A DNA stretch of 64,000 bases from an uncultured Candidatus Rokubacteria bacterium. GTDB taxonomy: Bacteria; Methylomirabilota; Methylomirabilia; Rokubacteriales; DASRDR01. The translations under genes and the position numbers were made by a program. Under the pieces are notes generated by a model. It saw nothing but the letters and a program-made list of their open reading frames with translations, did no database searches and was not told the DNA's origin. The stretch covers positions 40,331-104,330 of the forward strand of contig CAVPSB010000028.1 of the NCBI GenBank assembly GCA_963708025.1, written 5' to 3'. Shown piece after piece: positions 1 through 64,000 of this stretch (position 1 is the stretch's first letter; each line of letters opens with the position of its first letter).

Positions 1-458
1 CGGTCGAGGAAGGGCGCCAGCCGCGTCATGCGCAGCAAGCGCTCGCGGTTCGCCCGGTACGGCTCCCGCGGCACTCGGCGCAGATCGCGGAAGAACTCGA
101 TGTTCTCCGCGACGGTGAGCGAATCGTAGAGGTTGAGGCCGAGGCCCTGGGGCATGTAGCCGATGGCGGCCTTCACGGCCTCGGGATCCCGGATCACGTC
201 CACCCCGGCGACGTGGGCCGCGCCGGTATCGGCCCGGAGCACACCGGCCAGCACCTGGAGCACGCTCGTCTTGCCGGCCCCGTCGGGCCCGATCAGGCCG
301 AAGACCTCGCCCCGGGCCACGCGCAGGGAGACGTCCCGGACCGCCCGGATCCGCCCGCGGGCGTAGGCCTTGCCGAGCGCACGGACCTCGATCACCGCGG
401 GGGCGCCGGGCCCGGGCCCGTCGAGGATCGAGTGGAGCGGACCCGCGGGAGCGGTCAC
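1..458 (-). CDS. ABC transporter ATP-binding protein (ABC-2/YbhF-RbbA-like), runs off the window edge
   Basis: Manual translation from GTG at 458, which overlaps the upstream stop, gives VIEVRALGKAY...GEVFGLIGPDGAGKTS (Walker A) and the YMPQ Q-loop. Confidence 0.9.
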   Translation of the reverse strand, partial: MTAPAGPLHSILDGPGPGAPAVIEVRALGKAYARGRIRAVRDVSLRVARGEVFGLIGPDGAGKTSVLQVLAGVLRADTGAAHVAGVDVIRDPEAVKAAIGYMPQGLGLNLYDSLTVAENIEFFRDLRRVPREPYRANRERLLRMTRLAPFLD

Positions 459-1786
459 CTCCCGGTCGAGTCCCGGTCGCGTGGCCAGAGGCCGGGGCGC
501 GACGCGGCGTCGGGGTTCACCCACGGGGCCGCGGGTTGCCAGCGGATCACGGCGTCGGCCGGCATCCCGGGCTTGAGGATCCCCCCCGGGTTCTCGGCGA
601 GGGCGACCTCGACGGCGAAGACGAGCTCCACCCGCTCCTCGCGCGTCTCCACGTTCTTGGGGGTGAACTCCGCCTCCTGGGAGATCCGGCTCACGCGGGC
701 CGGGAACGCCCGGCCCGGATAGGCGTCCACCGACACGCGTGCCTCCTGGCCCAGGGCCACCTTCCCGATGCTCGGCTCCGGCACGTAGATCTTGACGTAG
801 AGGCGATCGAGATCCACCAGCGTGAACAGCGTCGTCCCGGCCTCGACGCGCTCGCCCCGCTCCACCGTGCGCGTCAAGACCCGCCCGGCGATGGGGCTCC
901 TGATCGAGAAGTCCGCGACGTGGCTCTGCTGCTCGGCGAGCTGCGCCTGGGCCTGCCGCCGCTGTCGATCGAGCGCCTCGCGCTCGGCGCGCATGGTCTC
1001 GAGCTGCTCGCGCCCGAGGCCCGCCAGCTCGACCTGCTTCTCGCTGGTCGCCAGCGCCGCCTCCGCCTCGCGCACCGTGTGCTCCGCCACCTCGGCGGCA
1101 AGACGAGCGTGCTCGCTTTCCTGCGGAGCGACGAGATCCTTCGCCACCAGCATCGCGGCGCGCTGGGCGTCCCGCGTGGCTTGGGCGGCGCTGGCGCGCG
1201 CCCGGCGCAGGCGGGCCTCGGCCTCCCGGAGCGCCGCGCTCGCCTGCTCGATCTGCAACTTGACTTGCCGGTCGGTCATGGCGAGCTGGGAGTTCGCGGC
1301 GCGCAGCTTCTCGGCCAGCACGTTCAGCTGCTCCTGGGCCGAGCGCACCCGCTCCTGCTGAGCCCGGTCGTCCAGGGTGGCGAGCAGCTGGCCGGGCTCG
1401 ACCGCTTGCCCCTCGTCCACGTGCAGCGCCGCGACCCACGCGGAGGACTTGGGGGTGAGCGTGGTGATCCGGCCTTCGATCCGCCCGCTCGCGAAGAGAA
1501 GGCCCGCGGGCGCTTGCGGAGCGAGCCAGGAAAGCATCCTCGGGCCGACCAGCACCGCGCCGCCCGCCCCTGCGAGCAGGACGACCGTCCACGGAAGCCA
1601 ACGGAGGCGCCGCCGCCTGGTGGCAGCGGGCGACACGGGTGCCCGGTCGGCCACGGGTAGGGTCTCGGTCAGGGGTCGGGGGGGATCCGACCTGACCGCA
1701 GGCCGACCGTCGATCGGCCGGGCGGGGCCCGACACGCTGGCCGTCCCGTTCTTGGGCGGCGCCGATCCCTCCCGCTCGGTAGGCAT
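455..1786 (-). CDS. HlyD-family periplasmic adaptor (YbhG/YhiI-like)
   Basis: N-terminal TM segment, lipoyl half-motifs (VDEGQAV; IRSPIAG), coiled coil, AEFTPKNVET and LKPGMPAD. Start codon uncertain. Confidence 0.9.
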   Translation of the reverse strand: MPTEREGSAPPKNGTASVSGPARPIDGRPAVRSDPPRPLTETLPVADRAPVSPAATRRRRLRWLPWTVVLLAGAGGAVLVGPRMLSWLAPQAPAGLLFASGRIEGRITTLTPKSSAWVAALHVDEGQAVEPGQLLATLDDRAQQERVRSAQEQLNVLAEKLRAANSQLAMTDRQVKLQIEQASAALREAEARLRRARASAAQATRDAQRAAMLVAKDLVAPQESEHARLAAEVAEHTVREAEAALATSEKQVELAGLGREQLETMRAEREALDRQRRQAQAQLAEQQSHVADFSIRSPIAGRVLTRTVERGERVEAGTTLFTLVDLDRLYVKIYVPEPSIGKVALGQEARVSVDAYPGRAFPARVSRISQEAEFTPKNVETREERVELVFAVEVALAENPGGILKPGMPADAVIRWQPAAPWVNPDAASRPGLWPRDRDSTGR

Positions 1787-1802
1787 CACCCCCTGATCCT
1801 TG

Positions 1803-1817
1803 GCAACCGATGTGCCA
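1803..1817 (-). promoter_or_regulatory. Sigma-54 (-24/-12) promoter candidate upstream of the HlyD-ABC operon
   Basis: The minus strand reads TGGCAC-ATCGG-TTGC, matching TGGCAC-N5-TTGC. An IHF-like AATCAG-N4-TTC lies at 1834-1846. Confidence 0.6.
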
Positions 1818-2008
1818 CGCGAGAAGGCCGTAGAATCAGGGGTTTCGCCGTCCTCGCCGAGCGTGTGGTGGGGCACGAGCGCCCCACCCCGCACCCCGTT
1901 GGGGCGCGCCCTCCACACTCGCGGGCAGACCGGGCCCGCTCTCGCCACTTGGGCCGCCTCCGGGTGACTCGGAGGTATCCTCGCCAGGCTTCGCGTGGTG
2001 ACGGCCGG

Positions 2009-2524
2009 TCAGCGCCCTTCCAGCTCCGACGCCAGGGCGGCCGTGATGGACGCCAGCTCCACGATGCGGGCGGCGTCGTGGAGGACGCCCGCCGTTCGGA
2101 CGGAGAGCATGTTCGACCACGCCTCCACCTGGGCGCGCCGGAACGACTCCAGCCGCTTCAAGAGCTCCGCGGCCGCCGGGGGGAGCGCTTCGACCCCGTC
2201 CCATCCGCCCAGAAGCTTGCGGCGCACCAGGAGCCGGCCGCGCCTCGGTTTCTTCAGGGTCGTCATGGCCGTCGTCAGCGGGCTCTTCCGGGAGCTGCCG
2301 GTGAAGAAGTCCACGACCACGTCGCGCCCGTCCTGGCGCCCGTACATCAGCCCGCCCGAGAGGTACCCGCCCCTCTCGTACCGCCCGTCCATCTCGGCCG
2401 CGGCACGCATCGCCGCCGCCACGCACCGTCGGCGCCAGAGCGCATGGATTCCCCAGAAGGGGGCGGCGACGAGTCCCATGGCGACCACGTCCGCCAGGGC
2501 GGTCCCGAGGCTTTCCAGCATCAC
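2009..2524 (-). CDS. Hypothetical membrane-anchored protein
   Basis: 171-aa ORF with an N-terminal hydrophobic helix and coding-like codon use; no motif recognised. Confidence 0.55.
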   Translation of the reverse strand: MMLESLGTALADVVAMGLVAAPFWGIHALWRRRCVAAAMRAAAEMDGRYERGGYLSGGLMYGRQDGRDVVVDFFTGSSRKSPLTTAMTTLKKPRRGRLLVRRKLLGGWDGVEALPPAAAELLKRLESFRRAQVEAWSNMLSVRTAGVLHDAARIVELASITAALASELEGR

Positions 2525-2639
2525 CCGGCCTCCCGGCCCGGGCCGAAGCCCGGAAGGCTGCCGGCGACGGTCGCGGCGCGCCGAACGGCCCGGAGGGCAG
2601 CGACGGATCGAAGGAGGGACGGAAGAGGGGCGCAGACGG

Positions 2640-3888
2640 TCACCCCACGAAGCGCCAGTCGTGGGGGGCGAGGGAGATCACCTCCGGCCCCCGCTCGGTG
2701 ACGATCAGCTGCTCCTCGAGCTTGACGCTCTGCCGCCCGCCGGCCTCGCCGACCAGGGCCTCGACGCAGATCACCATGTGCTCCTGGAGCACGTCGGGGT
2801 CGTTGCCGAAACCGCTCCAGCTCACGTCCGGGAAGTAGATGGCCGGCCACTCGTCCGACATGCCGGCGCCGTGCGCGAGCACCACGTAGCGATTCGCTCG
2901 GTACTTCTCGGGATAGGCCGGGGCCTTCTCGCCGATCTCCCGGAAGCTCGCCCCGGGGCGGAAGAGCGGGATCGACTCCTGGATGAAGCGGTACCCGACC
3001 TCGTAGAGCTCCCGCTGCTCGGCCGTCGGCTTCCGGTCGCCGCAGAGGAAGGTACGGGAGACGTCGGCGAAGTAGCCGAAGGGACCCGCCATGTCGGTGT
3101 CGAACGCCACCAGCTCCCCGTCGCGGACCAGCCGGTCCGACGCGGCCTGGTACCAGGGATTGGTGCGATCACCAGCGGCCAGCAGCCGGCCGTCGGTGTG
3201 CTCCCCGCCCAGCCGGATGTTGGTCGCGGTGAAGACGGCCCACAGCTCGTTCTCGGTCACGCCCGGACGGATCGCGTCCCGGACCGCGCAGATGCCGATG
3301 TCGGCCACGGCGCAGGCCTGGCGGACCAGGGTCAGCTCGTCCGGCGTCTTGATCGCCCGCGCCCGCTCGACCGGCACCCGGGCGTCGGCCAGCCGGAGCT
3401 GCTGCGTCCGGAGCGCCTCGAAGCCGACGAAGTCCAGGCGATCGATCCCCAGGGGCTCGCGGGCCAGCCCGAGCTCACCCAGCGTCGCTCCGAGCTCGGC
3501 CGCCCAGCGCCGGGCAGCCTCGCCCACGTTCCGGCCACAGGGAAAGAAATCCCAGGTGCGACCCTCCCGGACGTCGATGGCGGCCTCCCCCGCCAGGGTG
3601 TCGTCGAGGCCGCCGAAGACGATCGGGCGGCCCTCGCGCGGGACGACGGCATACCGGTAGTAGGACCGGAGGGCGAAGCCGGTGGACGAGTCCCGCATCC
3701 CCGTCGCGTAGCGGATGTTGATCGGGTCGTAGAGGAGGACCGCCCCCAGCCCCGCCTTCCCGATCTCCGCCTGGAGCCGGGCCAGGCGCTCGCGCTTCAG
3801 GCGCGCGACGTTGAACGCGCGTCTCGTAGTCGACGATCTGCTGGCCGACGAGCTCCCGCTGGTGGACGTGCTTGCCCTTGGTCGCCAC
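2640..3888 (-). CDS. M24 peptidase-fold protein, DddP (DMSP lyase)-like; +1 frameshift near 3815
   Basis: Motifs RLLAAGDRTNPWYQ, AFDTDMAG...ADVSRT, HGAGMSDEWP, CVEALVGE and KLEEQ. The N-terminus MATKGKH (GTG at 3888, with SD) is in the adjacent frame. Confidence 0.8.
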
Positions 3889-3906
3889 GGTTCTCCTCTC
3901 CCTTCG

Positions 3907-4027
3907 TTCGAGACCTCCCGCCCACCCCCCAACCCCCCTCGTTTGATCGGATCGCCGCGACGGCTCGGGCCTGCGGCCCTCGCGGCGTCCCGCCCTCCGG
4001 CGGCCACCGGGGGGAGGGGGGCCGGAA
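3907..4027 (-). repeat. REP-like intergenic element, family B copy 1
   Basis: CCCCTCCCC run, GGCC-GCA-GGCC mini-hairpin and GGGTGGGCGGGAGGTCTCGA end shared with the copy at 29527-29608. Confidence 0.6.
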
Positions 4028-4050
4028 GAATCGATCGCTTCCAGGCACTC

Positions 4051-6141
4051 TCAGACCAGACGGCCGACGCGGGTTCCCTCGAGGAGGGCGTCGTACAGGC
4101 GACGCGGCGCCACCGCGTCGCCCACCCGGTGGACCTCGAGCCGGGGCGCCGCCGCCCGCAGCCGGTCGTACAGCCCAGCGCGCGCCTCGCCGCCCAGGGC
4201 GAGCACGACGAGGTCGGCCTCGATCTCCCGCGTCTGGCCGGAATACACGTGCTCGACCCGGATCGTGCGATCCGCGACCTCCAGCACGGCGGTGAGCGGG
4301 GTCATGACCACCCCCTTGGTGAAGAGCCGCCGGTACAGGGCCGGCCGGAGCGTCGGGTCGATGTCGAGCCCCACCATCGTCTCGCGCGTGACGATCTCGA
4401 CCCGAGCGCCCGCGTCGAGGAGCGCCTCGGCGGCCCCGGGCCCGCGCATGTGGGCGTCGTCGTCGATCACGACGCACCGCTGACCCGGCCGCGCCGCGAC
4501 CCGGCCCAGCAGCACCGCCTCCGCCGTCACCACGTGGGGGCGATCGGCGCCGGGCCACGCCGCCGCCCGCGGGGTGGCCCCGGTGGCGACGACGACGGCG
4601 TCCGGGCGGGCCGCAAGGAGCGCATCCACCGTGGCCTCCGTCCCGAGGCGCACCTCGAGCGCGAGCCGGCCGAGCTGGCGCGCCAGCCAGGCGATCGACC
4701 GGCCGTACTCCGCGCGGTGCGGCGCCAGGGCGGCGACGCGCACCTGGCCGCCGAGCGCGTCGCCCTGCTCGAGGAGGGTGACCCGGTGGCCCCGCTCGGC
4801 GGCGAGCCGGGCCGCCTCCATCCCGGCCGGACCGCCGCCGACGACCACGATCCGCCGGCTAACCCGCGCCGGCTCGACGGCGGTCAGCTCGGCCTCGTGG
4901 CCGATGAGCGGGTTCTGGACGCAGCGGATCGCGAGCCCCTGGTAGAGGCGCCCGATGCAGCCCTCGTTGGCCCCCGTGCAGAGCCGCACGTCCTCACGCT
5001 GGCCGGCGGCGGCCTTCGCCGGCAGGTCGGGGTCGGCGATCAGGGCCCGGGTCATGCCGACGAGGTCGGCCGCTCCCCGGCGGAGCACCTCCTCCGCCAT
5101 GGCGGGGTCGATCACGCGCGCCGCCACCAGCACGGGGACGTCGACGACCTCCTTGATCGACGCCGCGTACTCGTTGAACAGGCCGAGGGGATGGTCCATC
5201 GACGGCACCGTCTTGGCCTGGAGCTCGGGCGTCTCGCCGGTGGAGCCCGAGATGCTGAGATAGTCCAGCTGGCGGAGCGCCGCCAGCCGCCCCGCGATCT
5301 CCTTCATGGCCCGGTGGTCGAGGCCGTCCTTCAGGAGCTGATCCGCGGTCATGCGGAAGCCCACGCAGAAGTCCGGCCCCACGCGGTCCCGGACGGCCTC
5401 GATCACCTCCCGCCCGAAGCGCAGCCGGTTCTCGAGCGAGCCGCCGTAGTCGTCGGTCCGGCGGTTGACGTGCGGCGACCAGAACTGCTCGATCAGGTGC
5501 CCGCCGTAGGAGGTGATCTCCACCCCGTCGTAGCCGGACCGCTTCACCCGCAGGGCGGCGGCGGCGAACGCCTCGACGAGCTCGCGGATCTCGTGGGCCT
5601 CCAGGACCTTGGGGCGCTCGCGGTGGACCGGCTCCGCCACCGCCGACGGCGCCAGCAGCGGCCGGGCGGAGGTGGCGGAGACCCCTCGCCGGCCCATGTG
5701 CGTGAGCTGGCAGAAGATCTTCGCCCCGTGGCGATGCACCGCCTCGGCCATCGCGGCCAGGTCGGGGATGATCGAGTCGTCCCAGTTCGCGACGCCGCTC
5801 CACTCCGCCACCGACGACGACGGGTGCACCGAGCACGAGCCGAAGGTGACGATGAGCCCGACACCGCCCCGCGCCTTGCGCTCGTAGTAGTCGCGATACC
5901 GCTCCTTCGGGTAGCCGCCGACCGCGTAGCCGGTCGCGTGCGCGGTGCTGACGATCCGGTTCCGCACGATCACCCGGTTGAGGGTGATCGGGCTGAACAG
6001 TAGGGGAAACGGCGTAGCGCTCGGACTCAGAGCGTGTGAGGGAGTCGGGGACTCCGGCTCCCCCCTCCCCCCCGCCAAAGGCCGAAGGCCGTCCATCGGT
6101 GGGGGAGGGGGGCTCGGGGGGTAGGAGGGAGGTCCCGACAA
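4051..6141 (-). CDS. NADH:flavin oxidoreductase (OYE-like TIM barrel plus FAD domain), DgcA/HpbA-like N-demethylase subfamily
   Basis: RNRIVSTAH, YGGHLIEQFWSP, N.RTDDYGGSLENRLRF, CTGANEGC...C Fe-S motif and GGGPAGMEAA. Start uncertain: the TTG at 6141 reads through a repeat. Confidence 0.85.
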   Translation of the reverse strand: MSGPPSYPPSPPPPPMDGLRPLAGGRGEPESPTPSHALSPSATPFPLLFSPITLNRVIVRNRIVSTAHATGYAVGGYPKERYRDYYERKARGGVGLIVTFGSCSVHPSSSVAEWSGVANWDDSIIPDLAAMAEAVHRHGAKIFCQLTHMGRRGVSATSARPLLAPSAVAEPVHRERPKVLEAHEIRELVEAFAAAALRVKRSGYDGVEITSYGGHLIEQFWSPHVNRRTDDYGGSLENRLRFGREVIEAVRDRVGPDFCVGFRMTADQLLKDGLDHRAMKEIAGRLAALRQLDYLSISGSTGETPELQAKTVPSMDHPLGLFNEYAASIKEVVDVPVLVAARVIDPAMAEEVLRRGAADLVGMTRALIADPDLPAKAAAGQREDVRLCTGANEGCIGRLYQGLAIRCVQNPLIGHEAELTAVEPARVSRRIVVVGGGPAGMEAARLAAERGHRVTLLEQGDALGGQVRVAALAPHRAEYGRSIAWLARQLGRLALEVRLGTEATVDALLAARPDAVVVATGATPRAAAWPGADRPHVVTAEAVLLGRVAARPGQRCVVIDDDAHMRGPGAAEALLDAGARVEIVTRETMVGLDIDPTLRPALYRRLFTKGVVMTPLTAVLEVADRTIRVEHVYSGQTREIEADLVVLALGGEARAGLYDRLRAAAPRLEVHRVGDAVAPRRLYDALLEGTRVGRLV
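6053..6138 (+). repeat. REP-like intergenic element, family B copy 2
   Basis: CCCCCCTCCCC...GGGGAGGGGGG stem with an internal GGCC-GAA-GGCC hairpin and a GGGAGGTCCCGA end. Confidence 0.6.
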
Positions 6142-6143
6142 TC

Positions 6144-7019
6144 TCAGATCGAGATCCGGAAGCCGGGGTCCGTGAACCGGGCCGAGCCGGACGCGTGCGG
6201 CCCGCCGCTCCGGGGCCAGACCCGGGGGAAGTAGTCGGAGTCCAGCCGATCGCCGGGATTCAGATCGTGGCCCTCGAAGAGCGGTCGCACCGGTCCCGGG
6301 CGCGCGGCGAACACGGTGTCGTCGCCGAGCCAGATGACCGAGAGCGCGCGCCGGCGGCGCTCGCGCGACAGGTTACCCGGGGCCCCGTGGACCGTGAGGC
6401 CGTGGAACACGATGCAGTCGCCCGGCTCCATGTCGAAGGTGACGATGTCGTACGCTCCCCGGTCGGCCTCGATGTCCGGCATCCGCTCGTACGGGCTGTC
6501 TGGCGGATAGAGGTCCCGGCCGGTTCGCGTCAGCTCCGGCTGGAACCAGCGCCCCCAGCGGTGCGATCCCCGGACGAGCTCGAGGCAGGCGTCCTTCGCG
6601 ACCCGATCGAGGGGCGTCCAGCACACGCTCATCTGACTGCCGTCGATCGGATAGTAGGGCTGGTCCTGGTGCCAGCGGGTCCGCTTGGGGGTTCCCTGCT
6701 CCTTCACCCAGATCGCGTCGTAGAAGAAGTTGGCCCGCCGGGAGCGCATGACGCGCGCCACGAGCTCGGCGGCGGGAGAGTCGAAGAGAAACTCCCGGAA
6801 CTCGGGAATCCGCTGGGCCATGCAGAAGTCGGTGAGGAAGAAGCCCGGCTCGGCGGCGGTCTGCTGCAGCGTGTGGAAGGGGCCGGGCGTCCGGATGTCC
6901 TGCTCGACCCCTTCGGCCAGGAGCTCGATCCAGCGCGGGGCGAAGACCCGGCGCAGGCAGACCACGCCGTCCCGCTCGTAGGTCTCGACGTCGCGCTCGG
7001 TCACGTCGATCGCGGACAC
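6144..7019 (-). CDS. Phytanoyl-CoA dioxygenase family Fe(II)/2OG dioxygenase
   Basis: WHQD (HxD) motif, GSHRW, PGDCIVFH, distal H in VHGA, and RRA. Confidence 0.9.
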   Translation of the reverse strand: MSAIDVTERDVETYERDGVVCLRRVFAPRWIELLAEGVEQDIRTPGPFHTLQQTAAEPGFFLTDFCMAQRIPEFREFLFDSPAAELVARVMRSRRANFFYDAIWVKEQGTPKRTRWHQDQPYYPIDGSQMSVCWTPLDRVAKDACLELVRGSHRWGRWFQPELTRTGRDLYPPDSPYERMPDIEADRGAYDIVTFDMEPGDCIVFHGLTVHGAPGNLSRERRRRALSVIWLGDDTVFAARPGPVRPLFEGHDLNPGDRLDSDYFPRVWPRSGGPHASGSARFTDPGFRISI

Positions 7020-7028
7020 CTCCGCCTC

Positions 7029-7646
7029 CTACCCCGGATCGGGCGACGCGCCGACGACCAGCTTGAGCGGCGTGATCCGACCCGCGTTGATCGGGCTCAA
7101 GTCCATCGGACAGGACGACACGGCGGCGACCACGTCCGTGAAGGCCCGCAGCACGATCCGGTCCCCGGCCTTCGAGGGCGCCGGGTGGAACTCGAACTCC
7201 CCGTCGGGACGCGGCGGGGTGCGCATGAAGACGTTGATGGGATCGGGAATCTGCCACTCCTCGATCCCGTACGGGGCGAGCGCCTCCAGCAGGTTCATCC
7301 GGCAGCTCCGATGGTCCGCCAGCCCGAAGCGCTGCCGGTAGAGGGCCGGGCTGCAGGCGCAGAAGAAGAGGTCGTGGACGCCGACGTCGTCCCGCGTGAT
7401 CTCGAAGACGGGCTCCCGGTTGTTGTCCACCAGCCGGTCCCCCACCCTCAGGGTCCAGCGGCGGAGCGTCGAGCGCGTCTGGTGGGGCGAGAGGAACCTC
7501 CGGGGATCGTCCCGCTGGATGGCCACGAAGTCGGCGACCTGGGCGCCCTCCAGGTCGATGATCGACAGGTACTCGCCGGCGCGGACCTCGATCGCCCCGC
7601 CGCGGGCGGCCGGCACGACGACCTCCCGGGGCGCCCGTTCAACCAC
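7029..7646 (-). CDS. DUF1989 (urea carboxylase-associated / Tdm N-terminal-like) protein
   Basis: DLEGAQVADF, GVHD...ACS, HRSC..NL, PDPINVF and SSCPMD. Confidence 0.85.
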   Translation of the reverse strand: MVERAPREVVVPAARGGAIEVRAGEYLSIIDLEGAQVADFVAIQRDDPRRFLSPHQTRSTLRRWTLRVGDRLVDNNREPVFEITRDDVGVHDLFFCACSPALYRQRFGLADHRSCRMNLLEALAPYGIEEWQIPDPINVFMRTPPRPDGEFEFHPAPSKAGDRIVLRAFTDVVAAVSSCPMDLSPINAGRITPLKLVVGASPDPG

Positions 7647-7722
7647 GGGGGTGACCTCCCATTCCGGAAACGACTCTAGCGCGCCGCCCCCGGAGACTTC
7701 AACCCTCCCGCGGGGCCGCTCC

Positions 7723-9543
7723 TCACTCGACCGGCAGCAGGTCCGCCCCGGCCCACTCCGAGTAGATGATGAACTTGAACGGGTTGAGCTGCTGGTGCCG
7801 GGCCCGGAGGCCGTCCAGGGCCCTGGTCCGGAGCTCGCTCAGGGCCGGGCTCGACGGGTACGTCAGTCGGCCGAGCTCGGCGAGCCTGAGGGCGAGCGCG
7901 TGGTCACCCTGCGCAAGGAGAGCCCGAGCGCTCCGGACGAAGGCCTCTTCTCGGTGCCCGGCCAGGAGGTCGAGTGCCCCCGCCCACTCGGCCGGGGCCA
8001 CCGTCTCGATCCCCTCCCCGTCCGGCTTCCAGTAGCCGGTCCGCTGGTGGTACAGGCGCTTGACGAAGTTGTCCCGCACGACGAGGTACGGGAACACCGC
8101 CTCCGGATGCTCGCGCAGCGTCGCCGGCAGGACGTTCTGGTGGAGAAGCTCGACGAGCGTGCGACTCCGCCCGATACCCTCGAGCGTGCGCGCGTAGAGC
8201 TCACGCAGGGCTGCCTCGAAGCCAGGGAGGGCTTCGATGGTAAAGAGCTCGGTGAGCGGCGGGTGGCCGTGGAGGAGCACGCGCGGGCGGAGCGAGCGGA
8301 TGAGGGCGATGGTCTCGAACAGCCCCTCGGGCGACCCCTCCGGCAGAAACGGTGCGCCGGTGTACGGCATGAACGCATCGCCCACGAATAGCACCCCTCG
8401 CTCCGGCAGGTGGATCAGCAATGCATCGTCGGTCTCACCGCCGCGAGCCGGGTAGAGCACCAGCTCGGTCCCGCTCACGGTCAGCGTCTCGCGGCTCGCC
8501 ACCAGTCGGTCGGGGACCACGTGGTACTGGCGGGGGCCGTCGCCGCCGAAGAAGTAGCGAAACGGGACGCCGGTCGCGTTCACGATCCGCAGCTCGTCGG
8601 CGAACCGCGCCTGGGCGATGACCTGGGTGCCCGGCGCCCGGAGCGCCTCCAGGCCGCCGATGTGATCCCAGTGGGCGTGGGTGAGGATGGCGTGGCTGAT
8701 GGGCAGCGCGGTGACCCCGCGGAGCGCCGCCAGCGCGGCCCGGGCGTTGGCCTCGGTCGTGCCGGCGTCGATGGCGACCACGCTCTCCCGCGTCACGATG
8801 AACCCGATGTCGGCGAAGTCGTAGCCCTGGGCGACGTGGACGCCCGGCGCCGGCTCCACGAGCCGTGGCGGGCGGAAGCGGAAGCCCTCCTTCGCGGTCA
8901 CCCAGTAGTCGGTGACGAACACCGGCAGGCCCGGGTCCAGCGACGGGTACCCGGAGCGCTCGAGGGCTGACCGCGCCTCGGCCTCGCGGCCGAGCGTCGT
9001 GTAGATGCGGGCCAGGCCGCGGTAGACGGGGCGGCGCAGGCCCACCGGGAACCGCTCCCTGTTCTGGAGAACCCAGTCGAGGTCGGCCAGGGCCGCCTCC
9101 GCCTTTCCAAACCGCGCGGGCAGCTCGGCCAGGACGAGGCCCCGGAAGTACCGCGGCAGGCCCGGCTCCCGCGCGACGGCGCGATCCAGCTTGGCGACCG
9201 CATCGTTGACCCACGCCACGCGCCGGAAGAGCGAGACGTCGCCGGCCTGCCGGGCCTGGAAGAACCCCTCGAGGGCGAGGAAGAGCGACCGGTCCGGCTG
9301 ACTCCGCGCCTGCTCCTGGAAGTACTCGTACCCTTCGTGGTCGCGCCGACTCGCGAGGAACCGGCCGGCGAGCCCGAGGATCGTCGGCACCGTCGCGTTC
9401 GGCCAGCGGACCGCCTCCTCGAGCGCTTCGAGCTCCAGATCACGCATGAGAGGTGCTCCGGCCAGGCCGGGGTCAACCGGTCCGAGGAAAAGCACGGGCG
9501 CCAGCGCGAGCCCGAGCGTCCATCGTCGTCGTGCGGTGGTCAT
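7723..9543 (-). CDS. Secreted TPR-like plus metallo-beta-lactamase-fold hydrolase (alkyl sulfatase-like)
   Basis: Signal-like N-terminus from ATG 9543, helical TPR-like region, THAHWDH (HxHxDH), GGET.D, FVGD and HGH. Confidence 0.75.
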   Translation of the reverse strand: MTTARRRWTLGLALAPVLFLGPVDPGLAGAPLMRDLELEALEEAVRWPNATVPTILGLAGRFLASRRDHEGYEYFQEQARSQPDRSLFLALEGFFQARQAGDVSLFRRVAWVNDAVAKLDRAVAREPGLPRYFRGLVLAELPARFGKAEAALADLDWVLQNRERFPVGLRRPVYRGLARIYTTLGREAEARSALERSGYPSLDPGLPVFVTDYWVTAKEGFRFRPPRLVEPAPGVHVAQGYDFADIGFIVTRESVVAIDAGTTEANARAALAALRGVTALPISHAILTHAHWDHIGGLEALRAPGTQVIAQARFADELRIVNATGVPFRYFFGGDGPRQYHVVPDRLVASRETLTVSGTELVLYPARGGETDDALLIHLPERGVLFVGDAFMPYTGAPFLPEGSPEGLFETIALIRSLRPRVLLHGHPPLTELFTIEALPGFEAALRELYARTLEGIGRSRTLVELLHQNVLPATLREHPEAVFPYLVVRDNFVKRLYHQRTGYWKPDGEGIETVAPAEWAGALDLLAGHREEAFVRSARALLAQGDHALALRLAELGRLTYPSSPALSELRTRALDGLRARHQQLNPFKFIIYSEWAGADLLPVE

Positions 9544-9629
9544 CGTCGCCTCCTGCTCGTCGGCCGATCCCGAGCCTGGACATACGGTCGCCAGGCTCGG
9601 TCGCTTTCTTCTCCGATCGGCCTTCTCTT

Positions 9630-9643
9630 GATGTGTACGCATC
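9630..9643. promoter_or_regulatory. Putative MarR operator upstream of the MBL hydrolase
   Basis: Quasi-palindrome GATGTGTACGCATC; 13/14 identical to the site at 10199-10212. Confidence 0.65.
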
Positions 9644-9685
9644 ATCATCGACGCACGTGGCGGCCGAGGGATTCCGTCACGGGCT

Positions 9686-10192
9686 TTAGCTCGAGGCCGC
9701 GCGGTGGCGGCGGACGCTCGGGGTGGAGCGTCCGGCGCCCGGCTCGATGGCTTGAATGGTGGGGACGATCTTCCCGAGCGCCCGGGCCAGGGCGGCCCAG
9801 GCGTTGCTGCCGAGGGCGCGCACCAGCCGCGCCTGCACCCGCTCCCAGATGGGGAGCGCCTGCTCCAGCAGCTCCTGACCCTTCGGGGTCAACGACGCCG
9901 TCCGTTCGCGCCGGGTCCGGCCAGGCAGGACCCGCAGGCAGCCGCGCCGCTCCAGCGGCTTCACCGCCCGATAGAGGGAGGTGCGGTCGAGCACGAGCGC
10001 CTGGGCGAGGCGGCTCAGGGGAACCGGGCCGCGGAGGTGGACGGCGATGAGGATCGTGAACTGGGTCGCGGTGAGCTTCAGCGGGGCGAAGGCCGCCTCG
10101 TACAGCCGCGAGGTGGCCCGCGATGCGCGGCGGAGGCTCCCGCAGGCGCACATGTCCGCGGCCAGCTCGCAGACCCGGGACAGCTCACTCAT
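9686..10192 (-). CDS. MarR-family transcriptional regulator
   Basis: CACGSLRRASR...LTATQFTIL...LDRTSLYR...LTPKG wHTH pattern. Confidence 0.9.
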   Translation of the reverse strand: MSELSRVCELAADMCACGSLRRASRATSRLYEAAFAPLKLTATQFTILIAVHLRGPVPLSRLAQALVLDRTSLYRAVKPLERRGCLRVLPGRTRRERTASLTPKGQELLEQALPIWERVQARLVRALGSNAWAALARALGKIVPTIQAIEPGAGRSTPSVRRHRAASS

Positions 10193-10198
10193 GCTTAA

Positions 10199-10239
10199 GA
10201 TGTATACGCATCGTTCTCGTGGCTGTCAAGCGCGATCGG
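10199..10239 (-). promoter_or_regulatory. marR promoter with overlapping autoregulatory operator
   Basis: The minus strand has TTGACA, then 17 nt, then TATACA. The operator GATGTATACGCATC (10199-10212) overlaps the -10. Confidence 0.6.
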
Positions 10240-10243
10240 GCGG

Positions 10244-11191
10244 TCACGCCTCGGGATGCGTGGTGATGAAGCGCGCCGCCCGGGCGGGGTCCACCCGGGG
10301 GGCGCGGACCTCCACGCCCGCCGCCTCCTCCTGGAGCCGGAAGACCACGTTGTTGTCCTGGTCGGCCCAGCCGCGGTTGACGGCCTGGATGGCGATCTGC
10401 TCGGCCAGGTTGGTCAGCGGCATGGGGACCTGGTACTCGCGCGCCAGCTCGGTGGCCAGGCCGATGTCCTTGCGGGCCAGGGCCAGGCTGAACGTCGCCG
10501 GGTACTCCCCGCGGAAGACCGTGCGGGGCAGCGCCTCGTGGAGATAGCTCATGCGGCCGAGGGCGCCGCGGCGGACGCACTCCCACAGGGCCTCGGCCTC
10601 GACGCCGGCCTTGACTCCCAGGGTGAGGCCCTCGGCGACGGCCTGGCGGACGCTGTGGCCGATCATGTTGTGGACGAGCTTGGCCACGCACCCGGCGCCG
10701 ATCGCCCCCGCGTAGAAGACCTTGTCGCCGAAGGCGTCGAGGACGGGCCTGACGCGCTCGAAGACGGCGCGCTCTCCCCCGACCATGACGGCGAGGTTGC
10801 GGCTCTCGGCGCCGGTCTTGCCGCCGCTCACGGGAGCGTCCAGGACGTGCGCGCCCTTCGCGCGGAAGCGCGGCTCGAGCGACCGGATCAGCGTGGGCCG
10901 GCTGGTAGAAGTGTCGATCCAGACGCCGCCGGGGGCGATGCCCTCCAGGAGACCGCCGGCGCCGGTGGCGACGGCCTCCACCTCGGGCGGACCGGGCAGC
11001 GACGTGATGGTCACGTCCGACTGGCGCGCCACCTCGGCGGGCGACGACCCGACCCGGGCGCCGCCCTCGGCCAGGCGGCGGGCGGCATCGGCCCGCACGT
11101 CGTGGACGACGAGGGCGTAGCCGGCCTTCCGGATGTTGCTCGCCATCGCCGCCCCCATGTTGCCGAGCCCGATGAACCCGACCGTCTTCAT
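10244..11191 (-). CDS. NAD(P)-dependent beta-hydroxyacid dehydrogenase (3-hydroxyisobutyrate/GarR family)
   Basis: GFIGLGNMG, DAPVSGG, KLVHN and LARKD. Confidence 0.92.
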   Translation of the reverse strand: MKTVGFIGLGNMGAAMASNIRKAGYALVVHDVRADAARRLAEGGARVGSSPAEVARQSDVTITSLPGPPEVEAVATGAGGLLEGIAPGGVWIDTSTSRPTLIRSLEPRFRAKGAHVLDAPVSGGKTGAESRNLAVMVGGERAVFERVRPVLDAFGDKVFYAGAIGAGCVAKLVHNMIGHSVRQAVAEGLTLGVKAGVEAEALWECVRRGALGRMSYLHEALPRTVFRGEYPATFSLALARKDIGLATELAREYQVPMPLTNLAEQIAIQAVNRGWADQDNNVVFRLQEEAAGVEVRAPRVDPARAARFITTHPEA

Positions 11192-11411
11192 GATTCCCTC
11201 CGGGAGAATGGGTATCCGCGCGTGAGCCAACCCCGCGCGAGTATACGCCGTCCCCTGGAGCGTCCGACACTGTCGACGGCAGGGCCCGTACTCTCCGGGT
11301 CACCCTTCCGCGTCGCTCGTATCGGGACACCATCCCCATCCGAGGCGACACGCCTGTCCGGAACTATGGTATACGGGCCCTGACCCCGGTCTTTCCCAGG
11401 AGGAGGCGCGG

Positions 11412-12002
11412 ATGAGCCAGCAGGTGACGGTGCCGGCCCGGCAGGGCGCGGCGGTGCGGGTCCGGGCCGGCCAGAGCTTTCGCGTCATCGACGTCGAGGG
11501 TCGCCAGTGCGCGGACCTGTTCGCCTTCTGCGCCGACGACGTCACCGAGTACGCCAGCGCCGAGCACACGCGCCCCCACGTGAACCGGCTCTTCCCGCAG
11601 GTCGGGGAGCACTTCGTGACCAACCGACGGCGCCCGATCCTCTTCTTCGCGGCCGACCACTCACCCGGGGTCCACGACATGCTGGTCGCCGCCTGTGATC
11701 CCAGCCGCTACGTCGCGCTCGGCGTCGAGGGCTGGCACGCCTCCTGTCAGGAGAACCTGCTCGCGGTCATGCGCCGGCTCGGGTTCGACCGGGTCGAGGT
11801 GCCGCAGCCGATCAACCTGTTCACCAACATCCCCCTGGTCAACGGGAGGCTCGACTGGCGGCCGGCCCTGACCCGACCCGGGGACTCGGTGACGCTGCGC
11901 GCCGAGCTCGACTGCCACGTCGTCGTCTCGTCCTGTCCGAACGACGTCCTGGCCATCAACGACAAGCACATCACGCCGCTGGCGATCGAGCTCGTCGACT
12001 GA
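11412..12002 (+). CDS. DUF1989 family protein (second paralog)
   Basis: DVEGRQCADLF, GVHDMLVAACD, HASC.ENL, PQPINLF and SSCPND; SD AGGAGG. Confidence 0.85.
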   Translation: MSQQVTVPARQGAAVRVRAGQSFRVIDVEGRQCADLFAFCADDVTEYASAEHTRPHVNRLFPQVGEHFVTNRRRPILFFAADHSPGVHDMLVAACDPSRYVALGVEGWHASCQENLLAVMRRLGFDRVEVPQPINLFTNIPLVNGRLDWRPALTRPGDSVTLRAELDCHVVVSSCPNDVLAINDKHITPLAIELVD

Positions 12003-12064
12003 GTGCTACTTCCACCGGAAGGACCACGCGGCCAGCCCGGCCGGGGGTGCCCGGGAGGAGTGAG

Positions 12065-13207
12065 ATGCGCTACACGAGGATCTCCGCCGACTCCCACATC
12101 GATCTGCCCTGGCTCCCGCCCGACCTCTTCACGTCGAACGCCTCGGCGGCACTGAAGGACCGCATGCCCTACGTCACCGAGGGGCCCGACGGTCCGCACT
12201 GGACCGCCCGGAACGGCCGGTCGTTCGGCCTCGTGTGCGGCGTGGGGCCGTCGGGCCAGAAGCAGGTGCCGGGCGCCAACTACCGGGTCAACGTCATGGC
12301 GTCCACCGGACTCTACGACGACGGCCGGAAGGGCATCCGCCGGGTCACCGATCCGGCGCTACGGGTTCGCGACATGGACCGTGACGGCGTCCAGGCCGAG
12401 GTCATCTTCGGGATCCTCGGCGCGGCGACGCGGCTGGGCGATCACGAGGCCGCCACCGAGATGTTCCGGATCTACAACGACTGGCTCGCGGACTTCTGCC
12501 GCCACGCCCCCGACCGCTACATCGGCCTCGCCTGCCTGCCCTACGGGGACATCGACGCCGCCGTCCGGGAGATCCACCGCGTGGCCAAGCTCGGGCTGCG
12601 AGGCGTGGAGCTGTCCTGCTCCTGGGACATGGAGCCGATGTGGCACCCGGTGTGGGAGCCGCTCTGGAAGGCCGTGGACGAGGTCAACCGGCCGCTCCAC
12701 TTCCACACCTTCCCGACCCTGCCGCCCGACAAGGTCACCCAGCAGACGGGACTCACGCGTCGGGCCGCGTTCTTCACCGTCGTCTCCGGCTTCCAGCTCA
12801 ACCTCGCCAACATCATCGCCGCCGTCATCGGCGCCGGCGTGCTGGAGCGCTATCCCCGGATCCGGATCTCCTTCGGCGAGAGCGGCATCGGCTGGCTGCC
12901 CTACGTGCTCGACCGCATGGACTTCGAGTGGGAGGACCGCTTCCGCGATCTCGGCTTGACGATGAAGCCGAGCGACTACTGGCGCCGCCAGTGCAAGGCC
13001 ACCTTCCAGTTCGACCGCATCGGCGCCAAGCTGATCGACGACATCGGCGTCGAGACGCTCATGTGGGGCTCGGACTATCCGCACCCCGACGGCGTCTGGC
13101 CCGAGTCGTCGAAGTACATCGACGAGCAGTTCGCCCACCTGCCGCCCGAGATCGCCCGGCAGATCACCTGCGAGAACGCCGCCCGGTTCTACGGCCTGAT
13201 CGGCTAG
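12065..13207 (+). CDS. Amidohydrolase_2 family protein
   Basis: SADSH, DMDRDGV, HFHT, ESGIGW, WGSDYPH and ENAARFY. Confidence 0.9.
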   Translation: MRYTRISADSHIDLPWLPPDLFTSNASAALKDRMPYVTEGPDGPHWTARNGRSFGLVCGVGPSGQKQVPGANYRVNVMASTGLYDDGRKGIRRVTDPALRVRDMDRDGVQAEVIFGILGAATRLGDHEAATEMFRIYNDWLADFCRHAPDRYIGLACLPYGDIDAAVREIHRVAKLGLRGVELSCSWDMEPMWHPVWEPLWKAVDEVNRPLHFHTFPTLPPDKVTQQTGLTRRAAFFTVVSGFQLNLANIIAAVIGAGVLERYPRIRISFGESGIGWLPYVLDRMDFEWEDRFRDLGLTMKPSDYWRRQCKATFQFDRIGAKLIDDIGVETLMWGSDYPHPDGVWPESSKYIDEQFAHLPPEIARQITCENAARFYGLIG

Positions 13208-13273
13208 CCAGACCTCCGCGGGGTTGCTCGCGCCCTCTTCGGGGCCGGCGCCCTCGGGACAGCCCGGTGGCGA

Positions 13274-13315
13274 TTGCGCCATCCCCATCGACCTGCTAGA
13301 TTGTGACCGGTCACA
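13274..13315 (+). promoter_or_regulatory. Sigma-70-type promoter with a perfect 14-bp palindromic operator
   Basis: TTGCGC-N17-TAGATT with a TG extension, immediately followed by TGTGACCGGTCACA (13302-13315). Confidence 0.6.
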
Positions 13316-13416
13316 CCCCACGACATCCGGCGTGTGCCGAGGAGACCGAACCAGACCCAAGCGATGCGCGCGGGATGGCGTCCAGTCCTCAACCGCTCTC
13401 CGAGGGAGGAACCAGC

Positions 13417-14223
13417 ATGTTCAGAAGGCGCTCGAGCGTGCCCCTCCTCGCCCTGTCGGCGCTGCTCGCCATCATCGTTCACGCGCCACTAGGCGCCAGC
13501 GCGCAGACCGTCAACGAGATCATCAAGCGCGGCAAGGTGATCGTCGGCGTCAACACCACGACGCCCATCTTCGGACTCGCCGGCAAGGATGGCCAGCCAG
13601 AGGGATACGATCCCGACGTGGCGCGCCTGGTCGGCAAGTATCTCGGGGTGCCGGTCGAGTTCGTCCCGGTGACCGGAGCGAATCGCCTTCCCTATCTGCT
13701 GACCAACCGCGTGGACATGGTGATCGCGCTGTTCGGCATCACGCCGGAGCGGGCCCAGCAGATCTGGTTCTCGATCCCCTACGCCAGCGAGGCGGCCGTC
13801 CTGGTGGCGCCGGGGCGCCGGGCGATCAAGACCGTCGACGATCTCGCGGGCCTGCGGGTGGGAGTGCCGAAGGGCGCCATGCAGGATCTCATCCTGACGC
13901 CGCAGGCCGGGGCCAAGAACATCAACCTGATGCGGTTCGACGACGAGGCGACCGGCCTCCAGGCGTTGATCTCCGGCCAGATCGACGTCGTCGGCACCGG
14001 TCTCCTGGTGAATCGCACGCTGAACCGCAACGATCCCGGGAAGAACTACGAGGTCAAGATCGTGCTGCGCGAGCTGCACTTCGGGATCGGCGTTCGGCGC
14101 GGCCAGGTCGAGCTGCTGCAGTGGCTCAACACCTTCATCTACACCATCAAGAACAACGGGGAGCTCGAGGCCATCAGCAAGAAGTGGCGCGAGCTGCCCC
14201 TGGGGACCCTCCCCGTCTTCTGA
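13417..14223 (+). CDS. Polar amino acid ABC transporter substrate-binding protein (SBP family 3)
   Basis: Signal peptide, GYDPDVA, NRLPYL and ITPERA; SD GGAGGA. Confidence 0.92.
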   Translation: MFRRRSSVPLLALSALLAIIVHAPLGASAQTVNEIIKRGKVIVGVNTTTPIFGLAGKDGQPEGYDPDVARLVGKYLGVPVEFVPVTGANRLPYLLTNRVDMVIALFGITPERAQQIWFSIPYASEAAVLVAPGRRAIKTVDDLAGLRVGVPKGAMQDLILTPQAGAKNINLMRFDDEATGLQALISGQIDVVGTGLLVNRTLNRNDPGKNYEVKIVLRELHFGIGVRRGQVELLQWLNTFIYTIKNNGELEAISKKWRELPLGTLPVF

Positions 14224-14239
14224 GCCGGCGGGAGACACC

Positions 14240-15250
14240 GTGGAGTATCGCCGCCTCGGCCGCAGCGGGGTCGAGGTGTCGACGCTCTGTCTGGGTGCCA
14301 TGCTGTTCGGTGACCGGACCGGCGAGCCGGAGGCCGCGCGCATCATCCGCCACGCCCGCGACGCCGGCGTCAACTTCATCGACACGGCGGACGCCTACGC
14401 CGGAGGCGAGTCGGAGCGGATCATCGGGCGAGCCCTCCTGGACGAGCGAGACCGGTGGGTCGTGGCCACCAAGGGGGGCACCGCCCTGCCGCCGGCCGGT
14501 CCCAACCGGCGCGGGAGCGGCCGGCTCTGGCTCCTGCGCGCGCTCGAGCAGAGCCTGACCCGGCTGCGGATGGACTACGTCAACATCTACTACCTGCACC
14601 TCGATGACCCGGCGACGACGCTGGAGGAGACCGTCGAGGTCATGGGCGACCTCATCCGGCAGGGGAAGATCCGATACTGGGGCTTCAGCAACTTCCGTGG
14701 CTGGCGCATCGCCGAGATGATCCGGCTCTGCGGCCTCCTCGGCGTGCCCCGCCCGGTGGTCGGCCAGCCCTACTACAACGCGATGAACCGCATGCCGGAG
14801 GTCGAGTACCTGCCCGCCTGCGCGCACTACGGCATCGGCGTCGTGCCCTACAGCCCGCTGGCCCGCGGCGTGCTCACCGGGAAGTACTCGCCCGACGCGG
14901 CGCCGGATCCGACGACCCGGGCCGGGCGCAAGGACAAGCGGATGATGGAGACCGAGTTCCGGCCGGAGTCGATGGGCATGGCCCAGACCATCAAGGCCCA
15001 CGCCGAGGCGCGCGGCGGCACGGCCGTCGGGTTCGCGGTCAACTGGGTCCTGGCCAACCCGCTCGTGAGCTCGGTGATCGCCGGCCCGCGCACCGAGTCG
15101 CAGTGGGAGAGCTACGTCGCGGCCCTCGGGGAGCGATGGGATGCCGAGGACGAGAAACTGATCGACCGTCTCGTCCCGCCGGGCCATCCCTCGACCCCCG
15201 GCTACACCGATCCGCTCTACCCGGTCACGGGCCGACCGGTGCCGAGGTGA
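14240..15250 (+). CDS. Aldo/keto reductase
   Basis: LCLGAM, FIDTADAY, ATK, SL.RL.MDY...YYLH and YSPLARG. Confidence 0.93.
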   Translation: MEYRRLGRSGVEVSTLCLGAMLFGDRTGEPEAARIIRHARDAGVNFIDTADAYAGGESERIIGRALLDERDRWVVATKGGTALPPAGPNRRGSGRLWLLRALEQSLTRLRMDYVNIYYLHLDDPATTLEETVEVMGDLIRQGKIRYWGFSNFRGWRIAEMIRLCGLLGVPRPVVGQPYYNAMNRMPEVEYLPACAHYGIGVVPYSPLARGVLTGKYSPDAAPDPTTRAGRKDKRMMETEFRPESMGMAQTIKAHAEARGGTAVGFAVNWVLANPLVSSVIAGPRTESQWESYVAALGERWDAEDEKLIDRLVPPGHPSTPGYTDPLYPVTGRPVPR

Positions 15251-15379
15251 CCGGGCGGCCGGCGCGCGTCGTGGCGCCGGAGACTCTCCTCGGGCGGCCG
15301 CGGCAGCCCTCCTGACGCGTCTCGTCAACGCCCCGCGTCGCCGTGACCGGCCCGGCGCGGGCACCGCAGGGGATGTGGC

Positions 15380-16048
15380 GTGGACTACGTCTTCCAGTTC
15401 GGCGTCGTGTGGCGGGACATCGACCGGCTCCTGCTCGGGGCGTGGCTCACCGTGCGCCTGTCGGCCGCCACGATGGTGCTGGGACTCCTGGTCGGGATCG
15501 CGGGCGCCCAGGCCAGGACCGCGCGCTCGAGGCTCCTGCGCGGAGCCGTGAAGGCCTACATCGAGGCGATCCGCAACACTCCCTTCCTGGTCCAGCTCCT
15601 CCTCGTCTACCTCGGCCTCCCCTCGCTGGGCATTCGCCTGACACCCGGCCAGGCCGCGCTCCTGGCGATGGTCGTCAATCTGGGCGCCTACGCGACGGAG
15701 ATCGTCCGGGCCGGCATCGAGGCGGTGCCGCGCGGCCAGATCGAGGCCGGCCGGGCGCTGGGTCTCGGGCCCTGGCCCATCTTCCGCTTCGTCGTCCTGA
15801 CCCCCGCCCTGAAGGCGGTGTTCCCGGCCTTGAGCAGCCAGTTCATCCTGGTCATGCTCGCGTCCAGCGTCGTCTCCGTGATCTCGGCGGAGGAGCTGAC
15901 CGCGGTCGCCGACACGATCGTGACCCGCAACTTCCGGTCGTTCGAGGTCTATCTCGTCGTCACCGGTCTCTATCTCGCCCTGTCGCTCGGCTTCCAGGCG
16001 GTGTTCGCGCTCGTCCACCGCGCGCTGTTCGCTCGCTGGAGCGCCTGA
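15380..16048 (+). CDS. Amino acid ABC transporter permease (HisM/GlnP family)
   Basis: RNTPFLVQL and EIVRAGI...GQIEAG loop. Confidence 0.93.
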   Translation: MDYVFQFGVVWRDIDRLLLGAWLTVRLSAATMVLGLLVGIAGAQARTARSRLLRGAVKAYIEAIRNTPFLVQLLLVYLGLPSLGIRLTPGQAALLAMVVNLGAYATEIVRAGIEAVPRGQIEAGRALGLGPWPIFRFVVLTPALKAVFPALSSQFILVMLASSVVSVISAEELTAVADTIVTRNFRSFEVYLVVTGLYLALSLGFQAVFALVHRALFARWSA

Positions 16049-16054
16049 ACTCCG

Positions 16055-16726
16055 ATGATCCGGGAGTTCACGGCCAGCGAGCTCTGGTTCCTCTTGCTGT
16101 CGGTGCGCTGGACCGCTCTCCTCGCGCTGATCGCCTTCATCGGCGGCGGCGCGGTCGGCTTCGGCATCGCCGTCACGAGGACGGCCAGGCCGCGCATCTT
16201 GCGAGCGGCGACCGCGATCTACATCCGGATCTTCCAGGGCACGCCGCTGCTCATGCAGCTCTACCTGGTCTACTTCGGCTCGAGCTTCTTCGGCATCCGG
16301 AGCGACGCGTGGACGGCGGCGGCCCTGGGGCTCGTCCTCTACTCGGGCGCGTTCCTGGGCGAGATCTGGCGCGGCTGCATCGAGGCCATCCCCCGGGGCC
16401 AGTGGGAGGGCTCGGCGGCGCTGGCGCTCAGCTATCCGGCTCAGCTCCGCTTCGTCATCCTGCCTCAGGCCCTGCGGATCGCGATCCCGCCGACCGTGGG
16501 CTTCCTGGTCCAGATCCTGAAGGGCACGTCGCTCGCCTCGATCATCGGGTTCACCGAGCTGACGCGAGCGGCGCAGATCGTCAACAACGCGACGTTCCGG
16601 CCGTTCATCGTGTACGCCACCGTCGCCGCCCTCTACTTCGCCCTGTGCTGGCCGCTGTCCGTGCTGAGCCACCGCCTCGAGCGGCGGCTCGGCCACGAGC
16701 TGCGTCCGGTCGCCGCCCAGGTCTGA
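16055..16726 (+). CDS. Amino acid ABC transporter permease (HisM/GlnP family)
   Basis: QGTPLLMQL, EIWRG...GQWE and ILPQA. Confidence 0.93.
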   Translation: MIREFTASELWFLLLSVRWTALLALIAFIGGGAVGFGIAVTRTARPRILRAATAIYIRIFQGTPLLMQLYLVYFGSSFFGIRSDAWTAAALGLVLYSGAFLGEIWRGCIEAIPRGQWEGSAALALSYPAQLRFVILPQALRIAIPPTVGFLVQILKGTSLASIIGFTELTRAAQIVNNATFRPFIVYATVAALYFALCWPLSVLSHRLERRLGHELRPVAAQV

Positions 16727-16758
16727 GTCGCGTTATCCTTCCCCCGGAGGAAACCACC

Positions 16759-17604
16759 ATGCTGATCGTGGACGCACAGGTTCACGTCTGGGGGGCCGAC
16801 ACGCCCGATCGCCCGTGGCCACCCGGCCGGGCCCATCAGGCGCAGAAGCCCTACCCCGTCACCCGGGAGATGGTCCTCGACGGGATGAAGGAGGCGGGAG
16901 TCGACCGCGCCGTCATCGTGCCGCCGTCGTGGGAGGGGGACCGCAACGACCTCGCCCTCGAGGCGGCCCGGCTGCACCCCGACCGGTTCGCGGTGATGGG
17001 ACGGCTGGCCATCGAGAAGCCGGAGAGCCGGACGCGCGTCGAGGGGTGGAAGCGGTCGCCCGGCATGCTCGGCATGCGCTTCACCTTCCACACCGAGCTC
17101 CAGAAGCCGTGGCTCACCGACGGCACCGCCGACTGGCTCTGGCCGGCCGCCGAGCGGGCCGGCATCCCGGTGATGATCTTCCCCCCCGGCTCGATGCCCG
17201 CCGTCGATCGGATCGCCGAGCGTCATCCCGGGCTCCGGCTCGTCATCGATCACCTGGCCATCGGCACCACCCAGCGCGACGACGCGGCCTTCGCCGACCT
17301 TCCGGAGCTCTGCACGCTGGCGCGGCGGCCCAACGTCGCGGTCAAGGCGTCGGCGCTGCCCTGCTATTCCACGGAGCCGTACCCGTTCCGCGGGCTCCAC
17401 AAGCACATCCGCCGGGTCTACGACGCGTTCGGCCCGCGGCGGGTGTTCTGGGGCACCGACTGGACGCGGCTCCCCTGCCCGTGGCGCCAGGCGGTGACGC
17501 TGTTCACCGAGGAGCTGCCGTGGCTCTCGGCCCCGGACCAGGAGTGGATCATGGGCCGGGCCATTTGCGAGTGGCTGGGCTGGCCGCTGCCGGCTTCCCG
17601 GTGA
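16759..17604 (+). CDS. Amidohydrolase_2 family protein (lactonase-like)
   Basis: VDAQVHVW, IDHL, PNVAVKAS and FWGTDW; SD GGAGG. Confidence 0.88.
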   Translation: MLIVDAQVHVWGADTPDRPWPPGRAHQAQKPYPVTREMVLDGMKEAGVDRAVIVPPSWEGDRNDLALEAARLHPDRFAVMGRLAIEKPESRTRVEGWKRSPGMLGMRFTFHTELQKPWLTDGTADWLWPAAERAGIPVMIFPPGSMPAVDRIAERHPGLRLVIDHLAIGTTQRDDAAFADLPELCTLARRPNVAVKASALPCYSTEPYPFRGLHKHIRRVYDAFGPRRVFWGTDWTRLPCPWRQAVTLFTEELPWLSAPDQEWIMGRAICEWLGWPLPASR

Positions 17605-17660
17605 CACGGCCCGCCTCGCGACGGAGGACGAGCTTGAAGCCCTGGATCGGCAGCGCGACA

Positions 17661-18149
17661 GTGAGGACGAGCATCGCGGCCGCGGCGGGCCTGTGCCTCC
17701 TGTTCGGGACGTCGGGCGAGGGGGCGAGGGCGCAGGCACGGAAGGTGTCCGGCAAGGGCGTGGGCGCCCAACGGGTGGCGCGGACCGAGCTGTTCCTGGC
17801 GAACATGGATACCGGTATCCTGGAAAGCCTCTCCCGCATGCTGACCAGTCAGGACCCGGACTGGAACGGCGCCCGGGTCTTCTCCGTCCGCTTCTCGGAT
17901 CCGCATGCCCGCCGGGAGCGCCACGTGCAGGGACACATGGTGGTGCACTACCCGGGAGGGGACCAGACCTTCCTCACGTACGAGTTCAAGTGGAAGCCGG
18001 ACGGCGCCGATGCCGACTTCGAGCTCGTCGCGCGCTTCGTCCGGGGCACCGGCAGGTTCAAGGGGATCAGCGGGTCCTGGCGGGAGCGCGGCCGCTCCAC
18101 CGTCACCGAGGACACCAGCGAGTGGGAGGTCGAGTACGAGCTGCCCTGA
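17661..18149 (+). CDS. Secreted hypothetical beta-barrel protein
   Basis: Signal-like N-terminus and a GTGRFKGISG motif of the kind seen in allene-oxide-cyclase/dirigent-like barrels. Start uncertain. Confidence 0.55.
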   Translation: MRTSIAAAAGLCLLFGTSGEGARAQARKVSGKGVGAQRVARTELFLANMDTGILESLSRMLTSQDPDWNGARVFSVRFSDPHARRERHVQGHMVVHYPGGDQTFLTYEFKWKPDGADADFELVARFVRGTGRFKGISGSWRERGRSTVTEDTSEWEVEYELP

Positions 18150-18179
18150 AAACGGCGGCGGCGCCGCGAGCGGGCCGGC

Positions 18180-19054
18180 TCAGGTCGTGCCGAAGCGCGA
18201 TGACGAGGCCGACCCCGGCCACCACGAGCACCGCCGCGACGGCGATCCGCCACGTCACGCGCTCGAGGTCGCGGAGGAAGAGCCACGCCAGCGCGACCGT
18301 GAAGATCGCGTGGCAGTTCACCAGGGGCGAGACGACCGAGACCTGCGCCGAGCATGAGGGCGCGCCACATCGTCAGGTAGGCCACCCCCTCGGCCAGGCC
18401 GGACAGCGCCAGGAGCCGGAGGCCCGGCCGGCTCACGCCGACGGTGCCGGTGCCCCGCACGGCGAGGACGACGAGCCACATGACGGCGACCGAGGCGGCG
18501 GTGGCCGCGGCCGCGGCCAGCAGCGGGTACGGGAAGGCGCCGAAGCCCCACCGGCTCAGGTTGTCGCGGAACGCGAACCCCAGCGCCCCGAGGATCGGAA
18601 AGACGAGGTCGCGCCGCCGCCAGGCCCGGTCGTCGCGGCCCCGGGAGGAGAGGAGCACGCCGCCCCCCACGATGGCCGCCGCGCCGGCCAGGAGGCCCCA
18701 CGACGGCCGCTCCCCCAGGACGAGGACGGCCATGATCACGGCGAAGAGCGGGGTGCACGAGGCCAGCGAGGAGGCGCGGGAGGCGCCGACCCGATGCACG
18801 CCCAGGTAGAGGCCCACACGGGCCAGGCCCGGCGCCGCCAGCCCGGCCACCAGGAACGGCCACACGCGCCCTGTGAAGAGCATCGAGAGCGGCTGCGTCG
18901 TCACCACCAGCAGCCACACGGTGGCCGCCGTGAAGTGGACGGAGATGAGGACGGCGGCCAGCGGCGTGGCGTGCTGGAGCCCCCGCTTGACGAGGACGGC
19001 CGCCACCGCGAAGGCGAAGGAGGCGACGAGCGCGAGGAGGGGCGGCCAGGTCAC
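18180..19054 (-). CDS. EamA/DMT-family transporter; frameshift near 18345, 3' end approximate
   Basis: Multiple TM helices and PLFAVIMAVLVLGER; the second repeat (AWLFLRDLERV) is in another frame. Confidence 0.8.
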
Positions 19055-19122
19055 CGCGCCATTGTACGGGCACCGGGCGCCCGGGGGCAGGGCCCGTGCG
19101 CTATGCTAGCGGAGAGGAAGCC

Positions 19123-19929
19123 ATGGGAGCCGCCAATCGGGCCGTGACCTCGCGCGAGTACAAGCTCATGCTGAACGTGGACCGGTTCGCCGATCGCGAG
19201 CGGGGCACGCGCCAGCTCTGGGCCGTGGTCGAGTTCCTCGTCGACAAGGCGGGCGGCGTCGTCGCGGAGCAGCAGGACGAGGAGGAGACCCGGGAGACGT
19301 TCTACCTCGACACCCCGGGATCCGATCTCCGCCAGCGGGGACTGGCGCTCCGGGTCCGGCGCGAGAAGGACAAGAAGAAGCGCAAGGTCACGCTCAAGCT
19401 GCGCGAGGCCGATCGGTACCTGGCGGCGGCGTTCGACCTCCGCACGACCGCCGGGGAGCCCGAGTGGAAGTTCGAGCAGGACATCCTCCCGCCCTTCGCC
19501 GGCGCCTTCGCCCACTCGGTGTCGTTCGAGACGAAGCAGGACCCCGACCTCGCCACCGTCGCGGACCTGGTGGCCCTCTTCCCCGGGCTGCAGAGCCTCG
19601 CGCTCCCGGCGGCCACCGCGGTGGCCACCGTGAACGGCTTCACCGCCCAGGAGGTCGCGCGGAAGCTGGGCAAGCTCCGCTTCGGCGACGCGCCGGTGGT
19701 CAAGGCCATGGCGAGCTTCTGGTACCTGGCCGGCGCCCCCGGCGACTACCCCCTCGTGGCCGAGTTCTCCTTCGACTACGACGCCCCCGGCCCGCCGGAC
19801 GCGCTCGAGCAGTTCCCGCCCCTCGTCGTGCGCGGGGCCAACGACCTGTTCGCCAGCCTCCAGCGGCAGCCGGGGTGGCTCGACCTCTCCGGCACCACCA
19901 AGACCGCCGCCGCCTACGCCAGCTTCTGA
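19123..19929 (+). CDS. CYTH/triphosphate tunnel metalloenzyme-like protein
   Basis: SREYK near the N-terminus, FYLDT..L...GLALRVR, TLKLR, K.E.D, EFSF and a terminal KT. Confidence 0.65.
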   Translation: MGAANRAVTSREYKLMLNVDRFADRERGTRQLWAVVEFLVDKAGGVVAEQQDEEETRETFYLDTPGSDLRQRGLALRVRREKDKKKRKVTLKLREADRYLAAAFDLRTTAGEPEWKFEQDILPPFAGAFAHSVSFETKQDPDLATVADLVALFPGLQSLALPAATAVATVNGFTAQEVARKLGKLRFGDAPVVKAMASFWYLAGAPGDYPLVAEFSFDYDAPGPPDALEQFPPLVVRGANDLFASLQRQPGWLDLSGTTKTAAAYASF

Positions 19930-19947
19930 CGGCCGAGCCCGACGCCC

Positions 19948-20799
19948 CTACGCGCGCAGGCGCGGGTCGAGGGCGTCGCGGACGGCGTCGCCCAGGAAGT
20001 TCAGGCCCAGCACCGTCACGAACAGGGCGGCGCCCGGCCCGAAGACGATCCAGGGGGCCTGCTGGAGGTAGCCGCGGCCGGCGTTGATCATGCTGCCCCA
20101 GGAGGCCTCCGGCGGCTGGATGCCCAGCCCCAGGAAGGAGAGCGAGGCCTCGGCCAGGATCGCGAACGCCACGCTCAGCGACGCCTGGACCACGATCGGC
20201 GTGGCGGCGTTCGGCAGCACGTGGCGCCAGGCGATCCGCCAGCCCGGGGCGCCCAGCACCCGGGCCGCCTCGACGTACTCGCGCGCCCGGATCGTCAGCA
20301 CCTGGCCGCGCATCAGGCGGGCGAAGGTCGGGGTGTAGACCACGCCCAGCGCGATCAGGACGCCGGTCAGGCCCGCCCCGAGCACGCCGCCGAGCGCCAG
20401 CGCCAGCACCAGCGGCGGGAAGGCGAGGACCGCGTCCATGAGCCGCATCAGCAGCCCGTCGGCGCGGCCGCCCCAGTAGCCGGCCAGGAGACCGAGCAGG
20501 CTGCCGGCGACCGCGGCGATGGCCACCGAGACGAAGCCGGCCACCAGCGAGATGCGCGTGCCCCACATCACGCGGGAGAGCACGTCCCGCCCGACGTTGT
20601 CGGTCCCCAGCGGGTGGGTCCGGCCGGGTCGCGCCAGCGAGTTGCCGATCTCCTGCTTGAGCGGGTCGTAGGGCGCCAGCCGCGGCGCCAGCAGCGCGAC
20701 CGCCACCGCCGCCAGCACGACGGCCGCCCCCAGCGGCGCCAGCCGGGCGCCGACCGCCCGGCGGAGCCAGCGCCACCGCTCCCGGGCCGGCCGTCTCAC
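19948..20799 (-). CDS. Peptide ABC transporter permease (DppC/OppC)
   Basis: HPLGTD..GRD, EYVEAA, LSFLGLG and DALDPR. Confidence 0.93.
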   Translation of the reverse strand: MRRPARERWRWLRRAVGARLAPLGAAVVLAAVAVALLAPRLAPYDPLKQEIGNSLARPGRTHPLGTDNVGRDVLSRVMWGTRISLVAGFVSVAIAAVAGSLLGLLAGYWGGRADGLLMRLMDAVLAFPPLVLALALGGVLGAGLTGVLIALGVVYTPTFARLMRGQVLTIRAREYVEAARVLGAPGWRIAWRHVLPNAATPIVVQASLSVAFAILAEASLSFLGLGIQPPEASWGSMINAGRGYLQQAPWIVFGPGAALFVTVLGLNFLGDAVRDALDPRLRA

Positions 20800-20827
20800 C
20801 AGCCCGGCCGGATGCGCGATCGACCGC

Positions 20828-21772
20828 TCAGCGATACCGGATCCTCGGATCGAGCCAGCCGTAGACGACGTTGACCGCCAGGTTCGACAGGATGAAGCCC
20901 ACGGCGATCAGCAGGACCACGCCCTGCACCAGCGGGTAGTCCCGGGCGAAGACCGCGTCGACCACCAGGCGGCCGACGCCGGGCAGCGCGAACACGTACT
21001 CCGTGATCACCGCGCCGCCGATCAGCGTCCCGAGCTGGAGCCCGAGCAGGGTGACGACCGGGATCAGGCTGTTCTTCAGGGCGTGACGGGTCAGCACCGC
21101 CGGCTCGGACAGCCCCTTCGCCCGCGCCGTGCGGACGTAGTCCTCCGAGAGCGCCTCCAGCAGGCTGGAGCGCAGCGTTCGCGCGATCACCGCCGCCAGC
21201 GCCAGGCCCAGGGTGATGGCCGGCAGCGTCAGCGACCGGAGGCCGCGCACCGGCTCCTCGAGCGGATCGGTGTAGCCGGAGATCGGCAGCCAGCGCAGCG
21301 TCACGCCGAAGAAGAAGATCAGCAGCAGGGCGATGAGGAAGTTGGGCATGCAGATGCCGAACAGCGCGAACGTGGTGCCGGCGCCGTCGACGGCCGTGTT
21401 GTGACGGGCGGCCGAGAGGATCCCCACCGGGAAGGCCACCAGCAGGGCGATGATCGTCGCGAACAGGGCGAGCTCCAGGCTGGGCCGGAGGCGGCGGCCG
21501 ACGTTCTCGATGACGGGCTCACGATTGCGGATCGACCTCCCGAGGTCGCCCTGCAGCAGCCGGCCCATCCAGGCGAGGTACTGGACGTGGATGGGCTGGT
21601 CCAGCCCGAGCTCCCGCCGCAGGGTCGCCTTCACGGTGGCGTTGACCGACTCCGCCATCATGGCGTCGATCGGATCGCCCGGCGTCAGGTGCACCAGCGA
21701 GAACACCCCGGCCGTGACGAACAGCAGGACCGGGATGGCGGCGAGCAGGCGGTGGAGGACGAAGCGACCCAT
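20828..21772 (-). CDS. Peptide ABC transporter permease (DppB/OppB)
   Basis: PGDP, GDLGRS, DYVRTARAKGL, RDYP and LDPRI. Confidence 0.93.
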   Translation of the reverse strand: MGRFVLHRLLAAIPVLLFVTAGVFSLVHLTPGDPIDAMMAESVNATVKATLRRELGLDQPIHVQYLAWMGRLLQGDLGRSIRNREPVIENVGRRLRPSLELALFATIIALLVAFPVGILSAARHNTAVDGAGTTFALFGICMPNFLIALLLIFFFGVTLRWLPISGYTDPLEEPVRGLRSLTLPAITLGLALAAVIARTLRSSLLEALSEDYVRTARAKGLSEPAVLTRHALKNSLIPVVTLLGLQLGTLIGGAVITEYVFALPGVGRLVVDAVFARDYPLVQGVVLLIAVGFILSNLAVNVVYGWLDPRIRYR

Positions 21773-21816
21773 GGCGCGCCGCCGTCAGTTGACAGGGGCG
21801 TCGCGGGGCGTGCGGC

Positions 21817-23403
21817 CTACCTCAGCCACACATCCTTGAACCGCATCATCCCGTCGGGGATCGGCTCGTAGCCCTGGACCTTCGGGCTGAAGGCCTTCGG
21901 CTCGATCGGGTGGACGATGAACAGGATCGGCAGCTCCTCGTGGAGGATGCGCGTCAGCTCGCTGTAGAGCTTCTTCCGCTCGGCCCGGTCGGAGACCTCC
22001 CGGGTCTTGTCCAGCAGCGCGTCGATCCGCGGGTTGGAGATGCCGGACCAGTTCAGCGACACGCCCTGGGTGGTCTTGAAGAACTGGAAGATGTTGCCGT
22101 CGGGGTCCGGGCGGCCGCTCCACTGGTACTGGATCAGCTCGAAGTTCTTGTTGTTCCCGTCCGTGAGGAGCGTGGCGGAGTTGACCAGCTTGATCTTCAT
22201 CGTGATGCCGGCCTCGGCGAGCTGGGCCTGCATCACCTCGGCCTCCTGGACGTTGATCGGGATGTTGTTCGTGGTCATGCTGAAGGTGAGCCCGCCGGGC
22301 TGGCCGCTCTCAGCCAGCTTGGCCTTGGACCGGGCGAGATCCCGCTTGATCGGGGGGATGGTGTTGTCGTAGGCCCAGCTGGTGGGCGGGATCGGGCCGT
22401 TCGACGGCACGCCGACGTTCAGCCAGACCCCCTTCACGATCTGCTCGAGGTCCAGGGCGGAGGCGACCGCCTGGCGCAGCGCCTTGTTGGCGAACGGCGG
22501 CTTCGTATGGTTGAACTGATACCCGAAGGAGGCCAGCGACGGGACGTCCACCACCACCAGGCTCTTGTCGGCCTTGGCCGCCGCCACGTCGCGCGGCTGG
22601 ATGTAATCGATCACGTCGATCTCGCCGGTCTGCAGGCTCTGCAGCTTGACGGTGTCCTCCGGAATCGGCCGGTAGCGGATCTGGTCCAGGTAGGGGCCGC
22701 CCTGCTTGTTCCAGTAGCCGTCGTGGCGCTTGAGCAGGATGTGATCGTCCTTGACCCACTCGACGAACTCGAACGGCCCGGTGCCGGCCCCCTTGGCGTT
22801 GCGCTCGAGGTCGGGGCCGCGCTCCTGGACGACCTTGGGGGAGACCATCATGCCGGCGCGATCGGTCAGCGTCGCCAGCAGCGCCGCGTCCGGCCGCCGC
22901 AGGTTGAGCTTGATGGTGTAGGGGTCGACCACGTCCACCGACTCGATGCTGGCCACCTCGCCCTTGCGGACCGACCTCGGCTCGGTCTTCATCCGGTTGA
23001 AGTTGAAGCGGGCCGCCTCGGCGTTGAAGTCGGTCCCGTCGTGGAACTTCACCCCCCGGCGCAGCTTGAAGATGAGCGTCTTGGGATCCGGCTGCTGCCA
23101 GGATTCGGCCAGGCCGGGCTTGATCCCGAGCTTGACGTCCAGGACCACCAGCGGCTCGTAGAGGTTGTGGTAGACTTGCCGGTCGATCTTGCTGCCGGAC
23201 AAGTGGGGATCCATGGTGGCGGCCTCGATGTAGAAGCCGACCCGGAGGGTGCCGCCCTTCCGGGGAGCGGGCGCCTGCTGGGCGCGAGCGGCCGGCGCCC
23301 CCTGGAGCCCCCAGGCCAGCCCGCCGGACGTGACGGCCGACAGCCAGAGGAAACGGCGGCGGGACAGCTCTCGCGCGTTCCGGTCCGGGTCGGTCGATGC
23401 CAT
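21817..23403 (-). CDS. Peptide ABC transporter substrate-binding protein (family 5) with Tat signal
   Basis: SRRRFL twin-arginine motif, LRRGVKFHDG and GTGPF. Confidence 0.93.
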   Translation of the reverse strand: MASTDPDRNARELSRRRFLWLSAVTSGGLAWGLQGAPAARAQQAPAPRKGGTLRVGFYIEAATMDPHLSGSKIDRQVYHNLYEPLVVLDVKLGIKPGLAESWQQPDPKTLIFKLRRGVKFHDGTDFNAEAARFNFNRMKTEPRSVRKGEVASIESVDVVDPYTIKLNLRRPDAALLATLTDRAGMMVSPKVVQERGPDLERNAKGAGTGPFEFVEWVKDDHILLKRHDGYWNKQGGPYLDQIRYRPIPEDTVKLQSLQTGEIDVIDYIQPRDVAAAKADKSLVVVDVPSLASFGYQFNHTKPPFANKALRQAVASALDLEQIVKGVWLNVGVPSNGPIPPTSWAYDNTIPPIKRDLARSKAKLAESGQPGGLTFSMTTNNIPINVQEAEVMQAQLAEAGITMKIKLVNSATLLTDGNNKNFELIQYQWSGRPDPDGNIFQFFKTTQGVSLNWSGISNPRIDALLDKTREVSDRAERKKLYSELTRILHEELPILFIVHPIEPKAFSPKVQGYEPIPDGMMRFKDVWLR

Positions 23404-23629
23404 CGTCGGATCCCCCTCTCAGTCGGTCCGTCCGGTCTCCGGCCGTGATGCGTGATCCGCAGACCGCCGGGCGGCGCGCCGCGCGACGTTCGCTTCCGTG
23501 GGCCGAGGGTAGCCCACCCCGTTCGCCGATACAAGCCAGCCATCCGCCCTCCGACCTCCCGAACTGTGCTATGGTGGCCGGCGACGCTCGATGCCCCGAA
23601 CCACCCGCATACCCGAGGAGGCCTCGACC

Positions 23630-24931
23630 ATGTTCCACCGATGCGCTCCAGACGCGGCTCGCTGCCTGCGGGCCCTCGGTCTCGCCCTGGTGGTGCTCAG
23701 CCTGGCCGCCGGCGGGGCGGAGGCGGAGACCCGGCTCAAGTTCATCGTCTGGAACTACCAGGTGGACACCGTGAAGGAGTTCGTCACCCAGTTCGAGGCC
23801 GAGAACCCCGACGTGAAGGTGGACATGGAAGTGATCCCGTCCGCCCAGTACGCGGCCAAGATCCGCCTGATGAAGAACGCCAACACCCCGTTCGACGCCC
23901 TCTACGTCTTCGACCACATCCTCTCCCAGTGGGCGGCCTGGCTCGAGCCGCTCGACGGCTACGACGGGGCGGACGCGCTCAAGAAGACGATGCTGCCGCT
24001 GGCCCGGCAGTCGATGACGTACAACGGGAAGCTCTACGGCCTGCCCTACTACACGAGCTACTTCGGCATCATCTACAACGAGAGGATGCTCAAGGCGGCC
24101 GGCTTCGACGGGCCGCCCAAGACGTACGAGGAGTGGAGCCAGCAGGCCCGGGCGATCAAGGCCAAGGGCCTGAGCAAGACGCCGATGATCTGGCCCGTGA
24201 AGCACACGGGCTGGGGCGGCATGTGGGTCGTCAACGCGATGGCGGCCTCCCGGGGCGGCAAGGTGCTGGACGACCAGCTCGCCGTGACGCCGGTCGCCCT
24301 GGAGTCGCTCCGGTGGTGGGCCGGCACTTACAAGGAAGGGCTCTCGGATCCCAACGGGCTCGAGCTGGACTCCAACGAGTCGGCCCGCGCGTTCCAGAGC
24401 GGTGACTACGCCACGATCCTCACCGCCAACTTCTTCGCCGGCGCCCAGTGGGCGAACGACAAGGAAAAGTCGAAGGTGGCGGGGGTGGCCAAGCTCGGAC
24501 CGTTGCCCGAGCGGCGGCGGACGGTGGGCTTCGCCCGGCTCTACGGGGTGAGCGCGACGAGCGCCCACAAGCCCGAGGCCTGGCGGCTGGTCAGGTTCCT
24601 GGGCGGCACCGCCAAGTCGGGCGACTACGTGACGCCCAAGCAGTGGGTGGCCAAGGGTGCCCTGACCTGGGGGCATCGCGGGGTCGAGAAGGACGCGGTC
24701 GTGGTGGCCTCGCTCCGCTCGTGGGGCGCCGACCCCGCCGACGTCGCCGCCAACCTGGAGAACGCGGTCCACATGAGCGAGGTGGTTCCGTTCCAGGCCC
24801 CGTGGTACGCCGAGTGGGAGCTGTACGCGAACGGCGTGCTGCAGAACGTCCTCGGCGGCCGGACCTCGCCCGAGGAGGCCGCCCAGCTCTGGACGGCCAA
24901 GGCGAAGGAGCTGGCGGCCCGGTACAAGTAG
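23630..24931 (+). CDS. Sugar-type ABC transporter substrate-binding protein
   Basis: Signal peptide, FEAENPDVKV and GKLYGLPYY...YN; SD GGAGG. Confidence 0.9.
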   Translation: MFHRCAPDAARCLRALGLALVVLSLAAGGAEAETRLKFIVWNYQVDTVKEFVTQFEAENPDVKVDMEVIPSAQYAAKIRLMKNANTPFDALYVFDHILSQWAAWLEPLDGYDGADALKKTMLPLARQSMTYNGKLYGLPYYTSYFGIIYNERMLKAAGFDGPPKTYEEWSQQARAIKAKGLSKTPMIWPVKHTGWGGMWVVNAMAASRGGKVLDDQLAVTPVALESLRWWAGTYKEGLSDPNGLELDSNESARAFQSGDYATILTANFFAGAQWANDKEKSKVAGVAKLGPLPERRRTVGFARLYGVSATSAHKPEAWRLVRFLGGTAKSGDYVTPKQWVAKGALTWGHRGVEKDAVVVASLRSWGADPADVAANLENAVHMSEVVPFQAPWYAEWELYANGVLQNVLGGRTSPEEAAQLWTAKAKELAARYK

Positions 24932-24939
24932 TCAGCGGC

Positions 24940-25827
24940 GTGCCGGCGCCGGGCAGCCGCGCTCGCCGGGAGCCGTGGCTCTGGGCGCTGAACCTCCCGG
25001 CCGTCGTCCTGGTCCTGGCCTTCAGCGTGCTGCCGATCGTCTACGTCGGCTGGCTCAGCGTCCAGGACCTGCGGGCCGGCGTCGCGACGAGTGGACCGGC
25101 GGGCTGGGCCAACTACCGCTTCGTGCTGGCCGACGCCTCGGTCGCCACCGCGCTCCGGAACACCCTCTACTTCTCGGCGCTCTCGGTGGCCGTGGCGACG
25201 CTCCTCGGGCTGGGCATCGCGCTCCTCCTCGACAGCCGGGCCCCGGGCGCCGGCTGGCTCGTCATGGGCGCCGTCCTGCCCTGGGCCATTCCCGAGATCG
25301 TGAACGCCCTCATGTGGCAGTGGATCTACAACCCGACCTACGGCGCCCTCAACGGCCTGCTCGTCTCGCTCGGGGCGCTGGACCACTACCGGGCGTGGCT
25401 CAGCACGCCGGCCTCCGCCATGCACGCCATCGTCTTCGCGTACGCCTGGAAGCTCGTGCCCTTCGTGGTGATCATCCTGTACGCGGCCCTGCGCTCGGTG
25501 CCGGCCGAGGTCTACGAGTCGGCGCAGCTCGACGGCGCCGGTGACTGGGGGCAGCTCCGCCACGTCACCCTTCCGCTCATCGCGCCGGCCATCGCGGTAG
25601 CCGTGGTCTTCTGCGTCGTGTGGTCGATGCGGGCCTTCGACGTCGTCTACCTCCTGACCAAGGGTGGGCCCGGCGAGGCGACGACCCTCCTCAGCTATCT
25701 CACGTTCACCAAGGCCTTCGAGTTCGGCGACCTGGGAGCCGGGGCCGCCATCGCCTGCATCCTGGCCGCCGTCACCCTGGCCATGACCCTGGTTTACCTG
25801 CGGGTCCTGCCGGAGGGCGCTCGGTGA
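24940..25827 (+). CDS. Carbohydrate ABC transporter permease (MalF/UgpA-like)
   Basis: NY..L, LPWAIP, YESAQLDGA loop and TKGGP. Confidence 0.9.
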   Translation: MPAPGSRARREPWLWALNLPAVVLVLAFSVLPIVYVGWLSVQDLRAGVATSGPAGWANYRFVLADASVATALRNTLYFSALSVAVATLLGLGIALLLDSRAPGAGWLVMGAVLPWAIPEIVNALMWQWIYNPTYGALNGLLVSLGALDHYRAWLSTPASAMHAIVFAYAWKLVPFVVIILYAALRSVPAEVYESAQLDGAGDWGQLRHVTLPLIAPAIAVAVVFCVVWSMRAFDVVYLLTKGGPGEATTLLSYLTFTKAFEFGDLGAGAAIACILAAVTLAMTLVYLRVLPEGAR

Positions 25828-26705
25828 GGGGCGGTGGATGGCCGCGGCGGGTGACGCTGGCCGCCCTGGTGGCACTGAGCCTGCTCTACCTCCTGGCCCC
25901 GCCCGCGTGGATGCTCCTGTCGAGCATCTCCCCCGACCGGGAGCTGACGACCCGACCCCCCCGCTGGATCCCGTCCGCGCCGACCGCCGGGCACTACCGG
26001 ACCCTCTTCCAGCTCCCGGGACTCGACCGGCAGGTACTCGACCGGAACCCGCAGGTCCGGGCCTTCCCGCGGTCGCTCCTGAACAGCACGATCATCGCGC
26101 TCGGCACGGTGGCACTCTGCCTCGGCTTCGGCACCGTCTCCGCCTACTCGCTCTCCCGCTTCGTCCGCCGGCGGGTCCGTCGCGTGCTGCTGCTCGGCCT
26201 CCTGGCAACCCGGATGATCCCGGTCGTCTCGATCCTCATCCCGGTCTACCTGGGGCTCCAGCGGCTCGGACTCCTCAACACGCTCAGCGGTCTCGTCCTC
26301 GCCTATGCCGGCCTGCTGCTGCCCTTCGTCATCTGGATCCTGGAGGGCTTCTACCGGGACTTCCCCGCCGAGCTGGAGGAGGCGGCGGCCATGGACGGGT
26401 GCACGCGGCTCGGGACCTTCCTCCGGATCGTCTTGCCCCTGTCGACCAACTCGCTGTTCGCGGCCGGCGCCTTCGCCTTCATCGCCAGCTGGTCGGACTT
26501 CATCGTGGGCCTGGTCCTGACCACGTCCGAGGCGGCGTGGCCGATCTCCGTCGTGCTCGCGCAATCGCTGAACCCGATCTCGGAGCCAAGCTGGGGGCTG
26601 CTCAACGGCGCCGGCCTGGTGGCGGCGCTGGTGCCGGCGATCCTGGCCTTCGTCCTGCGCCGGACGGTGATGCGCGGCATGCTCTCGGGCGCCTTGAAAG
26701 GCTAG
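25824..26705 (+). CDS. Carbohydrate ABC transporter permease (MalG/UgpE-like)
   Basis: LEEAAAMDG and the C-terminal GMLSGALKG; GTGA overlap with the upstream gene. Confidence 0.9.
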   Translation: MRGGGWPRRVTLAALVALSLLYLLAPPAWMLLSSISPDRELTTRPPRWIPSAPTAGHYRTLFQLPGLDRQVLDRNPQVRAFPRSLLNSTIIALGTVALCLGFGTVSAYSLSRFVRRRVRRVLLLGLLATRMIPVVSILIPVYLGLQRLGLLNTLSGLVLAYAGLLLPFVIWILEGFYRDFPAELEEAAAMDGCTRLGTFLRIVLPLSTNSLFAAGAFAFIASWSDFIVGLVLTTSEAAWPISVVLAQSLNPISEPSWGLLNGAGLVAALVPAILAFVLRRTVMRGMLSGALKG

Positions 26706-26830
26706 GGGCGGGGCCGATGAGCGTCGCATGGCGTCGTCCTCGGTCCTCGCCGATCCTCGGCGTACAAGGAGTACGCCTGCGGTCGGCGAGTCCCTGCGTC
26801 CTAGCGCTGCTCGCTCCTCGGCCCCGCCCC
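26705..26830 (+). repeat. 126-bp structured hairpin repeat, family A copy 1
   Basis: Perfect 13-bp terminal inverted repeat GGGGCGGGGCCGA/TCGGCCCCGCCCC with nested stems; about 112/126 identical (hand alignment) to the reverse complement of 32884-33009. Confidence 0.85.
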
Positions 26831-26900
26831 GAGAACCTGACTCATCTGCCATGACTTTGGCGACTCGAGGAACCTAGCAACCGGACCGGGGGGAGACGGA

Positions 26901-27569
26901 ATGCCCATCGAGCTGGTGACGGTGACCACCGCCGACGGCGTCGAGCTGGACGGCGCCCTCTACGAGCCCCGCGGAGAGCGACCGCGGGGCGCCATCCTCA
27001 TGGTGCACGGCCTCACCTGGAACTTCTACCGGGGACCGTCCCGATGGCTCCCACCCCGGCTCGCCGATGCCGGGTACGCCTGCCTGTCGCTCAACATGCG
27101 GGACCACGATCTCCAGGAGCCGAAAGACTTCGCGCTGTCCCACCACGACATCAGGGCCGGGGTGGATCACCTGACCGGGCTCGGCCTCGGCGAGGTGGCG
27201 ATCGTGGCCCACGGCTACGCCTGCAACAAGGTCGCCTGCTACCCGGGCTGGTCGGGCGACCCGCGGGTCCGCCACCACGTCCTGACCACGCTCGGCGCGG
27301 TCAAGGCGTACCGTCCCGACATCTGGGATTCGGTGCTGCGGCAGGCGTCCCGGCTCGCCGGCCGGGTGCTCGTCGTGCAGGGCGCCGTCGATCCGCTGAT
27401 CCAGGCGGCCGACCGGGCCGCCGAGCTGCGGGCCGCCGCCACCGGCGCCCGCGCCGACGTCGTGCTCCTCGAGGGCGGAAACCACTACTTCGACGGCCGG
27501 CACGCGGAGCTGGCCGCGTGCATCGTGGCCTGGCTGGCGGCGGCCGAGCGCGAGCCGGCGCGACCTTGA
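26901..27569 (+). CDS. Alpha/beta-hydrolase-fold protein lacking the nucleophile serine
   Basis: VHGL oxyanion region, QGAVD and GGNHYF; AHGYA occupies the expected GHSxG position. Confidence 0.7.
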   Translation: MPIELVTVTTADGVELDGALYEPRGERPRGAILMVHGLTWNFYRGPSRWLPPRLADAGYACLSLNMRDHDLQEPKDFALSHHDIRAGVDHLTGLGLGEVAIVAHGYACNKVACYPGWSGDPRVRHHVLTTLGAVKAYRPDIWDSVLRQASRLAGRVLVVQGAVDPLIQAADRAAELRAAATGARADVVLLEGGNHYFDGRHAELAACIVAWLAAAEREPARP

Positions 27570-27632
27570 CGGGTCGCGAACGCCCACGGTAGGCTCCGCT
27601 CGACCGAAGGGCCCCGCTCGATTGGAGGACTT

Positions 27633-28532
27633 ATGGAGCGCGACTTCGTCGGCTACGGCGCGGAGCCGCCGGCCGTCCGCTGGCCCGGCGATGCCCGGAT
27701 CGCCGTCAACCTCGTGGTGAACTACGAGGAAGGCTCGGAGAACCGGTTCGAGGACGGCTGCGCGCGCCGGGAGACCGCCGGCGAGGTGGCCTCGCAGGTT
27801 CCCCTGGATCCGCCGCAGCGCGACCTCGCCAACGAGTCCATGTTCGAGTACGGAAGCCGCGCCGGGGTGTGGCGCCTCCTCCGCCTGTTCGACCGGTACG
27901 AGGTGAAGGGGACGTTCTTCGCCTGCGCGGTCGCGCTGGAGCGGAATCCGGCGGTGGGCCGGGCGATCACCGCCCGCGGCCACGACGTGCTCGCCCACGG
28001 CAACCGCTGGCAGGAGCACTTCCTCCTCGACCGGGAGGCCGAGCGCGCGGCCATCCAGCGCGCGGTCCGGGTGATCGAGGCCGCCACCGGGCAGAAGCCC
28101 GCGGGCTGGTACTGCCGCTACGGCCCCAGCGTGAACACGCGGGAGCTGGTCGTCGCCTCCGGCCACTTCCTCTACGACTCCGACGCCTACAACGACGACC
28201 TCCCCTACTACGTGCGCGTCCAGGGGAAGCCGTGGCTGGTCGTCCCCTACACCCTCGACACCAACGACGCCCGCTTCTGGCGCGGCGGCCTCGACACCGG
28301 CCAGGACTTCTTCGAGTACCTCCGCGACAGCTTCGACGTGCTGTACGAGGAGGGCGCGACCCACCCCAGGCTCATGTCGGTCGGGCTCCACTGCCGCATC
28401 GTCGGCCGTCCCGGCCGGACGCGCGGGCTCGAGCGCTTCCTCGCGCATGCCCGCGAGCGCCCCGGGGTCTGGTTCGCCCGTCGCGGCGAGATCGCGCGCT
28501 GGTGGCTCGAGCGGCACCCGCCGTCGGCGTGA
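27633..28532 (+). CDS. Polysaccharide deacetylase family, PuuE-type allantoinase-like
   Basis: RDFVGYG, VVNYEEG, EYGSRAG.WR, YDSD.Y.DDLPY and GLHCRIVGRPGR. Confidence 0.88.
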   Translation: MERDFVGYGAEPPAVRWPGDARIAVNLVVNYEEGSENRFEDGCARRETAGEVASQVPLDPPQRDLANESMFEYGSRAGVWRLLRLFDRYEVKGTFFACAVALERNPAVGRAITARGHDVLAHGNRWQEHFLLDREAERAAIQRAVRVIEAATGQKPAGWYCRYGPSVNTRELVVASGHFLYDSDAYNDDLPYYVRVQGKPWLVVPYTLDTNDARFWRGGLDTGQDFFEYLRDSFDVLYEEGATHPRLMSVGLHCRIVGRPGRTRGLERFLAHARERPGVWFARRGEIARWWLERHPPSA

Positions 28533-29504
28533 CGGGCGAGGTCGTCCTGGACGTCCGGGACCTCCGGACGTCCTTCTTCACGCGACGGGGCGTCGGGAAG
28601 GCCGTGGATGGGGTCAGCTTCACGCTGCGCCGCGGCGAGACGCTCGGGCTCGTCGGGGAGTCGGGCTGCGGGAAGAGCATGACCTGCCTCTCCATCCTGC
28701 GGCTCAACCCACGGCCGGCCTCCCGCATCGTCGGCGGCCAGGTCCTCTTCCGGGGCGAGGACCTCCTCGCGAAGTCCGAGTCCGAGATGCGGCGCTACCG
28801 CGGCCGGCACCTGGCGATGATCCTCCAGGACCCGATGACCGCGCTCAATCCCGTCTTCACCGTCGGCAACCAGCTCGCCGAGCCGCTGCGCCTCCACCAG
28901 CGCCTCTCGGGCCGGGCGCTCTGGCAGCGGGCGGCCGAGGCGATGCGGCTCGTGCGCATCCCGGCCCCCGAAGCCCGCCTCCGCGCCTACCCACACCAGA
29001 TGAGTGGCGGCATGCGCCAGCGCGCGGTCGGCGCCATCGCGCTCTCCTGCGGCCCGGACGTGCTGATCGCCGACGAGCCCACCACCGCCCTCGACGTGAC
29101 GATCCAGGCCGCCTACCTCGCCTTGTTGAAGGAGATCCAGGCGCGCGTGGGTCTGTCGATCCTGTTCGTCACCCACGACTTCGGGGTCGTGGCGCGCATG
29201 TGCGACCGGGTGGCGGTGATGTACGCGGGGAAGATCGTCGAGCTGGCGGACGCCCGGTCCCTCTTCGAGCGGCCGGCCCATCCCTACACCGAGGCGCTGC
29301 TCCGGTCCGTGCCGAACGTCCAGGCGCGCGTCGAGCGTCTCGACTCGATCGAGGGCCAGCCGCCCTCCCTCTTCGACCCGGCGCCCGGCTGCCCCTTCGC
29401 CCCCCGCTGCCCCCACGTCGAGCCGCGCTGCCGCGAGGCCTATCCGCCGGAGCGGACGGTGGCCCCCGGGCAGACGGTCGGCCTGCTGGCGCCACGTGCC
29501 GTGA
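28529..29504 (+). CDS. Peptide ABC transporter ATP-binding protein (OppD/DppD); +1 frameshift near 29480
   Basis: [25 protein letters not shown] and GCPFAPRCP; the terminal VACW is in the shifted frame. Confidence 0.9.
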
Positions 29505-29549
29505 GAGCGTGGGAAGGAATCCGGTCGTCCGGCCCCCCCTCCCCGGTGG

Positions 29550-30578
<1,029 letters not shown>

Positions 30579-30715
30579 TCCGGCGGCGTCCGCTCGACGA
30601 CCCGACTGCTCGCGATCCCCTTGACGCGACGGCCGACCGGCGCCAAGGTACTCGGTGCCGACGCGGTGGGCGAGCGTCGCCACCAACCCAGCGCTGACCA
30701 TCGAGGAGGCAGCCC

Positions 30716-30998
30716 GTGGCCGAGACCATCCAGGAATACCTGATCGTCGATCCGAGCTTCAGGCGGCTGGTCTCGCGCCACATGCGGCTGATCAAGCTCT
30801 GGACGGGCGCGGCCTGGACCGAGGGGCCGGTCTACGCGGCCGACGGCGACTATCTGCTCTTCTCCGACATCCCGAACGACCGCATCATGCGCTTCGTGCC
30901 CGATCACACCGGCCTGCTGGGCTCGGTGAGCGTTCATCACCGCCACCACGAGCCTCTACGCCGTCTACACCCACGTCAACGGCGCCCAGCGCCCCTGA
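30716..30998 (+). pseudogene. SMP-30/gluconolactonase gene with a large internal deletion
   Basis: The N-terminal WTEGPVY...LLFSDIPNDRI is joined at about 30932 to the family C-terminus FITATTSLYAV...stop in another frame. Confidence 0.75.
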
Positions 30999-31030
30999 CG
31001 AGCCGGTCTTCCGAGACCCCCTGATGATGC

Positions 31031-31921
31031 TCAGAGCTGGCGGAGCCGGGGGTCCAGCGAGTCGCGGATCCAGTCGCCGACGACGTTGAAGGAGAGGACG
31101 ACCAGCATCATCGCGACGCCGGGGCAGACGGAGATCCACCAGGCCCGCTCGATGAACGACAGCCCCTCGGCGACCATGTTGCCCCAGGTGGGGGTGGGGG
31201 GCGGGATGCCGGCGCCGAGGAAGCTGAGCGACGCCTCCACGATCATGGCCCAGCCGACCTGCAGCGTGCCCAGCACGACGATGCTGTTCATGATGTTCGG
31301 CAGGATGTGCCGGCGGACGATGTACGGCCCCGGGGCGCCGGCGACGCGGGCGAGGCCGATGAAGTCGCGCGTCTTCCAGTAGAGCACCTCCCCGCGCACC
31401 AGCCGGGCGAAGCGGGCCCAGAGGATCAGGCCCAGCACGGTGACCACCACCCCGAAGCTCGGCCCCACCGTCACCGCGAGCACCAGGGCGATGAGCACGC
31501 TCGGGAAGGCCAGGAAGCCGTCGGCCGCCCGCATGATGAGCGCCTCGACCCAGCCACCGCGCCAGCCGGCCAGGACGCCGAGCCCGGTCCCGACCAGCCC
31601 GCCGATGGCGATGGCGCCCGCCGCCACCGCGAGCGAGACGCGCGTGCCGAGGATCACCCGGCTCAGGATGTCGCGCCCCTTCCGATCGGTGCCGAGGGGA
31701 TGCGCCCAGGCGCCCTCCTTGGTGAAGACGGGCGGCCGCTCGCCGTCGGCCGGGTCGATCGCCAGGGGGTCGTACGGGGTCAGGACGCCCGCGAAGACCG
31801 CGACGACCACCGACAGCGCCACGACGAGCCCGGCCAGGCGGGGCGCACGGCCGAGCGCGCCGAGGCCCGCGCGCCACGCGCGGGGGGCGGCGAGCCGGAC
31901 GGGCGCGACGACGGCATCCAT
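31031..31921 (-). CDS. Peptide ABC transporter permease (DppC/OppC)
   Basis: HPLGTDRKGRD, LSFLGAG and RDSLDPR. Confidence 0.92.
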   Translation of the reverse strand: MDAVVAPVRLAAPRAWRAGLGALGRAPRLAGLVVALSVVVAVFAGVLTPYDPLAIDPADGERPPVFTKEGAWAHPLGTDRKGRDILSRVILGTRVSLAVAAGAIAIGGLVGTGLGVLAGWRGGWVEALIMRAADGFLAFPSVLIALVLAVTVGPSFGVVVTVLGLILWARFARLVRGEVLYWKTRDFIGLARVAGAPGPYIVRRHILPNIMNSIVVLGTLQVGWAMIVEASLSFLGAGIPPPTPTWGNMVAEGLSFIERAWWISVCPGVAMMLVVLSFNVVGDWIRDSLDPRLRQL

Positions 31922-31924
31922 CCG

Positions 31925-32842
31925 TCAGCTCCCCCGGATGCGCGGATCCACGAGCCCGTAGCTCAGGTCGACCAGGAAGTTGATCAGGATGATCAGGGTG
32001 GTCCACACGATGACGGTGAGCTGAAGGACCGGGAAGTCCCGCCAGAGCGTGGACTCGTAGGCGAGCCGGCCGAGCCCCGGCCAGCCGAAGACGACCTCGA
32101 CGACGATGGCCGCCGCGATGATCACCCCGTACATGAAGCCGACGAAGGTGATGACCGGGATCAGCGCGTTGCGGAGCGCGTGCTTCCAGAGCACCCACGT
32201 CTCGCGGAGCCCCTTGGTCCGGGCGAGCTTGACGAACTCGCTGTCGAGCACCTCGAGCATGCTGGACCGGAGCAGCCGCACGACGCCGGCGCTGATGCCC
32301 CAGCCGAGCACCACCGCCGGCAGGACGTAGTGGCGCCAGGTGCCCATCCCGGAGGTGGGAAGCCAGCGGAGCCACACCGCGAAGACCAGGACGAGGACGA
32401 TGCCGAGCCAGAAGGCCGGGAGGGACTGGCCGAGCACGACGAAGCCGAGGCCGAGCCGGTCCCAGAGGCCGCCGCGGTTCGCCGCTGCCAGCACGCCGAG
32501 CGGGAAGCTGATGGCGAGCGTGATGGCGATCGCCGCGGTGGCGAGCTTGATCGAGTTCCAGAACCGCTCCCGGACCAGCTCGATCGCCGGCTTGCCCGTG
32601 CGGAGTGATCGGCCCCAGTCGCCCTGGAGCGCGCTGCGGAGGAACGCCCAGTACTGGTAGGGGATCGGGCGGTCGAAGCCCATGCGCGCGATGAAGGCCT
32701 GGCGCTCGGCGGGGGTGGTCTCGGCGGGCAGGATGAGGTCGGCCGGGCTGCCCGAGGTGCGGACCAGGGCGAAGACGATGAAGCTCGACGCCAGCAGCGT
32801 GAGGAGCGCCTGGCCGAGGCGCAGCGCGGTGAAGCGCACCAT
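31925..32842 (-). CDS. Peptide ABC transporter permease (DppB/OppB), probably leaderless
   Basis: GDWGRS, EFVKLARTKGL, RDFP and VDPRI; TATAGT lies 6 nt before the ATG. Confidence 0.92.
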   Translation of the reverse strand: MVRFTALRLGQALLTLLASSFIVFALVRTSGSPADLILPAETTPAERQAFIARMGFDRPIPYQYWAFLRSALQGDWGRSLRTGKPAIELVRERFWNSIKLATAAIAITLAISFPLGVLAAANRGGLWDRLGLGFVVLGQSLPAFWLGIVLVLVFAVWLRWLPTSGMGTWRHYVLPAVVLGWGISAGVVRLLRSSMLEVLDSEFVKLARTKGLRETWVLWKHALRNALIPVITFVGFMYGVIIAAAIVVEVVFGWPGLGRLAYESTLWRDFPVLQLTVIVWTTLIILINFLVDLSYGLVDPRIRGS

Positions 32843-32883
32843 GGCCGCACTATAGCCCAAGGGCGCTGAAGGCGGCGAGCTCA

Positions 32884-33009
32884 CGGGCGGGGCCGAGGAG
32901 CGAGCAGCGCTAGGACGCAGGGAGTCGCCCACCGCAGGCGTATGCCGCATACGCCGAGGATGGGCGACGACCGAGGACGACGCGATGCGAAGCTCATCGG
33001 TCCCGCCCG
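32884..33009 (-). repeat. 126-bp structured hairpin repeat, family A copy 2
   Basis: Inverted homolog of 26705-26830, located between divergent promoters. Confidence 0.85.
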
Positions 33010-33097
33010 CGCTTGACGGTCGTGGCGCGCCGATGCTAAGGTCCCGCGCGTACGCGGTTGCTCCGTCCCGTTCCGCCCCCTCGCAAGGAGGATCCCC

Positions 33098-34689
<1,592 letters not shown>

Positions 34690-34693
<4 letters not shown>

Positions 34694-36037
34694 GCGGGGC
34701 CGCGCGGGGCCACCGTCGTCCAGGGCGAGTGGGTCCTCGCCTGGGAGGACGGCCGGCCCCGGCTTCTCACCGACGCGAGCGTCGTCGTCGAGGGCGCCAC
34801 CATCGCGGCGGTGGTCCGCGGCGATGCCGGGCCGGCCGACCGCCGGCTCGGCGGGCGGGGGACGCTGGTCCTGCCCGGCTTCCTGAACCTCCACACCCAC
34901 GCGCTCAACGCCCGGGTGTTCCGCGGGCTGGTGGACGACGTCGCCTTCGCCGAGGGCGCGGGGACGGCGATCAACCGGCTGCTGATGCCGGTGGCCGGGC
35001 TGGTGGCCCGGGAGCTCGGACCGGACGAGCTGGCGGCACTGGCCACCCTCGGCCTCCTGGATCTTCTGCAGAGCGGCTGCACCACGGTGGCCGACATGTT
35101 CAGGCCCGAGCTCACCGGACCGGTCGAGGTCGCCGCCCACGCGCTCGGCGTCCGACTCTGGGCCTTCCCCTACCTCTTCTCGCCGGCCGCGGGTCCGGAG
35201 GATGTGGACGCCGAGCTGGCGCGAAGCACGGCGCTGGTCCGCGAGCTCGACGAGGGCCCGGGCGGCCGCCTCCGGGTCGGCCTCGGCCCTCACGGCACCG
35301 ACACCTGCTCCGCCGAGCTGCTGCGCGCAGTGCGGAAGGCGGCCGACGCCCTCGACTGCCCGGTCAGCCTCCATCTCGCCCAGAGCCCGGCCGAGGTCGA
35401 GGCGGCTCACCGGCGCTACGGCAAGGGCCCGGTCGCGCACGCGGACGAGGTCGGGCTCCTCGGGCCCGGTCTCCTCGCGGCTCACTGCCTGTACGCGACC
35501 GAGACGGAGCTCGCGCTCCTTCGTGAGCGCGGCGCCGCGGTGGTGAGCTGTCCGCTCGTCTATGCCCGCTGGGGGATCTCCGCACCGTACGATCGCTTCG
35601 CCTCACGGGGCGTGCTGACCGCGCTCGGCACCGACCAGGAGCGCGACTACGTGGAGGGGCTCCGGATGGCCGGGCTCGTCTCCAGGCTCGAGCGCGGCCA
35701 GTCGGATGCGGCAACGGCATGGGAGCTGGTCGAGGCCGCGACGGTGAACGGCGCCAGGGCTCTGCGGCGGCCCGACCTCGGCCGGATCGCGCCGGGGGCG
35801 CGGGCCGACCTCGCCGTCGTGGATCTCGGCCGGCCGCACCTGGCGCCGGTATTCGACCCCATCAAGAGCCTCGTCTGGCATGCCCACGGGGGCGACGTGC
35901 GCGACGTCCTGGTTGACGGCGAGGTGCTGGTCGCCGACGGGCGCGCCACGCGGGTGGACGAGGCGGCGGTCCGCCGGCAAGCGGCTGCGGCGATCGAGCA
36001 CGTCTGGCGGCTCGCGCGCGAGCGCGGCCTCGCGTAG
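34690..36037 (+). CDS. Atz/Trz (SsnA-like) amidohydrolase; +1 frameshift near 34700
   Basis: LPGFLNLHTH, GPH, HLAQ, AAHC, LGTD and GRIAPGARAD; GTGA-coupled start. Confidence 0.85.
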
Positions 36038-36157
36038 CGGGAACGGAGATGCCTTCCTCGCTGATCCGCGCCTGGTACACCGTCAACCAGCGGGAATGAG
36101 ATACCGCGTGTCGACGATCTCGCTCCACCAACCTCGTACCGCGTGGTGGGTGCAGGG

Positions 36158-36250
36158 CGCCCCCCCTCCCCCCGGCCACAGGCCGCAGGCCGTCCAACGG
36201 TCGGGAGGGGTCGCCAAAGGCCGAAGGCCGTCGACAGGTGGGGGTGGACC
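36158..36250 (+). repeat. REP-like intergenic element, family B copy 4
   Basis: CCCCTCCC.../GGGAGGGG stem containing GGCC-GCA-GGCC, followed by GGCC-GAA-GGCC. Confidence 0.55.
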
Positions 36251-36253
36251 CGA

Positions 36254-36821
36254 ATGAGCCCGCCCCCTCCGCGCATCCAGCCCGTCAGGATCGAGCCGCT
36301 GACCGACGAGGCGTTCCGGCCGTTCGGCCAGGTGCTCGGCGCCGGCGAGCGGGCGCCGGACTACCGGGGCGGCGGCGGGAGCTACGGCTGGCGTGTGGAC
36401 TTCCAGGCCGACGGCCGGCCCCGGGTCAGCGTGTCGGTGGCGCCGTTCCAGGGACGCCGCTTCACGCGGCTCGAGCGGCACTTCCACGTGACCCAGACCT
36501 TCGTCCCGCTCGACGGCGCCCGAGCGGTGGTCGCCGTCGCGCCGCCCACGGATCCCGCCGACCGCGAGGCGATCCCCGCCCCGGAGACCGTGCGGGCGTT
36601 CCTGATCGACGGAACCAGGGGCTACCTGCTTTGGAAGGGAACGTGGCACAGCATCGACCGCTTCCCGCTCGACCCGCTGTTCAACGGTCTTCGTCGTCCT
36701 CAACGAGCAGGAGACGGTCGAGGATCTGGCCCGGGCCTACGCGGGTCGGGGCGGCTGGGAGCGAACCCAGGAGATCGACTACGCCGCCCGCTTCGGCGTG
36801 ACCTTCGAGCTGATCGATTGA
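36254..36821 (+). CDS. Ureidoglycolate lyase (AllA)-family cupin; +1 frameshift near 36680
   Basis: EPLT.EAF.PFG, LERH...TQTFVPL, RAF and GTWH. Confidence 0.8.
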
Positions 36822-37020
36822 CGGCCTCTCCCCCGGGGGGAGAAGCCGCCAACCGCCGCCGCGTCAGCCCGGACGTGGGTCGCGGCTACTTCTTGGGCGT
36901 GAGCCCCAGCCGGATCTCCAGCAGCCCCCGCACCTCCTTGGCGGTCGCCGGGCGGTTGACTCTCGACGGGCGCGGCACTAGGCTGAGTGACGCGGCATTC
37001 CAGTTCCGAGGAGGGAATCG

Positions 37021-38022
37021 TTGAGCTCGAAGCGTGACGCGCTCCGGTTCTGCGTCGTCGGCGCCGGGGCGATGGGTTCCGTGTACGGCGGGCTGCTCGC
37101 GCGGAGCGGATGCGACGTGACGCTCGTCAACGTCTGGCCGGAGCACGTCGAGGCGATCCGGCGGGACGGCCTCCACCTCGACGGCATCACCGGGGATCTC
37201 CGGATCCCGATCAAGGCCACGACCCGGGCCGAGGACGTGTCGCCGGTGGACGTCGCGATCATCCTCACCGACGCCAACGTGACCCGGGACGCGGCCGAGA
37301 CCGCCCGGCGGGTGCTCCGGGAGGACGGGTTCGCCCTCACCCTACAAAACGGCATCGGCAACGTGGAGGCGCTCGGCGAGGTCCTGGGGACCGGGCGGGT
37401 CATGGGCGGCACCTCCAACCACAGCGCCGCCCCGCAGGCGCCCGGCCACGTGACCCACACGCACGCGGCGCCGACCTGGATCGGCGAGCTCGACGGCCGG
37501 ATGACCGGGCGCCTGCGGGAGATGGAGCAGGCCCTGGCCGGCGCCGGGTTCACCCCGGTCGTCGTCGACAACATCCTCGCCCACATCTGGAACAAGTTCG
37601 TCCTCAACTGCGGCATCAACGCGATCAGCGCGGTCACCGGGCTGCGACTGGGGGAGCTCGTGCGCACCCCGGCGATCGACGAGCTGCAGACCCGCGTCAT
37701 CGAGGAGGTCCTGGCCGTGGTCCGGGCCAAGGGCGTCCCGCTCACGGATCCCGATCCGATGCGGACCATCAAGGACCACTGCTGGAAGAAGTACAACAAG
37801 CCCTCGACGCTCCAGCATGTCGAGCAGGGGAAGCGGACGGAGATCGACGCGCTCAACGGCGCCCTGGTGCGGGAGGCGAGGCGGCTCGGGGTGCCGACGC
37901 CGTACAACGACGCCCTGAGCCTCCTCCTGAAGGGCGTCGAGAAACACCGCGCCCAGACGCTCCGCGGGCCGGCGATCGATTACGACCGGCTGGAGGCGGA
38001 GGCGGCGCAGGGCCACCACTGA
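37021..38022 (+). CDS. Ketopantoate reductase (PanE/ApbA) family protein
   Basis: GAGAMG, LQNGIG, IWNKF..N..IN, S..Q and RTEID.LNG. Confidence 0.88.
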   Translation: MSSKRDALRFCVVGAGAMGSVYGGLLARSGCDVTLVNVWPEHVEAIRRDGLHLDGITGDLRIPIKATTRAEDVSPVDVAIILTDANVTRDAAETARRVLREDGFALTLQNGIGNVEALGEVLGTGRVMGGTSNHSAAPQAPGHVTHTHAAPTWIGELDGRMTGRLREMEQALAGAGFTPVVVDNILAHIWNKFVLNCGINAISAVTGLRLGELVRTPAIDELQTRVIEEVLAVVRAKGVPLTDPDPMRTIKDHCWKKYNKPSTLQHVEQGKRTEIDALNGALVREARRLGVPTPYNDALSLLLKGVEKHRAQTLRGPAIDYDRLEAEAAQGHH

Positions 38023-38064
38023 CGGGTCACGGACGACCCGAGACGATCCGGGGAGGTGTCGAAG

Positions 38065-39453
38065 ATGAGTGCGCTGGCGACCGCGACGACCATCGAGAGC
38101 GAGTACGGCGCCCGGTTCCCGGGCTCGTTCGCGCTGTGGGAGCGGGCGCGCCGGCTCGTCCCGTCGGGGATCAACCACGACGTCCGGCGGATCGTGCCGT
38201 TCCCGCTCTACATGGACCACGCCCAGGGCTGCCGGAAGTGGGACGTTGACGGCAACGAGTTCCTCGACCTCTGCACCGGTCACGGGTCGCTCATCCTCGG
38301 CCACGGCCACCCGGCCATCGTGAAGGCGATCCAGGAGCAGACGGCGCGCTTCACCCACCCGTCGGCGCCGACGCCGCTCGAGGTCCGGTGGGCGGAGCTG
38401 GTGACGCGCCTGGTGCCGTGCGCGGACATGGTGCGCTTCCTCCTCTCGGGGACCGAGGCGACCATGCTGGCCATGCGGCTGGCCCGGGCGCACACCGGCC
38501 GCGACGTGGTGGTCAAGATCCACGGCCACTTCCACGGCTGGCACGACTACGCGATGATCGGCTACATGCCCCCGTTCGACGTGCCCTCGTCGAGCGGGGT
38601 GCCGGGCGTCATCGCGCAGACCATGCGGGCGGTGCCGCTCCACGACCTCGACGCCATGGAGGCGGCGCTCCGGCCCGGCGACGTCGCGGCGGTCATCCTC
38701 GAGGCCGACGGCCCGCTGGCGGGCACGGTGCCGGTCGCGCCCGGGTACCTGGCGGCGCTCCGCGAGCTGACCACCCGCCACGGCGCGCTCCTCGTCTTCG
38801 ACGAGGTAGTCACCGGCTTCCGGCTGGCGCCGGGCGGGGCCCAGCAGCACTTCGGCGTGACCCCGGACCTGGGGACCTTCGCCAAGATCGTGGCCGGCGG
38901 CATGCCGGCGGGGGCGGTGGCCGGCCGCCGGGAGATCATGGGCGACATCGCCTTCCGCGACGACGCGGCCTGGAATCGCCGGAAGCGGGTCCGGCACATG
39001 GGCACCTTCAGCGCCTATCCGCTGGCGGCGGCGGCGGGGGTCACCGCGCTCGAGCTCCTGGCCGACGGGCAGCTCCAGGACCGGGCGGCCGCGCTGGCGG
39101 AGCGGCTCCGGGCCGGGATGAACCGGGCGATGGCCGACGCCGGCGTCTCCGGGAGCGCCTACGGGTGCCGCTCCATCGTGCGGATCATCGTCGGCGACGA
39201 CCTGCCGGCGATTCACGACCCCGCCGAGTTCACCCGGGCGGTCCCGCCGGCGCGGCTCATCGAGAACATCCGGCCGCCGCTCCTGCAGTCGCTGCACGCG
39301 GCCATGCTCCTCGAAGGCCTCGACGTCCTCGGCGGCAGCCACGCCTGGACGTCCGCGGTGATGACCGAGTCGGACATCGACGACGCGGTCGGCCGGTTCG
39401 CCCGGGCCCTCCACCGGGTGCGGCGGGAAGGGCTGCTGGCCGGCCGGCGGTGA
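38065..39453 (+). CDS. Class III aminotransferase (GSA aminomutase-like)
   Basis: DVDGNEFLD, SGTEA, FDEVVTGFR and AKIVAGG (PLP lysine). Confidence 0.9.
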   Translation: MSALATATTIESEYGARFPGSFALWERARRLVPSGINHDVRRIVPFPLYMDHAQGCRKWDVDGNEFLDLCTGHGSLILGHGHPAIVKAIQEQTARFTHPSAPTPLEVRWAELVTRLVPCADMVRFLLSGTEATMLAMRLARAHTGRDVVVKIHGHFHGWHDYAMIGYMPPFDVPSSSGVPGVIAQTMRAVPLHDLDAMEAALRPGDVAAVILEADGPLAGTVPVAPGYLAALRELTTRHGALLVFDEVVTGFRLAPGGAQQHFGVTPDLGTFAKIVAGGMPAGAVAGRREIMGDIAFRDDAAWNRRKRVRHMGTFSAYPLAAAAGVTALELLADGQLQDRAAALAERLRAGMNRAMADAGVSGSAYGCRSIVRIIVGDDLPAIHDPAEFTRAVPPARLIENIRPPLLQSLHAAMLLEGLDVLGGSHAWTSAVMTESDIDDAVGRFARALHRVRREGLLAGRR

Positions 39454-39454
39454 G

Positions 39455-40210
39455 ATGGGCCAGGACCGGGTGGTGCTCATCACCGGGGCCGCCAACGGCA
39501 TCGGCCGGGCGATGGCCGCCGGGTTCCACCGGGACGGCTTCGCCGTCGTCGGGGTCGACAACGACGCCGGGGGCCTGGCCGCCATCGCCCCGGTCTGCGC
39601 GCTGACGGCCGTCACCGACGTGGTCGACCCCGCCCAGGTGGACGCCGCGGTCGAGGCCGCGTTGGCGAGGCTGGGGCGGATCGACGTCCTGGTCAACGGA
39701 GCGGGCGTGATCCTCGATCGCCGGGTGGCCGAGCACGGCGAGGGCGAGTTCGAGCGCGTGGTCCGGATCAACCTCTTCGGCGCCTTCTACTTCATGCGTG
39801 CCGACCATCCCGGTGATGCGGCGGCAGCGGTACGGCCGGATCGTCAACTTCGCGTCGCGGGCGGCCGAGAACGCCACGCCGGGGCTGTCGGCGTACGGCG
39901 CCTCCAAGGCCGGCATCTTCACCCTGACCCAGTGCGCGGCCAGCGAGGTGGCCGGGGACGGCATTCTCGTCAACGCGCTCATTCCCGGCGACACGCGCAC
40001 CGCGATGAACCCGGCGGCGAAGCAGGAGCCGGAGGCCGTCTATCCCTACCTGCGGGAGCTGGCCACGCTGCCGGCCGGGGGGCCGAGCGGGAAGGTCTTC
40101 CGCTACGGGAGGGAGTACCCGCTGTTCCAGCCCAAGGGCGACGGGCTGCCGGTGGCCCTGACGCCGAGCCGGACGCAGGCCTCCAGCCAGCCCGAGGAGG
40201 CGATCCGTGA
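39455..40210 (+). CDS. SDR-family oxidoreductase; frameshift near 39800, 3' end approximate
   Basis: TGAANGIG and VNGAG in the first frame; GRIVNFAS and YGASK in the shifted frame. Confidence 0.8.
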   Translation: MGQDRVVLITGAANGIGRAMAAGFHRDGFAVVGVDNDAGGLAAIAPVCALTAVTDVVDPAQVDAAVEAALARLGRIDVLVNGAGVILDRRVAEHGEGEFERVVRINLFGAFYFMRADHPGDAAAAVRPDRQLRVAGGRERHAGAVGVRRLQGRHLHPDPVRGQRGGRGRHSRQRAHSRRHAHRDEPGGEAGAGGRLSLPAGAGHAAGRGAEREGLPLREGVPAVPAQGRRAAGGPDAEPDAGLQPARGGDP

Positions 40211-41515
40211 AGGGCGTCCGCCAACGTCTTCGTGCACCGACCTCGTCGACGAAGGGCACGACGCGGTCCTGGACAACCTCCAGGAGCGGGGCGGCCTCGA
40301 CGGGATCACGGTCGCCTGCAACTACCATCACTCCCGGGACGTCTTCCCCCACAACCCGCGCCACCGGGTCATCTACTTCACGGGCGAGCACTTCTTCGAG
40401 CCCGACCGCCGGCGCTACGGGCGCATCCAGCCGGTGGTGAGCCCGCTGGCCGAGCGCGATCCCCTGCGCGTCCTGGTGACCAAGGCCCGCCAGCGCGGCA
40501 TGGCGGTGCGGGGCTGGGTCAACTTCCTCCACAACAGCCGGCTCGGCCAGCGGTACCCGGAGTGCGCGGTCGCCAACGCGTTCGGCGACCGCTACCTGAA
40601 CGCGCTCTGCCCCGCCAACCCCGACTGCCGGGCCTACGTCCGCGCCTTCGGCGGCGACCTCGGGACCTACGGGCTGGAGGCGATCCGCGCGGAGAGCGTC
40701 GGCTACATGCCCTTCGAGCACGGCTATCACCACGAGCGGTGCTTCGTCCCCCTCTCGCCCGTCGCCCGCTTCCTCATGGGGGTGTGCTTCTGCGACGCAC
40801 TGCATCGCCGCGGCCCGGGCGGCCGGCATCGACGGGGAGGCCGTCCGGAAGTTCGTCGAGCGGGAGCTCGGGCGGGCCCTCGGCGGGGACCCCGGACCGC
40901 TCGACGCGGTGCCCCTCACGCGGGAGGCCGTCGGCGCGCTCGATGGCCGGGGAGCTCGGGGGGTACCTGGCGACCCGGGAGCGGACGGTCACCTCGCTGG
41001 TCGCGGAGGCCACCGAGGCCATCCACGCCGCCGGCCGCGCGGGCGGCCGATCGGACTTCGTCGTGGTCGAGTGGTCCGGCGGCCTGCGGGCGCCCTCGTC
41101 GGGGATGACGGTGGCCGGGAGCCAGGGCGCGGCCGTCGACCGGGCCTGGCAGGACGGCATCGCGCTGGACGCCCTGCTCGGCGCCTGCGACGGCATCTCG
41201 GTGCTCGGCTACGTCGGCGACCGCGCCCGGCTGGCGGCGGACCTCGAGGCGTACGCGCCCCGCATCCCCGCCGGACGCTCCCTGTCGGTGTCGCTGCGGC
41301 CCATGCTCCCGGACTGCGGGAGCGCCGAGGAGCTGCGGGCCCGGACGGCGCTCGTGGCCGGCTTCGGGCCCCGGTGGATCGAGTTCTACCATTACGGCTT
41401 CGTGCCGCTCGAGCGGCTCGACTGGATCCGGAGCGCGCTCGAGGCGGCGCGCGAGACGGTGGCATCCGAGCGGGGCGCCCCACCCGGGCGCCCGACAGGA
41501 GGGACGCGCCCGTGA
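40207..41515 (+). CDS. Conserved hypothetical TIM-barrel / glycoside-hydrolase-like protein with several frameshifts
   Basis: Segments DLVDEG..VLD, NYHHSRD..PHNP, LHNSRLG, LCPANP, HGYHHE, CFC and FYHYG lie in successive frames; SD GGAGG and GTG at 40207. Confidence 0.6.
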
Positions 41516-42813
41516 GACCTTCCAGGTTCGCCGGCCGGCTGGTAGCGGGATGTCTCGGTGTCGTCGTGCTGGTCGCTCTCGGCCCCATGGCCGCCCACGG
41601 CCAGGTCACGCTCAAGTTCTGGCAGCCCGACACCCGGGCCGACTGGGTGAAGGCGCGGGACATCGTGATCAAGGACTTCGAGGAGAAGAACCCCGGCATC
41701 AAGATCGAGAACACGACGGTGGACTGGGGCCAGCTCTTCCCGAAGCTGCAGGCGGCGGTGGCGGCCAACGCCGCCCCCGACATCTATTTCCTGAACCCGC
41801 CCTCCAACGTCTTCGGCGCGGCGGCCCAGAAGCTCATCGTGCCGGTCACCGACGTCGTCAAGGCCGTCGGATCCGACCGCTGGCCGTCGAGCATGATCGA
41901 TCCCCTGACCGTGGACGGCCAGGTCTACGGGATGCCGATGAACACGTTCCCGCACGTCGTGTGGTACCGGAAGGACCTCTTCGCCCAGGCCGGCCTCCAG
42001 CCGCCGACCACGCTGGACAACCTCCTGAAGGCGGCCCAGACCCTGAACAAGCCGCCGGCGATCTACGGCATCGCGCTCTACAACAACCAGGCGGATCCGC
42101 ACGTCTTCGTCGAGATCTGCGCGGCCTTCGGCTGCCAGGTGGTGGACGCCAAGGGGAACGTGGTCATCGACTCCCCGCAGACCGCGCAGGCGATCGAGTA
42201 CTACAAGCAGCTCTGGAAGACCACGACCCCCGACGCGATCTCGAAGACGAACCTGGACCAGCGGCTGGTGTTCGCGGCCGGCGGGGCGGCGATCATGATG
42301 ACGCAGATCTCGCTGGTGACGAACCTCACCAGCGGCCAGTCGAAGGTGACCCTCGACCAGGCCGCGGTCGTCGAGGTGCCGAACCAGGCCAAGACGCGGC
42401 CGACCACGGTCAACGAGATCCAGGCGCTGACGATCCCCCGGGGCGCCAAGCACCCGGCCGAGGCCCGGCGCTTCCTGGAGTTCTGGTTCAGCCCCGACGA
42501 GTACATGAAGTACATCAGCAACACGGTGCCCGGCCACCTCCCGACCATGAAGCACGCCACCGCCGCCAGCAGCCCCTACTGGGAGCTGCCGCGCATCAAG
42601 CCGATGGCCAGCCTGTTCCGGGTGGCGTCCGAGAGCGCCTTCCAGAACGGCTTCTACCTCGGCATGCATCCGGTGCCCAACACCTGCGAGCCCAAGGTCT
42701 ACGCGGCCGGCATCTACACCCAGATGGTGAGCCACGCGGTGATCGACAACTGGGGCGGCGCCCAGACGGCGGCCTGGGCCCAGACCGAGATCAAGCGACT
42801 CTGCGCCAGGTAG
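41512..42813 (+). CDS. Sugar-type ABC transporter substrate-binding protein
   Basis: Signal peptide, FEEKNPGIKI and DGQVYGMP...WYRKDLF. Confidence 0.9.
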   Translation: MRPSRFAGRLVAGCLGVVVLVALGPMAAHGQVTLKFWQPDTRADWVKARDIVIKDFEEKNPGIKIENTTVDWGQLFPKLQAAVAANAAPDIYFLNPPSNVFGAAAQKLIVPVTDVVKAVGSDRWPSSMIDPLTVDGQVYGMPMNTFPHVVWYRKDLFAQAGLQPPTTLDNLLKAAQTLNKPPAIYGIALYNNQADPHVFVEICAAFGCQVVDAKGNVVIDSPQTAQAIEYYKQLWKTTTPDAISKTNLDQRLVFAAGGAAIMMTQISLVTNLTSGQSKVTLDQAAVVEVPNQAKTRPTTVNEIQALTIPRGAKHPAEARRFLEFWFSPDEYMKYISNTVPGHLPTMKHATAASSPYWELPRIKPMASLFRVASESAFQNGFYLGMHPVPNTCEPKVYAAGIYTQMVSHAVIDNWGGAQTAAWAQTEIKRLCAR

Positions 42814-43754
42814 CCGCGACGGCCCCGAGCCCCTGGCGTCGCCTGGTCGCGCGCCAGGGATGGAGCGCGGTCCGCCGGGACGAGCGCTACCTGGGAGCCG
42901 CCTTCGTGCTCCCGTCGCTGCTCGTGCTGGCGACGACCATCGTCTACCCGCTCGCCAGCATCTTCCTCTTCAGCTTCCAGGACCTCGATCTGACCGCCGG
43001 CGACGAGCGGGGCCGCTTCGTCGGCCTCGCCAACTACCAGGCCGTCCTCACCTCGTACAACTTCCCCGGCGCCCTCGGCCACTCCCTGCTCCTCGCCGTG
43101 GTCGTGGTCGTGGCCACGGTGGCGCTCGGCATGGGGATCGCGCTGCTCCTGAACGGCACGTTCCCGGGCCGGACGCTGGCGCGGAGCCTCATCATCCTGC
43201 CGTGGGCCATGCCGGCGTTCGTGGCCGCCTTCGCCTGGCGCTGGATCCTCGACTTCCAGTACGGCGCGGTCAACCACCTGATCCGCCTGGCCTCGCCGGA
43301 GAGCGCGGGCATCGCGTTCCTGAGCCAGCCGACGCTGGCGTTCTGGATCGCGGCGCTGGTCTACGTCTGGAAGGGTCTGCCGTGGACGACGCTGGTCCTC
43401 CTGGCCGGGCTCCAGGTGGTGCCGCAGGACCAGCGGGAGGCGGCGCGGGTCGACGGCGCCAGCGCCTTCCACGAGTGGCGGCACGTCGTGCTGCCCTCGA
43501 TCGCGTTCGTGCTCCAGATCACGGTCACGCTCCTGTTCATCTGGAACTTCAACTGGTTCGACATGATGTGGCTGCTCACCCAGGGCGGGCCGGGCCGCGC
43601 CACCGCGATCCTGCCCATCGACGTCTACATGCAGGCCTTCCAGGCGTTCAACAGCGGCTACGCCTCGGCGCTGGGCGTCATCATCCTGGCGGTGGTCGTC
43701 TCGGTGGCGCTCACGCTCTTCCGGCTCTGGTCCCGACAGGAGGGCGGCCTGTGA
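42810..43754 (+). CDS. Carbohydrate ABC transporter permease; start codon unresolved
   Basis: FVGLANY, LPWAMP, EAARVDGA and TQGGP. Confidence 0.88.
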   Translation, partial: VAATAPSPWRRLVARQGWSAVRRDERYLGAAFVLPSLLVLATTIVYPLASIFLFSFQDLDLTAGDERGRFVGLANYQAVLTSYNFPGALGHSLLLAVVVVVATVALGMGIALLLNGTFPGRTLARSLIILPWAMPAFVAAFAWRWILDFQYGAVNHLIRLASPESAGIAFLSQPTLAFWIAALVYVWKGLPWTTLVLLAGLQVVPQDQREAARVDGASAFHEWRHVVLPSIAFVLQITVTLLFIWNFNWFDMMWLLTQGGPGRATAILPIDVYMQAFQAFNSGYASALGVIILAVVVSVALTLFRLWSRQEGGL

Positions 43755-44593
43755 GACACACGCGGGTCCGGCGGGCTCTCCGGATGGCCGTGGTCGGCCT
43801 CATCCTGGCCGTCGTCCTGTTCCCGATCTACTGGCTCGTCCTGACCTCGACCAACACCCCCGACCGGATCCTCTCCCGGGACCCGCAGAGCCTGCTCCCC
43901 CGCCGCCCCTCGCTCCAGGCCTACCGGCACGTGCTGGGCGACTCCCACTTCGCGCTGTTCGCGCGGAACAGCCTCATCGTGGCCGGCTCGGTCACCCTGT
44001 TCGGCGTGAGCGTGAGCGCGCTCGGCGCCTACGCGCTGGCCCGCCTGGCCTTCCCTGGCCGCCGGCTGGTGGGGCGCCTGGTGCTCTTCGCCTACGTGGT
44101 CCCGCCCGTGCTCCTGGTGGTCCCGATGTTCGTCGCGCTGGCCCGGCTGGGCCTGATCGACACGCCCATCGCCCTGGTCCTGGCCCACACCACGTTCGCC
44201 ATCCCGTTCTGCATGTGGATCCTGCGCGGCTTCTTCCTCAGCCTGCCGGCCTCGCTCGAGGAGGCGGCGCTGGTGGACGGCTGCACCCGGCTCCAGGCCT
44301 TCCGGCGGGTCGTGCTCCCGCTGGCCCGCCCGGGCCTGGTGGCGGCAGCCATGTTTGCCTTCCTCCTGTCGTGGAACGAGTACCTCTACGCCCTCGTGTT
44401 CATGCAGAGCGACGCGCAGAAGACGCTCCCCATCGGCATCCAGACGACCTACTTCAACGTGACCATGGCCCCTTCCGACTGGCTGCACCTCCTCACCGCC
44501 TCCGTGCTCGCGTCGGTCCCGGTCTTCCTGCTCTTCATGGGCCTCCAGCGCTGGATGGTGAGCGGGCTGACGGCGGGGGCGGTGAAGGGCTGA
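43751..44593 (+). CDS. Carbohydrate ABC transporter permease
   Basis: LEEAALVDG, SWNEYL and GLTAGAVKG. Confidence 0.92.
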   Translation: MRHTRVRRALRMAVVGLILAVVLFPIYWLVLTSTNTPDRILSRDPQSLLPRRPSLQAYRHVLGDSHFALFARNSLIVAGSVTLFGVSVSALGAYALARLAFPGRRLVGRLVLFAYVVPPVLLVVPMFVALARLGLIDTPIALVLAHTTFAIPFCMWILRGFFLSLPASLEEAALVDGCTRLQAFRRVVLPLARPGLVAAAMFAFLLSWNEYLYALVFMQSDAQKTLPIGIQTTYFNVTMAPSDWLHLLTASVLASVPVFLLFMGLQRWMVSGLTAGAVKG

Positions 44594-44595
44594 GC

Positions 44596-45342
44596 ATGGG
44601 CGTCGGTGACCGGGTGGCGGTGGTCACGGGGGCCGGCCAGGGGATCGGCGCCGCCATCGCGGCGGCCCTGGCCCGGGGCGGGGCTCGGGTCGTGGTCAAC
44701 GACATCGACGCCGACCGGGCGGGGGCGACGGCGGAGCGCCTGGCGCGATCCGGCGCGGGCGTCGTGGCAGCGGCGGCCGACGTCAGCCATGTGGCGGGCG
44801 CCCGCCGCGTCGTGGAGCGGGCGCTCGCCGAGTTCGGGCGGCTCGACATCCTCGTCAACAACGCCGCCATCACGCGCGACGCGTCCCTCGAGGCCATGAC
44901 CGAGGAGGACTGGGACAGGGTCCTCGGGGTGAACCTCCGGGCGGCCTTCCTCTGCTGCCAGCAGGCGGTGCCGCACATGTCGGCGGGGCGGCACGGCCGG
45001 ATCGTCAACATCGGCTCCCGGGCCTGGCTCGGGGGGACCGGCCAGTTCAACTACGCGGCGTCGAAGGGCGGCCTGATCGCCCTCACCCGGACGCTCGCCC
45101 TGGAGGTCGCGGCCCGGCAGATCACCGTCAACGCCATCGCGCCCTCGACCATCGACGCCCCGCTCCTGCACGCGGCCCCCGCCGACGTCCGCGAGCGGAT
45201 GGTGGCCAGCGTCCCCGTCGGCCGGATCGGCCAGCCGGCGGACGTCGCCTGGGCGGTGCTGTTCTTCGCCTCGGACGAGGCCGGCTACGTCACCGGCCAG
45301 ACGCTCTACGTCTGCGGCGGCCGGAGCCTCGCCGCGTACTGA
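44596..45342 (+). CDS. SDR-family oxidoreductase (FabG-like)
   Basis: TGAGQGIG, NNAAI, YAASK and YVTGQ. Confidence 0.92.
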   Translation: MGVGDRVAVVTGAGQGIGAAIAAALARGGARVVVNDIDADRAGATAERLARSGAGVVAAAADVSHVAGARRVVERALAEFGRLDILVNNAAITRDASLEAMTEEDWDRVLGVNLRAAFLCCQQAVPHMSAGRHGRIVNIGSRAWLGGTGQFNYAASKGGLIALTRTLALEVAARQITVNAIAPSTIDAPLLHAAPADVRERMVASVPVGRIGQPADVAWAVLFFASDEAGYVTGQTLYVCGGRSLAAY

Positions 45343-45358
45343 GGTCGGCAAGAGGAGG

Positions 45359-46102
45359 ATGGCGATGCGACTCGTGTACCTGATCCCCGGACCGATGTCG
45401 AAGGGGCCGCTCGGCCCCGGCGAGCTGGCGCGCCGCCAGGCGGTGCTCCAGCGGGCGGCCTTCCCGGGCACGGAGGTCGAGGTCCGCGACGTCCCGGAGG
45501 GGCCGGCCTCGATCGAGTCCGCCTACGAGGAGTACCTCTCGGTCCCAGCGACCCTCCAGGGCCTGCAGGCGCTGGAGCGCGACGGCATCGACGGGGCCAT
45601 CGTCGGCTGCTTCGGCGACCCCGGCGTGGACGCCGCGCGGGAGGTCTGCCGGATGCCGATCGTGGGCCCCGGCGAGGCGGCGATGCTGCTCGCCGCGGCC
45701 CTCGGCCACCGGTTCGCGATCGTGACCGTGCTGGACGCCATCGTCCACCCGCTCCGGCGGCTGGCCTGGAGCGTCGGCGTGCTCGACAAGCTGGCCGCGG
45801 TGCGCGCCATCGGCGTCCCGGTGCTGGAGCTCTACCGCGACCTGGACGCCACCGCCGGCCGGATCGCCGAGGTCGGGAAGCGCACGATCGAGGAGGACGG
45901 CGCCGACACCGTGATCCTCGGCTGCATGACGATGGCCTTCGCCGAGCGCCACCGGGAGCTGGCGGCCGCCCTGGGCGTCCCCGTCGTGAGCCCCGTCCAC
46001 GCGGCGCTCAAGCTGGCCGAGGCCCTCGTCGGGGCCGGCCTCACCCACAGCAAGCGCGCCTACCCCCTGCCGCCGAAGCTGGCCTCACGGGAAGGCGGCT
46101 GA
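45359..46102 (+). CDS. Asp/Glu/hydantoin racemase family (allantoin racemase-like)
   Basis: GPASIES and the two catalytic Cys motifs GCFGDPG and LGCMTM. Confidence 0.88.
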   Translation: MAMRLVYLIPGPMSKGPLGPGELARRQAVLQRAAFPGTEVEVRDVPEGPASIESAYEEYLSVPATLQGLQALERDGIDGAIVGCFGDPGVDAAREVCRMPIVGPGEAAMLLAAALGHRFAIVTVLDAIVHPLRRLAWSVGVLDKLAAVRAIGVPVLELYRDLDATAGRIAEVGKRTIEEDGADTVILGCMTMAFAERHRELAAALGVPVVSPVHAALKLAEALVGAGLTHSKRAYPLPPKLASREGG

Positions 46103-46175
46103 GGAGGCCGGGCGGCTGTCACCAGCGGGACCCCTCGCGCGTTGGTCGGGTGATGCCGACGCCAAGGAGGTCGCC

Positions 46176-48428
46176 ATGAGACACCCGGCCACATCCCCGA
46201 CCGCATCCCTCACCGCCGTCCCGTCCTCCGGCGGGCGGCTCGTCGCTCCCGACGGGCGCACGCTCGCCCTCCGCGGCGTCGCGCTGCGGGCCGAGGCGGG
46301 CGGCGGGCTCGCCCGGGTCGTGCTGGAGCAGCGGTTCCGGAACGCCCACCCCGACCCCCTCCAGGTCACGTACCTCCTGCCCCTGCCCGCCGACGGGGTC
46401 GTCTCCGCCTTCGCGTTCCGGATCGGCGAGCGCCGGGTCGTCGGCGAGGTCGACCGGCGGGCCGCCGCGCGCGAGCGGTTCGAGACGGCGCTCCTGGAGG
46501 GCCGTACGGCCGCGCTCGTCGAGCAGGACCGGGCGGCCCTCTTCACCCAGGAGATCGGGAACATCCCGGCCGGCGCGGAGGTCGTGGCCGAGCTGGTGAT
46601 CGACCAGCGGCTGGGCTGGCTGGACGAGGGGGCCTGGGAGTGGCGGTTCCCGACGGTCGTCGCGCCCCGCTACCTCGGCGCCGGCGGCCGGGTGGCCGAC
46701 GGGGAGCGGGTGACGGTCAACGTCGTCGAGCCGCCGACGGACATCGGAGCGAGCCTCGCGCTGGTGATCCGCGACGGGCTCCGCGAGGGCCGCGCCCCCG
46801 AGTCCCCCTCGCATGCGCTGCGGGTCGCGCCCGGAGGCCCCGGGCTCGAGGTCCGCTTCGACGGCGAGGGGGCCGTCGCCCTCGACCGCGACGTCGTCGT
46901 CCGTTGGGCCGTGGCGCGGCCCACCACCGGCCTGGCGCTGGACACCGGGCGGCCCGCCGGCGACCAGCCCCACGCGGACGCCGCCTACGGGCTCCTGACC
47001 CTCGTGCCTCCGGCCGCGGAGGAGCGCCCTCCGGCGTTCCCCCGCGACCTGGTCGTGCTGCTCGACACGAGCGGGTCGATGGCCGGCGCACCCCTCGACC
47101 AGGCCCGGCGGGTGGTCGGGGCGCTCGTGGAGAGCCTCGACGACGCCGACCGGCTCGAGCTGCTCGCGTTCTCGGATCGCCCGCTCCGGTGGAAGCCGCG
47201 CCCCGTGGCGGCGACCGCGGCGGCCCGGGCCGAGGCCCGCCGCTGGCTGGACGGGCTCCAGGCGGGCGGCGGGACCGAGATGGCCACGGCGGTCAGCGAG
47301 GCGCTCCGACCGCTCCGCCCCGACGCCCAGCGCCAGGTCGTGCTGGTCACCGACGGCCTCGTCGGCTTCGAGTCGGAGATCGTGGCGGCCGTCGCCGGCG
47401 CGCTGCCGGCCGGCTCGCGGCTCCACACGGTCGGCGTCGGCTCCGCCGCGAACCGCGGGCTCACGGCGCCGGCCGCCCGCGCCGGGCGCGGGGCCGAGGT
47501 CATCGTCGGCCTCGACGAGGACCCGGGGCCGGCGGCGGGGCGGCTCGTCGCCCGCACCCGCACGCCGCTCCTGACGGAGCTGGAGCTGAGCGGGAGTGCC
47601 CTCCTGGAGAGCGCGCCCGCGCGGATCCCCGACGTGCTGGCGGCCGCCCCGGTGCTGGTCGCCGTCCGGCTTCGCCCGGAGGGCGGCGAGGTCCGGGCCC
47701 GAGGGCGGACGACGGCGGGGCCCTGGACCGGCAGCCTGGTCGTCGCGCCCGTGGCCGCCGGTGCCGGGAATCCGGCGGTGGTCGTCCACTACGGCCGGGA
47801 GGCGGTGGAGGACCTGGAGGTCCGGCGGGTCGCCGAGGAGGACGCGGCGCTCGACGGCGCCATCGAGCGGCTCGGGCTGGCCTTCCAGATCGCGACGCGG
47901 CTCACCTCGTGGGTGGCCGTGAGCGAGGAGCCGGGCGTGGACCCGCGCGCGCCGTGGCGCCGCGAGCGGATCCCGCAGGCGCTGCCCCACGGCATGTCGG
48001 CGGAGGGCCTCGGGCTCCGGGGGCCGCGCCTGACACTCGCTCTTCGGCAGGAGCCCTCCCGCGCTGCTTTCCATGAGCTCGCATCGGCTGTCGCGAGCGT
48101 GGCCGAGCCCGGATATCTTCTCGAGCGGCGCCCCGTGATGCTGACGGGCCGCCTGGTGCGCTGTGATGGGCTCCAGCTGGTCCTCGAGATCAGCCTCGAG
48201 CGGAGCGTGGACTGGCACCCCGAGGCTGCGGAGGTGGCCTGGCTGGACGGTGCTCGTCTCGACGCCGAGATCGACTGGCAGCACACGACCCGGGAGGGCC
48301 GACCGACTCGGGGTCAGGTCATCCGGCTCGTGCTCCGGCTGCCGGCCGGGGCGCCGGCCGCCGCGCCGGTCCGGATCGTCCTGACCGGCGAGGGCGGACC
48401 GCTGACGATCCACGTCCGCGCCGGATGA
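46176..48428 (+). CDS. VIT domain plus von Willebrand factor A domain protein
   Basis: VIT-like region (Q.F.N...Y.LPLP....V..F...IGER; FTQEIGNIP), MIDAS DTSGSM, GGGTE and VTDG; SD AGGAGG. Confidence 0.88.
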   Translation: MRHPATSPTASLTAVPSSGGRLVAPDGRTLALRGVALRAEAGGGLARVVLEQRFRNAHPDPLQVTYLLPLPADGVVSAFAFRIGERRVVGEVDRRAAARERFETALLEGRTAALVEQDRAALFTQEIGNIPAGAEVVAELVIDQRLGWLDEGAWEWRFPTVVAPRYLGAGGRVADGERVTVNVVEPPTDIGASLALVIRDGLREGRAPESPSHALRVAPGGPGLEVRFDGEGAVALDRDVVVRWAVARPTTGLALDTGRPAGDQPHADAAYGLLTLVPPAAEERPPAFPRDLVVLLDTSGSMAGAPLDQARRVVGALVESLDDADRLELLAFSDRPLRWKPRPVAATAAARAEARRWLDGLQAGGGTEMATAVSEALRPLRPDAQRQVVLVTDGLVGFESEIVAAVAGALPAGSRLHTVGVGSAANRGLTAPAARAGRGAEVIVGLDEDPGPAAGRLVARTRTPLLTELELSGSALLESAPARIPDVLAAAPVLVAVRLRPEGGEVRARGRTTAGPWTGSLVVAPVAAGAGNPAVVVHYGREAVEDLEVRRVAEEDAALDGAIERLGLAFQIATRLTSWVAVSEEPGVDPRAPWRRERIPQALPHGMSAEGLGLRGPRLTLALRQEPSRAAFHELASAVASVAEPGYLLERRPVMLTGRLVRCDGLQLVLEISLERSVDWHPEAAEVAWLDGARLDAEIDWQHTTREGRPTRGQVIRLVLRLPAGAPAAAPVRIVLTGEGGPLTIHVRAG

Positions 48429-49000
48429 CCCTCGACGACCACCTGCCGGGCATCGTCAGTGGCGATGCCGAGGCCTTCGCCCGCTGGCTCGCGGGCGCCG
48501 AGCGGCGGCTGCGAGGCAGCCTGCGGGCCTTCGCGGTGCGCGTGGACACCGAGGCCGTGCTCCAGGAGACGCTCCTGCGCGTCTGGCAGGTGGCGCCCCG
48601 GTTCGTGCCGGACGGCCGCCCGGACGGGCTCCTCCGCCTCGCGATCCGGATTGCGCGCAACCACGCGGTCTCCGAGCTGCGCCGCGACCGGCTGGTGCCG
48701 GCCGACCTCGAGGCGCTGGAGCGCGCGGCGCGCCAGCACGACGACGATCCGGGGCCGGCCACGACCAGCGACCCCCTGCTCCGGCGCGCGATCGAGGAGT
48801 GCCGGGCGAGGCTCCCGCGGAAGCCGGCGCTCGCCCTCGGCGCCCGGCTCGAGAGCGGCGGCGTCGAGCCGGACGAGGCGCTGGCCGCCCACCTCGGGAT
48901 GCGCCGGAACACGTTCCTCCAGAACATCACGCGAGCCCGCCGGCTCCTCCTGGAGTGCCTCGGCCGGCGGGGCATCGACGTGACGGCGGAGCTGGCGTGA
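48425..49000 (+). CDS. ECF-type RNA polymerase sigma factor
   Basis: Region 2 (EAVLQETLLRVW...IARN.A...LRR) and region 4 (LA..LGM...T.....TRARR.L..CL); ATGA overlap. Confidence 0.8.
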   Translation: MTLDDHLPGIVSGDAEAFARWLAGAERRLRGSLRAFAVRVDTEAVLQETLLRVWQVAPRFVPDGRPDGLLRLAIRIARNHAVSELRRDRLVPADLEALERAARQHDDDPGPATTSDPLLRRAIEECRARLPRKPALALGARLESGGVEPDEALAAHLGMRRNTFLQNITRARRLLLECLGRRGIDVTAELA

Positions 49001-49215
49001 CGCCCGAGGAGCTGATCGAGGCCGCCAGCACCGCCTGGCGCCCGCGCGATCCCTCGGGGGCGATCCAACCGCACCCGGCCTGGGCGGACCTCGACGCCGC
49101 CGGCCGCCGCACGCTCTACGAAGCGATCGTCCGCACGCGGGCGCTGGAGGCGGCCCTCGACGCCGAGGGCCTGACCACGACGGCGCGGGCCGTCCTCGCC
49201 CGCATCCGCCGCTGA
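48997..49215 (+). CDS. 72-aa hypothetical protein coupled to the ECF sigma factor
   Basis: GTGA overlap with the sigma stop codon; MTPEELIEAASTAWRPRD...HPAWADLD...LARIRR; GC3-rich codons. Confidence 0.65.
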   Translation: MTPEELIEAASTAWRPRDPSGAIQPHPAWADLDAAGRRTLYEAIVRTRALEAALDAEGLTTTARAVLARIRR

Positions 49216-49227
49216 GAGTGTCGAGCG

Positions 49228-49634
49228 TCATCGTGGCTTCCGACGTCGAGCCCGCATGTGTCGCTGGACGAACACGGCCACTTCGGGTTTGCTGACCTCT
49301 CCCGTCGCCACGCCGACCACCACGCGCTCGAGCTCCTCGGGATCAGCCTCCAGCCAGTGGTCGTTCAGGCCCAGAAACGCGAGGAGCGCCACGAGCCCCA
49401 CCCGCTTGTTCCCGTCGACGAACGGGTGGTCCCGCACCAGGTGGAAGAGGTAGGCTGCCGCGATCTCGTGCAGGCTGCCGTGGAGCAGCCGTCCCTCGAA
49501 CGTGGCGGACGGCGTGCCCAGCGCCGACTGGAGCAAGCCGACGTCCCGGATGCCCGGCCGGCCCCCGTATCGCTCGATCTGGTCCGCGTGGAGCGCGAGC
49601 ACCTCGTCGAGCGACAGGAAGCGTGGTCTCGCTA
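49228..49634 (-). CDS. doc: Doc (death-on-curing, Fic-family) toxin
   Basis: RFLSLDEVLALH, GIRDVGLLQSAL and HPFVDGNKR. The first canonical start (GTG 49602) falls inside the conserved N-terminus, so the true start is uncertain. Confidence 0.88.
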
Positions 49635-49859
49635 CTGGGCCAGGCGCCGGAACACTCCCCCGTACTGCCGGTGGGCCTCTTCGACGAGCCGCTTCAGCTT
49701 CAGGGTTCGCCGCCGCTCGCGAAGCGGCGAGACCACGATCACTTCACCGTCCGTGGAGACCTCGAGCGGGGTACGCGCATCGATCTTCAGTCGCGCCAGC
49801 ATTGGCCGGTCCAGGACCAGCGCCAGGCTGTTGCCTGTCTTCACGAGCCTCTTGACCAT
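49632..49859 (-). CDS. AbrB/MazE-family antitoxin
   Basis: MVKRLVKTGNSLALVL swapped-hairpin start and terminal YGGVFRRLAQ; directly upstream of doc. Confidence 0.88.
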   Translation of the reverse strand: MVKRLVKTGNSLALVLDRPMLARLKIDARTPLEVSTDGEVIVVSPLRERRRTLKLKRLVEEAHRQYGGVFRRLAQ

Positions 49860-50060
49860 GGGCGGCGCCTCCGTACGTACAGTATGCCACAGCCGTCAGT
49901 ATTGAGGCATCTCCGGGAATCGGCTGGTCGCGACGCAGACACGTCGGATATGCTGGACGTGGGCGAGGACGGGCGGCGCCCCGGCATTTCCACGTTCAAG
50001 CGGGACCCACCTCTCCGTGGCGACTTGACCGGGTGATTGCTACTGCAATAGCCCCCAGAA

Positions 50061-50786
50061 ATGGCGGCGGGACACGACGAGGGGGTCGGGGCGGCGATCC
50101 GGCGGCAGCGGGAGTCTCTCGGGCTCTCGCAGCGCGCGCTGGCCAAGCGGGCTGGGGTCTCGCAACCCTACCTCTCGCAACTGGAGGCGGCGACGCGACG
50201 CCGGGTCAGCGTCGGCATCCTCCGTCGCCTGGCCGAGGCCCTGGGTGTCCCGACCGCCCACCTCGTGGACAGCGAGCCGTCCGGCCTGCCGCGGCGTGGC
50301 CGGACCGAAGTGTGGCTGTACCGGATGGCGGAACGGGCCGAGCAGATGCGGCAGGACTCGCACGAGGTGCGGGAAGGCCGGCTGCTGCCCCGGCCGTGGG
50401 ACATGTCCGGGGCGACGATCTATCGCCGCGGCGGGCGGCTCCCCCACCCCGGTGACGTCATCGTGCTGTGTCGCGTGGCCGGCGGCGATGACGCCGCGGG
50501 CCTGTGGGGGCTCGGCGTGATCACCGAGTTCAGCGAAGCCCGGCAGCTTCGATTTCGCGCCCTGCCGCCGACCGAGACGCTCCAGGCAACGCCGCGCTGG
50601 GGCCCGACGGTGAGGCGCCTGATCGAGGGAAGCCCGGCCGCCGGCGGCGATGCCATGTGGCGGGTCCGGGAGGCGAAGCAGGTCGCGGTCCTGATGCGCG
50701 AGATCTCGGACGAGCTCGCCGGCGGGTGGCTCCGGGAGTGGGCGCGGCGGGACCCGCCCGCCTGGCGGATCACTCCTTGGTCTTGA
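50061..50786 (+). CDS. XRE-family HTH protein with a C-terminal EVE/PUA-like domain
   Basis: LSQRALAKRAGVSQPYLSQLE HTH (clear); the C-terminal VWL...W...PGDVIVL...GLWGLGVI pattern is an inferred assignment. Confidence 0.7.
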   Translation: MAAGHDEGVGAAIRRQRESLGLSQRALAKRAGVSQPYLSQLEAATRRRVSVGILRRLAEALGVPTAHLVDSEPSGLPRRGRTEVWLYRMAERAEQMRQDSHEVREGRLLPRPWDMSGATIYRRGGRLPHPGDVIVLCRVAGGDDAAGLWGLGVITEFSEARQLRFRALPPTETLQATPRWGPTVRRLIEGSPAAGGDAMWRVREAKQVAVLMREISDELAGGWLREWARRDPPAWRITPWS

Positions 50787-51012
50787 GCTGGGCGTCGTTC
50801 TCCCGGATGAAGGCGCGGATCTCGTCGGCCACGTCGAGGAGCTTCAGCCACTGCTCCTTGTAGAGGGTGACCGGGAAGCGTCCCAGCCCGTAGACCGAGA
50901 CCCCGCCCTTGTCGCTCACCCGGAGGCTGATCCCCTTGCGGGCCCGGGACTTCAGCGCCTCGTTCTCGGCCCGCAGGCGGGCCAGCTCGGCCTGGGGGTT
51001 CTCGTCGGCCAT
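50770..51012 (-). CDS. 80-aa hypothetical protein
   Basis: SD GAGGGAG, an N-terminal coiled coil, then VSDKGGVSVYGLGRFPVTLYKEQW. Confidence 0.8.
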   Translation of the reverse strand: MADENPQAELARLRAENEALKSRARKGISLRVSDKGGVSVYGLGRFPVTLYKEQWLKLLDVADEIRAFIRENDAQLKTKE

Positions 51013-51025
51013 CGAAGGCTCCCTC

Positions 51026-52361
51026 CTACTTGACCCGCGCGACGACCCGCCGGACGGCGTCCACCAGCGTCTCGATCTCGGCCTCGCCGGTCATGGTGCC
51101 CAGCGCCCCGGCCAGCCCGGTCTGCAGGAGGACCCCCTCGTTCAGGAGGCCGACGAAGACCGCGCGCTTGAGCTCCGGGTCCCCGGTCAGCATCGCCCGG
51201 TAGTCGGTGACCGGCTGGGCCGTGAAGTGGAGCCCGAACAGCGAGGCCACGCCCGTCACCTGGGCGGGGACGCCGAGCTCGGCGAGGGCGGCCCGCAGCT
51301 TCCCCCGCAGGGACTCGCCCAGGTCGGCCAGCCGCCGGTAGATCGCGGGGGTCAGCGAGCGCATGACGATCTCGCCCGCGACCATCGTCATCGGGTTGGC
51401 GTTGAAGGTGCCGGCGTGGGCGATCCGGGCGCCGGCCCCGCTCGGGTCGAACTGGGCCATGATGTCCCGGCGGCCGCCGAAGGCCCCGACCGGCAGCCCG
51501 CCCCCGATGATCTTGCCCAGGCACGTCAGGTCGGGGGCCACGCCGAACAGCTCCTGGGCGCCGCCCGGCGCCACCCGGAGGCTCTGCACCTCGTCGAAGA
51601 TCAGGACGATGCCCAGCTCCTCGGTGACCTTCCGGATGCCGCGGAGGAATTCCGGCCGGCCCGGCACGTAGCCGAACGACGACATGATCGGGCTCCATGA
51701 TGAGGCAGGCCAGCTCGCCGGCGTGGGCGCGCAGCAGCCGCTCGCTCGCCGCCAGGTCGTTGTACGGCAGCACGACGACCTCGCGGAGGACGCTGGCCGA
51801 CTGGCCCGGGTACTCGGGGATCGCCGTCGGCCCGGCGGGGTCGAGCTTCGCCGCCGGCGGCTGGACGCTGACCGCCACGTACTCGTGGGCGCCGTGGTAC
51901 GCGCCCTCGAACTTGGCGATCTTGGGCCGGCCCGTGAAGGCCCGCGCGGCCCGGATGGCCATCAGCGTGCCCTCGGTGCCCGAGTTGGTGAAGCGCACCG
52001 TGTCCAGCGAGGGGATGCGGTCGCACAGGAGCTGGGCCAGGCGGACCTGGGACACGGTCGGCGTGCTGAAGGCGGTGCCCTTCGCCGCCTGGGCCGCGAT
52101 CCCCTCCACCAGCTCGGGGTGGGCGTGGCCGAGGATCAGGCTGGTCGCGTTGAGCATGAAGTCGAGGTACCGGTTGCCGTCCGCGTCGTAGACGTAGTGG
52201 CCCTCGCCGCCCTCGGCGAAGAACGGATAGGGGGCGAAGTAGGCGGTCCCCCGGGAGCTGCCGCCCGGCAGCACGCGGGCGGCCTCGGCCTGGAGCGCCC
52301 GCGACTTCGGGGTCCGGGCCTCGTATCGCTGGATCTCCCGCTCGAGCGCGGCTGAGGCCAT
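51026..52361 (-). CDS. Class III aminotransferase (GSA aminomutase-like); +1 frameshift near 51690
   Basis: DADGNRYLD, NSGTEG, IMEP in one frame; FDEVQS, GKIIGGGLP and HAGTFN in the other. Confidence 0.88.
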
Positions 52362-52373
52362 TCCTAGCTCCCT

Positions 52374-54366
52374 CTACTTCATCATCAGGCTGACCTGGCG
52401 GTCGAACGCCTGATCCGCCTCCACCTTCACCTTGTAGCGGCTCCGGGCCGTGTCGAGGATCGTCTTCGCGAACTGCGGGTGGTCGCGGAGGACGCGGTTG
52501 AAGTCGGCCTTGTCGAGCACGAACAGCTCGCAGTAGGTCGCGGCCCGGACCGACGCGTTGCGCGGCTCGGACAGGAGCAGGCCGATCTCGCCGAAGAAGC
52601 TCCCCTCGCCGAGGTGGGCGAGGACCCGGCCGTCGGCGCCCACCACGTCCACCTCGCCCTTGACCAGGACGTACATCTCGTTGCCCATGTCGCCCTCCCG
52701 GATGACCACCTCGCCCGGCGCGGCCACGACCGGCTTCAGCGCCAGCGCCAGCTGGTGCCGGAAGACCTCGTCAGTCCCCTGGAAGAGCGGCACCGTGTCG
52801 AGGACGTCGCGGTTGACGACCTCCAGCCACTTCCGGCCGTCCCGCTCGATGAGGTCGAACGACGGCCTTGGGTCCCCAGGACCCGGCGGGGTAGTTGGGG
52901 AACTCGTCCGCGGGCGTGGCGGCCCAGAAGTCGAGGAGCGGCTGGGCGACCCGCCAGGCGGTCTCGACCAGGTCGCTCCGGGAGAAGAGCATCGCGTCGC
53001 CCTGCATGCAGCTGTAGAGCATCACCTCGTAGCCGGTGGCGCGGGACGCCTCGAACGACTCCCGGTAGTCGAAGCGCATGTTGACCTTCTGGAGGCTCAT
53101 CGACGGCCCCGGGTTCTTGGCCTGGAAGCGCAGCTCGATGCCCTGGTCGGGCTGGATGTGGAAGATGAGCTGGTTCGAGTCGAGCCGGGGGACGCCGGGG
53201 AGGTCGCGGAAGATCACCTCCGGCGCCTTCTTGAACTGGACCAGGATCTCGGTGCCGCGGCTCCACAGGGCCTTGCCCGAGCGCAGGTAGATCGGCACGC
53301 CCTCCCAGCGCCAGTTGTCGATGAAGAGCTTGAGGGCGGCGAAGGTCTCGGTCCGCGACTGGGGGTCGACGTCCGCCTCCTGGCGGTAGCCGACCGTCTC
53401 CTTCCCGTCGGCCTTCTTGCCCGGGCCGTACTGGCCGCGGACGGTCAGCTTCCGGACGTCCTCGGGCTGCATGATCCGCACGGCGTCGAGCACCTTCGCC
53501 TTCTCGTTGCGGATGGCGTCGGGCTTGAAGGAGGTCGGCGGCTCCATGCAGAGGTAGGCCAGCATCTGGAACATGTGGTTCTGGATCATGTCCCGGAGGA
53601 CGCCCGACCGCTCGTAGTACTTGCCCCGCCCCTCGACCCCGACCGTCTCGGCGACCGTGATCTGGATGTGGTCGACGTGGTCCTTGTTCCAGAGCGGCTC
53701 GAAGATCCCGTTCGAGAAGCGGAAGGCCAGGAGGTTCTGGACCGTCTCCTTCCCGAGGTAGTGGTCGATCCGGTAGATCTGCTCCTCGTTCCAGTGGGCG
53801 AGCATCGTCCGGTTCAGCTCGATGGCCGAGGCCAGGTCGTGGCCGAACGGCTTCTCGACGATCACCCGGCGCCAGCCGCGCTCGCTCTTGTTGCCGCCGA
53901 CCTGGGCCAGGTTCTCCGAGATCAGCCCGAAGACCACGGGCGGCGTCGCGAAGTAGAAGAGGACGTTGCCCTCGGTGTGCCACTCGGTGCCCAGGCGCTC
54001 GACCAGCTCGCTCAGGCGCTCGAAGACCTTGGGGTCGTCGAAGCGCCCGGGCATGTAGTGGAAGCGGGGGACGAGGTCCCGCCACACCGCCTCGTCGAAC
54101 TGCTTCCGCGTCGAGAACTGCTTGATGTCCTTCGACATCTTCTCGCGGAACTGCTCGGTCGTGAACTCGTCCAGGCTCACCCCGATCAGGCAGAAGCCCT
54201 TCGGCAGGAGCCCGTCACAGGCGAGGTTGTAGAGCGCGGGCATGAGCAGCCGCTTCGTGAGGTCGCCCGACGCTCCGAAGATGACCATGGTGCAGGGCTG
54301 GCCAGGCGCCTCCCTCAGCGCGGCGCTCTGGTCCATCGTCGTCGTGATCCGAGTCTCCTCGGCCAT
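52374..54366 (-). CDS. zwf: Glucose-6-phosphate 1-dehydrogenase with probable C-terminal cNMP-binding domain; +1 frameshift near 52863
   Basis: GASGDL, EKPFG, RIDHYLGKE and WRWEGVP; the downstream frame continues FDLIERDGRKW...VPLF...FFGEIGLL..PRNASVRA. Confidence 0.9.
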
Positions 54367-54564
54367 GGGGTCCCTCCTCGGTGGGATGTTGACGCATCAT
54401 CGCGGGTTCCGGGCCCGCGGTCAAGCCCGGGGCGGCCGACCGCCGGACCGCACCGCCCGACCGCCTTCTTGCGGGCGGCCCGCGCCTCGGTTAACCTGTC
54501 CCCGCCCTCGGGACGGGCGTCGTCTCGCCGCGGAAATGACGCGACAGAGCCACGGAGAGCCTCC

Positions 54565-57082
54565 ATGAGCACGCTGCCCGAACGCGCGAGTGTCGTGGTG
54601 ATCGGCGCGGGGATCGTCGGCAACAGCCTCGCCTATCATCTGGCCCGCCTCGGCTGGAAGGACATCGTCCTGCTGGACAAGGGTCCGATGCCGAGCCCGG
54701 GCGGGTCCACCGGGCACGCCTCGAACTTCATCTATCCGGTGGATCACTCGAAGGAGATGACGCTCTTCACCCAGGAGAGCGTGCGACAGTACCGGGCCCT
54801 CGGCGTCTTCACCCAGAGCGGCGGGGTGGAGGTGGCCCGGACCCCGGAGCGCCTGGACGAGCTGAAGCGGCGGCTCGCCTCGGCCAAGGCCTGGGGCGAG
54901 CCGGCCGAGCTGCTCACGCCGGCCGAGGTCCAGGCCCGGGTCCCGTTCCTCGACCCGAAGGTCATCCTCGGCGGCTTCTTCTGCCCCGGCGTCGGCGTGG
55001 TGGACTCCCTGCGCGCCGGCACGCTGATGCGCGAGCAGGCCCAGGCGCAGGGCGCGCTCACGGTCGTCCCCAACACGGAGATCCTGGGGATCGACGTCGA
55101 GAAGGGCCGGGTGCGGGGCGTGCGCACCAGCCGCGGCGCCATCCGGGCGGACGCGGTCGCGATCTGCTGCGGCGTCTGGAGCCCGCGCATCGCCCGCATG
55201 GCCGGGGCGTCGATCCCGCTGACCCCGGCCGTCCACCAGATGATCGACGTGGGGCCGGTGCCGCTGTTCGCCACGACCACCGGCGAGATCGAGTACCCGA
55301 TCGTCCGCGACATGGACACCAACATGTACGAGCGCCAGCACGGGGCCGAGCTGGAGATCGGCTCCTACGCCCACCGGCCGATCCTGGTCGACCCCGACGA
55401 CATCCCCTCGCTGGAGGCGTCGGCCCTGTCGCCGACCCAGCTCCCCTTCACCAAGGAGGACTTCGATCCCCAGATGGAGCAGGCGCTCGAGCTGATGCCG
55501 GACATCCTCGGCGACGAGAGCGTCGGGATCCGCCTGGCCATCAACGGGCTGCTCTCGTTGACGCCGGACGGCTCCCCGATCCTCGGCGAGACCCCCGAGG
55601 TGCGCGGGCTGTGGTCGGCCGCCGCCATCTGGATCAAGGAGGCGCCGGGCATCGCCAAGACGGTGGCGGAGTGGATGACCGGCGGGGTGCCGGAGATCGA
55701 TCCCCACGGCTCCGACGTCGCCCGCTTCTACCCGCACGCGCGGACCCGGACGCACGTCCACGCGCGCACCGCCGAGGGCTACAACAAGACCTACGGCATC
55801 GTGCACCCCGCCGAGCAGTGGGCCTCCAACCGGAACGTGCGCCTGAGCCCCTTCCACGCGCGCGAGCAGGCGCTGGGGGCGGTGTTCTTCGAGACGGCCG
55901 GCTGGGAGCGCCCGCACTGGTACGAGTCGAACCGGACGCTGCTCGCCGGGTACGGCGAGCGCGCCCGGCCGCGGCCCGCCGAGTGGGACGCCCGCTGGTG
56001 GTCCCCCATCATCAACGCCGAGCACCTGGCCATGCGCGACCGGGTCGGGATGGTCGACCTCACCGCCTTCGCCGTGTTCGACGTCGCGGGGCCCGGGGCC
56101 CTCGACTACGTGCAGCGCCTGCTCGTCGCCCAGGCCGACGTCCCCGTCGGCCGCGTGGTGTACACGCCGCTCCTGAACGAGCACGGCGGGCATGAAGGCC
56201 GACCTGACCGTCCTCCGGCTCGGCGACGCCCACTTCCGGATCGTCACCGGCGGCGGCCTCGGGATGGTGGACCGGAAGTGGTTCGTCGACCACCTCCCGC
56301 CCGACGGCTCGGTCCAGCTCGCCGACCTGACCTCCGCCTGGTGCACGGTCGGCGTGTGGGGGCCGCGGGCGCGGCAACTGGTCCAGTCGGTCACCGCCGA
56401 CGACGTCTCCCACGCCGGCTTCCCGTTCGCCACCTGCCGGGAGATCACCCTGGGGCCGGTCCGCGCCCTCGCCTCCCGGATCTCCTACGTGGGCGAGCTG
56501 GGCTGGGAGCTGTACGCGCCCATGGAGGAGGGCCAGCGGCTCTGGGACCTCCTGTGGGACGCCGGCCAGCCGCTCGGCGTCGTCCCGGTCGGCATCGGCG
56601 TCTACGGCACCACCGGGCGTCTCGAGAAGGGGTTCCGCGCGTACGGCAACGAGCTCGAGCAGGAGTACACCCTGGTCGAGGCGGGGATGGCCCGGCCGAC
56701 GGTCAAGCCCCAGGCGTTCATCGGCAAGGAGGCGTACCTCCGGCAGCGGGCCGAGCCTCCGGTGGCCGTGCTCTGCACGCTGACCGTCGACAGCCACGTC
56801 GCCGCGTCCGGGGTCCCCCGCTACATGCTGGGGCGGGAGCCGATCGTGACGCCGGACGGCGCGCCGCTCGTCGACCGGAAGGGCCGGCGGTCCTACGTGA
56901 CCAGCGCCGGTGCCGGTCCCTCCGTGGGCAAGTACCTCCTGATGGGCTACCTCCCGCCGGACCAGGCGAAGGTCGGCACGCGCCTGGCCGTCGAGTACTT
57001 CGGCGACCGCTACCCGGTCACCGTCGCCGTGGCGGGGAGCACGCCCCTCTTCGACCCCGACAACCGCCGCATGAAGCAGTGA
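54565..57082 (+). CDS. GcvT-family FAD-dependent dehydrogenase (dimethylglycine/sarcosine dehydrogenase-like); +1 frameshift near 56190
   Basis: IGAGIVG, GSTGHA, TPDG.P, GWERP.W, SYVGELGWE, RLEKG and FDPDN. Confidence 0.88.
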
Positions 57083-57829
57083 ACGTCCTCGTCTGCGTGA
57101 AGCGCGTCCCGGCCGCGGCCGGGAAGATCACCCTCACCGCCGGACCAGCAGGAGATCGACACCCGCCACCTCGCGTTCACGATCAGCCCCCACGAGGAGT
57201 GCGCCGTGGAGGAGGCGGTCCGGCTGGTCGCGGCCCACGGCGGCAGCAGCACCGTCCTCACGCTGGGACCCGAGGCCGCCACCGAGCAGCTCCGCGACGC
57301 CATGGCGATCGGGATCGAGCGGGCCGTGCTGCTCGAGACCGACGGTCGGGAGTGGGACCCGATGGCGACCGCGACGGCGATCGTGGACGCGATCCGCGGC
57401 CAGGCGTTCGACCTCCTCTTCTTCGGCAACGAGGCCGCCGACACCGGCGACTACCAGGTCGGCATCCGGGTGGCGCACGCCCTCGACCTCCCCTGCGTGA
57501 CCGGGGTGAAGGGCATCGAGATCCGGGACGGCCGCGTGGTCGCCCGGCGGGAGGCCGCGGGCGGCTGGGAGATCTTCGAGGTGCCGCTGCCGGCGGTGCT
57601 GACCGTCAAGGAAGGGCTCAACCTCCCGCGCTACCCGTCGCTCCCCGGGCGGCTCCGCGCCAAGAAGAAGGCGATCGAGACGATCCGCCCGCAGCCCGTC
57701 GAGGGCGGTCTCACGAAGGTGCGCCTCCTGCCCGCGAAGGAGCGGGGCAGCCAGGTGGAGGTCCTGGGCCGCGGGGCCACCGCCGCCCCCCGGGCAGTCG
57801 ACCTCCTCCGCACCCTGGGCCTCCTCTGA
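57079..57829 (+). CDS. etfB: Electron transfer flavoprotein beta subunit; +1 frameshift near 57140
   Basis: VLVCVKRVP, SPHEECAVEEA, GNEAADTG and N.PRYPSL. Confidence 0.88.
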
Positions 57830-57852
57830 GGATGCGCGGGCTGCGATCGTCC

Positions 57853-57897
57853 ACTCCCTCTCCCTCCCGGAGGGAGGGAGAGGGTGGGGTGAGGGTG
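57853..57897. repeat. REP-like hairpin between etfB and etfA
   Basis: CCCTCTCCCTCCC...GGGAGGGAGAGGG stem followed by TGGGGTGAGGG. Confidence 0.5.
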
Positions 57898-57921
57898 GGT
57901 CCAAGAACACGGGTCCAAGGC

Positions 57922-58896
57922 ATGATCCTGGGCCTGATCGAGCACGACCGCGGCATGCTGAACGAGCGGTCACTCGAGATGCTCACGCTCGCCCGGCGCC
58001 TCGCCCAGCGCATCGGCGTCCCGCTCCACGCGGTCCTCGTCGGCCACGAGGCCCGGCCGCTCGCCGCGCCGCTCGCGGCGTACGGGGTGTCGGCCGCGCA
58101 CCTCGTGGAGCACGAGCGGCTCGGCGACTACGCGCCGGGCGCCTGGGCCCGGAGCGTCATGGCGGTCATGGAGGCCGAGCGCGCCCAGGCGGTCCTGGCC
58201 TCGGGGACCGAGCGCGGCAACGAGGTGCTGGCCCACGTCGCGGCGCGGACCGGGCTCCCGATGGCCGCGAACTGCATCGAGGTCGAGCCTGGCGAGTCCT
58301 GGCTGGTCACGCGGCTCCGCTGGGGCGGGAGCCTCCTGGAGGAGGCCCGGCTCACCGGGGCGGTGAAGCTCCTGACACTGGCCCCGCACGCCATCCCGGC
58401 CGAGGAGGCCCCGGCGGCCGGCGAGGTCACGATCAAGTCCCTCACGCCCTCCTTCACCGACGCCGACCTCCGGGTCCGGGTGACCGGGCGGATCGACGCG
58501 GCCCGCGGCGGCGTCTCGCTGACGGACGCCCGCATCGTGGTCAGCGGCGGCCGCGGCGTCGGCAGCCCCGAGGGCTTCAAGGTCCTCGAGGAGCTGGCCG
58601 GGCTCCTCGGCGCCGCCGTCGGGTGCTCGCGGGTCGCCACCAGCCTCGGCTGGCGCCCGCACGCCGACCAGGTCGGCCAGACCGGCACCCGGGTCGCCCC
58701 CGAGCTCTACATCGCCTGCGGGGTGAGCGGCGCCATCCAGCACCTGGTCGGGTGCAAGGGCGCCAAGCGCATCCTGGCCATCAACACCGACCCCGAGGCG
58801 CCCATCGTCGTCAAGGCCGACTACGCCATCATCGGCGACCTCCACGCCGTCCTCCCCGCCCTGATCGCCGAGATCCGCAAGGCCCGGGGCGCCTGA
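57922..58896 (+). CDS. etfA: Electron transfer flavoprotein alpha subunit
   Basis: VSGGRG, QVGQTG, GVSGAIQH and INTDPEAPI. Confidence 0.93.
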   Translation: MILGLIEHDRGMLNERSLEMLTLARRLAQRIGVPLHAVLVGHEARPLAAPLAAYGVSAAHLVEHERLGDYAPGAWARSVMAVMEAERAQAVLASGTERGNEVLAHVAARTGLPMAANCIEVEPGESWLVTRLRWGGSLLEEARLTGAVKLLTLAPHAIPAEEAPAAGEVTIKSLTPSFTDADLRVRVTGRIDAARGGVSLTDARIVVSGGRGVGSPEGFKVLEELAGLLGAAVGCSRVATSLGWRPHADQVGQTGTRVAPELYIACGVSGAIQHLVGCKGAKRILAINTDPEAPIVVKADYAIIGDLHAVLPALIAEIRKARGA

Positions 58897-58909
58897 CCCC
58901 GGACCTCGT
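58767..58909 (+). repeat. Direct repeat, copy 1 (etfA 3' end plus 13 nt)
   Basis: Recurs at 63167-63290. Confidence 0.95.
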
Positions 58910-59030
58910 CGGCCGTTTCCCACGAGCTACCATCCCCGCACGCCCGAGACGTCAACCCTTTGCGATCATTGCGGTGTCCGGCGCGGTCGCGCTACACTCC
59001 AGCCACTCCGGGGGCGGGCAACCCGCGTGA

Positions 59031-59211
59031 CGGGAAGAGGGCTTTGGAGGGCCCAGGTTCCTCGAACACGTCGTGAGCCGCGCGGCAACCCGCCTCGGTT
59101 GCACCAGGGTGACCGTACGGCTGACTGTCCGGCGCGGCACTCGCTCGTTCAGCCCACTTCACCGAGGTGGCCACGCGCCACCTGGGTGCGCCGGTCGCGC
59201 CGCTGTTCCCG
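59031..59211 (+). ncRNA. Candidate structured ncRNA (6S-like rod)
   Basis: Promoter-like TTGCGG-N18-TACACT at 58969-58998; nested stems CGGGAA/TTCCCG, CCCAGGT/ACCTGGG, GAAC/GTTC and GCCGCGC/GCGCGGC; no convincing ORF. Confidence 0.3.
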
Positions 59212-59215
59212 GGCT

Positions 59216-60145
59216 TCAGCGCTCCGACCGGCGCGTGGCCCGGGGTCCTGGGCTAACAAACGCCCTCGCCCGGCATTCCGCGATGAGCCGGGCCGCGAAG
59301 CGGCCGGCCGCGGCGCCGCGGCGGAACCCAGGCCGGTGCACCAGCGTGACCGGCAGCGCCGGCACCGCCGCCCGCTCCCACCGGACCCGGCCCCGATCCA
59401 GCTCCGCCAGGGCGAGCGCGGGGGCCAGGCCCACCCCCAGTCCTCCCGAGACGTAGGCGAGCAGGAGCGACACGCTCGGCACGTCGATGGTGGAGGTGGG
59501 CTGGATGCGCTCGCGCGTCAGGTAGTCCTCCAGCAGCCGCCGGCCCTGGCTGCCGACGCCGAGTCGGAGCAGGGGCTCACGGGCGAGGCCGTCGGACAGG
59601 GGCACGCGCCTCCCGGGCCGTCGGGGCCCGACCCAGACAAAGGGCTGATCGAAGAGCCGCTCGGCCTCGAGCCCGCGCGGGATCTCCTGGCCGGTGACCA
59701 CCGCGCAATCCACCTCGCCGAGCCCCACCAGGCGGACGCCCTCGCGCGAGTGGGTGGTGGCGATCTCGAATCGCAGCGGCACCCGCTCTTCCAGGAGCTC
59801 GCGCAGCACCGGCACCAGCAGGGCCTTGCCGAGGTAGTCACTGACCGCGACGCGCAGAGTCGCGGGTGGGCGACCGGACAGCTCGGCCAGGTGGGCGAAG
59901 AGGGCCTCCGTCTCGGTGCCGAGCTTCAGGATGCCGGGCAGGGCGGCCTCGCCCGCCGCGGTGAGCCGGACGCCGCGGCCCGCCCGCTCGAGGAAGGTCA
60001 CGCCGAGATGGCGCTCGAGCTTCCGGATCTGCTGGCTGATCGCGGAGGAGGTGCGATGGTGCAGCCGCGCCGCCGCCCCCACCGAGCCGCTGCGCGCGAC
60101 AGTGAGGAGGCTCAGCAGGGCCGGGAGAAGGGCGGCGTCGATCAT
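59216..60145 (-). CDS. LysR-family transcriptional regulator, divergent from leuCD
   Basis: [21 protein letters not shown]...F.R.GR...LT.AG; TAAGAT lies 6 nt before the ATG. Confidence 0.9.
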
Positions 60146-60245
60146 TAGCAGATCTTACGGGACCGGCAAGAATATTTCACTATACTTAACGCTCTGCCGG
60201 CGGCACACTCAACGGGCCGGCTGCTCACCGGCCACGGAGGAGACG

Positions 60246-61649
60246 ATGGCGTCAACCCTACTCGACAAGGTCTGGGATGCTCACACGGTGCGCACGCTGC
60301 CCTCGGGGCAGACGCAGCTCCTGATCGGGCTCCATCTCATCCACGAGGTCACCTCGCCCCAGGCCTTCCAGGCCCTGCAGGAGCTCAAGCTGCCGGTCCG
60401 GATGCCGGGGCGGACCTTCGCGACGCTCGATCACATCATCCCGACCACCGCCCAGCAGCGGCCGTTCGCGGACGAGGTGGCGGAGGAGATGGCGGTGCAT
60501 CTCACCCGCAATTCGGAAAAGAGCGGGGTGTCGTTCTTCGGCCTCGACAGCGGCCGGCAGGGCATCGTGCACGTGATCGGACCCGAGCTCGGGCTGACCC
60601 AGCCGGGCATGACCATCGCCTGCGGGGATAGCCACACCGCGACCCACGGCGCGGTCGGGGCCATCGCGTTCGGCATCGGCACCAGCCAGGTGCGCGACGT
60701 CCTGGCCACCCAGTGCCTGGCCATGGCCAAGCCCAAGCTCCGCCAGGTGCGGGTGGACGGCGCGCTCTCCAAGGGCGTCTACGCCAAGGACGTCATCCTG
60801 GCGATCATCCGCACCCTGGGCGTCAACGGGGGCGTGGGCTACGCCTACGAGTACGCGGGGACGGTGGTGGACCGGATGACGATGGAGGAGCGGCTCACGC
60901 TCTGCAACATGTCGATCGAAGGCGGCGCCCGCTCCGGCTACGTCAACCCGGACCAGACCACCTTCGAGTACCTGCGCGGCCGCCCGTACGCGCCGCAGGG
61001 CACGGCGTTCGACCGCGCGGTGACGTGGTGGAAGAGCATGGCGTCCGACGCCGACGCTTCCTGCGACGACGTCAAGCGGCTCGACGGCACCGCCATTCCG
61101 CCGATGGTGACCTGGGGCATCAACCCGGGGCAATCGGTCGGCGTGAGCGAGCGCATCCCGTCACCCGAGTCGGCGCCGGAGCCGGAGCGCGCCACCTACC
61201 GCGAGGGCCTGGCCCACATGGGCTTCGCGGCCGGCCAGCCCATCGCGGGCGCCAAGATCGACGTCGTGTTCATCGGCTCCTGCACGAACTCGCGGATCTC
61301 GGACCTGCGCGTGGCCGCCGCGGTGGCCAAGGGCAACCGGGTGGCCAAGGGCGTGCGGGCGATCGTGGTGCCGGGCTCGCAGCTGGTGGCCAAGGCCGCG
61401 GAGGCCGAGGGGCTCCACGAGGTCTTCCGCGAGGCGGGCTTCGAGTGGCGGAACGCGGGCTGCTCGATGTGCCTGGGCATGAACGACGACAAGCTGCGGG
61501 GACGCGAGATGAGCGCGTCCACCAGCAACCGCAACTTCATCGGGCGCCAGGGCAGCCCCACCGGCCGCACCCTGCTGATGAGCCCGGCCATGGCCGCGGC
61601 GGCCGCGCTCCACGGTGCGGTCACCGACGTGCGGGAGATGATGCGATGA
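60246..61649 (+). CDS. leuC: 3-isopropylmalate dehydratase large subunit
   Basis: [29 protein letters not shown] and STSNRNF.GRQG. Confidence 0.95.
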
Positions 61650-62239
61650 GCGACAGCGCACGGCGGCAGGTCGCGGGGCGCGGCATCCCGATCCCCGGCA
61701 ACGACATCGACACCGATCGGATCATCCCGGCGCGGTTCCTCAAGACGGTCACCAACGAGGGCCTGGGGCTCCACGCCTTCGAGGACGCGCGCAAGCACGA
61801 TCCCGAGCACCCGTTCAACCAGAAGGCCTATCAAGGCGCCTCGGTGCTGGTGGCGGGCATGAACTTCGGCTGCGGGTCCTCGCGTGAGCATGCCCCGGAA
61901 TCGCTCAAGCAGTGGGGCATCAAGGCCATCGTGGGCGGCTCCTTCGCCGAGATCTTCTTCGGCAACTGCACCATGCTCGGCATCCCGTGTCTCTCCATCT
62001 CCCAGGACGACGTGCTGTGGCTGCAGCGCGCGGTCGGTCGCGATCCGAAGCAGGCGGTCACGGTGGACGTGGAGCGGCAGGAGGTGCGGGTCGGCGATCG
62101 CGTCATCCCGGCCCGGATCGCCGACGGCGCGCGCAACCAGCTCGTCTCCGGGGCGTGGAACGCCACCGGCGTGCTGCTGGACGCGGGCGACGCCATCGAG
62201 GCCACCGCGGGCCGCCTGCCGTACGTCAAGGGCTTCTGA
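61646..62239 (+). CDS. leuD: 3-isopropylmalate dehydratase small subunit
   Basis: [25 protein letters not shown] and SFAEIFFGN. Confidence 0.95.
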
Positions 62240-62256
62240 TCCGGGCAGAGCTCTCG

Positions 62257-63150
62257 GTGCCGACCATCCGCACGCCGACCCTCGAGATCGGCTACCAGGA
62301 GTGGGGGGAGGCGACGGGCGCGCCGGTCGTCCTCCTCCACGGTTTCCCCGACGACGCGCACGCCTGGGACGGGGTGGCTCCGCCGCTCGCCGCCCGCGGC
62401 TGCCGGGTCCTCGCGCCCTACCTGCGCGGCTACGGGCCCACGCACTTCCTCGACGCGGGCGCGCCGCGCATGGCGCAGCAGGCCGCGATCGGCCAGGACC
62501 TGGTGGACTTCATGGACGCGCTCGGGATCGCGCGGGCCGCGCTGGCCGGCTACGACTGGGGCGGCCGCGCGGCCTGCATCGCGGCCATCCTGGCGCCCGC
62601 GCGCGTGCGCGCCCTGGTCACCATCGGCGGCTACAACGTCCAGAACACCATCGCGCCGCCGGTGCCCGCCTCGGCGCTGCAGGAACGGGCCAACTGGTAC
62701 CAGTGGTACTTCAACACCGAGCGCGGGAAGCTCGGGCTCGAGCGGAACCGCCGCGAGATCTGCCGGCTGCTCTGGCGCGACTGGTCGCCGGGCTGGCGCT
62801 TCGACGACACGACCTTCGAGGAGGCGGCAGCCGCCTTCGACAACCCCGACTTCGTCCCGGTGGTGATCCACTCCTACCGGCACCGCCATCGCAATGCGCC
62901 GGGCGAGCCGCGCTTCGACGCGATCGAGCGCCGCCTCGCCGAGCGGCCACGCATCGAGGTGCCGAGCGTGATCCTGCACGGTCGCGACGACGGGGTGGAC
63001 CCCCCGCGGCGCTCCGAGAAGCACCCCGCCATGTTCCCGGACGGGACCGAGCGGCGCGTGATCCCGGACGCCGGCCACTTCCTCCCCCGCGAGCAGCCCG
63101 CCGCGGTCGTGGACGCGCTGCTTCCCCTGCTGGCCCGGACCGCGCGGTAG
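62257..63150 (+). CDS. Alpha/beta hydrolase (epoxide hydrolase-like)
   Basis: LLHGFP, LRGYG, GYDWGG (Asp nucleophile) and GHF. Confidence 0.9.
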   Translation: MPTIRTPTLEIGYQEWGEATGAPVVLLHGFPDDAHAWDGVAPPLAARGCRVLAPYLRGYGPTHFLDAGAPRMAQQAAIGQDLVDFMDALGIARAALAGYDWGGRAACIAAILAPARVRALVTIGGYNVQNTIAPPVPASALQERANWYQWYFNTERGKLGLERNRREICRLLWRDWSPGWRFDDTTFEEAAAAFDNPDFVPVVIHSYRHRHRNAPGEPRFDAIERRLAERPRIEVPSVILHGRDDGVDPPRRSEKHPAMFPDGTERRVIPDAGHFLPREQPAAVVDALLPLLARTAR

Positions 63151-63166
63151 CCTATGTGGTTCCTGC

Positions 63167-63290
63167 GCGCATCCTGGCCATCAACACCGACCCCGAGGCG
63201 CCCATGCCATCATCGGTGACCTCCACGCCGTCCTCCCGGCCCTGATCGCCGAGATCCGCAAGGCCCGGGGCGCCTGACCCCGGACCTCGT
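63167..63290 (+). repeat. Direct repeat, copy 2 (degenerate etfA 3' fragment)
   Basis: Matches 58767-58909 except for a 19-bp deletion and 2 substitutions. Confidence 0.95.
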
Positions 63291-63415
63291 AGTCGTTGCA
63301 AGGAGCGAAAGGCAGGCGAAGAGGAGCGTGGTTCTCATGGGCGAGAACTGTGCCCGTCCCATGTGATGCGCGCAGCATCGCCGCCGGACTGCGGCGCGGC
63401 CCTATCGGACTGTCG

Positions 63416-64000
63416 TCAGTCTGCGTCAGTCACCGCGCCCAGGGAGGCGGTCGAGACCAGCTTCATGTACTTGGCGAGCAGACCGCTCGTGTAGCGCGGC
63501 TTGGGCGCCTTCCACTTCCGGCGGCGTGCCGCGAGCTGCTTTGCCGGCACATTGAGCTGGATGAGCCGCTTCGCCGCATCGATCGTGATGGAATCACCTT
63601 CCTTCACGAGCGCGATGGTGCCGCCGACATAGGCTTCGGGAGCTACGTGACCCACCACCATGCCCCAGGTGCCGCCCGAGAAGCGCCCGTCGGTGAGCAG
63701 GCCGACCGAGTCGCCGAGGCCCTGACCGATCAGCGCCGAGGTCGGCGCCAGCATCTCCTGCATCCCGGGGCCGCCCTTCGGGCCCTCGTAGCGGATGACG
63801 AGTACGTCACCGGGCTTGATGCGCCTGGCCATGATCGCCTTCATGCAGGCGTTCTCGGAATCGAAGACCCGCGCTGGCCCGGTGATGGAGGTCTTTTTCA
63901 GGCCGGTGATCTTGGCGACGCAGCCTTCGGTGGCGAGATTACCGCGCAGGATGGCGAGGTGCCCCTGCTTGTACATCGGCCTCGACCAGGGGCGGATCAC
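63416..64000 (-). CDS. ilvD: Dihydroxy-acid dehydratase, C-terminal part (5' end outside window)
   Basis: GNLA.EG...[22 protein letters not shown] and GHVAPEA. Confidence 0.95.

Follow-up and report, generated by a model that had tools for sequence, protein, structure and literature searches.

The minus strand of the window, i.e., the whole 64,000-nucleotide stretch of DNA analyzed here, carries from 54366 to 52374 a Zwf-CNBD fusion locus in two frames, in which a glucose-6-phosphate dehydrogenase (G6PD, or Zwf) is followed by a cyclic-nucleotide-binding domain (CNBD). The features of the locus are as follows:

52864..54366, minus strand: Zwf catalytic part, residues 1-501, with its ATG at 54366-54364, G6PD_N at aa 28-211 and G6PD_C at aa 213-502
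52860..52864, no strand: frame-break site, with one surplus base relative to all intact homologs (GPKAAFDL or GPKTSFDL) and to metagenome contigs ~95% identical
52374..52859, minus strand: second frame of 161 aa and a stop, comprising the Zwf end FDLIERDGRKW, a linker and the CNBD; 146/161 residues identical to the homolog P0004
52791..52826, minus strand: 12-residue linker LEVVNRDVLDTV, from the last Zwf Trp to the PLF that opens the CNBD; 12 residues in 47/47 family members
52479..52724, minus strand: beta-roll core of cNMP_binding (PF00027), by Pfam, aa 46-127 of the 161-aa piece (P0002)
52542..52598, minus strand: phosphate-binding cassette FFGEIGLLLSEPRNASVRA, with F591, G592, E593, R602 and A604 (P0004 numbering) in 47/47 members
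51029..52361, minus strand: class-III aminotransferase gene downstream, starting 12 nt past the fusion stop codon and frameshifted near 51688

The fusion gene starts at an ATG that has a GGAGG eight bases 5' of it (54377-54373). The first ORF (54366..52771, minus strand, 531 aa) matches Zwf as far as ...NYPAGSWGPKA, i.e., to residue 501 (codon 52866-52864), and then runs through 30 non-Zwf residues to a stop; the first-pass annotation of this DNA had put the break directly after GSWGPKA, exactly where the ORF translation places it. The second frame, with the translation FDLIERDGRKWLEVVNRDVLDTVPLFQG...FFGEIGLLLSEPRNASVRA...MMK and a stop, opens with FDLIERDGRKW, the usual Zwf end, and continues through LEVVNRDVLDTVPLFQG into a complete CNBD containing FFGEIGLLLSEPRNASVRA. 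The same annotation had read this frame as a Zwf tail joined to a full CNBD with its cassette, and both the translation and Pfam agree (PF00027, 1.1e-24, 86.6 bits against a cut-off of 27.5, profile 4-89 of 89). The locus spans 1993 nt, or 3x664+1 (the 3n+1 length noted earlier), so that the removal of one base leaves 663 codons and a stop, and 663 aa is also the length of P0004, the closest intact homolog among the matches listed (465/501 identical residues over the first piece, in addition to the 146/161 over the second). Third-position GC in a GC3 phase plot is 0.98-1.00 on either side of the break, the change of phase falling at about 52860-52870 and no intergenic dip being visible. As homologs read GSWGPKAAFDLIERDGRKW or GPKTSFDL at this junction, the window carries a surplus base in GCC GTC G|TTC.

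A search with the 161-residue second piece against longer proteins gave 148 matches, 120 of which were listed and provide the figures given here. G6PD_N, G6PD_C and cNMP_binding were found together in one protein of about 610-680 aa in 101 of these 120 matches (clusters), and G6PD_C with cNMP_binding in shorter pieces in another 18, the remaining match being an unrelated eukaryotic protein; the three-domain architecture predicted from the window is thus widespread in single proteins, rather than being always divided between two genes. Databases name these fused proteins simply glucose-6-phosphate dehydrogenase. In a library clustered at 50% identity, fragments and a single full-length representative, P0124 (657 aa), were all that was left of the fused family, and the next-best matches after this cluster were ordinary Zwf proteins of about 510 aa with no more than 51% identity. 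A scan of one genome per species identified 80 loci, and tblastn with P0004 classed 35 of them as fused, the other 45 matching only the CNBD. The gene gave a single-frame match in 27 of the 35 fused loci (four of these being ended by contig edges) and lay in two or more frames in eight, all in other assemblies and all broken elsewhere in the gene than in the window.

With both the 27 loci and contigs about 95% identical to the window having a single continuous frame, and the window assembly broken by one base, it is supported that the window locus is one gene encoding a predicted 663-residue Zwf-CNBD fusion. The surplus base at 52860-52864 is very probably an assembly indel and not biology. 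The best public run shared 0.31 of the window's sampled words, and the contigs used for comparison come from other strains, ~95% identical. Such contigs from four runs in three studies each lacked one base at 52860, 52863 or 52864, and the depth without one base at the site was 16.5 of 20.4 in run X1, 12.9 + 2.9 of about 18.7 in run X3, 4.68 + 2.1 of 6.78 in run X5, and 4.59 of 4.59 in run X6. Bridging contigs included one of 1062 nt with 44 substitutions and one gap and another of 801 nt with 27 substitutions and one gap; over the 1993 nt the only uncompensated indel listed was the base at 52860-52864, and minor contigs had a compensating indel pair at 52885/52888. What these contigs establish is that neighboring strains normally have the intact frame; they do not bear on how the window strain's own DNA reads.

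The same conclusion is suggested by the state of the gene and of its surroundings. In an alignment of 47 family members the two pieces of the window gene together keep 142/142 invariant and 139/139 near-invariant columns, i.e., all 281. In three further genes of the window the break falls within a single Pfam domain, the profile coordinates continuing from one frame into the next: the Aminotran_3 gene just downstream (profile 10-198 in one frame and 198-372 in the other, near 51688), an upstream DAO/FAO_M/GCV_T dehydrogenase (GCV_T 1-90 and then 91-253, with the break near 56193), and a short-chain dehydrogenase (adh_short 1-118 and then 119-192, with the break near 39797). A frameshift detector based on GC3 phase (Viterbi) gave 499 candidates in the 3.55 Mb of the window's genome (1.41 per 10 kb) and 12 in 168.6 kb of four related genomes (0.71 per 10 kb); since this is only a two-fold excess and the detector returns false positives, we relied instead on breaks verified by Pfam. 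Among the 10 candidates that it gave in the window, Pfam continuity confirmed only four; another, at 29549, has a complete ABC ATPase match on either side and resembles a normal gene boundary.

We consider it quite improbable that the frameshift is real in this strain, where it would make the locus a fresh pseudogene or leave it to encode a shortened Zwf ending in 30 nonsense residues, possibly with a separate 139-aa CNBD protein translated from a GTG at 52793. The assembled sequence itself does read so, the genome could fall back on two other zwf genes that are intact, the fusion gene is otherwise absent from the window's own family, and a fourth zwf, on another contig, lies in several frames with one TGA. 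Against this stand the 281 conserved columns, codon bias that is perfect on both sides of the break, the contigs of relatives that do not have the extra base, and the lack of a Shine-Dalgarno sequence before the internal GTG on direct reading; moreover, at least three other domain-internal breaks in 64 kb are too many for biology in a genome scored as 99.67% complete. Programmed ribosomal frameshifting, by which one mRNA would yield both a short Zwf and a long Zwf-CNBD, we regard as extremely unlikely. Its only recommendation is that the frames overlap without a stop at the junction, whereas 27/35 fused loci are single-frame, the breaks of the other eight at different positions argue against a conserved programmed frameshift, direct reading of the sequence …AAG GCC GTC GTT… finds no slippery heptamer, and an Rfam search of 49000-58000 at gathering score found no element. 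Returning to an assembly indel as the preferred explanation, annotators should merge the two window ORFs.

The Zwf part of the predicted protein is complete in both G6PD domains and in its motifs. Pfam matched G6PD_N (PF00479, 1.8e-63, aa 28-211) in the first piece and G6PD_C (PF02781, 1.2e-114, aa 213-502) over profile positions 1-284 of 296, this second match being ended by the break. The motif FGASGDLTKR lies in the N-terminal Rossmann domain (the GxxGDL dinucleotide motif) and, together with EKPFG, RIDHYLGKE and RDMIQNH, is present in the window and invariant throughout the fused family, as are D201-E207 and H264. GxxGDL, RIDHYLGKE, the histidine of RDMxQNH and other Zwf motifs serve in dinucleotide binding and catalysis. 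The window protein is predicted to carry out G6P-dependent reduction of NAD(P)+. Bridging the break in the window gene by a four-letter codon was rejected, as these four letters are met again in frame later in the gene; P0004 served as the stand-in for the window gene in fold prediction and alignments. Its AlphaFold2 model (47-row alignment), which is only moderate in quality (pLDDT 78.3, pTM 0.75), contains in the CNBD a beta-roll followed by helices at 619-628 and 630-643. When the model was compared with the PDB by Foldseek, every match listed was a G6PD and extended over some 500 of the 663 residues; highest among them was the Synechocystis G6PDH 9emm (43-45% identity, TM 0.88 on the target); among these matches, whose chains all have 534 or fewer residues, none spans both domains. 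Prediction of a complex between residues 1-514 (catalytic part) and residues 515-663 (CNBD), with cAMP included, gave scores of 0.24 and 0.00 (mark 0.32), which weigh neither for nor against an interaction.

The CNBD itself is well conserved where ligand contacts would be expected. The window cassette, FGEIGLLLSEPRNAS, contains the Gly-Glu and Arg-x-Ala elements, which in PKA-type domains make contact with ribose and cyclic phosphate; in the family alignment G588, F591, G592, E593, R602 and A604 are each found in 47/47 members, as is R643 in the last helix. A cassette invariant in 47 members is as expected of a working cNMP sensor. The closest solved sequences to the CNBD are those of the SthK CNBD (3.7e-31, residues 15-141), PKG, the PKA regulatory subunits, and HCN. 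Immediately after the cassette Arg stands T in 29, N in 12, S in 3 and M in 1 of the 47 members, and the T, N or S at this position does not settle a presumed preference for cAMP or cGMP. Conservation extends to the linker, not only in length but also in residues (E515 46/47, N518 43/47, R519 46/47), which looks like a fixed connector and not a flexible tether. Mean pairwise identity within the same 47-member alignment is 0.72 for the catalytic part and 0.57 for the CNBD.

CNBD folds bind other ligands in some regulators, and the fusion could be real with a C-terminal domain that binds something other than a cyclic nucleotide, or that aids oligomerization or folding, as do some CRP/FNR-type domains. 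The variable residue after the cassette Arg would fit such a role. We nevertheless think it unlikely, given that Gly-Glu and Arg-x-Ala are invariant in 47/47 members, that the best sequence matches (SthK, PKG, PKA-R and HCN) are proven cNMP binders, and that about 50 cyclase domains are encoded in the genome (54 matches to PF00211, the class III cyclase domain, alongside 14 CNBD matches). Sensing of a cyclic nucleotide by the CNBD is the reading we carry forward.

The genome has four G6PD_C matches: two canonical zwf genes, one gene fragmented over several frames, and the fused gene. The canonical genes end in ...DGRRWRRL and ...DGRAWRTL before their stop codons, and each has opcA (PF10128 + PF20171) immediately downstream. 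A phmmer search with the genome's two OpcA proteins, in which the queries found each other (2e-25 and 2e-17), gave no OpcA match near the fused gene (46374-60366) or in the 35 other fused loci with flanks of up to 4 kb. With two canonical zwf genes and their opcA genes present, the fused enzyme adds a third Zwf isozyme to two that are partnered by OpcA, and the cAMP/cGMP-gated entry into the oxidative pentose phosphate pathway that the first-pass annotation suggested would not be the only one. The fused gene has no universally conserved neighbors, an aldo/keto reductase being found downstream in eight loci. In two close Rokubacteria loci (L028 and L030), an open frame that encodes transketolase, transaldolase and phosphoglucose isomerase domains comes directly after the fused gene, which in these loci sits in a pentose-phosphate operon. 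In the window the aminotransferase gene comes after the fused gene, and dimethylglycine/sarcosine-type dehydrogenase and ETF genes lie divergently upstream.

The distribution of the family is broad among uncultured bacteria of soil and water and patchy at close range. Judged by record titles, which we take as indicating the phyla, the 35 fused loci are distributed as follows:

Rokubacteria/Methylomirabilota: 12 fused loci
Planctomycetota: 10 fused loci
Acidobacteriota: 5 fused loci
Myxococcota: 3 fused loci
Thiogranum: 1 fused locus
Chthoniobacteraceae: 1 fused locus
no group name in the record title: 3 fused loci

All 35 are from MAGs, representing at least six phyla. Three genomes of the window's order have open fusion frames of 679-702 aa, and the fusion gene was found in 16 of 250 sampled other genomes of the window's phylum, all 16 carriers belonging to one family (16/159), while it was absent from 20/20 genomes of the window's own family. 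Because the gene is lacking in the window's own family (0/20) and the bin has 8.18% contamination, the assignment of the contig to the window organism is not certain. A quick IQ-TREE phylogeny restricted to the catalytic domain (68 rows, 491 columns, LG+C20 mixture, unrooted) placed all 23 fused rows in one clade (SH-aLRT 100, stem 0.46), within which the window was sister to P0004 (support 98). One short row labeled as unfused also fell inside this clade and proved to be a frameshifted fragment. Given a single clade with this support, a single origin of the fusion is the simplest reading of the tree.

Several known systems are of interest for comparison. The best structural match to the modeled catalytic part of the fusion is the OpcA-regulated G6PDH of Synechocystis (PDB 9emm/9emn; PMC11648896), whose C-terminus is reported to be part of the surface contacted by OpcA, with OpcA raising the affinity for G6P. 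In Synechocystis, however, the regulator is a separate redox-sensitive protein encoded beside zwf, whereas here the CNBD is covalently attached to the same C-terminus and there is no opcA in the flanks of 36 fused loci. The same report equates the OpcA-contacted surface with the structural-NADP+ site of human G6PD (PMC11648896), an allosteric and stabilizing site near the C-terminus of the beta+alpha domain; unlike the fused CNBD, the human site takes a second NADP+ as its ligand within the enzyme and involves no extra domain. The acetyltransferases MtPat (Rv0998) and MsPat resemble the fusion in combining a bacterial enzyme with a PKA-like CNBD, and according to a review their autoinhibition is relieved by a large conformational change upon cAMP binding (PMC8556138). 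MtPat and MsPat have an N-terminal CNBD and a GNAT catalytic domain, whereas the fusion has its CNBD C-terminal on a central-carbon dehydrogenase; with this difference, the mycobacterial cAMP-activated acetyltransferase is the closest working analogy for the proposed mechanism. The CNBDs of SthK, HCN and PKA-R/PKG have the same cassette (FGE...R-x-A) followed by B and C helices as the fusion, but they gate channels or kinases and none is attached to a dehydrogenase. Extra domains do occur at the same Zwf end in a Zwf-CBS pair protein (P0185) and in Zwf-6-phosphogluconolactonase proteins (P0139 and P0219), these being other appended domains outside the fused CNBD clade. The CBS pair would likewise serve to sense a small ligand.

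By analogy with such systems, we think it likely, with a probability of roughly two in three, that the CNBD on the Zwf C-terminus regulates the enzyme via cAMP or cGMP by the following route. The CNBD at the extreme C-terminus of G6PD would act on the allosteric site that OpcA and structural NADP+ use. The cAMP or cGMP would come from one of the genome's class III cyclases, of which there are roughly 50; once bound to the cassette, the nucleotide would move the CNBD helices and the rigid linker, and this movement would change the affinity for G6P and/or the oligomeric state of the enzyme, such that NADPH production would be under second-messenger control, replacing OpcA. The fuller proposal joins several such elements, namely that the first enzyme of the oxidative pentose phosphate pathway is gated by the direct action of a cyclic nucleotide, that the CNBD, on the OpcA/structural-NADP+ site and held by an invariant linker, replaces redox control, and that all of this characterizes a single-origin clade that has spread among uncultured soil and freshwater bacteria of at least six phyla; taken as a whole we find the odds on it evenly balanced.

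Both G6PD and enzymes regulated by CNBDs are of known kinds, and a G6PD that, by its sequence, carries a CNBD appears to be a variant for which we found no description. The first-pass annotation had taken the architecture to be uncharacterized, and in agreement with this a full-text literature search, judged on titles and the starts of abstracts and with subscription journals outside its scope, found no work on a G6PD-CNBD fusion. No cultured strain is named as a source among the record titles of fused-family members, which may explain the lack of biochemical study of a family that is abundant in MAGs of Rokubacteria/Methylomirabilota, Planctomycetota, Acidobacteriota and Myxococcota. G6PD sets the supply of NADPH, and the allosteric site at its C-terminus is attracting current interest (OpcA, structural NADP+); if the proposed mechanism is true, an enzyme with a ligand sensor on this C-terminal site would offer a ready-made system for studying transmission from that site to the active site. 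The main known role of cAMP in bacteria is to signal to transcription via CRP, and a cyclic nucleotide that acts allosterically on a central-carbon enzyme itself would, if true, represent a different and faster layer of metabolic regulation.

Besides the fused zwf, the window contains three genes with broken frames and, just past the aminotransferase, an HTH-protein gene and a small ORF:

39365-40967, plus strand: short-chain dehydrogenase
50061-50786, plus strand: XRE-type HTH protein, 241 aa
50770-51012, minus strand: small ORF, 80 aa, with no Pfam match
51029-52373, minus strand: class-III aminotransferase
about 54600-57082, plus strand, divergent from the fusion: dehydrogenase of the dimethylglycine/sarcosine type, with DAO, FAO_M, GCV_T and GCV_T_C Pfam domains

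The aminotransferase lies 12 nt 3' of the fusion, and its frame is broken near 51688, with Aminotran_3 profile positions 10-198 and 198-372 falling in two different frames. Breaks of the same kind were located near 56193 in the dimethylglycine/sarcosine-type dehydrogenase (GCV_T 1-90 and 91-253) and near 39797 in the short-chain dehydrogenase (adh_short 1-118 and 119-192). ETF-like genes follow the former, extending to about 58896.

In two close Rokubacteria loci, the fused zwf is directly followed on its 3' side by a single open frame of ~1330 aa (L028:4491-8480 and L030:4596-8486) in which domains of three enzymes, transketolase, transaldolase and phosphoglucose isomerase, are recognised; this may be a triple fusion or a set of neighbours that share a frame in a high-GC genome. 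An aldo/keto reductase gene is found 3' of the fused zwf at eight loci from one Methylomirabilota subgroup (L042, L045, L047, L048, L051, L052 and two further fused loci). Our searches also revealed other C-terminal additions to Zwf, namely a CBS pair in P0185 (630 aa) and a 6-phosphogluconolactonase in P0139 (768 aa) and P0219, both types falling outside the CNBD-fused clade.

The organism's own genome (G000) encodes two canonical zwf paralogues, L021 (G000:C18) and L022 (G000:C25), each with opcA (PF10128+PF20171) immediately 3'; the L021 ORF continues out of a long open frame upstream. A fourth G6PD_C match (L024-L027, G000:C30:70921-71744) is spread across several frames with one internal TGA, and is either a decayed copy or one with further assembly indels. 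Genome-wide, the class III nucleotidyl cyclase domain (PF00211) is matched 54 times and the fusion's CNBD 14 times, numbers that indicate very rich cNMP signalling.
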